From Novakomyces olei (lineage: Eukaryota), in contig JADEYG010000003.1 of the NCBI GenBank assembly GCA_016906335.1, positions 868,001 through 932,000 of the forward strand: DNA of 64,000 nt, read 5' to 3'. The notes under the pieces were generated by a model. That model made no database searches. It was not told where the DNA came from and worked only from the letters and a program-made list of their open reading frames with translations. Numbering within the stretch: the first letter of the stretch is position 1; each line of letters opens with the position of its first letter. Of the stretch, positions 1 through 64,000 are shown piece by piece. The translations under genes were made by a program, and so were the position numbers.

Positions 1-1696
1 GAGATTGTCAAGGTCCGATATGGGAAGGTTGCTCATTTAATCTACCTCTTTTTCGGTCTATGTAAGTCAAATTGGCATATGTAATCTCCAGCATTCCCTG
101 ACCAAAATAGTGACAAACGGCCTTGTGTCAAGTATGCTTATTGTCGGTGGAGGCGCTGTGGTAAACGCTCTCACTGAAATCCATCCTGTTGCATGCATGT
201 TTTTGCTGCCGCTAAGCGTACTCGGCTTTACGGGTCATGCGGGCTTGCACAGCACATTCATCGTTGATTATGCTCATACAACTTGCGTAATTATTATTGC
301 TATGTACTTTTGCTTTAAAGCCTATTTCACTGGCGATGCTATCGGTTCAATAGACCGGCTGTATGATGGACTGGTGCGGGCAGGCCAACTCAAGCCTGTC
401 ACTGGCAACGCTCAAGGCTCTTATTTGACAATGCGATCGTTGCAAGGCGGTCAGTTTTTGGGGATCCAAATAATTGCTGGCTTTGCTACCGTATTCGTGG
501 ATCAGGGCTACTGGACAAAAGCGATAAGTAGCACCTCCAGTGCTGCCCTCAAAGGTTATCTCTTGGGTGGGCTAGCGTGGACGGGCTTACCGTATGCGGT
601 AGGCACTGTTTTCGGGCTGAGCGCGCTTTGTCTCGAACGTACTGAGCTATGGCCCACGTATCCTCGGCTAATGACGGCGGAAGAAGTAACTGCCGGACTC
701 ACATTGCCGTACGCGGCAGCAGCGTTACTTGGAAAAGGAGGAGCAATAGGCGCGTTTGTGCTGTTATTTGGTGCGGTTACCTCTGCCTTTTCTGCGCAAC
801 TGATTAGTGTATCGTCACTGGTCACATATGACGTGTACGCAACGTACATTAATCGCAGTGCTAGTGATAAGCAGTTACGGCTCGTGTCGCGTGGAGCTGC
901 CACGGCATGGACACTTTTTATTGCCGGGATTGCCTGTCTGTTTTTCTATATTAATGCCACTGTGGGCTTTTTATATTACTTGATGGGTGTCCTGATGGGC
1001 TCTTGTGTGCTCAGTATTACCCTACTGTGCATGTGGAAGGGTCAAAATAAACAGAGTGCAATTTTGAGTCCAATTATTGGGCTGGCCTCGGGAGTTATTG
1101 TATGGCTGGTTGAGACAAAGGCAAGGTACGGGGCCCTGCATGAGGATACACTGGACCAGCTCTGGCCCTCATTGGCGGGATGCATTACCAGTATGTTTAC
1201 GCCCGTACTCGTAACTCTTATTTGCACGCTAGTATGGGGGGTCGCCAAATTTGATTGGGCAGACTTGAATGAAAAAATTGAGCAATCACAAGAGTTCCGT
1301 CGGTACAATGAGGAAGTTGAACAAGAATTTCATTCTCAAAAGCTTACTGCTGAGGAAAGTGCTCATTTAGCCAAAGCGAGTCGTCGTGCAAAATGGTTGG
1401 CTCTTATCTTTGCATTTGGTCTGCTCGTAATTTGGACAGTTCCGCTTTATGCTTCGAGTTATATATTTACTAAACCTTTTCTCACCAGCTGGGTTGTTAT
1501 AAGTATTATTTGGCTCTTTTGCAGCGCTGGTATGGTCGTATTGTACCCAATATACGACGGCCGCCAAAGCCTTTTGGGAGTTTATAGAGGCATTTGCAAT
1601 GATTTGAATTTTGGGCACAAGTCTGAGTTTATTGAAGGGCAAGATGTTGTTGAACCGGAGAGCCGTATCGAAGTCGATGCCGATGAAAAGAATTGA
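1..1696 (+). CDS. DUR3: Urea active transporter (sodium:solute symporter family), 5' end outside window
   Basis: Exon 1-61 (EIVKVRYGKVAHLIYLFFGL) joins in frame across intron 62-110 (GTAAGT...CTGAC...TAG) to the long hydrophobic ORF. Dur3-like motifs: NAQGSYLTMRS, FATVFVDQGYW, YLLGGLAW, AVTSAFSAQLISVSSLVTYDVY. Confidence 0.9.
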
Positions 1697-3532
1697 TTAG
1701 ATTGGATTAGTAATTGATCAAATTTTAGTACTTTTGAGTGGATTGTCGTCTAAATTATTTAGTTGTCTAACTTGGTTCTATCCTAGTTGAGGATACAAAG
1801 TCCTCTCGTAACACTTTGATCAGTGTCTCGCTCGCTACTCAAAACGTTTCAATTTGGCAAACCTCGGTATAATTTGCAAACAAGAATCTACAAAGTGAAA
1901 TGATAAGAAATGGCAACGATTTTTTAGAAGTATTTGAGTGGGATATCAATCAAAAGTAGTCAATTACTCGACTTACGAGCCATAATTTTCAATGCGTACA
2001 CAATGCATTTTCATATTGGTCAGAAAAAGAATAAGATCAATGCTTGTAAAACACATTACTAGCCTCGTATGCATGTGTGGGGGCCATCTTTCACGTGGAT
2101 CGTGATGCCCTTCAGTCCTTTGTGAGTCCCTTATCCTCCGTGGGATAAGGTCGATTCAGAGTAAGTGACAGCCCACCAGCTACAGCCCACTCATTGATCG
2201 TTCAAAGAGGTCTTTTTTGGACGTTCTGATAGCAAACAACTCAAGTCTATTGGCTGGGGTTTTGTAATTGATAAGACTCGAACTAGTCATTAGTTCCTGT
2301 CAATTCACCTTCCTTTTTTGTATTTCAGCGAAATTACTGTTCCTTGCGTGACTGTGAAAGCCGATCACTTACGCATTGGGTAACGTATAGAAGCGATTAG
2401 CTCACCGAACAAATATTGAGTTGTAGTTGGAGCCCGTTTTTTCACTATTCATACACCGATAAGAGACTTTGCTCTTCTATCAAATTCTCAAATGCCGCTG
2501 TTGTGATTCTTCGAAGTGGGATGTGCTTTGTTACTGACTAATAATTTCATATGTTCCTTCCTGATCATTTAATATTAGTCGTTGCACACTCTTAAGTTTT
2601 TTGTAAAGCTTGATTTCGAATTCTTAGTAATCAAAGTCTTTATCATATCGAGAGCCGGAATGATGTCAATGTCCTTCCATTCTTCCATTGCATGAGAACG
2701 GTTGCCTACTCCAACTTTCCGCATAGTACTCCAAAACTGGCCCCCAATTTTGACGTAATAAGGGGTGCGGCAATTTGTTTAGAGTGGGCTTACCCAAACA
2801 ACGTATATGGGCCGTTGATAACACCAATGCGTAATCTATTATTCGCTTATCTCTGCTAATCACGGCATAGCTGTCCTATATCGACTTTGCTTTAGACTTA
2901 TTGACCTGAAACTTCGCAGATATCAGGCTAATCTTAGCTAGTTTGCATTGCGATTAATGCTCAACATAAGAAATCAAAACACCAATTTCACAATCGAAAA
3001 GTGCAAAAACTATTTCTATTCGTATGGATACAAAAGTTCAGTTTGGTTATCGCAAATTTCTATTGGTCTATTAAATTTTGAGTATGCACAAGCGCTCATT
3101 TTTTATGTTCATTTGTAATATTGCCTCTTAAAGGAAAGCAAAGCAGTCTGTTTATAAAGAGATGCTGTGGTATATTGCCTCTGTTCCCGAATCTTGTCAC
3201 ATCATTCGATTCAATTAACAGATGGTTAAATACGTTCGCAAAATCCGTTACCCGACCGCAAAACTAACGCGACTGTGCACGGATTTTCACTTGAAATGAA
3301 GTATTAGATGCATCTGAAATTATACTGAAACACTCATTCTTAAGCCAGGTTTACCTTACTTGACAATATTTGCATGTAAACGGTCGCCACAAATTTGGCT
3401 GATATTGAAACTGTATTACTTGATTGTCAAAAAGTAGTGTATTATGGGTCTTAAGCTATACCTGTCAAGTCAACAATTTCATTGGTGTTAACTATGTCAC
3501 AATCGCGGACTTTTTCAGCTTTAAATATTTAT

Positions 3533-4527
3533 TTACAGTAGCTTTTCTGCATTGTTCCAGGAAACGCAATCGTCAAACTTGACTGCACTTCCACCAAAAA
3601 TATCAAGCGCAGAACCAATGGTTAGATCGACATGGCCGCCACTCATGCGATTAACAAGCTCAAGATCAGAGATGTTTTGACCACCACCAGCGTAAGTAAT
3701 AGGTACATTAAACTGAGCGGCCCATTGACCGAGTGCGGTAACGAGTTCCTCGTCAATTCCACGGCAAAGACCTTCGACATCGGCAGCATGTACCAAAAAC
3801 TCGTCGCAGTATTCTCGCATAATAGCAAACGTTTCAGTACTTAACCGTGTACCTGTAAGAGTTTGCCATTTATTCATTGCTACTATCCATCCTTCACTAT
3901 CACGACGGCAGCTGTAAAAAATACAGGTCAATTTCCAAGAAAATAAAAAGCATTTTTGTTTTTCTTTTTTCTTCTGGTTTTAATTTTTATCTTCTGGTAA
4001 TTATGTTACCTAAGATCAACGACGACACGCTCCTTGCCCACAAGACGAGCAATACTTTTTAACCTGTCTATCGAGAATTGAGCATCAGGAAATAAGTATG
4101 ACGTAAGAATGACCTTATTCTTAGTCAAGTTTTCAAATCATAAAGCAATCAAGTGCGGTGGATTCTTACATGAGATGCACCGCGATCAATCCAATCTTTT
4201 GCGTTTGCTTCTGTCACGCCTCCGCCAACTTGTAGATGCTCTAAAATAAAATTGTTGTTAGTACGATTGGATCTGATAAAGGCACTTACGAGGCCATGCT
4301 TTCAATGCTTCAGCTGCCGCCTCTGTACATCCTGGGCCCAGCATGATAACGTGCGCGCCCAAGAGCTGGTGCTTACGGTACAGGCTTGCAAAATACGAGG
4401 CCGGCAGTGCAGACACAGCGTTAGTCTGTAATAAACGAGGGTCCACTGCCGATAAAGTACCGCCTACAATTTGCTTGACCTGGCCTTGATGGATATCGAT
4501 ACACGGCCTGAACAGTGTTCGTGGCAT
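3533..4527 (-). CDS. HIS6: Phosphoribosylformimino-5-aminoimidazole carboxamide ribotide isomerase, 4 exons
   Basis: [68 protein letters not shown]; three GT-AG introns join the pieces in frame. Confidence 0.95.
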
Positions 4528-4744
4528 ATTTGTAATTGTCGCTTTTGAATTGAAAGGCAAAACTCGAAACGGTGATAATAGAATCTTAAAATTTATATTT
4601 TTGATCTGATAATTCGGAAAATAGCTTATTTTTAATTTATCTACTACAGTCCATTTATAATGTGCTCTTCATTAAATTTATTTTTCAATAAATGACAGTA
4701 TTATTATACCTGCGTACTCGCCATATTCAATCAAACTGCCACAG

Positions 4745-7378
4745 ATGGCAGAGCCACGAGCAATCTCGGGCAAACGGCATTTTGCGGCGGCTGCCGAAGA
4801 GGAATCTGTTGGTTCATTGCTAAAGCTTTAAAAAAGCTTAAAGACGTTCTATCGACTAACTTTTGCGATAATTCGCGACAGGACGACGATGATCTTTTGC
4901 TCCACCGACCTGAATCCGTTTCAGCGCCTTCCCATCCCGTACCAACACTTGCACCGGCACCTACGCCCGTAGTACAAAGACCAGTAGACGAGGGCTCTCG
5001 CGCTATTCAAATCTCTCATTTGCCTCCTGATTTTACGGATTCTCAGCTGCGAAGACTCCTGGAAGGGTTTCGCACAATCGCAAAACTCTCGCTACTGCCG
5101 TCCGTTATTGAACGTGGAATCCGCAAAGGATCAGGAGCAATTGTCGTGTTTGATGATGTAGCCGAAGCTGATCGAGCGCGTAACACTTTTGACGGCCATT
5201 ATGTAAGCCAGGGCTGGCGGACTACTGCAGTGTACTCGAAGTACGTCAGTGGCCCTACAAAAGGTATCCATTCCACCGTTTTTCTGTCGATTCGGGTTGA
5301 TTTTTCACTCTATCATTCGATTATTGAACAGAATTATGTCGTTTAATTTCCATTGCAAAGAGAGTGCCAACATCAATAGAAGGTACCGCAAAGCATACAA
5401 CTCTCTCTAACAGATTAGATGAGCAGATCGATGAACCCTTTGGAGCGCGACCAGCAACTTTTGCACTTTCGCACGCTCCTCCGCCACATGTCTTTGCATC
5501 GGCTGAGCGGCCGGCAGAATCAAACTTTCGGCGAATGGAGATTGTGGTCAATTGGCCCGAAAATATTAGGATTGCGCGGCTTATTCATGGTGTAGTGGAG
5601 CTTGTTCTTGCTCACGGAGCTGCTGCAGAGGTATGCCTTTAAAAAACTTTTCCTGTCTCTCAATTACTCTATAATCCTCAGTCTGATTAATATTTTTTAA
5701 TGTTACATCTAACCGATTGCAGGCAGCGATAATGAAACGGGTGGCCAGTAATCCCGAATTTGAGTTTCTTTTCAACACAAAGGTTCAGCTTTTTCGATTG
5801 ATTTCTATGCATAGATTCTAATACTGACATTATGGCCAGTCACGGGATCATATCTACTATAGATGGCGGCTGTACTCGCTTATGAACTCAGATACGCCTT
5901 ACAAATGGCGACGAACGCCGTTTCAGATGTTTCAGAACGGGGCCTGGTGGATTCCTCCACCGATGCCATTAGAAGAAGATGATGAGGGTGAGGAACAGGA
6001 TGAATCTGGCGTTTTCACAGGAAGATTGCAGCAACGCTCGCCGGCTTTGAGCAATACTGCCCGTCAGCATCTAGAGTATCTATTGCGTAACGTTAATTTA
6101 CGGAGAGGCGATATAGCAAGACCTATGGCTTTTGCCATAAAAATGGCCAATGCTGCTGATGAGGCAAGTCTAATTATTGTTTGGTTTTATTTATCTATTC
6201 TAATATGTTTTATAATTTTATAATTTTATAATTTTATAATTTTATAATTTTATAATTTTATTATTTTATTATTTTATAATTTTATAATTTTATAATTTTA
6301 TTATTTTATTATTTTATAATTTTATAATTTTATAATTTTATTATTTTATTATTTTATAATTTTATAATTTTATAATTTTATAATTTTATAATTTTATAAT
6401 TTTATAATTTTATAATTTTATAATTTTATAATTTTATAATTTTATAATTTTATAATTTTATAATTTTATAATTTTATAATTTTATAATTTACTTATTTTT
6501 TTCTAACGATCCCCAAACTCATCATTTATTATTCTGTTTTCAAACTAAGCTCAGACAACTTTCAGCCCATAATCTAACATATCAAGGTTATCGAAATAAT
6601 TGCGTCATCTATCTTATCTGGTTCGCGTAATCAAGACGTACAAAAGAAAATTTGGCGAATGTATGTACTGAACGACATTTTGCACAACGCATCTAGCGGT
6701 ATGAGTAACGTCTGGCGATACCGTCAAGCTATTGAAAAGCATTTACCCCGCATTTTCGATCATTTTGGCCAACTTTATACTTCGTTTGAAGGTCGATTAA
6801 AAGCAGAGCAATTCAAATCACAGATACAAAGAATCTTATCAGTATGGAATGATTGGATAGTTTTCCCAGAGAAAGTGATAGCAGGACTTGAACTGCGTTT
6901 AAACGGGAAACAGACAACAGAGTCTGAAGATATTGATTTGTCCACAGATTCAAAAACAGCCAAACCAGTGGCGAAGCGGAACTCTGGATTTGTGAAATCA
7001 GGCTGGCAAGTGATTGGAAAAGAATCAACGCCGAGCGACGCAGCATTGCAGAACAAAGCAGAAAATGAGGTTGAGCATCAGGAACAAGAGTCTATAGAGC
7101 ACTCAGAGAGACATATTCAAGAGACACAACCCCTCGCAACAATTAGTCCAAAAGATTCCGAGTCAAAGGAAACAGGCCCGACTGAAGAACAGGTATCCGA
7201 CTTGGATGGTGAGCCATTACTTTTTAGCAGTGATGAAGAGGAGGAACAAGACAAAGAAGAGCCATCACATAAATCAGTTGAAGAACCGTCTACAGAGCCG
7301 AAAGAAGAAGGCCCTAAAGCATCTATGATACCCTCCATTGCAATGAAACCAATCAAATTCTCTTTCTCAAAACCTTGA
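4745..7378 (+). CDS. U2 snRNP-associated SURP-domain protein (U2SURP/SR140-like; RRM + SURP + CID), multi-exon
   Basis: RRM (AIQISHLPP...AIVVFDD), SURP (IHGVVELVLAHGAAAE...NPEFEFLF...HIYYRWRLYSL), PFQMFQNGAWWIPPP, CID (MYVLNDILHN...IQRILSVWNDWIVFP), DLDGEPL. Some internal exon boundaries are uncertain. Confidence 0.85.
6208..6490 (+). repeat. (TTTTATAA)n 8-mer tandem repeat with TTTTATTA variants, inside intron 6164-6586
   Basis: Directly visible tandem array of about 35 units. Confidence 0.95.
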
Positions 7379-8382
7379 ACTTTCTAAAAGACCAGGAAGC
7401 TCTTGCAAAGATTTGATCGTGGTGACATTGGCAGATGAACTCCTTGAGCCTTCACGATCCAAGAAAACTGGTTTGGCTCCGTGTGCCAATGCGCCCTGTA
7501 CATCTTCATCCCAATCGTCACCTACGAGCCACAGACTTTGAGGGTCGCATTGAAGCCTATGGCAAGCGCGTTCAAAGAATTCACGACTTGGTTTTTGAGC
7601 TTCTAAATCGAAACTAAGCACTATGTCTTCAAACACAAGACCAAAGCTTTTTAGTACTGAACGGACGCGGTCGTCCGAATTTGATAGCACTGCCAGACGT
7701 AAATCAGGGAAATTTTGGCGTAGATGTGCCATTGTCGGCTCGACATCTGGGTACATTCGATAGCCTTCTTTAGTTGAAAAATGATCGAGCAATTCACTAA
7801 TTACAGAATCCTCTACTCTGTGCGGTGCAAAAGTGTCCTTCACGACCTGTCTATGTTAGTTTGCAGACTGTAAATGATAAGAATATTATAATTCTTTCGA
7901 TGTAATCTCATCTGCTATGCTTGATTTGACACCGTTTTCTGTCCTTTTTGCACAATTCTTTTCTACTTTGCTGTTCGTACCAACGCCCACCAGTCGTGTG
8001 TCGTCATTCCGTACTGCTTCCCATAGTTTGGGTAGGTTGTTCGTGCGCTTTTGAACGCTGGCAATCAGTAACAAAAATAGTTTGCTAATTAAAATAATTC
8101 CACTAGACTCATATCGCAATATGCGCTGGAAAATATTGCCTAATAATGTCGCCTTTATTTTGTAAAGGCACGCTTGGTATTACCGTGCTTGAATGATGTG
8201 GCTAATTGTTCAGGCTTCACCCGAATGCCACAGGCAGCGGCCATTGCGTCCGCATAAGTTTGCAATACTGGACTTATAAAGTCAAAACCAAATGAAATTT
8301 ACTAAGCGTGTAAGTACCGTGCAGGAGTATAGAGCGTGCCAAACGCGTCAAACGCCAAAACTTGCGGTAACTTTGGACGCAT
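7367..8382 (-). CDS. HAD-superfamily hydrolase (HDHD3/REG-2-like), multi-exon
   Basis: Motif I LAFDAFGTLY, motif II LAVLSNSDDR, motif III KPSREFF, motif IV LVGDDWDEDVQGA; interrupted by short introns. Confidence 0.9.
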
Positions 8383-8402
8383 GGTTAATGATGTAGAAAT
8401 AA

Positions 8403-8575
<173 letters not shown>

Positions 8576-8740
8576 ATATACGACGCTGCGCCTATAATGT
8601 CTACTTTTCCATTTCCACAATTCTCCAGGAACACCTTGGCATTTAACAAGTAATGTATTATGCCCATAGTTATCTAATAATCTATATATTCACGCGCCTC
8701 GCGTGTCCAAGCCGAGACCTGCAATGAGCCTCGAGGCACA

Positions 8741-10966
<2,226 letters not shown>

Positions 10967-11322
10967 CAAGGTAAGACCTTTATTTATTGTTTGTAAAGAT
11001 TGTATATACGTACATAAGCCACATGTTTCAGACTTAAAAAGCGGAAGAGGAATGAACGCTATAAGAAAAAGAGAGTAGCAGGAAAAGGAAGCAAGCATAA
11101 GACAAGTCATATAAAAAACGAGTGAAGCAGTGGAGCAAATACGACACGAAGGGAAACCCCGTCATTTATAAATAATTACGTACGAACCGTGGAGTGTCAA
11201 AGTATGTGTGAATATTTTTTTGGTTTATATGTGCAAATTAATACAATTTATCCCATTCATCAAACTGGCTCCCCCTCCTTATTCTAAAAACTAGAAGAGT
11301 TCCAATATTCCCTCCACCTAAA

Positions 11323-12627
11323 TCAAATCGGATGGCCATGTGTATCAAGCAAGACAGGCATGCGCGTCTTGTCCCCCGCGTGGCTATACACACGGGCACG
11401 CTGATGTACATCTCCAGGATTCTCAAAGTCCAAACACCACACGCACGACTCTGTGGCCGCCCAGACACGAGACCCGGCATCGGCAATTGCGACGGAGAAA
11501 ACGGGACTACTCTCCGCTCCGAGATACACGCTCCACCCCGCATTTCTTTCTCCGCACCGGCCGTCGCGCTGATTCGGGTCCCGGCTTCCGTACCGGCTTC
11601 CGTACCGGCTTCCGTCCCTATTTCCTAATTGGTACAGCGCATGTCGACCGGTCATTCGGCAATCCCACACGCGTAATAGACTATGACGCGCTCCACCCGC
11701 GATCACGTGAGTTCCCTGCACAGCCACACAGTACGCGGCCGAATCTTCGTCCCAATCATCACGAAGGCTCTGGACGGGATTCGAACCGGCTATCCTTGTG
11801 TCATGAGCATTTACGGCTCCATCAAACCAAGCTGACCATATTAAATGAGGCCGTGCAGCATCGTCCCGAGCAATCCCGTAAACGGCGGACCGTTCAGCCG
11901 TTCCGGCAAAGCCCCGAATCGGTTTCAGCCGCTCAACATCGTACTGCAAAAGCGTACTAGCACCCACGGCAAACGTGCCGGCCGACAGCATTCGCAGCGA
12001 CCATGGCCGGGAAGGCAGAGTGGTAGAATGCCAGCTGTTCGGGGCAAACCTAACGCAGAGCCGGCGCTGACGCTCTGCTACAACAACCACTTTTTCCGTT
12101 CCGCAAACGGCTGCCGGCTGAGATGAGACTCGGCCGAGTGAGGAGTACGGCCGGCGGCCGGTCAAGTTTTCTCTCACAACTCGTCCGTTGGCCAAAGCGG
12201 AGATTAAACTATTGCCCACACGAAAGCCGTCGATGTAATCATCTCGGCCATGCCGGCCTTGAGTATGACGCCACCGTCCATTTTCACGGACAAACAGTAT
12301 AGTGCCAGACAGCACTACAATTCTGTCCCTATCTACAAGTAATCGGGGCAAACAGCGGGGGTAGCGGGTTTTGTGCGGCGATATACAGCCAAAAGTGGGC
12401 CACGTCCAGTGTACGTTTACTCTGTACAGTGATCGCGCTTGAGCGTGCCAGTGTCCGCTCCCAGTGCTGCCGCGTTTTACGTGGGCTGCCAACACCTGTG
12501 GCCGCCATATCAGCCGCTCAACCAGACCATACAGCACATGACATGTAGCTGCTAATTGTTCAGAGTCCGAAAATGACAGGTGCGCAAATATTCGTAAAGC
12601 AAGCTCGTACGGTAAGTCTTGTAGCAT
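11323..12627 (-). CDS. F-box / WD40-repeat protein (SCF substrate adaptor)
   Basis: N-terminal F-box LQDLPYELALRIFAHLS...LAATC; WD-like repeats SAWFDGAVNAHDTR and IAGGARHSLLRVWD; single 434-aa ORF. Confidence 0.8.
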   Translation of the reverse strand: MLQDLPYELALRIFAHLSFSDSEQLAATCHVLYGLVERLIWRPQVLAAHVKRGSTGSGHWHAQARSLYRVNVHWTWPTFGCISPHKTRYPRCLPRLLVDRDRIVVLSGTILFVRENGRWRHTQGRHGRDDYIDGFRVGNSLISALANGRVVRENLTGRRPYSSLGRVSSQPAAVCGTEKVVVVAERQRRLCVRFAPNSWHSTTLPSRPWSLRMLSAGTFAVGASTLLQYDVERLKPIRGFAGTAERSAVYGIARDDAARPHLIWSAWFDGAVNAHDTRIAGSNPVQSLRDDWDEDSAAYCVAVQGTHVIAGGARHSLLRVWDCRMTGRHALYQLGNRDGSRYGSRYGSRDPNQRDGRCGERNAGWSVYLGAESSPVFSVAIADAGSRVWAATESCVWCLDFENPGDVHQRARVYSHAGDKTRMPVLLDTHGHPI

Positions 12628-13127
12628 GCCATTTGCGGGTGAGTTGCTGACGATATTATGGAATTTTTATAAAAAATTTGTTGTTATTATCGTTGGTTTA
12701 TCGTACAAAAAATTTTAGGGTTAGTTTATCTCCAATCTAATGAATGGCCAGTTTTCAACAAAAACAAAGTACGTAACAATTGCAAACGAGAATGTCATTA
12801 ATTTCACTGTCTGTACAATACATTACTACGCTGTTTTTCACTCAGTATAGTTTAATTCTGCTATAGTGATTTAAATATTCACCTAAATAATCTGCGCTAT
12901 CTATATTCTTTATATGGCACAACAAGAGAGCCGGCATTGATTTGCGTTTATATAATATTCAAAGACTCCAGTTTTGTTTGGCCCTCGCCGTAGCCATACA
13001 GCGGCCGGCCCCGTATAGAACACGCAAATGATGCGGAATGTATAAACTGGAATAAAAAGGATCTCACCTTGTTGGACGATTCACAAATAAGTCCAATGTC
13101 GTATATAAAATGTAAAGAAAAAAAATA

Positions 13128-13239
13128 TGCGCCGACTCGGATTCGAACCAAGGTAATCTGCGTGACATAACGACCAGTCACCACCGCGACCGGCAGATTT
13201 ATAAGCACAGTGCATTAATACCAGCTATGCTATCGGCGC
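13128..13239 (-). tRNA. tRNA-Ile(UAU) with 36-nt intron (13164-13199)
   Basis: Acceptor stem GCGCCGA/TCGGCGC, D arm GCAT/ATGC, anticodon arm CTGTG-CT TAT A[intron]A-CGCAG, T arm CTTGG-TTCGAAT-CCGAG, discriminator A, downstream oligo-T Pol III terminator. Confidence 0.93.
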
Positions 13240-13775
13240 ATTCTAATCGACCATTTCGCGATTGAGTAACGCAATTGCGAGATTTTTTACCGCTATAATA
13301 CTACATTCCCAAATATTCTACACTATGCAAAAGGCGACTTGTATAGTATATGAATTTATTCGCCCTACATAGATCGCATAGCCGGATTAAAATGGATTAA
13401 AATCTTTTATCAGGACAAAGAGACAGGCTTGCAAGGTGCCGACGATTTCTAGTTGGATTGCACCAACGCATTAACGTGCTGGCATATTTATGCATAATGC
13501 TAAAGCCTTTTGAATAGAACTGTTGGCATGATAGTTTTCTCGCCTTCGTGGCCGTGAATGAATTAACATCCCAAGACCCGTCTTAATTATGAGAACACGA
13601 TTGACTGTACTTACTGTTGCCCTTTGATCAAATCTTGGCCTTTACCGGGCTGAACATACTGCCAGTAGGAATAGCAAAATTTCATTTGTACGGGTAACAA
13701 CATGCATATCGGCTAAATTAAATGCTCAAGAGACAGCCCTGGAAGCTCGTCTCGTAATAAATCCATAAAAGCGAA

Positions 13776-14122
13776 TCAGATCGTGCTTTGTAAATTATTA
13801 GACTTGATGCGCTCAATGTTTTTTTTGCGCTGTTCAGCTTTGGTCAATATACGCGGACCAGGTCGCAAAGCCTCGGTTGATGCCTCCGGCGGGTCAAGCA
13901 GCCGCCATAACCATTCCGGGTATTCATTGTCTTCTTTTGCGAGAACAGGTTTTTGGCCCTTGCGAATTGTGAGTCCTTTCAATGGCGTTCCCGCGGGTAC
14001 GGACGATTTTACTATAAATATGAGTACAGATCAACATTTCTGATTTTACCTCCTTCTTTTGCCGCTGCGTTAAGAGCACGCACTTGCTGCCGCCACAGGG
14101 TCATTTTGGATATCTGTTGCAT
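13776..14122 (-). CDS. MRPL37: Mitochondrial large-subunit ribosomal protein mL54; intron 14012-14049
   Basis: VKSSVPAGTPLKGLTIRKGQKPVLAKEDNEYPEWLWRLLD and RKKNIERIKSNN motifs; basic presequence-like N-terminus. Start codon is tentative. Confidence 0.85.
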
Positions 14123-14444
14123 CTGAAAGTAAACCTGTCGCACTACTATTCAAATGCCATATGTAGTTTTTTTGGTAATAAATCCAGTTTATTTTTCACA
14201 TTAGTATATTAATTTTATTGTTTTTTTTTTTTTTTAATTTATTCAGAGTAACCCATATAACCCATATCTTTTTAATGCACCAAAGCACAGTATCAGACGT
14301 AAAATGAATAAGAAATTCACTACAGATGATAAATTGACCAATTATATTAAACCACATTATTTTTATAGCAGAATATAGTACAATGCGCTGTCAACACTAG
14401 CACACACGTAGTAAACATACCCCCACTGGATCGAAACACTCAGA

Positions 14445-15065
14445 ATGAGTTTGTCGGAAGAGCTCCATTCGCGAAATTTTAGGTACGTGAGCCCAGTTTA
14501 TAGCACTAACATAACAGTATTTATGCACAATGGTACTACCTTGGGTTTTTAGCGAAGACTAACCTGCCACATAAGGCTCGGAATCTTGTGTATATTTTTA
14601 TGCGTGGCTCTGGGCATTGCGAACCTCTTTCACATTGGGGTTGTAGTGGTGTTTTCCGCCGTAACAATGTATGACTTGCTTTCACCTAAAACCAAATTGA
14701 ATTGGACTAACGTAAATTTATCAGCGGTTTCGGTCTAGTACTAGTATTTGTGGAAATTCCATTTCTGCTGCGGATCTGTCCCGTTTCTGAGCGATTGTAA
14801 GCTCGATTTTGCTTTTTTACACTAATTTTTTAGCGATGTGTTTGTGAGACGGTTCAACAACAATGTGCCCCGTGCGCTCATGTACGCGGCAATGGCAGTC
14901 GTGACGTTTTGCTCTTGCATCTTCCAGGCGACTAGTCTGATTGTTCCGGGCATATTTTTGTCTTTCACTGCTATCTCTTACGGGCTGGCGGCTTTGCGCA
15001 ATCAGGAATTTGTGTCCAGCAAAACACTTGGCGGTCAGGGCCTAGGCGTACAGATGGTCGTTTAG
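14445..15065 (+). CDS. TVP18: Golgi membrane protein Tvp18; 5 exons including a 15-nt microexon (14518-14532)
   Basis: Spliced product MSLSEELHSRNFSIYAQWLGILCIFLCVALGIANLF...FVEIPFLLRICP...SSKTLGGQG; introns 14483-14517, 14533-14575, 14669-14724, 14798-14833. Confidence 0.88.
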
Positions 15066-16613
15066 GTTCGACTTGGAAGCTTTCAACCCAGATTTTGCAA
15101 TGGAAGTTTTTACAGCCAGCCTTATATATACAGAGGCTGATCGAAGCAAAGGCGTGTGCGCAAAAGTAATTACTATTTTATGCTTTAATTTTGATAATGC
15201 CCTAACCCTGGGTTTTGCTGGCAGATACTGCGTCTGTCATGTTTGTTCAGAGCGTTCGTAGTAATATTTGAAATTTGCTCTAAATCTCATATGTAACTCG
15301 CTACGGCGATTAAATAGGTCTTAAGGCTGAAGAGAATTCACCCTGCTGTTCTTGGCAGCGCTCAGAGATTCCGACTGGATGGATTCTCCGGGTATAAGCT
15401 ATGTAAACTCAGAAACAAGACTCGTCTTGGAATTGGAATAAACATTCTGGTTCAGCCATGGAATGCATTCGTGAAACGATCTTTTTGAACTGTGGAATTT
15501 ATGTGAACTGTTCCGTTTCGGGATAGACATTATATATATACATAGTTGTGATAAAGGTGAAGACGCTCAAGCATCTCGCGAGACTATATGCTTCAGAATC
15601 GCCGAGATCTGAAAATTGCTAATGCAATATCTTTTGAGGCACCAAGTATTGTACACAGTCTTCACTTTTGTATCACAAGTATTAAACCATCTACTGGTGC
15701 CTAGTAGAATAAAATGATTTAATGTTTTTATATGGTTTGGAAATCAAACTATCGGATCACTCGCAGTAAATAAATAAATGTCTATTATATGCTTTATACT
15801 CTATTACTTTGGCATTCAAATTTGGATCAGAGGTATTTTCTATACGAACGCGTTCATGGTCATACAATGTGGTAATTGTCGTTATTTTCACTGGCAGTCC
15901 ACGAACGTTCGCGCCAATGCTTACAAAAGTAATGCATTTCCACGGTGATACTAAGTTATCAGGGCGTCGGTTGGGATACGACCGCAATAGAACCTGGTGA
16001 ATGTTACGCAATAATCATTCTGCACAGCACAAGACCAAAATGGCTCCAACGTAGGCGCGGGTGGCTGGTTAAAGACTGTAGGTATCCAGCTGTACGGAAA
16101 AGAACGAAAATAGAAAGCAATACAAGAGGAGGCTGCCATTAATCGTTTCATGTAGAGGCTGAGAGGAAATATAAACAGCTATCATATCCGGTTACTTGCC
16201 TCTCTTAATACGCCAAGTGTAGATACGCGAAGATCATTGCCATGGCATCAGGAAACCATTCAATTTTAAAATACGTAAGAGGGTGTGGCTGTCACAAAGG
16301 CCTGGCCCAGTCAGGGAGCAGTTTTGATCAGCAAGGCGAGAGAGCACTAGTTTATACTTAATTGCAGTTTTAATTCAGGGAAATTGCCAAGCTATACATT
16401 CCCTGTAGAGAAACGAGTTTGCAATTTATCCAGAACAGGCTTGTAGATGTTTCATGCAGCAGCAATACGAATTAGAACTTGGAATAGCAGAGAAGGATCA
16501 AGAAACTCTAATTGGCCATGGTGATGTAATGTAAATAGCATGTAGAGCATAGAGCACAAATCGCAGCAATAAAACCAGCCATTCCGGGTGCCAAGGTAAT
16601 ACTTTAATTGCTG

Positions 16614-17304
16614 ACGCGTACGCGTCAAGCACACTGGCAAGCAATATTGTAAGCGACGCAAGTCGACTAGTAAAATTACACCCACCGCTAACGGCCCTCG
16701 GCCGTTCATCCAACGTCGAATTAGTAAGCCGTTTTCATTTCGGTGCACTACGATATAAACGAATGGCAATTTTCACCAAACTGCTTACGACGAGAGATCG
16801 CACAGCACTAGCGGCAATAAACCGGCACGCGTATTCATTACATAGACATTCACACTATATACACTCACACCCCATATACACTGTGATTGTAATGTAATGT
16901 AATTTTAAAAATGCGTGACCAAAATATACGGGGTTGTATCATTTTTAAATTAGGTAGCCACCGCAGCCTATAAGATTCGCGGTGGCTGGACGTGATTTTC
17001 CAAATTTACGTGGTTACTTACGAGTCAGGGCCAAGTGCGTGCACACATGGTGCCTGAAATCGAGAGCGAGGTCTGACGTGTCCTAATCGGGGAATCACAA
17101 CCGCGCGATGCAACGGTTACCTGGCGGCGCAACCGTTACCCAACGGGCGCACCGTGCCAGGCTCAATTTGCAGCATAAGCATACCGGCCCAAGGGCTGTG
17201 CTTGGTTCCATACAATATATTCATATTGATTAGTATACTCGTCGGGCTGCTTTGCGGACAGTGCATATGCCCGCTCGAGTATCCATTCACGCGTCGACAC
17301 GCGT
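16614..17304. promoter_or_regulatory. Cluster of five perfect MCB-type (ACGCGT) elements upstream of the first PIR gene
   Basis: ACGCGT at 16614, 16620, 16827, 17289 and 17299. Confidence 0.5.
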
Positions 17305-17667
17305 GGCGATCCCTGCAGTATCGCGGCAACCGCTATATACTACCAAGCCTGTATACAATATATGTTCTATATATATCTCGATTTACATAATTTAATATAT
17401 TAATGGTGCACCCCTTTGTCTTACCCGATCGGGATTAATCCCCGCCAACGGTCAGACAGTAGTAACTGCTTCTATTTTCGTGGTTGCTGGGGCAGGCGTG
17501 CTGAACGCGGCATCCCCACGCCACAAAATATGAGGGCACATTATATAAGGAGACGAACGACCCCTGGTCGAGATCTTCTATCCCTGCGCATTCTTAATTC
17601 TCCCCCTTTGGCGTATCACCTGTGGCGGGAAGTAAACTGAGGAACAGAGATCTTACACTTTGACGAC

Positions 17668-18906
17668 ATGCTACCCGTAAAATCCCTACTTGCTCTGGCC
17701 GCCGTGCTGGCTGGCGCGGATGCCGCTGCTGTGACCACGCGTGTGGCCTCTGGCCATGTCGGCCAGTGCTACAGCAGCTTTCCCTCTTCTTTTGGGATTG
17801 TGATTGCAGAGATTGCCAACTCGACTTCTGCTCCTGCCACTGCAGCTAGCGCTACCGCTGCTCCGTCTGGAACAGTAATTGGCCAAATCACGGACGGTCA
17901 AATACAAGCTGCTTCCACTGGAATGGCTGCTCTTTCTTCAGCTGCTCCCAGCACTGCCGGAGCAGTCACACAAATCACAGACGGCCAAGTCCAGGCGCCG
18001 ACTGGCCAACCTTCTCCAGCACCTCCTACTGCCACTAGTGCTCAGGGAGCAGTCACTCAAATCGGTGACGGTCAGATCCAAGCGCCAACTGGCTCTCCTT
18101 CTCCGGCCCCGGCTTCTTCCGCTCAGGGAGCAGTCACTCAAATCGGTGACGGCCAAATCCAGGCTCCTACTGGCTCTCCTTCTCCGGCTCCAGCTTCTTC
18201 CGCTCAGGGAGCAGTAACTCAGATTGGCGACGGTCAGATCCAGGCGCCAACTGGCTCACCTTCTCCGGCTCCGGCTTCCTCTGCCGGAGGAGCAGTCACT
18301 CAGATCGGTGACGGCCAAATCCAGGCTCCTACTGGCTCTCCTTCTCCAGCCCCGGCTTCTTCCGCTGAGGGAGCAGTCACTCAGATCACTGACGGACAAG
18401 TACAGGCGCCTACTGGAAGCCCTGCTCCTTCCTCTGCTCAGGGTGCTGCCTCCCAGATCACTGATGGTCAGGTCCAGGCTCCTACTGGCACAGCTGCTCC
18501 TCAGGCATCCGGAGCTGCTTCTCAAGTCGGTGATGGTCAAGTACAGGCTCCCGCTTCTACTGCCGCTACTACCGTCACCAGCGGTGGGCACGAGTTTGAC
18601 CTTGCGTACGTGTGCTCTAGCAACTCGACGCTTACAATGACTCTGGAGAACGGAATCCTCAAGGATAACCGCGGACGCTTGGGCTACATTGCCTCCAACC
18701 GTCAATTCCAGTTTGACAACCCAGTCCAGGACAATGCCATTATTGCCAACGGCTTTGCTGCCTGCAGCAACGGTACATTAAGTCTTGGAAACAGCACTGT
18801 CTTCTGGTCTTGCAAGTCTGGCAGCTTCTCCAACTTGTACGACCGTTCTATCGGTGGACAGTGCACTCCAGTACAACTGCAAATGGTCAGCCTGCGATCC
18901 TGCTAA
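17668..18906 (+). CDS. PIR (protein with internal repeats) covalently linked cell-wall protein, 9 repeats
   Basis: Signal peptide; nine Q[IV][GT]DGQ[IV]QA repeats (core unit 27 aa / 81 bp); C-terminal Pir domain TLENGILKDNRGRLGYIASNRQFQFD...FWSCKSGSFSNLYDRSIGGQC, ending in Cys. Confidence 0.93.
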   Translation: MLPVKSLLALAAVLAGADAAAVTTRVASGHVGQCYSSFPSSFGIVIAEIANSTSAPATAASATAAPSGTVIGQITDGQIQAASTGMAALSSAAPSTAGAVTQITDGQVQAPTGQPSPAPPTATSAQGAVTQIGDGQIQAPTGSPSPAPASSAQGAVTQIGDGQIQAPTGSPSPAPASSAQGAVTQIGDGQIQAPTGSPSPAPASSAGGAVTQIGDGQIQAPTGSPSPAPASSAEGAVTQITDGQVQAPTGSPAPSSAQGAASQITDGQVQAPTGTAAPQASGAASQVGDGQVQAPASTAATTVTSGGHEFDLAYVCSSNSTLTMTLENGILKDNRGRLGYIASNRQFQFDNPVQDNAIIANGFAACSNGTLSLGNSTVFWSCKSGSFSNLYDRSIGGQCTPVQLQMVSLRSC

Positions 18907-20332
18907 GCGTAGAAGACGTAATGCACTCTGCAAAGGCTATGGTTCTTGAATTTTGTTTACCAAAATATTCTGTACTTTTGAATCATTCTTGCCCCGATCT
19001 GGTGAGATGATGTTCTATTCTAAATATTTTCTACATATTTTCTTATTTAAACAAACCGCCAACTCTAGTTGCAACAAAGTCGTCACGGCGACATTGTTGT
19101 ATTCTTGCAGTGGTGTGCTGCAAAAGCATAGCTCAGCCGGTTTAATTTTGGCGGCTGAAGCCTTTTTCTTGCATTTTATATTTTATTCTATTTTATTTGA
19201 TGACGAAACTTCATAGTGTATATTTACATAGTATAATTAAATTTTATGAATATAGCTGTGGCTTTATAGATGTCGGAAGGGTTACATTACAAGTTGAACA
19301 GAAAAATATATATGTATCTAGAGATAAATTATAGATAAATAAATATATTAGAGATAAATATGTAGGACGTTGCTATCGCCAATTGTTCTGCAATTATGTC
19401 AGCAACTATTAATCCGCGCCTACTTGAACTAATAGTTATGAGCAATAATGTGCAGTTTCAGGCTCCAGTGAGTCGCAACTTTGGCCGACCGATCTATTAA
19501 GCAAACAGCTTCCATAAAAATGGACTCTACCGCTTTGTCGGCATTAATTGCTGTTAATTTGCCGCAGTGAATTTAAATAGATGACTGAACCCAAACTTTT
19601 GTTTTCTCACCGAACGATGACAGCAGAGCCGCAAAGGACTCTTGGACGCATTAATCACTACAGCAATCTTACACAGGTAAATGTACTACAAAAAATAATA
19701 AAATCAAAAATCATAAGCTGACAACTAAAGAGCAGAAAAACAAAATTTGGGGCATTAAAACCCGAGGCATTCTTGGCCCTGGCAAACAATATTTGAGCAA
19801 ATATATAACATTCGTATTCGCGATTGGTCACGGGCAGCAAAGAGTCTGGTCCCTGCCTTATAAACGTAATGAACCTTTTCAGCAATCGCTATTGGCAGTC
19901 ATGTGGTCGTCGCGTCACATGATGGCGCCGCTTCAAATGAAAATAAGTACCTCAATTTATAAGGGAGCGTAAGAACAGTCGTGAGGACAATTGTGCGCCC
20001 TTTTTCCTATTTAACGGAGCGGGAATTCAACACTCCAACTTAAATTCCTCAGCAACCAATCCTCTCTCCACTGCTTGCTCAAACCTCCAACCTAGGGACA
20101 ATCGCTTTGAAGAAGGCACCGGTTCCTTTAGGTACAGGATAAACGAAACAAAGACGAAAGCCGGTATTCAACGATCACCAAGCTAAACAAAAAGGGCTCA
20201 AATTTTCAAAATCGTCTGGGACTTGAACGTCTTTTACGCTCTACCTCCAGACTTATCTCCCTCAAGCAATTTAGATAAAGCAACACGAATCGAAGTCAGC
20301 TTGGAGATACAAATATCCCTACCAGACTCGAG

Positions 20333-21814
20333 ATGCTGAAGCTCTTACTCGCTTCTGCCCTGGCATTTACTGCTGCCCATGGCCTCGTTGTACCTTCGCG
20401 GCTGAACGCTAAAGGTGAGGTACCTGGCTGTGCGGACCATTACGATATGGCCTTTGGCATTGCTGTGATTCCTGCTCATCTCAGTGGCAAAGACGATTAC
20501 AAAAAGAGTTCATTGATTACACCAGAAATGGCAGCAGAAATGAACAAAAACAGGACCGATAACGATGCCGACGCGAAATATGGTGATAATGACATATCTA
20601 ATGATGATGATGATGATGATGATGGCAACTCTCTGTCTAGCGCAGACCGCTCAAGTGCAATTTTGGCGGGAATGCATAGTTTTCGCCGTGCAATTGTGGC
20701 TAAGGGCCCCGCTGTTGACAAGAGCCACTCTCATTATCGTCGTGAAGTGGCTGCACAGATCCCCGATGGCCAGATCCAATTGCAGCAAGGTTTCAATGGC
20801 AAACTAGCCGCCTCACAGATTGCTGATGGCCAGGTCCAGATTCTCAAGGGCAAGGGCAAATCGCCGGAAGTCGAAGAGTCTGATGATGAAACTACACCAA
20901 AGCCAAAAACGATTATAATGGCATCGCCTAGTAAAGCCCAACCTCCATCAGCCAAGCAGGTCCTGGCAGAAGTGCCCAAGAACCAGATTCCCAAGGCAAA
21001 GCTCATTGTTATGCCTTCGAAGAAATTGAAGGGCGGTCCTGGAACTGGGGACAGTCGTAAATCTGGGGCCAGTCCTGAGGAGTCCAGTCCCAATACAAAG
21101 CCTGACATCATCATTCTTAAGCCTGTTCCGTCCAAGAATGGCCCGGTTAATCAGATCGCCGACGGCCAGATTATCGTCCCTCTCCAGCCGGGCCCCGTTA
21201 AAACCGGACAACAGCTGAACGAGAAACCAATTGGCGAAATTGCCGACGGTCAGCCTCAAGCGCCCCGTCGACGCCTTTTGCATCGTCGAGCAATTTCATC
21301 TTTGATGCGCCGTGCATTCGCCCCCCATGGTGGAGCGCCGGATGTTCCTTCGGACCCCCAATCGCCAATGGAGAAGACGGCAGAGCATGCCTTTTCCGAC
21401 AAGCTGGGCAGTGTTTTTACGTCCGGTCAGATCGATGCTGATGTGAGGGAATATGAGGCACAAGACTCTGGGAAAGCAATGAACCTGGCCTATGTTTGTG
21501 CTAGCAAACTGGCAGATTCTACTGTGCCTTATATGAGTTTGAATTACGGGAACCTTATGGATTCACGTGGCCGTTATGCTTATATTGGCAAGTCGCGCAA
21601 GCTCACGTTTGCCAACCCGGTGCATCACGATGCAGTGGTGACGTCTGGATTCTCTGTCTGCTCAAACAGTACGATCGGACTCGGTGGGAGTACGATTTTC
21701 TATTCCTGCGTGGGAGTTGGAGATAAGCGTGAGGAAAGCGGAGTTTACGACCGGCCTGTAGACGGGTACTGCCATCCAGTGCACCTTGAGATGGTGTCTA
21801 TTACGGATTGCTAG
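20333..21814 (+). CDS. Divergent PIR-family cell-wall protein with 4 degenerate repeats
   Basis: Signal peptide; QIPDGQIQ, QIADGQVQ, QIADGQII, EIADGQPQ; C-terminal domain LAYVC...LMDSRGRYAYIG...FSVCSN...FYSC...YDRPVDGYCHPVHLEMVSITDC is colinear with the upstream PIR. Confidence 0.88.
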   Translation: MLKLLLASALAFTAAHGLVVPSRLNAKGEVPGCADHYDMAFGIAVIPAHLSGKDDYKKSSLITPEMAAEMNKNRTDNDADAKYGDNDISNDDDDDDDGNSLSSADRSSAILAGMHSFRRAIVAKGPAVDKSHSHYRREVAAQIPDGQIQLQQGFNGKLAASQIADGQVQILKGKGKSPEVEESDDETTPKPKTIIMASPSKAQPPSAKQVLAEVPKNQIPKAKLIVMPSKKLKGGPGTGDSRKSGASPEESSPNTKPDIIILKPVPSKNGPVNQIADGQIIVPLQPGPVKTGQQLNEKPIGEIADGQPQAPRRRLLHRRAISSLMRRAFAPHGGAPDVPSDPQSPMEKTAEHAFSDKLGSVFTSGQIDADVREYEAQDSGKAMNLAYVCASKLADSTVPYMSLNYGNLMDSRGRYAYIGKSRKLTFANPVHHDAVVTSGFSVCSNSTIGLGGSTIFYSCVGVGDKREESGVYDRPVDGYCHPVHLEMVSITDC

Positions 21815-22849
21815 TTCTATTTATTATTCATTTATTCAAACAAATACAACAAATGTATATACTTCAAAGCCGGTTGGCACGGTCAGTCTTGTGCACGTCC
21901 GCAGCCAGGTTTCACGCGTTATTGGTTACTTTTATTATTGAAATTATGTTTATTCCTTGTTTCTGGGGTCGGTTGGTTCGTTTCGTTTAGCAATAATGGT
22001 TGATAGTAAATTTAGCACTAAATATTCATTGATAAAGCTTATACCTATGGCACAGCAAAGTTTCAGTGTAACCGCCCACTACCCCCGCCCCACACTAAAT
22101 TCGCGAAAAAACGCCCGCCGCTGATGAATCGATAGTCAATTGCGTAGACGATGAGATAATCAAAAGAGGCAAAAGACGAGTTTTCCCCACACACACGATG
22201 ACGGAGGTGTCTGGCCGGGTACGCCGCTTTCATCCAGTGGGGTTACACCCGTGTATTCTAGAATAGTACCAATTGAGCCGCATATTAGCCCACAGTACTG
22301 CAGACTAGTTAACTTATTACAGATTTAATGGAATAAATAGTGTTTCGCCGTACGTAGGCTACAGGCACAGAAAAATGGAGGAGGGGTAACCTGCGCTTGC
22401 GCTACATTTGCCGAGATCTAGTGGAGGGGTAACATGCATCGAGGCAAAATCTTTAATGCTCTTTAAGGTACAGCAATCTACACAGCCGCGTCTTGTGCAA
22501 CCAAGTGTCGGCCGTCTATGTACGCGTGAGCCAACGCAGAGTATTGCAAGTATATCCACTCTTGCTGCAACATGTTTGTATACAAAACTACCCTTAAGTA
22601 CCGTCAGACGTTAAAGTAAGAAACACGGGTAAGAAACTTGGGTGTTTACGAGTACAATGTACGAGCGGGCACGAGACGGGTCGCACGCAACAGATATCTG
22701 AATCGGGTGCGGCGGCATCCTCGCACTTTTATGTAACCTTGCACAGCTAGTTACAAGTATAAAAGTATTATTTACGTGTAAAAAGCAACATTTACGTGTA
22801 TAATGGTCATTTGCGTGTGTATAAAGTAACATTTTCATGTATAAAAGTT

Positions 22850-22953
22850 TACGGCTACGTGTACGGCTACGTGTACGAGTATGGAACAGTACATTATAGT
22901 CCTATTACAGTCCTATTACAGTCCTATTATAGTCCTATTGTAGTCCTATTACA
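22850..22953. repeat. Short minisatellites: TACGGCTACGTG-like x2-3 and AGTCCTATTAC-like 11-mer x5
   Basis: Directly visible tandem copies. Confidence 0.8.
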
Positions 22954-23340
22954 TACTATTATAGTCTTGTATACTCCATTCATTGCAGTAACATTGCACT
23001 TTAATCGGCATCGCCACGCGGGCAAAGTAACGTTGCCGTACAGCATACGAATAAATAGTAATAAAAGACACGCACGTAATAATCTACATTACTCTGCCGC
23101 TCAAACATGTAATAGGCTCTGTGCAGCACACACCACCCAATCACATTTCGTACATTGAAATCTCATGCGTCTGCAAGAAATTTATGTCATAAAATTTGGT
23201 CGGACGTTGTAGCACCTCGAGTGGTATTGGACGGTTACTGTTTGGTTAGTATTATCGACCGCGGCTGCCGGAGCGGTGATTAATTGGCATACACATTCTC
23301 GTTTTCTCTCACGGCTGTGGAACCGACACTGATCCTCGGC

Positions 23341-23455
23341 AGTCTTGACTAGTTTGATCAGTGACTAGTTTGATCAGTCTTGACAAGTCTTTGACAAGTC
23401 TTTGACAAGTCTTTGATCAGTCTTGACAAGTCTCGACAAGTCTTTGATTAATCTC
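23341..23455. repeat. Degenerate 10-11-mer minisatellite (TTGACAAGTCT / TTGATCAGTCT) just upstream of AIM21
   Basis: About 10 degenerate tandem copies. Confidence 0.8.
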
Positions 23456-23582
23456 GAGGACTAATCCTTGTCTGAAAGCTTTGACTTATCGATCCTCACT
23501 TACCCCTATCATCCAGCTCTGTCCTGGTCAAACTGACCATCGATATACGACAGACAGCCGATACATCTGGCGAGACAGAGAA

Positions 23583-26500
23583 ATGACGGGCACAGGCACT
23601 ACGGCGGACGACCGTCCACACATCCCCAAAGTCCCACAGCGGCCGCACATTCCTGCGCTTGACGGAGACCAGCCACGGGAGATCTCGTCGCCTAAAGTCT
23701 CGCGTCCGCTCGCCTCGAGATCCGCGTTTACTACGGCCGCGCCCGGCCCAATGTTCAGGGTGGGCGCCTCTGCCAACAACAGCAGCTCGAGTCTAAGTAA
23801 CCTTGCTGCCGGCGATGACTCGGCTGACTCGGCCGAGTCTAAGGCTCAAACGGCAACGGCCATTGGCCGTAGCGACAGCCCAACAACTCGGTCGCTTATC
23901 GACAACGCGAGCCTGGCACACGCTCGATGGCTGCTGGACAATATGCAGCAGCAGCAGCAGCAGCAATTGGCCGCCGCGAGACGCTCAGTATCGCCAGAGC
24001 TGCAGAGACCTGCACGTGATCCTCTGCGCCGCTCGCTCGGGAGCCATTTGGCACTCGATCATGCGAATATTCCGGACACTGTGCCGTTTGACGAGTCTGA
24101 GTTTCATCGCGACACGACAACACCGACTCTGTACGACGACGCGCACATTGACGCAGATGGAGAACGGCATTTTCACTCTGCAGGGCACTATTTTGCCTCT
24201 GCCGGAGAGGGCAGTGGCACTGCCCAAAGCTCTGGCAATTCCGTAAACTCTGGCAGTGGCTTAAACTCTGGCAGTGGCCTGCAAAAGTCTCCACTCGGCC
24301 GCAGCCGATCACAGCCGCCTCGCGAAGTCAGAGTGCCGCTCGATTCGAGGTCGGGAGCAGTTCCCCTTGTGCCTGCGGAGAGAGAGTCCGGGATCCCCTT
24401 TGACAGGCGGCAGTATGTAAACTCTGTAAGCTCTCCGCTGCCTCGTAACGCGACCCCGCAAGACTTGTACGACAAGGACCAGCCAAGGGACGATTTAAAC
24501 ACGGGCAGCGGCATTGGTATTAGCAATAGCAATAGCAATAGCAATAGCAATAGCAACAACAAAACTGGCAGCGGTAGTGCCACTGACAAGAGTAGTGGAA
24601 GGGCGCCAGGCAGTAGAGGAGCTCCGCCCGAGTGGTGGGCAGAGCCGACGCTGGAGATTATTGACGGAGTGGCTAAAGGCCGATGGAGGGAGCGGACGGT
24701 GCCGAGTTCGCATATGGGCAATCCTGCAGAGTACAGGCCGACGGGCAACCATGGCGACTTTGCCGGCCTTACGGGTCTTACTATAGGAGACCAGAGACCA
24801 GTGCCACACTATAGCGAGCAGATTGGGGGCAATGAAGAGCTGAGGCCGAAAGGAGTGCTGATTACTCGTGACGGAGAGGGAACTGCCGGTCTCACTTTTG
24901 ACGATGCTTCTGCGCCTTTGAGAACGATTGAAAAGGCAAACTTGCTGCCGCAGATGCAGCCGCTGACTCGGCGGCAGTCTCAGCTGGCGCAGATGCATGT
25001 GGAACAGGATTTACGTAGATTAAAGGACCTGAAAGCAGCAATGATGCGGCGTGAAGGGTTGGGCGGAGACCTGCCTCATTCAGCGTGGAAGGATATGTCG
25101 TCAGTGGCAGTTGAGGATGAGAGAGATTTGGCCTTGATGGAGCACCACGCTGCCTCCTTTGACCAGCTGGACCAGCTTGCTCGTGAGAGGGAGGCTGAAC
25201 TGCTGCGCCAGCTCGGCAGTTCTGGCAGAGGCCAAGCTGGGCTGCCGTTTGATGTAGTCCGTAACCCTAGAGGCAGCAGCAGACTGGACGAGGGGGACGC
25301 AGCAATAACCCCAGAGCAAAATGCTCTTGATATCGAGTCCTCAGAGCTGGCAAAGCAGCACAGGGAAATGGCAGCTAGAGGCCAAGTGCCAGAGCCACAG
25401 GCCGAGTTCAAGCCTCCTCTGGATAAGAACGTGCTTGACCAGTTACTGCTGGCTGGCGATGTGGATGTGCCTTCGCCTACTGTCGCCCATGACGCTCGTG
25501 ACCGTAAAGTCGTCTTTACACCAGACAGCCTGGCTTCTGCCAGCCAAAAGTCTCGTGCGGCAACGACGGGGTTAGAGAGCGCTAGTCCCGTGGCTGCAGG
25601 AGCGTACAAGCCTCCTACCAGTGCAGAGGTCAGCAGTAAACTCGACGAGTCTGCTCGAGGCCAGGCCGATAGTTTAAAGGCAGTAGGCGACAGAGGTGGC
25701 AGGGAGTCTAAGCAGGAAGCTAAGCAGGAGTCTAAACAAGAGTCTAAACAAGAGTCTAAACAAGAGTCTAAACAAGAGTCTAGACAAGAGTCTGAGCAGG
25801 AGGCGGTTGCTAAACCGGCCGAGCACGAAGAGGCCAAATCTGCTACTGCAGAACCTTCCTCCTCTTCTCGCTCATCCGTTCCAAACAACAAGTTTTCGTC
25901 AATAAGAGCAGCTTTTGCCAAGAATTTGGAGTCAAAGTTCAAAGCGGGCATGACTGGTCCACCTCCGTCACTGTCTAAACCTAAACCGGCTCCGTCAGAG
26001 AGTATTAGCAGCACAAACACAGAGGCAGATTCCACCGCTGTTGCCGGACTGAGCGATGTTCGTAAAGGCCGAGCAAGAGGGCCTCACCGTCGAGCTCCTG
26101 CTGGTAATGCTGCTTCTGCTGCTGCTGCTGAAACGAGCCAGCATAAGGGGTTTGATAAGGCTACTTTAGGTGCCTCACCTGTAATTACTTTGGTGGCTTT
26201 TGAGAATGGATCTGTGGTTTCGCATGAGCCAGCAGCGCCCCATAATAACACGCACTCTAAACCCGTACAAGACCAGCGTCAGAGCCCAAGTCAGTCACAG
26301 CCAAGTCACTTGCCTGAGATTAGCCAGGAAAAGCCAGCAGAGACACTTGTAGCGGAAATAGACGCTGGCGAAATGGAGGAAACGGTCCCAGAGGCAGTCG
26401 CTTCCGCAGAAGTTCCTCAAGGCGTTGAAGCTGAAAAGTCCAAAATGGTACATGGAGGCAAGGCTAGTGAGGATGCAAGGACTCTTGTGTCGGAAGTTGA

Positions 26501-26903
26501 TGCTGGTGCAATGGAGGAATCAGTAGAAAAGGCCGAGGAGGCTGCTGAAGTAAAGTCACCCCCTGTTCCTCAACGGCCGTCGAGCCTTGGCTCTGATTCA
26601 AATCCTGAAACTGCTCTCACAGCCGAGAAATCTGTTCGTGAAAAGAGTATCGACGAACGAGTATCTCCCGCAGTTCCGCAGAGGCCTTCAGGCGTAAAAG
26701 AAAAGGAAGAATTGCCGCGAGTTCCACAGCGGCCTTCTTCTTCTTCTTCTTCCTGCCCAATTGTTCCAGCCCGGCCAGTTTCAGAGGCCAAAGAAGAAGG
26801 GGCAAACATACAAGACGATGTGAGCTCTATTCACAAAGCCACAGTATCTCACGAGACCTCAACTGAGCCTCATGAGGCAGCTGGAGAATTGGAGTCTGCG
26901 TAA
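23583..26903 (+). CDS. AIM21: Aim21-like actin-patch / capping-protein regulator (low complexity, disordered)
   Basis: KFSSIRAAFAKNLESKF followed by CPI-like motif LSDVRKGRARGPHRRAP; several PxVPQRP SH3 ligands; QESK tandem repeat; first in-frame ATG at 23583. Confidence 0.7.
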   Translation: MTGTGTTADDRPHIPKVPQRPHIPALDGDQPREISSPKVSRPLASRSAFTTAAPGPMFRVGASANNSSSSLSNLAAGDDSADSAESKAQTATAIGRSDSPTTRSLIDNASLAHARWLLDNMQQQQQQQLAAARRSVSPELQRPARDPLRRSLGSHLALDHANIPDTVPFDESEFHRDTTTPTLYDDAHIDADGERHFHSAGHYFASAGEGSGTAQSSGNSVNSGSGLNSGSGLQKSPLGRSRSQPPREVRVPLDSRSGAVPLVPAERESGIPFDRRQYVNSVSSPLPRNATPQDLYDKDQPRDDLNTGSGIGISNSNSNSNSNSNNKTGSGSATDKSSGRAPGSRGAPPEWWAEPTLEIIDGVAKGRWRERTVPSSHMGNPAEYRPTGNHGDFAGLTGLTIGDQRPVPHYSEQIGGNEELRPKGVLITRDGEGTAGLTFDDASAPLRTIEKANLLPQMQPLTRRQSQLAQMHVEQDLRRLKDLKAAMMRREGLGGDLPHSAWKDMSSVAVEDERDLALMEHHAASFDQLDQLAREREAELLRQLGSSGRGQAGLPFDVVRNPRGSSRLDEGDAAITPEQNALDIESSELAKQHREMAARGQVPEPQAEFKPPLDKNVLDQLLLAGDVDVPSPTVAHDARDRKVVFTPDSLASASQKSRAATTGLESASPVAAGAYKPPTSAEVSSKLDESARGQADSLKAVGDRGGRESKQEAKQESKQESKQESKQESKQESRQESEQEAVAKPAEHEEAKSATAEPSSSSRSSVPNNKFSSIRAAFAKNLESKFKAGMTGPPPSLSKPKPAPSESISSTNTEADSTAVAGLSDVRKGRARGPHRRAPAGNAASAAAAETSQHKGFDKATLGASPVITLVAFENGSVVSHEPAAPHNNTHSKPVQDQRQSPSQSQPSHLPEISQEKPAETLVAEIDAGEMEETVPEAVASAEVPQGVEAEKSKMVHGGKASEDARTLVSEVDAGAMEESVEKAEEAAEVKSPPVPQRPSSLGSDSNPETALTAEKSVREKSIDERVSPAVPQRPSGVKEKEELPRVPQRPSSSSSSCPIVPARPVSEAKEEGANIQDDVSSIHKATVSHETSTEPHEAAGELESA

Positions 26904-27674
26904 ATTGTTTGGATGCTAGCGCTTACAGTGCTACAAGTCAAGATATCAATAAATAGCAGTGATAAGGGTTCAATCTGCCTTTTAAACAAGTACATTTTGT
27001 CTTTGGAGTAAGGTGCAGCAAAGGGGTCCAAGTGTATAGGAAAGAGGTACGTGAATCGTTTATAGAGGTCTCAAGTGGCCTACTCGTACCGGCGAGAAGG
27101 GAAAAGTGTAGCTTTCCTTCTGCCATACAATAATTCAAACCACATGATGACAACGTATAACTGATTGCAACATTCTCTATGAACTATTCAACTAAATGTT
27201 AGTCGTTCTCATGTTGAAAAATATTCTACGGACTTAGGAGTAGCTGATATTAAATTTCTTTCTATGCTATCTTCATGCCTTGCGAGGTGGGCTCATGCCT
27301 TGCAATGCGAGACAAATTTTATGGTTAGGGTTTATTTGCTTACACCTTGTAAAATCAGCGCAGGATTGGGCGAATCGTTTATTAGAGTTTTTTACTTTTA
27401 GAATTATGATTGAAGTAAATTTTTGATCGTCTATTGTGATATCATTCATCCACGTATATTTTTGCACCCATATCCTATCATTATTTGTTATCGTAGTGTA
27501 TTTTTAACAAAAAACAAATTATTTCATCATTGGCATCGTCATTAGCTTCTCAAAAAAGTAAAAAAATTATAAATATAAAACATAAAAACCAAATATTATG
27601 ATACAAACAAATGAATAGCATCCAAAACTCAAACCAGTAGACAGATGGTATTTTTATTCAGGATCAGATATTCC

Positions 27675-29574
27675 TCAAGCGTGTACGGTAACGTATAAAG
27701 GCGTCGTTGCAGTAACGTATTCCACGTTTTGAGCATTATTAGCAGCTTGACTGGTAACAGCTGAGTCTGCAATAGCTGTAGCCGCAGTAAAAAGAACCAG
27801 TACTTTTGTCGCTACACCATTAATGGTAGAAGCGACCTCTTGGTACGCCCGTGCTGGCGGTATAGTGTAATTTTCGTCCGAAAGCGATAATACTGAAGAA
27901 GTAGTCGGTGATTGATTGAAAGTTGTGGTTTCAGAAGCAGGTTTTGAGGGAGAGTCGGTGGTGCTTGGACTTTCCAAAGTACTGCTAGAAGTCGGCTGAG
28001 TAGGTCCTGGACCTTGAGCCTCACTAGTAACAGACGGCTGACTGGCAGGAGTAGTGTTAACAATGGTTGTTCCAGTGTCGGGAGCAGAATTTGATGCGTC
28101 ACTGGTAGTATGACTAGGGGCAAAGGTAGTAGAAGGGATTTCGGCCGAAGACCTACCAGTCGAGGCACTAGTAGCAGGACTTGTACTTAGATCAGAATCC
28201 CACGGAGCCACTGTAGCATCTTGGGGACCGTCCTGAACGGGATTGTTACCTGGCAGAGCGTCCATTTTGCCAAAAATACGATCATTAGGTCGGGCGGATT
28301 CAGATTCTGTTTGTAAGCCAGGAAAATAACAAAAGTAAGCATTTGTTAAAACATTTGAAACAATTATTTGAAATATATTCAATCAGATCAGATCACAGTT
28401 CGGAATAAAATTTGAAATTGAAGTGCGTTACCTCGGCGGCAGGCATAGGCATCAGCCATGCTTTGTAGCTGTAAGACATCGCAGTCTGTAATGAGACCAG
28501 AATCGCTCGTGCAACGATCTACTGCTTGCTGCAGTACTCCGCTTTGCCACCCATTGATAAAATCAGCATGGCTTCCATAGCCCTGAATTGTTAGTGTCCT
28601 AAGTACAATACAAATGAACAATGGTATTCCTACCGTCGGATCTCCCATTGAGAATATAAACGGCTGATTGCCATGCCACATAGAATCAAAAGGCGAAGTC
28701 TCCCAGATAACTTCATAAAATAGAGAAATTAACCGTTTTGGATGAGACTGAGGGCAAACACCGGCTCCTGGCCCCGTGGGATAAGCAACGTGAGACTTGT
28801 GATCTTCAGAATCAACATTTACCCCGTCCCAGCACGATGGAAAATAGATTTGCTGCCGAACACCATTCGTACAAGTCACATTGGGCAGACCGTGTGTTTC
28901 TGGAAGCATAGAGTTTGTTGCATAATCCAGGCAACTATTTCGTTAGAGACTGATCAATAATAACGGTATTTGAAAGAAAGCCCTGAATTGGATCAAAACG
29001 CGAATAATTCAAAAAGTAATACAATAAATAGTTAATAGATGAGTCAATTGGCAAAGTAAAATCCAAAAGCCAATTTGAAGATTCCTATGATAAAGGAAGA
29101 AATGATTTCTTACTGAAAAGTAATAAAACTGCTCTCGAGGCTATTGTCATAAGATCTCTTCATCGGATTCCCCGCTAGCATTCGGAAATTGTCCGGGAAC
29201 GCAAGCACCGGTTCCCCGTCATTGTGCCTCTGTAGGTAATAAATAACGAAGCCGCCTGTTTGCGCAACCGATGTAAAAGAAGAGTCTGTTCTGTCATGAT
29301 AATATAAAGAAGGTACCCAGTAAAGACTGTGGTCTTGTACGGCTTGGCATGAAGTGCATTTAGAATTGACGAGCGACTCGTGTGTCACTGTATAGTCTGC
29401 GGCAGAAGACCCTACAAAGACGTGCATGTGCGGAGCGATCTGACCTGGAAATACGAGAGGATCCGCTCGTTCGTACATTACATTTCCGGGACAATTCATA
29501 CGGAAGAACGCTGCCGATGGAAGGGCTGTCAAAATAGCCAGCAGGACGGACGGTAGCAGTGACCTGAACAACAT
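27675..29574 (-). CDS. Secreted DUF1996-domain protein with Ser/Thr-rich C-terminus, 4 exons
   Basis: Signal peptide MLFRSLLPSVLLAILTALPSAA; ERADPLVFPG, CTSCQAVQDHSLYWVPSLY, FPDNFRMLAGNP, IYFPSCWDG, GDPTGYGSHADFINGW. Confidence 0.9.
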
Positions 29575-30488
29575 ATTGTCTAGTTGCTTTGCCCTTTTCT
29601 TGCTTGCCTCTCTCGCCTTTCCCTTTTTTCGCTTTAGCGGTTGGAAAAAGTTCAAGATTGAAGGTTCTGGCTGGCACTTTAAAATATTTCAACAGCAAGA
29701 AGGCTGACACATTGTCGCATTGTCGCACGGTGGCTAGCACGACGTGACTCATTAGGCTTTGGCCGCGTATTTCATCAATCATTCGCGTCGCTTTGTCACG
29801 AAGAGGTTGGATATACCCAAAACGGTAATTCTATAAGCAATACGTGGGCTGGCGATTTTACTTGCATTTAAGACGCGTCGGTTTATTGAGTCCAAACCTA
29901 GTCTTGCATATTACATTGCTTAAATCTATTATATGTATAGGTCTGTATTTAGACACGAGTACTAATAAAGAAAAAGGCGCTGCGACATTTTCTCAGGCAA
30001 CGTGCTTAAGTTTAATAGGATAGAATCTATTTAGCTATATGGAAGTAAAATCTGCACTGAAGATGACGACCAAGACATTATAAAGTGCAATGCATGAGCT
30101 GAAATTCTTTCGTCGATACTGTAAATGCTTACACAATTTTGGTACAGATATGTACAAGAAATATTTAAATTCGTTGCCAAAGCTCTTTTCCGATACAACG
30201 AGATGTTGCATAGAATACTTTTGCCTATTTTCAAACCAAGAAGACAATTTTTAAGAATTTTTAAGGGTTTTTGAAGGATCCAGACGCTGTCAGGTCTCAT
30301 GAGAGACCGTAAAGTTCCATAGTTGCAACAACCCTTGGGCGGAAGCAATTTTTAATATCCTGATTGTTTGAACGACACGCCGAATGGGGTAAGATAACCG
30401 CCTGAAGATAAAGAGCCACCAAACCCAGGATAGCCGATCGCCGGTATCAAAAGTACAAAAGCAGGGAGGAATTAAAAGTATCAATATT

Positions 30489-31632
30489 CTAAGGCCGTGG
30501 TAAAACTGCATCTGGGTCGAGCCCGTCTTTCACGACAGCAGGCGAAATGAGCGACTCTCGGCTTTGGTATAATATCTTATAGCTCGTCCGAATAGTACTG
30601 TCGCTTACTCCAGCAACCTCGCTAATCTCCTTGGGCGTTTTACCCTGGCCTTGCAGGTAACTGGCCATATACAAAACGCTAGCTGCTATAGAAAGAGGCG
30701 AACGGCCGGCCAAAGTGCCTTGTTCAGAGGCTCGTGAGGCCAGCAATGTTGCTGCAGATTGGACATGAGCCGGCAGCAATAACCGATTGCAAAACCGTAC
30801 CATTAAATCTTCCGGGCTTGTTGATGTTGAGGCCGAATAGTCCTGAGCCGATAGCCCGGGAACACCCTTTTGCATATGCAAAGCTCCGCCTTCCGCCAAC
30901 ATACGCTCTAATGTTTTATACACCCGACCGATTACCTTGATTGGAACTTGTGTCAGGTTACAAATCTCCCGGAACGTCCGCGGCACTCTCGCTTGTCGGC
31001 AGGCTGTGTAAATGCAGGCGGCTATAATAGAGTCCTGCGGTTTACCTCGCAAGGCTTTATTATCATCCACCCTTTTATATAATTGTTTGGCTATATCTGC
31101 AATGACACGAGGCAGTGCAATAGCCTCACACATAGCACCAATCTCCTTATAGGCAGACAGCAAATTCCTCTCACCTTTAACAGCAGAAGCCTTGTTTTGA
31201 GCTTTAACCAGTCCAAAATTAGTGCTGCCTCCGCCCCGAGTAGAGATATTTGTATCCAACTGTGCCCCATTCAGCAGCGGGTTGCTGCTCGCTCCTACAC
31301 GACTCGGGTCATCGCCTCCTTCGTCGTTTGAAAATGTGCGCCATTCTGATCGTGTGTCCACGATACGATCTCCAAGAACAAGCCTAAATTTTCGGATAAA
31401 AAGAAAAAAGGTATTAGCCGTATGTTCTATTATACTATAGAAAACAACGGTCAAGAACATACCCGCAAGAAGCGCAAATAGTGTCACCGGCCGAGAACTC
31501 TTCCACAAGGTTCGGCGGATCCTCGCGGCAGTCTGGACATATTAAATGAACGGCCAGATTAGGACCAGCGCGCCCGCCCGCAACTGAGCTTGGGGGCATC
31601 GCGGCTGCCTGTGCTTGCTGTGCCGAGAGCAT
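30489..31632 (-). CDS. SUA7: General transcription factor TFIIB; intron 31384-31462
   Basis: Zn ribbon CPDC...CASCG, B-reader DTRSEWRTFSN...DPSRVG, cyclin repeats ACRQARVPRTFREI and AGRSPLSIAA. Confidence 0.97.
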
Positions 31633-32544
31633 TTTGTACCAGAAAGAGAGAAGGAAGACAACCACTTGTACAGTTAGTCGGCAATGTTCTTGGGCGAAAA
31701 AATCAAAAGAGAAAAAGCTGGTCCTTTGAGAAATGTTGGCTTGAGATAATACCTTATCAGTGCCGGGTGGCGCAAGAAGTGTAAGACTGCTGCTGGCTTT
31801 GAAGCAACTCTCACACTCTTTTGACACTGAAGCGGCGGGAGTCTTTTGATCCTTGTCTGATCTGTTTGTCGAGAATGAATTTATCATACACAGAAAACCC
31901 TTACTAACTTTGCTTACGTGGTATGTACACGTATGTAATATTATTTCTATGGAAAAAAAACAAGAAATGATTATATTGACAATGCTTAATAATATTCGGC
32001 GCAGATTCCAAGCAATCCCGACGATCACGTGAAATGAACTTTAAACTGACACTCGTGAATGAAATTATTCCGAAATAGGACTGACAAGATCATAGAACGA
32101 AATGCGGTCGCAGAAATTTGTTTCAAACTAGAACGTTATCAAACTAGGACGTTATCTATTAGACTACTCTGGTGATGGCACCATAGGTAAATGTCTCAAT
32201 GCGCATCATATACGGCATATCCGTCCTAAGTTGACGCAATTTCAGGTCCAATGCTTACAATGTTTGTAATTCTGACAGCCATGACAAGGCTCCAGCCTCA
32301 AGCTGTCTTAAACAGTGTCCCTGCAATAAGAAGTTGCGTTCAAAAAAAGCTCTACAAATTTACCACGCCAGCCTCAAAATGTAAAGGGCTAAAAAAATGG
32401 TAATTCCAATAATTAAATATTGCACAGAAACGATTAACTTTTTAAAAATAATAAATATCCTTCTTGCATAAAAAGGTTAAAATTCAAACAAGGAACCTTT
32501 TTCTTTTAGTCTTTCCTCGCTTTTGCGAATATCGCGAACAAAAT

Positions 32545-34208
32545 TTAGTCCTTTCCAGTGGCAACTTGTACTGTAGACTCCACCTTGTCAGCCTCAGAAG
32601 AAGTATCACCCTCTGTCTCAGCTTTCGCCATACTGTCCTTGATGAGCCAAGAAGAAGCAGTCGCAAACGGGGCAGATGCGTAAAATACCGCAACACTGAC
32701 AATCAACTGCGTAAGCAGAGTGCTAGAGTGGGCAGCACCCACACCGTAAGAAATAGCACTGCCAAAGGATTCGCATGAGCGCAAGATACCGGTGGTAATA
32801 GCAAGGAATTTTATGTTTACGTTATATTGGCCCAGGATCCAGTAAGTCCATGTATTTGCCGCCTCATAAGGAATACTGTAAATGTTTAATAACAGATAAG
32901 GATAAACAAATTGGTGAAAATCGATTCATATAAACAGTAAAATATAAAAATCAGAATTGACAACAAAATTAAATATCAAAATCCAAACTTACCGCCAAAC
33001 AAGGTAGGATGCGGCTCCGAGACTATACAGATTGCCCGAAGTATAATCAATATTAGGCTGAATACGGTCGAAGTGAACCTGTACAGCCAATGCAAGAATC
33101 CACGCAACAGTATACCCCACAAAAAGTATGATCCAAGAGGTTTTAGCCCGGACATTAAGTCGAATCCATTTCTGATCCAAGAAATAGCCAAATAGCACGT
33201 CTGTCAACAGGCCTATAACACCAGTTAAGAAAGCGGTAAGAGCACGAGCACGAACTGTGAAAAACGTGGATAAGAACACGCCATTATAAGTCTGGGCCCA
33301 TTGGTTTGTGATGAAAATAGGTAGAAGAAGAGCAATTTCCTTTCGCTTGACGGTCCTCCAAATTTCCTTGAACCCTTCTCTGAGAGCAGTCGTTTCCCAT
33401 ACGGGCTTAGTGCCGTCATTGCGAATCAAATTCTTGGGCGTAGCAAGAAGCAGAGCCAAAGGCAAACCAGCGCATTCAATTCCGATCAGGACAAGGTAAG
33501 TGTTTGGAGAAATGGCACCGACAGCATCACGCGAATAATTCATTCCGAGTTGGATAGCGCTACCAACAATGGTACCAGTCTTGTTAAGACCTAACCAAAC
33601 TCCAACTGTCACGTTTAGAAAATCCAGAATATTATAAATAAACAAATAAAAACGAAAACCTACTCAATAAACCACGACGATGATATTCGGGGTATCCCAC
33701 ACCAACAGCGGCCTCTCCAGTCCAAAGGGCAGCGGCAGAAAAACCACAGCAGACAGCACCGAAAATCATAAACCATTGTGTGCCAAAAACGCTGTTGCAG
33801 TACAATGCGGCAGAGTAAGGAGCAAATCCGAGAGTGCCAAACACGATCACCCACCGCATGCCGTACCGGTTTCCCAGGATACCAAATATTGGAGCAGTGA
33901 AAACCATAATGCTATTCTGGGTTAGTTTGGTTTGCTTGATTTGATTAAACTTGGTTTATTACACAAAAGTGACGGCGTTTGCTGTGTTTACGACATAAGG
34001 CTCTGCCTGGCCACCAGCACCCAAATCTTTTCCAATTAGTCAATGTGTAGATTTAATTCGAAATTTAATTACTGTTCATGGCGTTCCAAATTCCTGGTTG
34101 AGTGAAGCTGATAAGACCGAGCAGAATAGCATTGAAGGGAGTGCTGCGATAGAGCCTGTACCATCTCTTATGCTGAAGCTTTTCATAGCTCCAGCCTGGG
34201 AGCCCCAT
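32545..34208 (-). CDS. UNC-93-like MFS membrane transporter, multi-exon
   Basis: Starts MGLPGWSYEK...YRSTPFNAILLGLISFTQPGIWNAMN, then GAGG, GTLGFAPYSAALYCN, CGFSAAALWTGEAA, YPEYHRRG, FTVRARAL, RSCESFGSAISYG. Confidence 0.85.
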
Positions 34209-35261
34209 CTTGATCTGCTTGTATTGATAACGAGAATCTTAAAATTTTTGGCCAGAGTGATTCCAAGGTCTCTGTCTCTGATGCTGCAAGAATTCAATTC
34301 GACAGCATTCAACAGATTTGCAAATTTACAGCCAGGTGATCGACCAGGCCTTTTAAGCAACGGCCGAGATAGCTGCATATTCAGCTTTTTAGACCTAACG
34401 CGAGAGCACACCATCGTCGGCAATTAGCCAATGAAGTCTAGAACACAAACTGACAACTCGGCAAGAGGCAAACCTGCTTTGCTAGCGAACCCTCTGCTTC
34501 AATATTATTCCCGTATTCGGCTAGAAAGTCAGGTCTATATCCCGCACAAGCATCCCACGTAAAGATATATTCGTAAAAGCAATAGCAGTATTCTCCAAAA
34601 CTAATATAATATGGCGCAATATTAGTTGCTTTACCAGGAACGAATAAGTTCTCGCTTGGTGAGGATTGTTGAATCGCGTAAGCTCCAATTCTCGTCAACG
34701 CTCAAATAAAAAATAAATGGGCTTTTCGAAATCTAGATTTGTTGGGATAGAAAATTCACGGATGGGCCTTCGTGTCCGTATAGTCTCTTTGGCGCTGATA
34801 GTAATGTAATTATCATTGACTTGCGCATTACATAAAACTTTGAAAATGGTGCACATTTATTGCTTATTAGACAAAGATTTCTCTTCGATAGTGCGCGCGT
34901 TATACTACGTATCAGGGTTTGCTGGGCTCAAAGAGTGAAAGGGTTAGGGTTAATAATATGGCGGTTATTGCAGAATCGGTGTACAGGTAGGTTTACAAGG
35001 CGACATTTCGCATAGCTGTCACGATATGTAGAGCATAATAGCGCCACTGTTTACGGGCCTTTTGAATACAGAGCAGGTAGGATATCAGCAATTGGAAGTT
35101 TGAAAGCTCTGCAAGGACTGCGCAAGTCTATTATGCTTGCTTTTGCGGCATCTCTATTTATTATATGTATTGTCCCGAGACAGCTTAATAGCTCTTTGTA
35201 TTAAAGGAAAGGCAAAGCAGAACAGCGTAGCATATGTATTTTTATTACGCTGATGAAGCTG

Positions 35262-35777
35262 CTACAGTTTCGCTTTATCAGGCACGGCAGCAACACATTC
35301 AATCTCGATAATGGCACCACCTGGAAGTGCCGCCACGGCAACACACGTTCTGGCCGGCTTTGGTGATGGCAGGAGCTATAAATGTTAGAAATGAAGCTTA
35401 TCGAGGCAAACTCCTGAATAGATAAAATAGCAAATAGACGAAAAATAAAATTCAATAAATAAATGGAACGGAATTAAAAAATAAATAATCGTCCGACTCA
35501 CGTCTCCGTAAACCTCATTCATAGCCGCGTAATTGTCCATGCTAGTAAGATATATATTGCATTTCAACACATCTGCAAAACTAAGGCCAGCGGCTTTCAA
35601 TGTTTTAGTAAGCGCCTCAATTGAGAGTGCTGTGTCCTTTTTGATATCTCCAGTGCCGGGCGAACCGTCTCCATGAACTGGTACTTGTCCCGAGAAATAT
35701 GCCAGTCCGTAGGCAAGACGCGCCTGTGAAAGACGGTTCGCCACGTTGGCATTGGTAATAACAGTCTTTATAGCCAT
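35262..35777 (-). CDS. RidA/YjgF/YER057c/UK114 family reactive-imine deaminase with C-terminal PTS1 (-AKL); exons 35777-35502 and 35375-35262
   Basis: YFSGQVP, VLKCNIYL, YAAMNEVY, KPARTCVAVAALP, IEIECVA; phase-0 intron 35376-35501 (GTGAGT...CTAAC...TAG); ends DKAKL*. Confidence 0.92.
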
Positions 35778-36810
35778 TTGCCGCGATTATGTGGGAGATG
35801 GGACCAGAGTCAGTGATGCATATAGCTCACGTTATATATAGCGATAGGCCCCCACTGACATGTCACATAAATAGAATAGTACTGGTTATACATACAAGCA
35901 ATATGTTACTTTGATAGATATCAAGTAAGTTTAAGGGCCATTCAAGTTCAGCTAAATAAATTCAAGCGGTATAATCAGCAGCGCTGTACTGAAAACAAAG
36001 ACGTAAACGAATACCGATACGAGGCGAGTTGTGCTATTTTACACTATCATACAATGGAAAGAGTGAATGGCCTAAATCATCGTGTTTATTGAATTGCTAT
36101 TTTGACCGGCGTACAAAAAAAATTGAAGATAAAAATTTGTTTTAAGCGCCAGCGTGGGCGAGTTCAACCCTATATTATACTCTTATAGATCTTTCCATCA
36201 AACTCTTTTCAGTCAGACAGTTGCTTGACCATACACAGCCCCATATGCCATAATATAAATGCAGAAAAAGATACAGATTAAAGATGAATACAGAAAACAA
36301 GCCAATATAAAAAAAATTAGAAATGCTATGATGAGCGCGAGAAGCAAATGGTAAAAAGAATAGTGAACACAAATCAAACACAGACTCTGAACAGTTGTTG
36401 ATTTTGATGTCTTGCGCTCTTTCCATTTCATTGTAAATTGAACCAAAAGAAAAACATAATTTGCTATAAAGACAAATTTGTAATCGATGTCACGAATGAA
36501 CGTTCAACAGGCTATGGCCAGAGGGCCAGATACACAAAGGACGTCCATCATTATCGTAACCAAAAAAAAAAAAAAAAGCCATAGTTCATTCTTCACAATT
36601 CATAGAAAGCTGCCCACAAGTATTCAAGAGATTGCGTCGGCATCCGTAACTTCCCTTTTCCCTTTACCTTCTCACAAAAACGAATCACACTGATGAAAAT
36701 TACACAAATGATGCAGACAAATTAAAAGAAATTTAAAAGCAATCAACTATTTGAAAAGACCGTAGTCTGGTCAAAGAAAACTTTTAGCATAGAATAGCAG
36801 GTAAAATGCG

Positions 36811-39800
36811 TCAAAACAGGCGCGACTTGTGGAGATCTTCATCGGTATAATCGCCCAGGAAACTGTTGTGCCCATCAAAGAAGGCAGACCCCTCATCTTT
36901 GACTTGGGAAGATAGTCCGCCGTCTTGAATACGATCCTCAGTATGAAGCTGGCTCCTGTCTCCCGGCTCTTTGATCCCATTAAGCTGTACATGATGAAGA
37001 CTGGGATCCGTGTGCCTTGCCTCGTGACCCGCCGAATCCACTCCGTATCCGAAATCCGTCTGTAATCCAGCCAGATCCGGGACGCCATTAATAAGCAAAT
37101 CCGGATCGTAAGCCGACTGCATGGCGTTATTGAACAGAGCTTCCGGCGTCACTATGCCACGTGAAGCAGATGAAATTGCTTCCGTTCCAACGTCTTTTTC
37201 TTTATGATTATTCTCGATCTTTGCGCTAGACCGAACACTTGCACTGCCTCCACCAAGACTGAACCCTAGAGAAGAGGTTCCCTGGGAGACAGACGTCGGC
37301 TCCGACGCTCCGGGCTCTCCGGGCAATTGGGAAAAAGTGGAAAGATGTTGCGAAGAGGCAGAAGACGATCGCGAAGCATGGTCGAGTACTCCGTGTACGT
37401 TTTTACCCTCATCATTGTTGTTGTTACTGTCGAGGCTATGCTCCGTGTGATGGAAGAACTCGTTGTCAGGAGAGTGTCCATGCTCGTCGTGAAAGTACCC
37501 AATCTCTCGACCAGCAGAGTCGTTAAACTGTGCATTAAACTGGCTGTCCATAACATATCGGCCAGCGTCATCAAACTCTGCTTGGCGGTGGTGCCACACT
37601 GCGTCTGCAAGGTTATCGTCGTTTTCAGAAGGGGTTTTATCCTTGTTTTTACTGTTGCCAAACCCTGGCTTTTGCCTCATTTCTCTGCTGTTGGGCTTCA
37701 CGGATCCCCGTGTATCATCGTACACTCGTGCCCTTGGCCGCTGCTCGAGTCCGTGGTTTACCTTGATGTCACGGTAAGCGTCTCCAATGTATATATTCCG
37801 TCCGCCTCTCTTGTAATGAGTCCGTTCATGCGCACGCAGGTTATCTGCACGGGAGAAAAGACGGCCACAGCCGCTAATAGAGCATACAAAGTGGCGTTCG
37901 CCGGTATGAGTCTTTGCGTGTCTCCGTAAATGCTCAAGACGTTTAAATCGTCGAGAGCATTGCTCACAAGCGTGAGGCTTATCGTGCAGAGCTGCTACTG
38001 CCGCAGCAGCAGCTGCTGCAGACGAAGAAGAAGCTGAAGCAGACGAAGAAGAAATAGCTGCTAGAGACGGGATTGTTCCAGTGGGCGATAAATTAGAAGC
38101 ATCCTGATTTACAGGCTGACGAGCGGCAGGAGCCGGGCTGGAAGCTGTAGAAGAATTCCTCAGCAGGGCCAGTCTCTGTGGATTAGTGTTTGTCGTCATT
38201 CTAGCAGGAACAGCAGCAGAGGATTGAGTCCGTCTCAGTCTGGGCTGAACGGCAGCGGCCATGCTGGACGGAGAAGACCGTGAGGTGGAGGTAACGGGCC
38301 CACCAGAAGACTGAGAGTGCTGCATGGAGAACGATCGATACAGGGAAGCAGCCTCCATATTCGGAGAAGAAGAGCCCTGGCTGCTGTGCGACGACAGTGG
38401 AGGCGAAGGGCGGGTCTGTGAGTGATGGAGTATTGAATGAGCTGCTGCTGCTCCCGCAGTAGACTGACGATACTCGTCTGTGAACATGGCAGGGACGGCA
38501 AGAGGGTTTTGTAGGCTCTGTAGGCTCTGTTGATCAAACAGATCTGCACTAGAGATATGGGGCTGGGACTGGTCTTGGCTTGCAAACAAATCCATACTCT
38601 GTGTCTGGTCAAGGGCCGCCTGATCAAGGTTGCCTGCTGCCGAGTCGAGGACTCGTCTCGCCGGTCGGGAAGGTAAGTGAGCCTCTGGGGACAGTACATA
38701 GCTCTCCTCGCCTTTATCTCGGGGAGAAGAGACAGAGGAGGCGTTGAACGGGGCATAAGACGAAGGGAACCCTGCGCCTTCAGAGAAGGAAAACGTCATT
38801 GGCGAGCTCATAGCCTGTGTGAACGCAGAGGCAGAGGAGGAAGAGAACTTTTTTCCGCTCAATGACGCTCGTCTCATTGGCGAAAAGGGGGTCGCTGAAC
38901 CCGTCCATTGCCGACTGCTGCTGGCCGACTGAACGGACAGCGGAGTCGAAAGCGAAGCGACAGATACAGGAGACGATTGGCCATTGTTATTATTATTATT
39001 GTTATTATTATTGCCGTTGCCTTTATTATTATAATTATTATTGTACTGCCAGGGTGAAGAGTAGTACGGGTTGACTCCACACTCTTGCAGCCGTGGTGTA
39101 TGCACTTCGCCAGCCCGCAACGGTGCTGATCCTCCCACAGAACTGTCAATCTGTCTCTTGAGCGGAGACGTGAGACTGGTGCTCCTGTAGAGTCCAGACA
39201 CGGCAGAGCCTCCGCCACTGGCGGCTCTGCTCCTTGTCTCGGTCGGACTCGCCAGCATTTTAGCTGGCGAGCTGGCTTTTGGTGTCGAAAAGACTCGAGC
39301 ATCCACCGCGTCTGCTCCACTGCTTATACCCGCTCCAGAGCCTATACCCTCTTGTAGCTGTGCTCTGCCAGAACTGCTGTACCGACGGCGATTAAAGTAG
39401 GACACTGGCGGCGGCGGCGGCACTTTTTGTGCCACGAGCGGAGCAGCACTGCTCCGGCCGGAATCGCCGATTCTGCTCTGTGCTTCTGCGCCGGACGAGC
39501 CAAGCGCGACGCGTCTCGACCTGTCCGGTGTATGATTCAGTATCGTGTCTATCGCGTTGCCGAACCTCGGGTTACGCGTCGTGGCGTGAGAATCGAGTGG
39601 GTGAGCGTTCTGGAAACTGCCTTTCCCCGCACCAGTCGTGCCGGGTAAGCTGCCTTTTGGCCGCGCTTCGATCTTTGCCCTGTGAGGCTGTACGTACAGC
39701 GCCGAGGGCTCTAACGCGCCAAACTCGCCGGCAATTCCCAAATCTTCTGCGCCTAAAAAGCCTTCAATCTGTGCGTCATTGTACGCGAGAGCCGTGTCCA

Positions 39801-39966
39801 TAAACCCGCCGGAGGCTGAGACATTGGCAGCTGCGGGCAGGTATCGCCGAGAAAGCGCTTCATCGCCAGTATCCGCTTCAGAATGGTTCTGGTGGGGTAA
39901 AGACCACGAGGAAGTCGAATGGTGCCGCTTCAATGGAGGCGGAGTGAGTAAATACGCGTCATCCAT
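36811..39966 (-). CDS. C2H2 zinc-finger transcription factor (two fingers; Msn2/BrlA class)
   Basis: CEQC...[24 protein letters not shown]...[21 protein letters not shown] inside a 1051-aa Ser/Ala/Asn-rich ORF. Confidence 0.9.
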
Positions 39967-40064
39967 AGCAATGGCAGCGGCCCAGCCGCTTTCAACGCTA
40001 CTCGGACGCGCTTTGATCCGTCGGGCTACAAAAGTAGGGAAAATAGTATATGAATATTTAAATG

Positions 40065-40140
40065 TATATTTAAATGAATCAAATAGTATATGAATAAAAT
40101 AGTATATGAATAAAATAGTATATGAATAAAATAGTACAAG
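40065..40140. repeat. Tandem 17-mer (AAAATAGTATATGAATA) in the upstream region of the C2H2 gene
   Basis: Three adjacent copies at about 40081-40130, another near 40040, and a duplicated GAATATTTAAATGTAT segment. Confidence 0.7.
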
Positions 40141-41638
40141 AATATTTAAATGTATTTAAATATATACGACACACTAACACTACACTACACGTTTTGTTGC
40201 TAGTATCGCGCAGTGGAGGAGATTTGCAGTATAAAATCGGGATGAAAATGTGTACCGCTATTAATCAACACTATAATAAACACATAATAAACACTAAACA
40301 CATTATAAACACTAACCCGCGATAAAGACGCGTTTACGGTATACGGCAGTTGGCGCGCAGGCGGTCGGGCGGTTTAACAGCCATTATTTGCTCAATTGCT
40401 CGCTACATGGCCGAGAGCCTTACTAACCTGTGCCCTCGAGAACTATAGATCGTGTATGACAGTTTCTGTATATGCGTTATTCATGTTGGAGCGCTATTCG
40501 CGGGAGCCATTGCGTGAGACTATAGGGAATCGAGTCGTGTACTAGCTTTGGGATAGGGACACGCTAGCACTATTGGCGTAGTCGCCGGTAAATGTTTGGC
40601 CTCAATCTCCATGGGCTAACGATTGCGGGCAAGTAATGTGGCACATGTACCGTTACAAATCAGGAAAAGTAATGCTGCTGCAGCCGAGTAGCACAGTATC
40701 CTTGAATCTCATGTATTACAACCACTTTAGGCGCCCGCATTATATAGTCACAAGTCATACAGCGCATGGGTCGAAAGTCGTAAAGGGCAAAGTCCTAAAG
40801 GCCCTTACCTGCCATGGTTGGTGATTAGGGGAAACATGATTGGGCATTCTTCCTGTAGCAAACCCAATGCCTTATTCTAATTACGCCTTCATGTTTGAGC
40901 AAGGGCCGTTTGTGTCTCCTACAATTGACACTTACGCATCTTTTGCGTATTGATATGTATGGAAGTTGTATTGCAATTTACACTAGTATTGTAAATGACG
41001 CTGCAATGTAAACAAGTCTTTTTTATTGCGTTTGAGACAATATCCAATTACATGGAATTCGTTGTCCAACTGCTGCGCTGTGACCAAAACTCGTCACATG
41101 TCCTTGTGTGATGTGCATATGACCTGTGCGTGCAAAAGAGAGAGTGTGTGTATGCAAACTGAAATTTTTGACGCGCACTGAACACAGTCGCAAGCCCGCG
41201 CGCGTCCCACTCGCACCCGTCTCACGCACAGTCCTCTTGAAGCGAATAATATAAGCAGAATAAATTATTTTAAATAAATCTAATGTATAAAGCGCACATC
41301 CTTCGGGCCAGCCATTAGACTTCAATCTTTTGCGGCATTGGCTAACGCTTTACGCACTCGCAATTCAAGTGGCCGCTAATAAATTCTCCCAAGGCTAACC
41401 GGGAATCGTGACTCTCATAATTTTACGTTACTTCGCATGGGAGAGTTATAGCGGCGATATGTCAAGCTGAGGCTATCAAGTAGCAATAAATGTCGAATTA
41501 TTCTATGACTAGTGTAGTATTATTTATTTCTTTATTTTGTGATTAGTGTAGTATAGACAAATTTTGTTTATTACCAAAATACGGTGAAGGCACACACGGC
41601 GGATCGTACACGCAACAGCATCGAGTTAAAAGCAAACC

Positions 41639-42204
41639 ATGGCGGCGCGTAAGTTGCAGTGCTATTCTAATTTCGTCTTGTTTGTAGTCTTGACTAACAC
41701 AGAAAATAGAATTCAACGAGCTGGCTCGGCAGTTTACCGTAAGAAGGCCAAATTGATCCGTGTACTAAACGGCTCTCTAGGACTTTTACTACCAGACCTT
41801 TGACCGTGATCGCTCACAGCTGGCTGCTCTTTACGTAAACACTACATATGCTTAGCGATCAGTATCTAACTTGTCAATATAGCGCGATCAATCGATGCTC
41901 ACGTTTGAAGGCGCTGGCATTCAGGGAACTGCCAACATTGTGGAAAAACTGACGTCCTTGCCCTTCCAAAAAGTCGTCCATCGCGTCTCCACCCTCGACG
42001 CACAGCCGTCGGGTCCCAACTCTACCGGCGTGATCGTCATGGTAACCGGAGAGCTCTTGGTTGACGAGGAACAGAACGCCCAGCGCTACAGCCAAATATT
42101 CCATCTTGTCAATGACAATGGCAATTATTTCGTGTTGAATGTACGGTTTATTACGCGCTTACATACTAATATTAAAGGACATTTTCCGATTAAACTACTC
42201 GTAA
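41639..42204 (+). CDS. NTF2: Nuclear transport factor 2; exons 41639-41648, 41710-41738, 41781-41834, 41883-42140, 42178-42204
   Basis: Spliced product [40 protein letters not shown]...TLDAQP...YSQIFHL...NDIFRLNYS. Confidence 0.95.
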
Positions 42205-42638
42205 TTACGGCTGGTTTTGAGCGCTTTGGAAAACCTGTATCGGATTGATCTTGTGGCAAGAGTAGTCCTTAAATTTGAGTCGGCAGCAGAAATGTTTTCG
42301 CGAGTTTGTGTGGCAGTTCATCTTGACTGCCCGTAACGAGTATGCGATAGCTGCAATTGAACTATTGTAATTCAGTGCAAAGAGGTTTCCATAAAATAAA
42401 GAGGATTAAAGTAAAGACTATTCACAAAATGGTGCAGATTGAATTCGCGACGTCACCCATCCAAAGTAAATTCCAGACTAAAGCACGCGCGATTGGCAAT
42501 AGCCAATGTTTATAATTGCGAGTCTCCATCTATCCAAATCTGTTGAGACCAATTAACCTTTTGCCCTATGATTTTGTTTTCCTGAACAGTGTTCTGTTCG
42601 TCGGTACGCTGCTCGTAATTCACGATTAAGCTTGAGCA

Positions 42639-45301
42639 TCATTTTTCGGCACGGGAAAGAGCTATCTTGTGCCTCAGTATGGGAAAGAATAGAGCCTCTA
42701 CTGACTGGTAACTTTGGTTGGCGGCGGAAATGACTCTAATCTCGCCGTCATTTATCTCAATATGAGAGGAAGCCTGGTTATTGACATCTAATCCCGGTGC
42801 ATCTAGATCAGGACGTACTTGAGGCAGCCAGCCCGCTCCCGGATTTCCATCTGCACAAAACGTCGTCCAAAGATTTCCCACTAGCTGGGCCGTTACCCGC
42901 TCTATGTGCTGCGAAAGTGAAGGCTCATGGTAGAATAAATAAGGCAGATCGCTTGCATGATGAACCCCGAGACCAGCAGCTCTTCGACTTGCCTGAGAGG
43001 CTTTCCATATATACCAGAAAACAGGAATGTGAACGTGTGATAGCTCCCTTGCAGTGTACAATTGTGGGGCAACAAACGAGCCATGACCAATCAAAGCTGA
43101 CATTGGATTCTTACGGAAATCGGCCGTGTGAGCTTCTGGCGGGTATGATCGAATGAGTTCTGATCTAATCGGCTCCGAAAAATTTTGTAGAAATCTGGCC
43201 ATTTTCTGCGGGTCATCAAGCTAGAAGTCAGCTTCTAGTAATATAAAACGGTCAGGAAGGTTGCAGATCAACTAGATGCAACTACTTATTAATAGTAAAT
43301 ATAGAGAAAATGGTGTAAACACTAGCAATCTCAAATAGCAGCAAATAATGAGAATGAAAATGAAAACAATAGATTAAAAAGATGTAGTTGAATGAAGATT
43401 GGCAACAAGAACAATACCAAACTTAAATTCATGAAAATAGTAACAGCAAGCCAAAAGAATACTTACCCCGAAATTCCGGGCAAACGACGTTCCCTCATCC
43501 GCAACATGGCCCATCATAACAGCCTGAAGCCCCTTGACAAGACGGCCAGAAGAAATAGCAACATCAGGATGCATTTCCCATATGGCATCCTCGCCAGTCT
43601 CGACACAAGCGGACCAGAACCAGTCGAGCCGAGTTACTTCGAGCAGAGTCTCTGTCGGCACCGCACAAAGTTTGTCGAACCGTTCCTTCGGCGTTTCCCC
43701 CGTAATTCCAAGAGCATTGAGATAGTACTCGTAAACAGGCTGATGACGATCCACAGGGAGCATATCCTGATATTTAGCAGGGAAGGTTAGACGATAGAAA
43801 TGACTATAATTTGGAATAGCAGCCAGAAATGAAAGGTTTATCGTGAGAGCAATTCAGTATATATAATAACAAAGTACACATATACTTCATTGAAGAAGAA
43901 AGAAATAACGAAGATAGTCGACTTCAAAGATAAATTGCGGGGAATGGCAAAGACAGCCGGCCTGCGCTTGAAATGGAAACGCATTCCGCCATTATAGCTC
44001 AAGTATCAAAAGGAAGAAACATGAAATGATACTATTTAATATTTGAACAAAATTAACAGGACCAGACACTATCGTGCTTTATCACAATCTGTAAAGAACG
44101 GCTATACCAAGTAATGATTATGACCCAAATGACAAAATTGCCATCCGGCACGAAAAACCAAATAACACTAACGAGAAATGATATAGAGAAAATAAAAGTA
44201 TTTTACTCAAAAAATAAAAAAAACTAAAAAATAAATAAATAAACAAAAAGACAGACAGACAAATGAATTGAATTAACTGAGTACTTGAGAATAAATAGTA
44301 AAAATATTAACAAATGCTTGCTCATACCATAGTAGTCGCAGACCCGGATTGCATGATAGCACGCTTTATGTAAGGGAGTCCACCAGTCAATTGATATGCA
44401 ATAGAAACAGCACCAGCCGACTGGCCAACAAGCGAGATCTTTGTTCGATCACCACCAAAATTAGAGATATTTGCATGAACCCATTCAAGAGCCATACGTT
44501 GATCGTGCAGGCCATAATTGCCCTGGTGACCGCCATTGCAGGCAGCAATATCACTCGAAGCTAAGAATCCGAAAATGTTGACTCTATAATTTGGTACTAC
44601 GACCACTACATTATGCTTGCGCACATACTCTGTCGCGTCGTACCAGGGAACAGCGGCAGATCCATCGCGCCAAGAGCCACCATAGATATACAGCATTACA
44701 GGCAGCTGAACGGCACCGCGACTGGCTGCCTCGGGACAGTAAACACAGAGATTAAGACAGTCCTGTTCACTAGATCCGGGCTCCCTAATAAAGTCAGGGC
44801 ATAGAGCCAGCATTTCCGTGAGAAGACGGCCTTTCTTTTGAGGGCATTGAGGCCTGCATCTGGTTAGTCAAGAAAGACAAAGAAAGAGAGGCAGAAGCCT
44901 AAGCTAAACACAAACACTACAAATGCAAATACAAATGCCAAGCTTAAATCAAAAATCACGAAACGATAAAGTGAACGAATGCAATATTATTAATTAATCA
45001 ATTATTGATCTGTCAATCAACCCACATAGCCGTTTTAAATTTAATTGTCCACAAATTCAATCAAAGCCTAAACAAATTTTGCGTACCCATAATTAAAACA
45101 GTCCCTGGGCTCGGTCCAAGGTATCGGCGCAGTAGGCCGATGAAACCGTTTCGCCCGTGCAAAAGGTAACCCTAAGAACTTTGCAACCGGAGAACGGCCA
45201 CCATCGCGTGCATTTACATTTGGCGTTGGCGATAAAGGACAGGTATCAATGAATCCCACCACAGGACCGTTTGTCGTCTCCACCGTCAGCCGATCTGCCA
45301 T
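42639..45301 (-). CDS. Type-B carboxylesterase/lipase, 4 exons
   Basis: KFLGLPFA, SEQDCLNLCV, YIYGGSW, NYRVNIFGFL, nucleophile GQSAG, acid GHVADEG, His GVHHASDL. Confidence 0.92.
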
Positions 45302-45790
45302 ATCGACGATGTGCCGCTGTGGAGATTATGTCGCATCGTAGTTTCACATGTGACAGCTGTGTTACTTGTGCGTCGAATTATACGTTTGGAAAAATTGGCA
45401 ATAGCAGGCGCGTAAGTAGACATTACTGTTATTTCAGCCAGAATTTCGGGATATAGTTAGTCTAGTCAAAAGCTAGAATCACATAGGGTTAGGGTTAATT
45501 TGTCTCGTCCTGACACTAACTGTTAAATACTGGCGGAACTAATCATTAATATATCTTTTCAGCAAGTAAGCATCCATTTACACAACAAGAATCACTCGTT
45601 AGTAGAGCACAATTTTCCCTTTTTTTTTCAGGTCTAGTTCTTCACTCTCCTCGATCAAGCTGCGCTTGATAAGTATATCATCACGCTTTGCTGAGGTAAT
45701 GGCAGATTTGAAGTGCACATATACTCGCGCTGTTGTTGCCGAAAGAGATGACTTTTTTCCGGCATTGATTGCGCGAGTATATGCGCTAGT

Positions 45791-45876
45791 GTTCCAAGGA
45801 TGAGACGCATCATCGCGACAAGGCCGGCCTTACGGCCGGGCTCGTGGGCTCTTTTACATTTAAGTCGCTGAGGAAC
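45791..45876 (+). ncRNA. Candidate box C/D snoRNA-like module inside a larger structured region
   Basis: Terminal stem GTTCC/GGAAC directly flanks a variant box C (AGGATGA, 45797-45803) and box D (CTGA, 45868-45871) in K-turn geometry; internal hairpin CCGGCC-TTAC-GGCCGG. No target recognised. Confidence 0.5.
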
Positions 45877-47316
45877 TTTTACCTTCAGCCCTATTTGAGC
45901 TCTATTTGAGGCTTTACTGTTGATCTGGTATACCTTTTAATTCATGGCTTTGACGATTGTTGTACCTCCATGGATGTGGTAAAAATAATATTTCTTTCGC
46001 TTTTCTTAGGCACGAGCATAATGGGCTCAAGGCATCAACCCTTCCCGATCTATTCTGATATTGATTGCTTGATGATCGTATCATTGAGGGAAAGTCGTCT
46101 TTTGTACGATGACCAAAAATCATATAAAGCGCGCCTCTGCATGATTCCACTCGTTCATCCTTTTCTTCGAGTTACGTACTATATACTTGACTAGAATGAG
46201 ACCAGCAAGCTGTCCATCATACTTTTTTCCTTCGTAAAATTAACTTAAAATAGAATTAAAAAAATATATATTAGGCTAATGTATTGTGGCATAAACACTT
46301 TTAAGGACGCCTGGCATTTTTACGATTCGAGAGTTACGACGTTCATCACATCCCCGTCGTATCGTAGTAGAGGATTATCAGTCACGGAACGTTGGGATAG
46401 TAATTCGCTTCGGAGCGCACAAAAATATCGGAACCCAATCACGTTGAGCGACCATGTGGTAGCGCTGACAGCCTGCACCAAAATAGAAGCCTTGTTAATT
46501 AGGCCAAAGTTTTCGGTGAAAAGGATGGGCATGCCGTAGTTGCATAATCTTAGACGTAAGGTTTGATCAGCAACGAATAACGTATCCCGCTATTCTAAAT
46601 TATTTAGAGATGTACATGAAGGTCCATATAGCTAGTTGAATCAATTATAATCGGCGTCACGAGCAGACAATTCAATCTACATTTGTGCCTTGTGATATCT
46701 GTGGCAGAGCACGCTATTGCACTATACCCTCGTCACTGTAGAGTTAGCATTCTCGCATTGCACACAAGCCAAGAAACTCTACACAAAAGTTGATTCGGTC
46801 ACAAATATGCTGCTAATATTCGGTCAAAGAAGACTGATGACATCATCTTCATCACATTGCATTTGACGGGCATTAACAAAAATGGTGTCCGTATATTAAT
46901 TTGCAATATGGAACATGAAATAGAAAGTGACAATTATAAGGAGTCAAGATTAATTAGATGTCGGAATATATTCAACGACGATCGGACATCCATTTAATAT
47001 TATGAAGCGTGTAAAAAGTGATGTTCATATAAAAGGAAAATGCTTAATATAATTAATTATATTTCATTATTTATACATGGAGTAAAATTATTGTACTTGG
47101 CAGCTGTTATTTTTAGACATCAATCATACACAAAGAGCCATCAAAACCATCAAGTAATCGTAATGAATGTGATCGGGATGATGACAGGCAATTTACGAGA
47201 GACCTGACACAATCATATCCACAGCACAGAGGCAATGCAGGCACTAGACGCAAGAGATCACCCATAGTCTCCAATAGATTCTCATAACATTACCCGAAAC
47301 ATGAACAACATTCTTG

Positions 47317-47349
47317 ACGCGTTAGCGCCACGAACGCGTGCCGACGCGT
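47317..47349. promoter_or_regulatory. Three perfect MCB elements (ACGCGT) within 33 bp, upstream of the MscS gene
   Basis: ACGCGT at 47317, 47334 and 47344; Reb1-like TTACCCG at 47290. Confidence 0.55.
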
Positions 47350-47900
47350 AAATTATGCGCGAGCGACGGAATATTTTCCTATTCGATCATTGGGGGTCGG
47401 CAATTTGGCTGTGTTTCGACTAATTTCGCACTATGTGTTTTATTTATAATAGCCTATAAAGTAATGATGACATATATACTAAGGCGCTAAGATTACTTGA
47501 CTACTTGTCTGATGTACCAGGAAGCCACAATGGGAATAAAGGAGCAAACCAAGAATTTGCGGCAGTTATACACGAGACGTGGTCCTGGTTCACTTGGTTT
47601 GCTTGCCAATCTTTTAAGGTTTGACACCAGACTTTTTAAAGGAACCCGAGTACTAGAGCTGTGCCGTATTAGCCTCTTTTGAGAGACAAAACGCCAGACT
47701 TTTCGTTGTCTCGGGATTGGCTGGCAGCAAGTCAATTTTTAGAGTATTTGTTGCACTCGCCAGCGAGTCGGGCTGCGAAAAAACGTTTCCGTTTAAAGAG
47801 CAGCCTGGCTTTCATTGCACTTTTTACAATTTTAATTTCAAGTCTAGTGCTTTTCGTTTGCCGCGAAAACTGAGCCAAGAGCTCTTGACTCTGCTTGGCA

Positions 47901-50880
47901 ATGACGACAGTCATACCTCGAGAAGACGAGGGCGGCGACCGCGCCCCCTCGCCAGCGGCGACCGTCAGAAGATCAATGTCGACTTCAAGGCAACGTGCGG
48001 AATCTTACTCGCGACACGATATGCAGGAAATTGCACACGCGGAACGTACAGTATCACGAATTCAGGAGGAAGAAGGCGAAGATGATCACGATGACACTGC
48101 TTCGCGAGGACTGCACCGCTCAAAGAGTAAAAAGGTATGAAAAGGCAAAGGACATGCTTTTTTAGAGTGATTTTTAGTTTTTTTATAAAATAACCGGTTT
48201 TGATACTAATTGTTAGGATGAAATGGACGAGTTTGAACGGCTTACGCGCCCCGATGTTGTAGCACCTAAACCATTTAGACCGCCAGAAGAGCCACTGACA
48301 ATGGTGGGCAAAGCGTTCAAATTTCTGCACAAAACAAATTTTATTTTCCGGTACCTTGTGTACATTATCCCGGTGGGTGTTCTCCTCCTCGTACCGATTA
48401 TTATGGGAGCCGCCCGTGGAGACGTCCATAATTGGTCGGTGGGAGGTGTGGAGCTGATGTGGATGGGAATCTGGTGGGAGATTATTTGGCTGACGCTGTG
48501 GGCTTCCAGGGTAGCCGCCAAAATGATGCCTTACTTGGTGGCAGTTTTTGTTTCCCTTTTTTCCAATGACTACAAGACTTACAAGGACATGTCTGTCGCA
48601 CTTGAACCCCCCATCACACTGTTTTTCTGGTGGCTTTCTATCGTTGTTTCCTTCCGTCCTATCTGCAAGGAGCATAATATCCACGGGAATACTGGCCTGC
48701 TCACCTGGCAAAAGCAAGCCTGGCGGGTTATGCTCGTCATTTTCATTGCCATGGTAATCAACTTGGTAGAAAAAATTATTATTCAGTTAATTGCCATCTC
48801 TTTCCATCGTCGCCAGTACGAAGACCGGATTGTAATGAACCGGTTTGCCATTGACCAGCTGGCTAAATTGTACGATTATTCGAGAAAGCGATCAAAACTG
48901 TTTGAATCTGAAGTCAAGCACGGGCACAAGGAGAACTTTTTCAAGTTTGCCAACCGCAAAGAAGGCGATAGATCGGGCGGACTGACTCCCGAGGAAGATC
49001 CCGGGACACTGACTCCCAACATCGACAAGGCACTGCTACGGACGCAAGATGTCATGAATACTACTATGAAGGGAGCCAAAAAAGCAGTCGCCTCTGCGGG
49101 CGATGCTATTGGCAAAATGGCGGGAGAAATCGGGAACCGCAGAGTAGAAAACTCTACTGCTCCAAGGCAAGTAGTCCTGCAGCTGATCTCTACAACGTCT
49201 GGTGCACAAACACTAGCGCGGCAATTATTCAAGACGTTCCTTAAACCCGACCGGGACAGTATTAATCAGGAAGATTTGATGCCCGTCTACCAGGTGACTT
49301 CGTTTGACGGAGTTAAGGAGACAGTGCAGACTAATCAGGAAGAGCTGGACGCAGCCTATCAGCTGTTTGACAAGGATATGAATGGCGATCTGTCCTGCGA
49401 AGAGCTCGAGTGGTCGTTTGTCGAGATTGGCAGGGAGAGAAAGGCAATTATGAGCAGTCTGAAGGACCTGGATAACGCGGTTAGCAAGCTGAACGATATC
49501 CTAATGGTTATTGTATCCATTATTGTCATCTTGATTTTTCTGTGCATGATTGCCTCTGGGTTCAGTGGCATTCTCACCTCTGCCGGAACAACACTTCTGG
49601 GCCTTTCCTGGCTGTTTTCTGCTACTGCACAAGAATTGCTGGCAAGTATTGTCTTTGTCTTTGTCAAGCACCCCTTTGACGTGGGCGACCGTATCGATGT
49701 GCAGTTCAATGGGGCAGTTACCTCACTGATAGTAAAAGAAATCAGTTTGCTAGCAACCGAGTTTAAAGGACTCGATAATAAAATCTACCAGGCACCCAAC
49801 AATGTCCTCAACCAGCTCTTTATCCTGAACCACAGGCGTACGGGCCAAGTGGCGGAGGCAGTCTTTGTCAACCTTAAATTTGGCACTACACTTGAGCAGA
49901 TAATGGCCCTGAGGGATGCTCAAGCGGACTTTGTGCGACTGGAAAAACGGGATTTTACTGCGGATGTGGTGACAGAGCTTTGCGATATTCCTGACTTGTT
50001 GATGGTTAATTTAAAGGTCGTCTTTTTCCACAAGAGCAACTGGCAAAACGAGGGCTCCAGGATGGCTCGTCGTAACAAGTTTATGTGTGCATTAATGACG
50101 AATATCCAAGCACTCGGTATCGAACCGGCGCTCAACTTGCAACCGGGCAAAACGCAAGTCAGCCCTGTTTACCTCGCCTACCAGCAGCCCCCACCGGGCT
50201 ACAGTCCGCCCCGGCCTGGCCCTGGAGGCAGTGGCAGTACCGGCAACAGTGCTGGTATCGGCAGCAGCAACTCTGCCTCTGACGGCCACGAGGCCAACTA
50301 TAACCATCCTCAACTGCACTCGGCCCTTCGAAGGGGCCCGTCTGTGTTGCAGGCGAGAAAGCACGTTGATTTCTCTCTCGGAGCGGCCGATATGGTCTCA
50401 CGCGACCCAACAACTGACCTCGACGATACGTGGAAACCCAATGTTCCGGAAGTTGCACTGGAGCAAAATGGATCAGAAGACCAACGCAGGCAGGCAGAAT
50501 TGCGACGTCGACGGGCCACAAGCACAGGTCCTTCAGAGGCTTCACGCTCGCCCTCACGAGCAAGTGCTGGACCTCTTTCGCAGCATACAGCCGGACGGCC
50601 TTCAGTCGATGACGGAGCCAGTGTACGCAGTCGGCCAAACAGGTTTGGGTTTATTCCTTCACTGCACAGAAAGAGTGAGAGTGAAAACCATAATGCTGCT
50701 CCAGATGACGCAGGAGAGGACGTTGAAAAGTTTGCTGATTCCCAGGGACACGCAATGTCCCCTGTATCCACTGCTCAAGAGTTTCACTCGCCCCGGCTGC
50801 CGAACCCTGTCGACCGAGTTCCCAGCGAAGCAGTGGATGATGTCAGTTCTATACAGGAAAGTATCCGTCGAGTGCAATAG
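47901..50880 (+). CDS. MscS-like mechanosensitive channel (Msy1/Msy2 type) with EF hand; intron 48135-48216
   Basis: EKIIIQLIAISFHRRQYEDRI, EF-hand DKDMNGDLSCEE (49369-49404), MscS motif FVFVKHPFDVGDRI, APNNVL, NWQNE...RRNKFMCAL. Confidence 0.92.
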
Positions 50881-51262
50881 CCGTTTCTCCACACGTCACA
50901 AGCAGGCTCTTTTGACTCGTGAAGGCAGGCCGGCTCTTTTGTATCACCTGACCCACCCATCTTTGCTATATGCTTTTTATGAACTCTTCTACGCGTAGAT
51001 GCTTGACGGCAGCCTTTGGTCTGTCTTTTTTCTTGGCAAGATCACTGTTTATTAATTCCGTAACTTTCCCATTCTTTAGTTCCGTGTCTCTGCTTGTTTA
51101 TATGATTATTTATTTTGGATGCGATCGTGCTGCGTTGGATAGACTTTATTTTCTGTATTTCCTGCATCAGCTACGAAGGATGCGGATACTGCGAAAGCAA
51201 CGAAACTGGCGCAATTGATTGGTTGCTCAACGATTTGAGCCAGATGTACTTTGAATCAAATT

Positions 51263-51361
51263 ATACAATAAATACAATAAATACAATAAATACAATAAAT
51301 ACAATAAATACAATAAATACAATAAATACAATAAATACAATAAATACAATAAATACAATAA
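51263..51361. repeat. (ATACAATAA)11 minisatellite
   Basis: Perfect 9-mer tandem array. Confidence 0.95.
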
Positions 51362-51452
51362 ATAAACAAAGTCGCTACACACAATATTTGTCATGTAATA
51401 CAATTACATATGCCACCTAACACTATTATACTATTATGATAAAAACGTATAT

Positions 51453-51475
51453 AGGGTAGGGTTATAGTAGTCACA
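51453..51475 (+). promoter_or_regulatory. Homol-E (AGGGTAGGGT) plus Homol-D-like (TAGTCACA) ribosomal-protein promoter elements
   Basis: Exact Homol-E at 51453-51462 and a 7/8 match to CAGTCACA at 51468-51475, about 70 nt upstream of the RPL29 ATG, in the S. pombe order. Confidence 0.75.
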
Positions 51476-51545
51476 CAGACTCGGTGATTGCCAAACAAAA
51501 CAATATAGATTATTCAACGACTGCACTTGTGTGTTAAACGTCGCA

Positions 51546-51786
51546 ATGGCCAAGTCAAAGAATCACACGAATCACAACCAAAACAAGAAGGCGCACAAGT
51601 ATGTGAAATTGTTTTCAGTCGATATCTAACACTGTAATCAGGAACGGCATCAAGAAGCCGAAGGTGCACCGATATCCGTCATTGAAGTACCGGGATCCCA
51701 AGTTTCGACGCAACCACAAGTTTGCGCTCCACGGCACTCAGCGAGCCCTCAAGGAGAAGAAGGAAGGCAAGCGCGATACTGTCTAA
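51546..51786 (+). CDS. RPL29: 60S ribosomal protein eL29; intron 51599-51641 (not in ORF track)
   Basis: [48 protein letters not shown]. Confidence 0.96.
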
Positions 51787-52164
51787 GCTCTCTGTCGAGA
51801 AGAGTGATACGACAACGTCAATTATGTATTGAGCGCACATAAACACATTAAAGCATTCTCATCAAATTGATCTCCATGTAATTTTCCAATCCTTGAATGT
51901 AGCGATTTCGTTGGGCGAGCTGAAGTATAGTTCGGATATAGTTCAAGAACGAATGGTTTGATAGGATTTGAACAGAAATTGAAGATTGGCACCAAATCTC
52001 GAATGACCTAAAAGACGAATGAAATTTGGGTAAGGTTGGCGACTATACAAGATATTTACCAGTCTATCAGTTCTGGATTCAATGTACAAGATCCAATAAT
52101 TATAGATGGTATCAATACTGCAATCGACCATTAAGATCGATGGTTTTGCCCGGCATGCATTGCC

Positions 52165-54104
52165 CTAATCCCAATACTTTACAAGGCCTAAAACAAGTTA
52201 GCGACATTTATGAAACTCAATCCCAACATACCATCACGAAGACCAGCTGTGGCCACCTTGGACGTCTCCTGCGGATTCCACGCCAAAGAAATACACGGCC
52301 CTTCGTGTGCCTTTATCTTACTCAGTAATGCACTTGTTTTCCAATCTAAAATACAAGTCAGCCATGTAAAAATATTATTTGATAACAAATAAGCGTACCC
52401 CAAAAACAGGCATATCCTCCAGCATCGCCAGACATAATGAAACGACCATCAGGCGAGAAATTTACTTGCACGGCATAACCTCCGCAACCCTCACCCTTGA
52501 AGATCTTGCGACGGTGACGGCGGAACTTGTCTTCTGCCTGAAAGACCAGGATTTCATTCGCGAGAGACTGGGCAGCGACGTATTTCCCAGAAGGATGAAG
52601 GGCCACTGATGGCATAGAGTGCATTGTGGGATCGGCCACAAATTTGATAGGCACTGGGATCCCATACTCCCAAACTCTCAAAGACTTGTCGTCTGAAGTA
52701 GTCATAAACCGCCGATTGCGGTCCACAAAAGTCACTGTATTTACGGGTCCAAGATGATGATCGTACTCTTGCACAATTTCTGCTGTTCGTGTATCAAACT
52801 GTACAATCTTCTTGTCAGACATGCCGGCCAGGAACTCGTGCTTGTACTCCTCCGTAGGGTTGAACCGGACACAATGAGGCAGCTTCCCAGTCGTAAACCG
52901 GCTCACTACTTGACCCGTCTCTGTATCCCATAGCTTGATGTACCGATCAAAGCTGGCCGTCAAAAATTGCCTTCCGTCGTTGGTAAAACAGGTATCGGTA
53001 ATAGTCTTTTTATGGCCAGAGTAGCTACGCAGTAATTCTCGTTCGTGGAAACAGTCCCATAGCTTCGCTTTACCATCCATTCCGGCAGACAGTAAAAGGT
53101 GGCCATGCCTTGGGAAAAACTTGACTGTCGAGACGCCTTGGGGATGAGCGTTCCACGTTTTTATAGAGCGCTTAGGTAAAAAGCATTCTTGCTCTCCAGG
53201 ATCTTTGTCCAAGTTTATGTCCAAATCCTGAGGGACATGCATGTACGTCCGCCCCAAGTAATCGTACATACTAGAGCCATGGAATACCGATTTTTCTGTG
53301 TCCTTTTTACGCGTCTCCACGGGGTTTGCTGCTTGTTCTATAGGCTTTTCGACTTTTTGTTCCTCCTCATCCTCCTCCTCCTCCTCCTCTCCTTCTTCAT
53401 CATCTTCATACCCCGGACTAGACTCTTCAGCAACGTACCGAGCCCAGGGGCCCTTGTACTCTCCGTCGCCTTCGACGACAGCCACGTCACCAAAATCTTC
53501 TCGTTTCCTTTTGAGCGCTGAAATCACCTCTCTCTCTGTCCGTGAATTTGTTACTGTAGCTGCAATTTCTTGTGCTTTATTCCGATCGCCCACGTACCGA
53601 TTTTGGCCAATCGCACTCACCGATGGATCAGCGGCAAAGCCATAGCGCTGAAACGATCTGTGCTGTTCGTTAAACGCTTCTGGTGCAAAGAACTGATCTT
53701 CTGCGTAGCCTATTAAATTAGTAAACCTGTTTAAAGATAAAAGTCTCTTTTTCAAGGTCAGGGTATCTTCATTTCAGACATTACCTGTAGGAATATTCCT
53801 GCGATCCAAACTGCTCTTTGCTCCAAAAGGCGTCTCTGGTCCAAGACTCGGTTTGTGCATATCTTTCCAAGCGACGTTATACGTCATCTCGTTATTCGCA
53901 GTGTTGGCGACAATCATTTTCCTGTGCTGAGCGTCCTAAACGTTAGTTTGGCAATACTATGCTGGTCAGTACCTCCAGGCTCACTGAGGGCGCTGCTTTT
54001 ACTTGGCCCATATTTTGAGCCACAGATTTCCGCTGAGCATTCGCATTTGACGGCACCGCGTCCGCCTCTACGCTATCGTCGCTGCCGTACCCTTCAACTA
54101 ACAT
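52165..54104 (-). CDS. PRP17: Pre-mRNA splicing factor Prp17/Cdc40 (WD40), multi-exon
   Basis: DYLGRTYMHVPQDL, HLLLSAGMDGKAKLWD, QEYDHHLGPVNTVTF, MHSMP, WNPQETSKVATAG, ends VKYWD*; start MLVEGYGSDD. Confidence 0.94.
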
Positions 54105-54137
54105 GCCGTGCTACCATTAGTCGCAGCGCAATTGCTC

Positions 54138-54379
<242 letters not shown>

Positions 54380-54425
54380 CGTCGTGCATGCAGCTGCAAT
54401 CTTCATCGGCAGCTGAGTCTGTTGA

Positions 54426-57220
54426 ATGTGGGTACTGAGCGGGATTGACGGTATTCTAGGAGGTAAAATTTTAAAAGGCTTTTAATTTCAATAAAGTCTG
54501 TTAATGTAAAAGGCAAACAGTACTGGCTTGAACCTGGTCGAGAGTATGGTGTGGGGCGTAGAGGTATTAAACGCAGACTGTATACCATTGTGATTTTAAT
54601 GAAAAGGCCCCGATATTTTTGCTCAATATACGGCCGCAATAAGCAAGGCTCATATGGTTCTTCGTGTCGAGTCATTAAGCGACAATCCATATGTACGAAC
54701 GATGAGTCTTATTGACTTTAATGCTAATCGGCCTTTTAGAACAACCCGCTAAGGTCGCGAGTATTTGTCAAGGATCTTAAATCAAAGTTTCATACGCTTG
54801 TCAATGGGAAGATCCTGGGCGAACCAGAGCATTTGCTCACCGGAACGAGCAATCTTATTCGTATGGGCCAGAGCAATCCTGATCATTTAAGGTTGGCCAT
54901 TTACCACCGCACTCTGTTTTCCTTCCTGCTAGTTTTCGATATATATCTTTGTCAACATTTGTTAATTCGCTGACAGCCTAAACTGGGTACCTTGCACTAT
55001 TGCTTGCTCGCCATCGTTAGCTGAAGAAGCCACTAGTCTCAACATGCATGGTACGTTTTACAGTTCATTTATCTGATCGCAGACATAAAGACGACGAGTA
55101 CTCCTTACACAGGCGCGTACTGTGCTTGTTTTGACTCCAAGGAAATTGGAGCTCTTGAAGCGTACATTGCCGACGTACAGTTGGTCTCTATTTCTTTCTG
55201 GACACGGTTAAAGGCGTGGGCACTGGCCGATACCTTTCCCAAGGAATTCGATCCTCCTAAGCCTAGAGACTTCCCTATTGATAATGGAGCCATCAAACCT
55301 GTTTTGAGGCCGTCTAAGAATTTGCTAAAGGGCATCAAATTTGGGTTTGAGACAGTTTTTTTGGTACGTGTCAAATCACTAAGAGTTTTCTAATCCACAG
55401 AGGGACCAATACCTTCGAGCAATATCACTTGCAGAGGGGAAAGCAGTCGTATGCGAAGGGAACACGTTTGATTATTTTGTGAGCGACAAGCCAAACAAAG
55501 TCACGTATGCTAAATCTTTTGTTTATTCTAATAAGGTAGCAATGTGCCACATGTCTCGTTTGACCTTTTGTTCAAAATTATATACACAAACGACCTGAGT
55601 CTGTTGCCTGCCCGGCGAGCGCAAAATGATGCCGAAACTGAAAGTTTCGACACTTTTAATGAACAGTCTACAAAATCTTCTAAACCTGCCGGACAGGAGC
55701 CAAAAAGCCGCCCGACAATACCCGTTGTAGCCGATCAACCATTGGCGAAAAAGAGGACTCTGACAAAGGTTTGGAATTTTTAAAAATTTTTTGCTCAAAC
55801 ATTTAACCAGTTTTCAGCAATTTTCCAGTTGTTTTTAACTTTTATGTTGCAAATCTAATCCTGCAGGCGCCTATTGCGACAGAAACTGATTTTATGAAAG
55901 ACATATTCAATTTTGGCGGTATGGATCCCCTCGATTCTGCGCCCAAAATACCCTCACAAACCAAAGAAGGGACTGGCCACAAAATTACCGATCATCACAA
56001 AAATACTGATCAGCCTGCCTCTCGTCCAGCAAAAAGATTGAAAAGGCTAGAGAGCGCGATGGTTCAGGACGACCCCAAATCATGGGACATTTTTGGCTTT
56101 GCGTCTCCGCAAGCAAAGACCAGCTCATCGACTTTGCAACCCGCAAACAGCTCTCAGACCCGTCGGGATACACAGGGAGAGCTTTGTAGATCAGTCCCGT
56201 CTCAGGGCAGCAGACCATCTCGTAAACCTACAGTGCTGGAGACTCTTGCGCCGTCAAACGCAGAATTCAAGAACAAACAGGCTGACGCCGCACAGAACGA
56301 AACGACTTTGACTCACGATCCTTTGAACAACCAACAAGAAACTGCGGCCTTCCCCAGCGAAGCCAATCCGTCGAAAAGGGCATTAACAGGCAGTACAAAC
56401 AAGCCTGCTTCCCAGCGAAAACGGACTGTATTTACGGTTGACGATGAAGCGTTTCTTGATCGCACGTTTGAGCGATTAAATAGTGATCTCGTCCCCGTTA
56501 GCGGTGCAGAGTCTCACAGCTCTTGGCTCGACGACCTTGAACGGAACAGTCGTCGCAACGATTTGGCTGTTGTACAGACGTTTGACATTCAGCCCAGATC
56601 ATTTTCTAATACTAATACGCCACTGTCCCCTGTGCGGCGCTGGCAGAATACTCCAAATTTCAAGGGATTTCAAAGTGTAAGTTAAATTTATTTATTTTGC
56701 TTTATTGTTTAAAATTATTTTCTTGTATTCATGCTTTTTATTATGTCCAGTTTCAGATATAAATAATTTCAACTCTTTGTTCCTGCTTTAAATTCATTAA
56801 TTTTTTTAAAATGTCCTGATTTCGATTTTAATAAAGTTTAATCCCTATCATTTCGATTATTAATATAATCAGCCTTGCTTTCTAACCATACACTAGAACA
56901 AATTGAGAAACAATTTAAGGCCGCGCAGGTATCAGCCAAAGCTGGCAACAGTACCAATGGAGGAGTACAGGCCGCCTTCATTCGGTATTGGTCAAGGTAG
57001 GAACAACACTGTAAAACCTCTTATAAAAGCTATTATATATACAACTAACTCTCAAGACATTGAATGGGCTCAAGATAGGCATTCCACGGAATCCACGAGA
57101 CAAACTGTTAATGTATCTACAAGAGAGCGGCCAACAGCGGCCAGCTCACATAACGCCCCGCTCTTTATGGCCGAGGAGGATGACAGTGACGAAGATGATC
57201 CTCTAAAGTTCCGACTGTAA
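54426..57220 (+). CDS. NBS1: Nibrin / Nbs1 (MRN complex): FHA, putative BRCT region, Mre11- and Tel1-binding tails; many exons
   Basis: Spliced N-terminus MWVLSGIDGKQYWLEPGREYGVGRR...ISKAH...VKDLKSKFHTLVNG (FHA); NFKGF (Mre11-binding motif); acidic tail EEDDSDEDDPLKFRL*. Middle exons not fully resolved. Confidence 0.85.
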
Positions 57221-57439
57221 TTGATGTCGTCTTTGAGTTAGAAGCTGGCAATACATAAAAATAAAACAGAAAAATGTATATACAAATTATTCAAATACCC
57301 CTTACATATTTACAATAATTTCAATAATAAAGACAAACAGTAATGGGAGAATACTAAACACATACACATAAATACAAACAAAACGAAAATACAACGATAA
57401 TGGCAATCAGCCTACCCACATATCAGCAACGTAAAGCTG

Positions 57440-58625
57440 CTAATGCAAAGCCTTGGACGTCAGCCTCTTCGAGGCCAACAGCACAATAAAAGTGTACCGA
57501 GAAAACAGCTCTCGGAAATAAAACAGGATAGCCTGTGTCAAAACTGCCTTTGTAATTTGTGCATTCATCCCCGTATAACAGCCACGAATACCATTCTTTT
57601 TAAAGGCTGCGCGTACAATCTGCAGGGAAGATTGCTTGGGTGCCTCTTCACCATCCAAATTCTTTACTGGCCTAGCTTGCATTCGTGTTTTTGCCATTAT
57701 ATACGGATATGTGGCAATGGTGGCCACAGTCTTTGCCAGCGCGCCCACTAGAAAGGCCTCTCCGGGAGTAAGAGTGCTAGAATAATAAGAGTTTTTTGAT
57801 GTACGCCGTTCGATTATGAGCCTCTCAAGACGGGCAAAAAGGCCATAAGTTATAGCCGGATTACCACACAAAACTACTGACGGCTTCAATCCGGAATACA
57901 GACCCGTCCAACCGTCCTTGGCGACTATTTCTCGAACTGCTTCTTTAAATGACAATTCATGATCACTGGTTTGCTGCCTTGTAGTACAGACAGAGACAGG
58001 GATAGTGCATAGTTGAGCAAGTATTCCTGCAAGGGCCCCAAGCAAAAGTTCCTCTGCGGTTCCTACTAAATTAGTAAAAGCGCCGAAAATGAGCAGAGTA
58101 ATTCGGCGGACTCAAATACAAACAGAGTAGATGTATGAAAATGCTTATGGTTTGTCCAAAAGGTGATTTGACTAAACAGCATGAAAGCTCGAACGCGTAT
58201 TTACTCAATATTAAAAAAATCCAAATTAACAAATGAAAAAGTAAATTAATTAATTAATTAAGAATTAAAAAAAATACAAAACCATCAAACTGTAAATTTG
58301 TCTAAACTCAAGTCATACCCAGCTTCTGATGTGCCCTGGACCAATTTGAGCGTAAAAACTTGTACCAGTAAAAATAAGTAAACGCTGAAGAAGCTGTCCC
58401 GACCAGACTGCTGCTTATTCCGCGGTACAAACCCTGTACGCCGTGCATCTCAAAGATCTGACGAAAGAGACTGGAAGCCGAGGCTTTAGCTGACTCGCCA
58501 TTGTGACCGTGGATCTGTAGCCTTGTCTTTACAATATCTAACGGGTAAACCACAGAGTTGGCAAAGACTGCCGCTGAAGCTCCGGCAAGAGCGTCTGCCC
58601 ACGCTGGCAATTGCTCTTCGGACAT
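57440..58625 (-). CDS. ANT1: Peroxisomal adenine nucleotide transporter (mitochondrial carrier family); one intron, about 58063-58318
   Basis: YPLDIVKTRLQ, FTYFYWY, GTAEELLLGALAG, TIPVSVCTTRQQT, LCGNPAITYG, TYPYIMAKTRMQ, QITKAVLTQAILF. Confidence 0.85.
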
Positions 58626-59182
58626 TGGATTCCGTTCCCCACAGTTACGCGGGAGATAACGTGGAGAAGGTTAGTGAGTAAATAATATAAAGAGAGGTTT
58701 ATAGTAGAATACAGCTAATGATAAATTGCCGGTTTATTCGTAATAAAATAAATAAATAGATAAATAAAGATAAATAAATAAATAATTAATTAATTAATAA
58801 AGAAATAAAATAGAGATTATCTAGCAAATTATCGCCAATATATTGATCAATCTTTACACATTTAATTAGACGCATAATCAATTACATACAAAAAGGAACC
58901 ATACGTGCGCAAAGGCCATCATAGTCATCATTCGAACTGCCTTTTGACTAATCATTTCAAAACAAAGACAGATAGACTTGTGATGTAATTTTCTTTTCTA
59001 AATTAATTTTCGCCATTGTATCAAATGTAGGCACAAAACATGTCACGCAAGAGTCAGGTGAGACGGCGGCGTTTGTACTGAGGACATTCTCCACTTTACA
59101 CTATAAATGCCTCGTCAAAGTATCCCTCCTTCTCCCAACTTACACATCTCCAATCTTGATCTTTTACCACGCAATATCCAAA

Positions 59183-59749
59183 ATGAGCCGTGAACTCTAC
59201 GAGCAAACAGTGCAGCAATGCTGTGACCCACTAAATCACGGAGTGCCATTGCTCTCAGACATGAATCTGGAACACAACAAATCCTTCTGGGCCAATACTG
59301 CCTTTGAGGTGCTTTTGGGTACGGACGCGGGCCAGAGCCAGCATCAGCATCGCGACCGTACCAAATGCGAGATTAGATTCGGAGACTCTCGCCAGTCTTG
59401 CCGACTCGACGAGGCATTGAAAATGAAAGCAGGAAACAAGAACGTTTCCATTATTGCCCGCTGCCGATGCCTACAATCAGATCGGCGTAAACAGATCAGC
59501 TATATTGTCACTTCGAAAAACCAGTCGAGGTTTGAGCTCTGTGATGCTTGCTCTGACGATTTCTTCTATACTCACCCAGACGGCTGGGGAGTGGTCGAGT
59601 ACCAAAAGGACTACAATATCTACGGACCATTGCAAAGCAGCAACACTGGTGGCCGCAGCAAGTTTAAGCAATCGCTAAATAGAAGCAAGCGAGTAGTCGA
59701 GAGACCAAGACCACGTAGAGCTGCTGCCGCAAACCGCAAGCGTGCTTAA
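59183..59749 (+). CDS. Hypothetical Cys-containing protein with basic C-terminal tail; may have an extra 5' exon at 59040-59057
   Basis: About 190-codon ORF in a gene-sized gap with coding-like composition; no family recognised. Confidence 0.5.
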   Translation: MSRELYEQTVQQCCDPLNHGVPLLSDMNLEHNKSFWANTAFEVLLGTDAGQSQHQHRDRTKCEIRFGDSRQSCRLDEALKMKAGNKNVSIIARCRCLQSDRRKQISYIVTSKNQSRFELCDACSDDFFYTHPDGWGVVEYQKDYNIYGPLQSSNTGGRSKFKQSLNRSKRVVERPRPRRAAAANRKRA

Positions 59750-59944
59750 TCTGATTGAGCCCGAATTTGTTTTGAGCACGAGTCTGTTTTGAGCCAATTG
59801 CGTATAATACTCGATCGATTAATAATATCATAATCATCCTGGTTGAACTTGTAACATTGCTGCTCAAGCTCGAGCAAGCAGCAAATGATGTGTGCCGTAG
59901 AAAATTGGAAGGAAAATAATTATAAAATAATCTCCATGTTCAAA

Positions 59945-61495
<1,551 letters not shown>

Positions 61496-62029
61496 TAGCC
61501 AAGATCAAATATAATAAATACTATAATAATTTATTAAATATATTTAAATTATCTATAAATGATTATACTATTCAATTACGATCAAACTGAGCCAGAATTA
61601 AACTCTCAAAAAATTGTACATAAATATATGTTTTTATAAAATTATATTTTTTCTATATTTGATACAAAATGTTTATTGATATTATTGAAATAAATATTAA
61701 ATAATATTCAATTCTTAATAATATCAGCAGCATTAGTAATTAAAACTTGCTGTGTATTAGAATTTTTAAACTGGGTAATACTAATCGAATCGAAATAAAG
61801 ATTATAATTAAATCTTTTAAAATTAAACGAATAAGGAACGAATAATAAACGAATCAGGTTTGAATAGGAGACGAATGAGAAAAATGCGTATTGCTAGCAA
61901 TTAAGCCTCAGTTGCTATTTTATAACAGCCCCAATTTTACAGTGACACATTATGTAAGTAACGCTATCATTTATCTGACATGTCGCAATTAATTTGCACA
62001 GGCAAAAGCAGCCGACAGAGACGCACGCA

Positions 62030-62335
62030 ATGGCAGCACAGACGGACGGCCACTGGGTCAACGTTGCGATTATTGGTACAGTATAACTCTGTAAAAGGGC
62101 GACTGTCTAATTGGCTTCAGGTGTGGGCGGAGTCGGCTCCGAGCTGATCCGGCAAATCTACGAGTATAATGAGCGAATCGAACATGGGACACTGAACGCA
62201 GTGCCTTTGCGTGTAGTATGTATCGCACGCTCGAATGGTATGGCAAATGTTCATTGATTGGTTGATTGCATTTCAATGCCGCAGTTTCGTCTGTTTATTA
62301 GTCATCGTTGGAAATAATTTCGGTCATTTTAACTT

Positions 62336-62406
<71 letters not shown>

Positions 62407-63467
62407 TTAATTTATTAATTTATTTATTTATTTATTTATTCACTGTTTTCCAATGCTCAAATACAATCGCCCCGCTCGATCTAACACTGACAGCTTCGTT
62501 TTGCTCGCACGAGTTTTCTGCTATTGATTTGACTAAATGGCGCGAGCATTTGACAACTGGCGCAGACCACCACCCTGCAAACCTCTCGCTCTCCGATATA
62601 ACAGACTACCTTTGTTTGTCACCAAAACCTGTAATCTTTGTGGACAACACGTCGAGCGAACAAGTAGCCGCCTTTTACCCCACTCTGCTGAACCGCAAGA
62701 TTCATATTGCAACGCCCAACAAGAAAGGGTTTTCTGGAGGCATTGAGCTTTACAAGAGGATACAAGCGGCACAAGTGGAAACGGGTGCACTCGTTTATCA
62801 CGAGGCGACAGTTGGCGCTGGCCTTCCCGTACTTTCTACACTGCGAGACCTTGTCTTGACAGGCGACGAGGTCCATCGTATTGAGGGCGTACTGAGTGGG
62901 ACAATGAGCTACTTGTTCAATAACTGGAGCCCCTCTGGACACGAAGGCACTGCCTCTTTTTCCGCTATGGTTACACAGGCCAAAGAGAATGGTTACACAG
63001 AACCTGACCCTCGTGACGATCTTAACGGTATGGATGTTGCCCGTAAAGTTACTATCCTGGCAAGACTGGCAGGGCTTGAATTGGAGGGCCCTTCCGCCTT
63101 CAAGGTGCAAAGTCTTATTCCCGCGGCTTTGGAGTCGGCTGCAAGCGCAGAAACTTTTCTGCAGAAACTACCGGAATACGATGCCGAGTTTTCCAGTGTC
63201 CGTTCGTCCGCTGAAAAGGCCGGAAAATGTGTTCGTTTCGTAGGGAGTGTTGATCTCAGTAATGGTGGGACTGCTTCTGTTGAGATGAAGGAATACGATG
63301 CTTCTAATCCTTTTGCTGCTCTTCAGGGTAGCGACAACCTTATTGCTTTTTATACAAAGCGATACTCACCACAGCCTCTTGTTATTCAGGGATCCGGTGC
63401 CGGTGCCGCTGTGACTGCAATGGGCGTGCTGTCTGATATTATTAAAATGGCAGACCGGCTGGCATAA
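62030..63467 (+). CDS. HOM6: Homoserine dehydrogenase; introns 62076-62120 and 62238-62493 (possible upstream split start at 61952)
   Basis: VNVAIIGVGGVG, VDNTSS, IATPNKK, HEATVGAGLPV, SGTMSY, GYTEPDPRDDLNGMDVARK, GAGAAVTAMGVLSD. Confidence 0.96.
62335..62440 (+). repeat. (TTTA)n microsatellite inside the HOM6 intron
   Basis: Directly visible, with a few TTAA interruptions. Confidence 0.93.
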
Positions 63468-63695
63468 GCAAGTTTATTTGAACACTACAAGGATCAAATA
63501 AGATTCATTGGATTGAGTATGCAAACATGTATTTAAATAAAAAAATTAGCGCCGCCTGGGTTTAGTACTAGATTAAAATAATAACGATATATATATATAT
63601 ATATATATATATTAGTAAATAAAGACAGACCAAACAAACGCTTTAAACCCCCATTTTAAATTTATGTACTTGTACGATATGAAAACCAAACTATT

Positions 63696-64000
63696 TTATA
63701 AATGTAAACTCCCCTTTCCCTTTGCCTTGTGCTTGTTATCTTTTCGTTTCGATGAGGTTTCTGGTACAACAACGGTACCCTGTTGAATTTCGTGTTGTAG
63801 CGAAGAATCAGCCGTTTGCAATTGCGACTGGACAGAAAGTGTAAACATGAGATCTCGTAATTGCTCTTCCAAATCTTTAATTTTTTCATCCTTGGTCTTG
63901 AGCTTCTTTGCGTCCTCTTTCCGCCCTTCCTGCAAAACTGTAATTTTTTGCAATAAACTATCTGTCAAAGATTTTTCGCCCCTCAAATTCTGCTCTAATC
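63696..64000 (-). CDS. ETP1: 3' end of a BRAP2/Etp1-like RING-finger protein (continues beyond window)
   Basis: Coiled coil ending IKDLEEQLRDLMFTL...EIQQGTVVV plus a basic tail, typical of the BRAP2/Etp1 C-terminus. Confidence 0.7.
   Translation of the reverse strand, partial: LEQNLRGEKSLTDSLLQKITVLQEGRKEDAKKLKTKDEKIKDLEEQLRDLMFTLSVQSQLQTADSSLQHEIQQGTVVVPETSSKRKDNKHKAKGKGSLHL

Follow-up and report, generated by a model that had tools for sequence, protein, structure and literature searches.

The regulators closest to the gene considered here are BrlA of the Eurotiales, the Msn2/Msn4/MsnA/Seb1/Mhy1 proteins and SteA/Ste12. In the accessible text of PMC8396895, a finger-2 Ala in place of Gln is the sole difference at the predicted contacts between BrlA and the Msn and SteA proteins, and the origin of BrlA is listed as an open question. 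Four surveys confine BrlA wholly or chiefly to Eurotiales or Eurotiomycetes, or report it as absent from other Ascomycota, and a narrow range is stated in bioRxiv 627414, PMC8396895, PMC6231087, PMC5307856 and PMC3998117; one of the four surveys presents the late emergence of BrlA as a prime case of network rewiring. The database of bioRxiv 627414, as described in the part available, is without Archaeorhizomycetes, and PMC6231087, again as far as its accessible text goes, applied an e-100 cut-off for BrlA similarity, with which relatives sharing only the domain would be missed. BLAST-based "BrlA orthologs" outside the Eurotiales have been claimed and denied by other authors: the available text of PMC6616149 calls a Beauveria BLAST match BrlA and mentions counterparts in yeasts, and that of PMC7531577 has BrlA retained by Histoplasma. 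In the literature outside subscription journals, bioRxiv supplements and alignments presented as figures, we found no paper that defines the Ala- and GGRN-tail family described below; it is not defined in the accessible parts of PMC6282006, PMC11006913 and PMC4479816 (supplement included), and the Geotrichum genome paper mentions brlA 0 times in its text and six supplement files.

The gene lies on the minus strand of a 64,000-nucleotide stretch of DNA (hereafter the window). It is intronless, its open reading frame extending from the first ATG (39966) to a stop at 36811 (36811-39966), and encodes a protein of 1051 residues in which a two-finger C2H2 domain is set in mostly low-complexity, Ser/Ala/Asn/Pro-rich sequence, with about 330 residues C-terminal to the fingers. 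The zf-C2H2 families are its sole matches in a Pfam scan. Contigs from the DNA run of a second study (X2) show 0 differences over 36700-38497, and the fingers and the tail that follows them are thus not an assembly error. A Leu conserved in finger 2 is encoded by a CUG codon. Given a 35-row alignment, AlphaFold models two beta-beta-alpha fingers (mean pLDDT 72) and a tail without confident structure. Searches with the protein returned no family from NCBIfam, generic fingers and nothing more from the PDB, and generic C2H2 clusters only from the atlases; the best 150 matches among 50% representatives were all many-finger proteins and hence uninformative, and the protein collection searched holds no identical copy. 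Elsewhere in the window, long TTTA/TTTG and trinucleotide microsatellites at about 9190-9700, 54100-54350 and 62370-62440 give rise to spurious long open reading frames.

Finger 1 (37906-37968, minus strand, residues 667-687) is a CxxC finger with HxxxH spacing and the helix RLEHLRR, and is joined by the linker TGERHF to finger 2 (37816-37884, minus strand, residues 695-717), a CxxxxC finger with the helix RADNLRA. By sequence and alignment, the finger-2 residue that is Gln in Msn proteins and SteA is here Ala712 (37831-37833, minus strand), as in BrlA, and the basic tail YKRGGRNIY (37789-37815, minus strand, residues 718-726) follows directly after the last His. An earlier note on this DNA had described two C2H2 fingers with such a tail immediately behind them, which the translation bears out (fingers at residues 667-717, tail at 718-726), and the BrlA finger and tail motifs that it gave agree with fetched BrlA sequences. 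Across 35 aligned sequences, comprising this protein, three BrlA and environmental and yeast proteins, neither GGRN nor the finger-2 Ala varies. In a set of 341 proteins, gathered partly by means of the tail so that the counts express co-occurrence rather than natural frequency, 73 of 4519 fingers carry the tail next to them and all 73 are Ala-type, as against 0 of 67 Gln-type finger pairs. Given this invariance and this partition, the tail is not a chance feature. Ala712 departs from the Gln by which Msn2, MsnA and Seb1 are recognised, and the protein has neither the finger-2 Gln nor the STE domain within the same chain that characterise SteA and Ste12.

The combination of fingers and tail recurs in other fungi. 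A first search gave nine matches, among them six proteins with the same fingers and tail, five of which also match the pattern of the protein's N-terminal L[KR]RxHS..W motif. In metagenomes, 60 loci match a DNA pattern written for the tail; 29 are finger genes (eight BrlA-type, two from Geotrichum, 18 from an environmental family and one other, L051), and the remaining 31 pattern matches, apparently due to chance, were set aside. Exact look-up named Penicillium citrinum brlA and Thermoascus aurantiacus BrlA among the BrlA-type loci, and two Geotrichum candidum paralogs (CDO57863 and CDO56771), one of them labelled similar to ACE2. A finger-2-plus-tail profile found 44 matches, 30 with the tail, of which six are named: those of Geotrichum, Magnusiomyces, Sugiyamaella (auto-labelled MSN4), Trichomonascus, Dipodascopsis and Limtongia, with 59-73% identity over finger 2 and tail, and with class Lipomycetes or Dipodascomycetes confirmed for four of the six yeasts. 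Candida Ofi1 may be a further member. The claim of a BrlA-type protein outside the accepted range is supported, the range being even wider than the earlier note had supposed and taking in early-branching budding yeasts. An intron occupies one and the same finger-2 position in environmental-family genes and in L051 (9 of 9 loci inspected). Environmental-family gene models (P0006-P0009, P0194-P0217) read through this intron or stop in it, losing the last His and often the tail, which is one reason why the family is easily missed. The 1051-residue protein displays all the traits of the tail family, namely CxxC and CxxxxC fingers, Ala, tail, N-terminal LxRHHS and an Aim21 neighbour.

That neighbour, an Aim21-family gene (23448-26903, plus strand) about 10 kb downstream, is the sole Aim21 Pfam match in the genome. 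At five environmental-family loci, from about three organisms, the next gene downstream is likewise an Aim21 gene, the motif being found at 5 of the 29 loci. This linkage was missed by a synteny screen with a low-complexity filter, spotted by eye and then confirmed; by our own estimate its probability by chance is about 1 in several hundred. That the gene is orthologous to the environmental family has good support in the N-terminal motifs and the Aim21 neighbour, which are common to both. No neighbours are shared with brlA within 4 kb. The earlier note had also read the 1.7-kb upstream region as fitting a regulated developmental gene. The gap is real (39967-41638, 1.67 kb, from open reading frames and Pfam) but is equally the upstream region of a divergent NTF2 gene, and a promoter scan of 39967-41638 found 0 BrlA elements and no enrichment of BrlA, STRE or AbaA sites (one AbaA site observed against about two expected), so that this argument falls away. 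Further along the window lie two adjacent PIR cell-wall genes (17641-18906 and 20279-21814, by Pfam), one with eight repeat matches, a pair found here in a fungus unlike a budding yeast, as well as an intron-split gene (28388-29688) whose product presumably resembles DUF1996 secreted proteins.

Outside the domain, the protein opens with a pair of motifs common to the environmental family, YLLTPP and a second motif of ten residues (39904-39954, minus strand, residues 5-21), which are candidate phospho-regulatory sites. The second is also present in P0004 and P0005 and, loosely, in two Trichomonascus-type proteins, and the family N-terminal profile matches the protein weakly (residues 10-25, 6.5 bits). 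By motif comparison, VAALHDK, which follows a Ser/Ala run before the fingers (37978-37998, minus strand), is a remnant of a motif that reads VVSALDK in relatives, and GIVTPEAL, C-terminal of the fingers (37135-37158, minus strand), resembles the family's N-terminal GTITPEML, homology between the two being no more than a candidate. Two tests, on motifs both picked after the sequences had been inspected, bear on BrlA. Scored with a family pre-finger profile made without BrlA, the position in register comes 1st of 343 in both Penicillium BrlA and 6th of 343 in Thermoascus BrlA, against ranks of 22-466 in seven outgroup proteins; two Dipodascales-type proteins without the motif nonetheless rank 8th. 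T[IV][TS]P is common to all three BrlA, all six environmental and both Lipomycetes proteins and is missing from all 17 outgroup proteins; it was found upstream of the fingers neither in the 1051-residue protein nor in any of seven Dipodascales-type proteins. Beyond the finger region, these two short motifs are all that links BrlA to the family, a profile of the family's N-terminal region having no significant match in BrlA. We note that Ustilaginomycotina-type proteins (P0225-P0241, some auto-labelled STE12) have a pre-finger PPLIVSS.DK together with Gln and a different tail; they are possibly a basidiomycete sister group.

The genome assembly comprises 14.3 Mb in 15 contigs. Its Prp8 scores 2314 bits on the spp42 chain, 2144 on 9l5r and 1871 on 5gm6; its Prp17 scores 462, 434 and 288 on the fission-yeast entry (spp42), 9l5r and 5gm6, respectively; and its Rpb2 scores 1747 on 3h0g versus 1488 and 1412 on two budding-yeast entries. 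We take the organisms behind these structure entries to be fission yeast, a Chaetomium and budding yeasts. For a Eurotiomycete the filamentous entry should give the highest score, but the fission-yeast chains win, and the genome is therefore read, by similarity rather than from a tree, as Taphrinomycotina-like and not Eurotiomycete-like. Either a Eurotiomycete host or a grouping of the protein with Msn2/Seb1 or another widespread C2H2 clade would have undone the earlier note; Prp8, Prp17 and Rpb2 speak against the former, and against an Msn2/Seb1 identity speaks a separate Msn2-like candidate in the genome. This is a Gln-type, tail-less finger pair (L080, G000:C3:392.8-393.0 kb) with four residues between the finger-1 histidines, which we infer to be the Msn2-like gene of this genome. 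L080 is very divergent, about 25 residues being inserted within the Cys pair of finger 2. A genome search gave no match to the STE (Ste12) domain, its control also giving none, and introns may split the domain. The genome's one TEA/AbaA-type gene is a close neighbour of RPB2, no more than about 3 kb away (G000:C7:2.023-2.032 Mb; L093, L096), and the 2 kb upstream of the TEA/AbaA-type gene contain 0 BrlA elements versus 1.3 expected. Full-length 18S rRNA genes number at least 11, a lower bound with 12 of 24 candidates scored, and are scattered at separate internal positions on contigs C2, C5, C7, C9 and C12 and not gathered in one tandem array.

With Penicillium BrlA as query, the gene is the best match in the genome (E 5.5e-12); a Ste12 query also matches it first, via the fingers and with no STE-domain match. 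The protein matches P0258 BrlA at a BLAST E of 2e-16, essentially over the finger region, and with its negative N-terminal profile the similarity falls short of full length. In a reverse search on six references, a BrlA is the top-scoring reference for 11 of 12 family proteins, by margins of a few bits, P0004 preferring Ste12. The trees rest on 56-69 alignment columns and are without ascomycete Msn2/MsnA or SteA, the Msn2-like row being the divergent candidate of the same genome. A fingers-only tree (48 rows) joins BrlA, the family and the first finger pair of Mortierella with support 90/76; a tree of fingers plus the 12-residue tail (45 rows, three outgroups omitted) joins BrlA and the family alone (90/92, 21 rows); and a mixture-model tree (34 rows, 14 omitted) again joins BrlA, the family and the Mortierella pair (94/90). 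BrlA thus groups with the family in three of four trees with support of 90-94, none of these branches being starred. Once the tail is taken out and the Ala masked, BrlA lies outside the family with Ste12 proteins as its nearest rows, and no placement is rejected (p-AU 0.45 for family plus BrlA, 0.13 for BrlA plus Ste12, 0.42 for BrlA plus Msn2-like). The earlier proposal of a BrlA ortholog or sister lineage stands in so far as the Ala and tail are shared, the gene is BrlA's best match and three of four trees unite the two.

On these data, we lean slightly towards placing the 1051-residue protein in an old ascomycete C2H2 lineage whose fast-evolving Eurotiales branch is BrlA. Such a lineage would be marked by two fingers, an Ala in the finger-2 helix and a K[RK]GGRNx[YF][IV] tail, and its members would be sequence-specific transcription factors; its gene would have been present in the common ancestor of Ascomycota and kept in this Taphrinomycotina-like fungus, the environmental lineage, Lipomycetes, Dipodascomycetes and Eurotiales, having elsewhere been lost or gone unrecognised. 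An Ala-type pair might instead have duplicated before the Ascomycota, the CxxC copy being the one found here and in early yeasts and the CxxxxC copy becoming BrlA; the module would still be old, but the gene would not be a BrlA ortholog. We hold this to be possible, though on the unlikely side. Finger 1 is CxxC in all non-BrlA family members and CxxxxC in BrlA, Ste12 and the first Mortierella pair, and strict orthology requires either that BrlA regained CxxxxC or that CxxC arose twice. The first pair of the four-finger Mortierellaceae proteins has Ala, CxxxxC in both fingers, a BrlA-like linker and a partial basic tail, and joins the clade of BrlA and the family in the fingers-only and mixture-model trees; yet BrlA and the CxxC family have in common a complete GGRNx[YF] tail and two extra motifs that the Mortierella proteins lack, and both types have not been seen in one named species, sampling being thin. 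Many Mortierellaceae proteins (P0161-P0224) have separate Ala-type and Gln/SteA-like finger pairs in one chain, a double pair that is possibly a relic of the duplication that split the lineages.

If BrlA had arisen late from SteA/MsnA-type fingers, an origin suggested in the literature, and had acquired tail and Ala by recombination or convergence, the gene would belong to an independent C2H2 family merely BrlA-like in its action. This is improbable, since it calls for convergence on an eight-residue tail in the same place, on the Ala and on two more motifs; moreover, with the tail included a grouping of BrlA with Ste12 is borderline rejected (p-AU 0.047), and the tail is absent from all 67 Gln-type pairs. 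Consistent with late origin, Ste12 proteins are BrlA's nearest rows once tail and Ala are removed, and reverse searches with non-Eurotiomycete BrlA matches mostly gave SteA in the accessible part of PMC8396895. It is very improbable that the protein is a general stress activator of Msn2/Seb1 type, or a stand-in for SteA fingers, that binds STRE: it has Ala in place of Gln and carries the tail, and the genome has its own Gln-type, tail-less L080, very divergent and inferred to be Msn2. The predicted base contacts are nonetheless the same but for one, the Sugiyamaella member is auto-labelled MSN4, the length and low complexity recall stress activators, a grouping of the protein with the Msn2-like row is not rejected by the fingers-plus-tail test (p 0.146), and the genome search that detected no STE domain, its control likewise negative, would fit a stand-in.

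For the favoured placement in an old BrlA-containing lineage, the established parts of a mechanism are the fold of two beta-beta-alpha fingers and the conserved residues. By zinc-finger recognition rules, which assign an AGGG[G/A] core to such helices, R/E/H/R and R/D/N would read this core, in line with the contacts predicted for Msn, SteA and BrlA. With Ala for Gln, finger 2 would give up the base contact furthest to the 5' side; the basic Gly-Gly-Arg-Asn tail, leaving the finger on that side, would grip flanking DNA and shift preference to BrlA-element-like sites, and may also serve as a nuclear import signal. The long low-complexity arms would activate transcription, and N-terminal LxRHHS and LLTPP may be phosphorylation sites governing location or turnover. 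Among yeast Msn2 paralogs, specificity is tuned by extensions next to the fingers. Com2 and Usv1 favour alternate sites. In A. nidulans, a swap of BrlA residues 320-375 for the MsnA fingers, with residue 376 onward kept, failed (PMC8396895, accessible text); as the kept part should, by alignment, include the tail, the tail alone is insufficient, and a contribution must come from the Ala or from other residues of the fingers. Action at the DNA level is probably BrlA-like. By analogy, the likeliest role would be control of a growth-form or spore transition, a suggestion that we make tentatively and rate at somewhat under even.

The tail family has probably been overlooked, and the BrlA-type switch is probably much older than assumed. 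It is marginally favoured that BrlA is not a late invention of the Eurotiales and is instead the surviving branch of one gene of the last common ancestor of Ascomycota. If so, the gene persists in a Taphrinomycotina-like fungus and in hypha- and arthrospore-forming early yeasts such as Geotrichum, the Ala and GGRN-tail module made a BrlA-type binder from a generic STRE-type finger pair, and the conidiation network of Eurotiales co-opted an ancient regulator lost by most other ascomycetes. A motif-defined family in early-branching ascomycetes would recast the BrlA story as one of retention and co-option in place of invention. Such a family supplies concrete genes for testing, two of them in the culturable yeast Geotrichum candidum, and allows a sharper version of the published MsnA/BrlA finger swap.

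Compared with BrlA of the Eurotiales (P0258 of Penicillium citrinum and P0274 of Thermoascus aurantiacus), the protein shares two fingers with contacts R/E/H/R and R/D/N/A, a CxxxxC finger 2, a KRGGRNx[YF] tail right after the last His and the absence of an intron. It differs in finger 1, CxxxxC in BrlA and CxxC here (a point unstated in the earlier note), in the finger-2 histidines, separated by four residues in BrlA and three here, in its length of 1051 as against about 430-450 residues, in an N-terminal region without significant similarity and in lacking BrlA's conserved post-tail segment. Because finger-1 spacing and full-length similarity both fail, it is a variant lineage and not a strict BrlA. 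SteA and Ste12 share the finger-1 helix RLEHL and most contacts, but have a finger-2 Gln, no tail and a fused STE domain absent here. With Msn2, Msn4, MsnA, Seb1 and Mhy1 it has all predicted contacts in common but for one, Gln against its finger-2 Ala, and a G-rich core site is expected for both. Msn2-type proteins have a longer finger-1 His spacing, a CxxC finger 2 and C-terminal fingers without a GGRN tail. The two-finger proteins of Lipomycetes and Dipodascomycetes, for which our literature search found no function, are shorter (267-766 residues versus 1051) and carry the fingers at their C-terminus, but have the same CxxC and CxxxxC fingers, NLRAH and K[RK]GGRN tail.

Follow-up and report, generated by a model that had tools for sequence, protein, structure and literature searches.

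A probable box C/D snoRNA with a neighbouring long hairpin and a predicted large-subunit rRNA target in a fungal intergenic region

The gene-free gap of ~2.7 kb (~45300–48250) in this fungal genome raises the question of whether the motifs and inverted repeats that it holds form a non-coding RNA locus and, if so, of which class. An earlier note had described the gap as the site of a highly structured RNA with a box C/D kink-turn module and had proposed either a snoRNA precursor or a new structured RNA. All of the noted elements are located within the gap, and each was found at the position originally assigned to it in the window, which is the whole 64-kb stretch of DNA analysed here. Only three of them exceed the expectation from chance, namely the 30-bp hairpin at 45715–45786, the tandem telomere-like sequence TAGGGTTAGGGTTA, and the guide that the C/D module carries.

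The gap is a divergent intergenic region. Its left neighbour is an intron-containing carboxylesterase gene on the minus strand with the ATG at ~45301, and its right neighbour is a gene for an MscS-like channel, which begins at ~48000 and in which homology of the Msy1 type starts at 48226. The best matches of the channel protein in the protein database are 44–49% identical and belong to Saitoella, Schizosaccharomyces, Protomyces, and Taphrina, which are members of Taphrinomycotina. Judged from such protein matches, the source organism is an ascomycete, and the protein database contains no close sequenced relative of it. The reading of the region as a coding exon, which the earlier note had named among the outcomes that would contradict its proposal, was rejected. 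The gap contains no long reading frame with or without trial splicing, and none of its eight open reading frames (52–122 amino acids) has a Pfam match at E ≤ 0.1. Elsewhere in the window, a 112-nt tRNA predicted by Rfam, which presumably contains an intron, is located at 13128–13239 on the minus strand and matches the full model with 46.7 bits. ARAGORN in its bacterial setting reported zero tRNA genes in the 64-kb window.

The predicted box C/D snoRNA is 86 nt long and occupies positions 45791–45876 of the plus strand. The ends of the molecule are joined by a terminal stem of five Watson–Crick base pairs, formed by GUUCC (45791–45795) and GGAAC (45872–45876). Box C (AGGAUGA, 45797–45803) and box D (CUGA, 45868–45871) follow and precede the two strands of the stem, and a hairpin with a 6-bp stem, CCGGCC-TTAC-GGCCGG, is located between them at 45824–45839. 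Box C deviates from RUGAUGA only at position 2, where U is replaced by G. No convincing C′ or D′ boxes are visible within 45791–45876. The position of the boxes near the ends, the short terminal stem, and the length, which falls within the range of ~60–200 nt, are those of box C/D snoRNAs.

The kink-turn module of the earlier note is present with the geometry ascribed to it, but the geometry alone is not beyond chance, since a loose scan of both strands of the window (128 kb in total) returned five candidates. The candidate at 45791–45876 is the only one within 45300–48250, and no additional snoRNA with C/D geometry was found in the gap. The best-stemmed of the five, a GGATGA...CTGA pair with an 8-bp terminal stem at 25116–25199 on the plus strand, is located inside an open reading frame of 1140 amino acids and exemplifies how such geometry arises by chance. 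The Rfam search that had been suggested as a check produced no match at the gathering score in the region, and the matches at E ≤ 10 were all sub-threshold. The commonness of the geometry (five per 128 kb) and the lack of a gathering-score match in Rfam speak for an alternative in which a chance C/D-like motif lies beside a palindrome of the DNA level, for example a foldback or MITE-type relic or a sequence prone to cruciform formation, and nothing functional is transcribed. The evidence that bears on this alternative comes from the guide and from the long hairpin.

The earlier note had left the putative D guide without a target. The guide, TTTTACATTTAAGTCG, occupies positions 45852–45867 on the plus strand, and its core, the 12 nt directly adjoining box D (45856–45867), is complementary to the sequence CGACTTAAATGT of large-subunit (LSU) rRNA. 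The Rfam alignment to plant snoZ199, described below, drew attention to the resemblance of the core to a stretch near the 3′ end of LSU rRNA, and the target search that this prompted was post hoc. Metagenomes were scanned with a pattern anchored on a conserved LSU motif beside the complement of the guide, which yielded 24 loci. The target sequences obtained in this way are the LSU 3′ ends of other eukaryotes. Since 11 nt of the guide formed part of the scan pattern, the match of the core in the 24 loci is by construction. The result is independent only in that such sequences occur at all and belong to LSU 3′ ends, not to random DNA. A homologous stretch of ~90 nt is common to all 24 loci according to blastn, and five of the six loci tested against Rfam are 3′ ends of LSU_rRNA_eukarya that reach model position 3401.

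The sequence CGACTTAAATGT is present in 10 of the 24 loci (L042 among them), and forms 12 contiguous Watson–Crick pairs with the guide, starting from the base that adjoins box D; G–U pairs extend this duplex to 13–16 bp. The other 14 loci are yeast-like and read CGACTTAGATGTA, which allows 13 contiguous pairs including one G–U. The LSU 3′ parts used were 229–1558 nt long each, and the RNAduplex optimum coincided with the predicted site in all four LSU fragments tested out of the 24 loci, with energies of −19.2 to −22.7 kcal/mol. Locus L042 was dropped as LSU evidence because it contains only a 90-nt LSU-like piece (positions 52–141) in an otherwise non-rRNA contig. The copy stems either from an rDNA spacer duplication or from chimeric assembly of the contig.

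A45863, the fifth nucleotide upstream of box D, is opposite the first U of GACUU in the target, that is, the bracketed residue of GAC[U]UAAAUG. This uridine, selected according to the D+5 rule, is located 84 nt from the 3′ end of the LSU rRNA in both L033 and L038. The latter is a fungus-like metagenome rDNA contig, which also carries a 5S rRNA gene (710–830) on the opposite strand in the spacer downstream of the LSU gene. With the LSU rRNA of other eukaryotes, the locus thus has an antisense element of at least 10 nt that ends at box D and complies with the D+5 rule. The probability that a 12-mer match would occur in this register by chance is ~0.005–0.01, a rough figure obtained by analytic calculation rather than from controls, for five candidates and ~5.4 kb of rRNA. 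The 16-nt guide had 26 matches in viral contigs, which is approximately the chance number. A literature search for the guide motif in snoRNAs found nothing relevant.

We propose that the plus strand of 45791–45876 encodes a single-guide box C/D methylation-guide snoRNA directed at the uridine that lies 84 nt from the 3′ terminus of the LSU rRNA, and we estimate the probability of this reading at roughly 60%. The locus is thus a probable member of a well-known class, the box C/D snoRNAs, and the alternative of a new structured RNA is not needed. The central proposal of the earlier note, that a box C/D snoRNA is flanked by a hairpin for its processing, is supported, and an rRNA target for the guide was found. 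The perfect 12-nt complementarity of the guide to the rRNA, which lies in the proper register and falls on a site apparently methylated in plants, argues against a chance motif beside a palindrome.

The long hairpin at 45715–45786 ends 4 nt before the terminal stem of the predicted snoRNA. Its outer arms, 45715–45730 and 45771–45786, pair at 15 of 16 positions. As RNA of the plus strand, the hairpin forms 30 base pairs, of which 13 are G–C, 12 are A–U, and five are G–U, interrupted by single mismatches only. The minus-strand RNA forms 26 base pairs, including two G–U, with a 6 × 6 internal loop and 16 contiguous pairs. The view that the G–U pairs favour the plus strand is correct for the continuity of the helix but not for its energy, which is equal on both strands (−39.7 kcal/mol for plus and −39.9 kcal/mol for minus). 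The apical loop in the minimum free energy (MFE) fold is UGAC, and the centroid structure leaves an 18-nt open loop.

The plus-strand folding of 45715–45786 has a z-score of −7.34. Not one of 20 dinucleotide-shuffled versions of the window contained a hairpin with at least 15 of 16 positions paired and a loop of 3–80 nt, and only two other loci in the native window reach this level, both of which are long (AAAT)n or (ATTT)n microsatellites, at 9185–9300 and 60930–61200. In the comparison of folding with shuffled sequences, which had been put forward as a check, both strands of the 211-nt block folded well (z-scores of −4.98 for plus and −6.70 for minus), and the snoRNA segment alone was only modestly better than shuffles, with a z-score of −2.93 and two of 200 shuffles as good.

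The equal stability of the palindrome on both strands and the 16 contiguous pairs of the minus strand speak for a foldback element beside a chance motif. On the other hand, the five G–U pairs lengthen the helix on the snoRNA strand only. The earlier note had counted a transposon or MITE relic among the findings that would speak against it, and no further copy of the hairpin arms was detected in the 64-kb window; the sole other match has three mismatches and is at the level of chance. Taken with the guide complementarity, these observations make a palindromic relic with an accidental C/D motif unlikely, although it is the alternative to which we give the most weight.

The hairpin probably serves the processing of the snoRNA precursor by an enzyme of the RNase III type. 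It is nearly continuous on the snoRNA strand and positioned 4 nt from the terminal stem, as an entry site of RNase III for 5′ trimming would be expected to be. In yeast snoRNAs processed by Rnt1, the 5′ processing signal is a hairpin close to the snoRNA terminal stem. The hairpin itself could instead be the main product of the locus, as a Dicer or RNase III substrate for small RNAs or as a regulatory stem, with the snoRNA co-expressed or incidental. The near-continuous 30-bp duplex with its low z-score would suit this role, and a structure-only match to the pre-miRNA model mir-2032 was detected, but at 19.4 bits it is far under the cut-off of 100. The 4-nt spacing to the terminal stem resembles instead the snoRNA 5′ processing signals of yeast, and we consider a hairpin product quite improbable.

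A further helix had been proposed to enclose both the hairpin and the snoRNA. Each of its arms overlaps a candidate splice site: the 5′ arm, GCTGAGGTAA (45690–45699, plus strand), a 5′ site (GTAATG, 45696), and the 3′ arm, TTACCTTCAGC (45879–45889, plus strand), a 3′ site (CAG, 45886–45888). The helix is present in the MFE structure as five base pairs, a bulge, and five base pairs. However, the energy of the flank-to-flank duplex is no better than that of controls, since an equally good value was reached in 218 of 2000 shuffled sequences and in 8 of 52 controls from real sequence, and the closing helix is not supported as a significant feature. The idea of structure-controlled splicing rests on this helix and is thus built on pairing no better than chance. 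A 7-bp hairpin at 45654–45670 is also present as described, and is trivial by expectation.

The two intron-like sequences noted earlier, GTAAGC...CAG (45566–45631) and GTAATG...CAG (45696–45888), are both present as candidates. The first, as read in the plus strand, consists of GTAAGC, a long pyrimidine tract, and CAG, and no canonical CTRAY branch site was seen in it. In the second, the 5′ site (GTAATG, 45696) and the pyrimidine-rich 3′ site (CAG, 45886–45888) are plausible, and the base at position +5 of the 5′ site is atypical. The branch candidates between them are only weak, namely CUGAG in box D and UUUAC, and no CTRAY site of the kind found in the esterase introns is located between the snoRNA and the CAG. 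The introns of the carboxylesterase gene at 43770–44326 and 43210–43470 (minus strand) are long, ~270–555 nt, and AT-rich, with 5′ sites GTATGA or GTAAGT and branch sites CTAAC or CTGAC near a 3′ CAG or TAG.

We consider it about equally probable that the snoRNA precursor is intronic in a non-coding host and that it is an independent transcript. We speculate that the segment 45690–45889 is an intron with both splice sites held in one helix that encloses the RNase III hairpin and the snoRNA, and with box D lying over the best branch-like sequence, so that splicing of the host would be mutually exclusive with snoRNP assembly or RNase III release. In the full form of this scenario, a plant-type snoR13/Z199 guide would have been kept in an early-diverging ascomycete, together with an LSU methylation that has to date been mapped in plants only. 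The combination is a long shot.

The tandem telomere-like sequence TAGGGTTAGGGTTA (45484–45497, no strand assigned) is located ~230 nt upstream of the hairpin and is a possible promoter site of the Tbf1/Teb1 type. Tbf1 sites occur at snoRNA and ribosomal-protein genes. The sequence has no second tandem copy in the 64-kb window, in which single TTAGGG motifs are under-represented, with five per strand compared to ~14 expected. A telomere-like sequence in reverse orientation, AACCCTAAG, is located at 45168–45176 within the first coding exon of the esterase gene, ~310 nt from TAGGGTTAGGGTTA. The TTAGGG-like tandem may be a reasonable promoter element for the snoRNA in either the intronic or the independent mode, and a role at the divergent esterase gene is just as conceivable. 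The latter role, together with the divergent intergenic location, would agree with the region being the promoter or 5′ untranslated region of a neighbour, either the carboxylesterase gene or the MscS-like channel gene. However, the structured block is 390–590 nt from the ATG of the esterase, its distance to the channel gene exceeds 2 kb, and such a role would leave the guide complementarity and the hairpin unexplained. We therefore regard a purely promoter or untranslated function as very improbable.

Based on the arrangement of these elements, a pathway for the production and function of the predicted snoRNA can be outlined. The precursor would be either the intron of a non-coding host, extending from GTAATG at 45696 to the CAG ending at 45888, or a transcript driven from the TTAGGG-like element. 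The hairpin 45715–45786 would act as RNA and provide the entry site for an RNase III of the Pac1/Rnt1 type. After the cleavage, 5′–3′ exonucleases would trim the precursor up to the boundary of the snoRNP. Boxes C and D, joined by the 5-bp terminal stem, would form a kink-turn that recruits Snu13, Nop56/58, and fibrillarin. The 12–16 nt directly upstream of box D would pair with LSU rRNA, presumably including that of the organism itself. The fifth guide nucleotide would then face the uridine located 84 nt from the LSU 3′ end, which would become 2′-O-methylated. The snoRNA would use only its single (D) guide.

If the snoRNA is real, it would add an unannotated gene to a poorly sampled fungal lineage and would predict that a ribose close to the 3′ end of the large rRNA is methylated. 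The table of a review, in the part that covers this site, lists the methylation for three plants and for neither yeast nor human (PMC11542601). The site and its guide would either predate the split of plants and fungi, with repeated loss, or have been reinvented, which makes the snoRNA at 45791–45876 a small testable point on snoRNA turnover. The tight layout of hairpin and snoRNA would also offer a clean substrate for RNase III-dependent snoRNA release outside budding yeast. The current understanding of snoRNAs is unchanged by the locus. We consider it mildly notable in that it predicts, in a fungus, the counterpart of a methylation listed until now for plants alone. A prior fungal description is possible: two sections of “The fungal snoRNAome” name no family for the site, and its supplementary target tables could list one (PMC5824354).

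The hairpin resembles the Rnt1/Pac1 hairpins of yeast snoRNA precursors in being a long duplex directly 5′ of the mature snoRNA. In those precursors, the stems comprise a duplex of at least ~2 helical turns beside the snoRNA, and the 30 bp located 4 nt away agree with this. An AGNN tetraloop is a determinant for budding-yeast Rnt1, which prefers it, whereas the loop of the hairpin described here is UGAC. A Pac1-like enzyme is therefore a better candidate than Rnt1.

Among fungal snoRNAs, the Nc CD series of Neurospora crassa and the snR series of Schizosaccharomyces pombe are similar to the predicted snoRNA in size (69–125 nt is typical) and in having a single functional guide, of 10–17 bp. 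They have degenerate C′/D′ boxes and are located in the introns or intergenic parts of non-coding hosts, and most C/D snoRNAs of S. pombe and N. crassa are intron-encoded (PMC2780460). The guides accepted in N. crassa form 10–21 bp and follow the D+5 rule (PMC2780460). The table of N. crassa targets (Table 1) differs from the prediction made here, since it lists no uridine near the 3′ end of the 26S rRNA, and only Um3021 and Am3264 beyond position 3000 (PMC2780460).

The closest comparison for the target site comes from plants. From the position number and the sequence of plant rRNA, we take U3301 to be the uridine 84 nt from the LSU 3′ end. U3301 of Arabidopsis 25S rRNA is given as a site of 2′-O-methylation mapped by RiboMeth-seq and assigned to snoR13 (PMC8053127). 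Arabidopsis snoR13 is also given as the guide for 18S-Um615, with read counts for AtsnoR13-1 and AtsnoR13-2 (PMC8583080), and the predicted snoRNA has no counterpart of this second guide. Um3301 corresponds to Um3305 of tomato and Um3304 of tobacco, and the entry for it in the review table is without a human, yeast, algal, or archaeal counterpart (PMC11542601). The predicted fungal site appears to be the plant 25S-Um3301 site.

Rice Z199 would be the orthologue of snoR13, and the literature found on the Z199 snoRNA states no target. A search with the snoZ199 model (RF00200) in one viral record and 14 control genomes, a sample that is uninformative, produced no match. The score of this plant model against the fungal module is 19.2 bits, with a cut-off of 47 and an E-value of 8.9, which is no better than other chance C/D matches. 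The host of snoZ199 is a plant, whereas here it is a fungus, and the 5′ (D′) half aligns with few identities, with the consensus guide block absent from the fungal sequence. Nevertheless, the two share the C/D architecture and the length (an 84-position model compared to 86 nt here), and the alignment covers the model from end to end, with AUUUAAGUC-N-CUGA in common and in the same register. The guide core AUUUAAGUC is placed one base before CUGA in both, so that the same LSU uridine would be selected, and we infer that the plant and fungal guides may serve the same site and belong to the same family.
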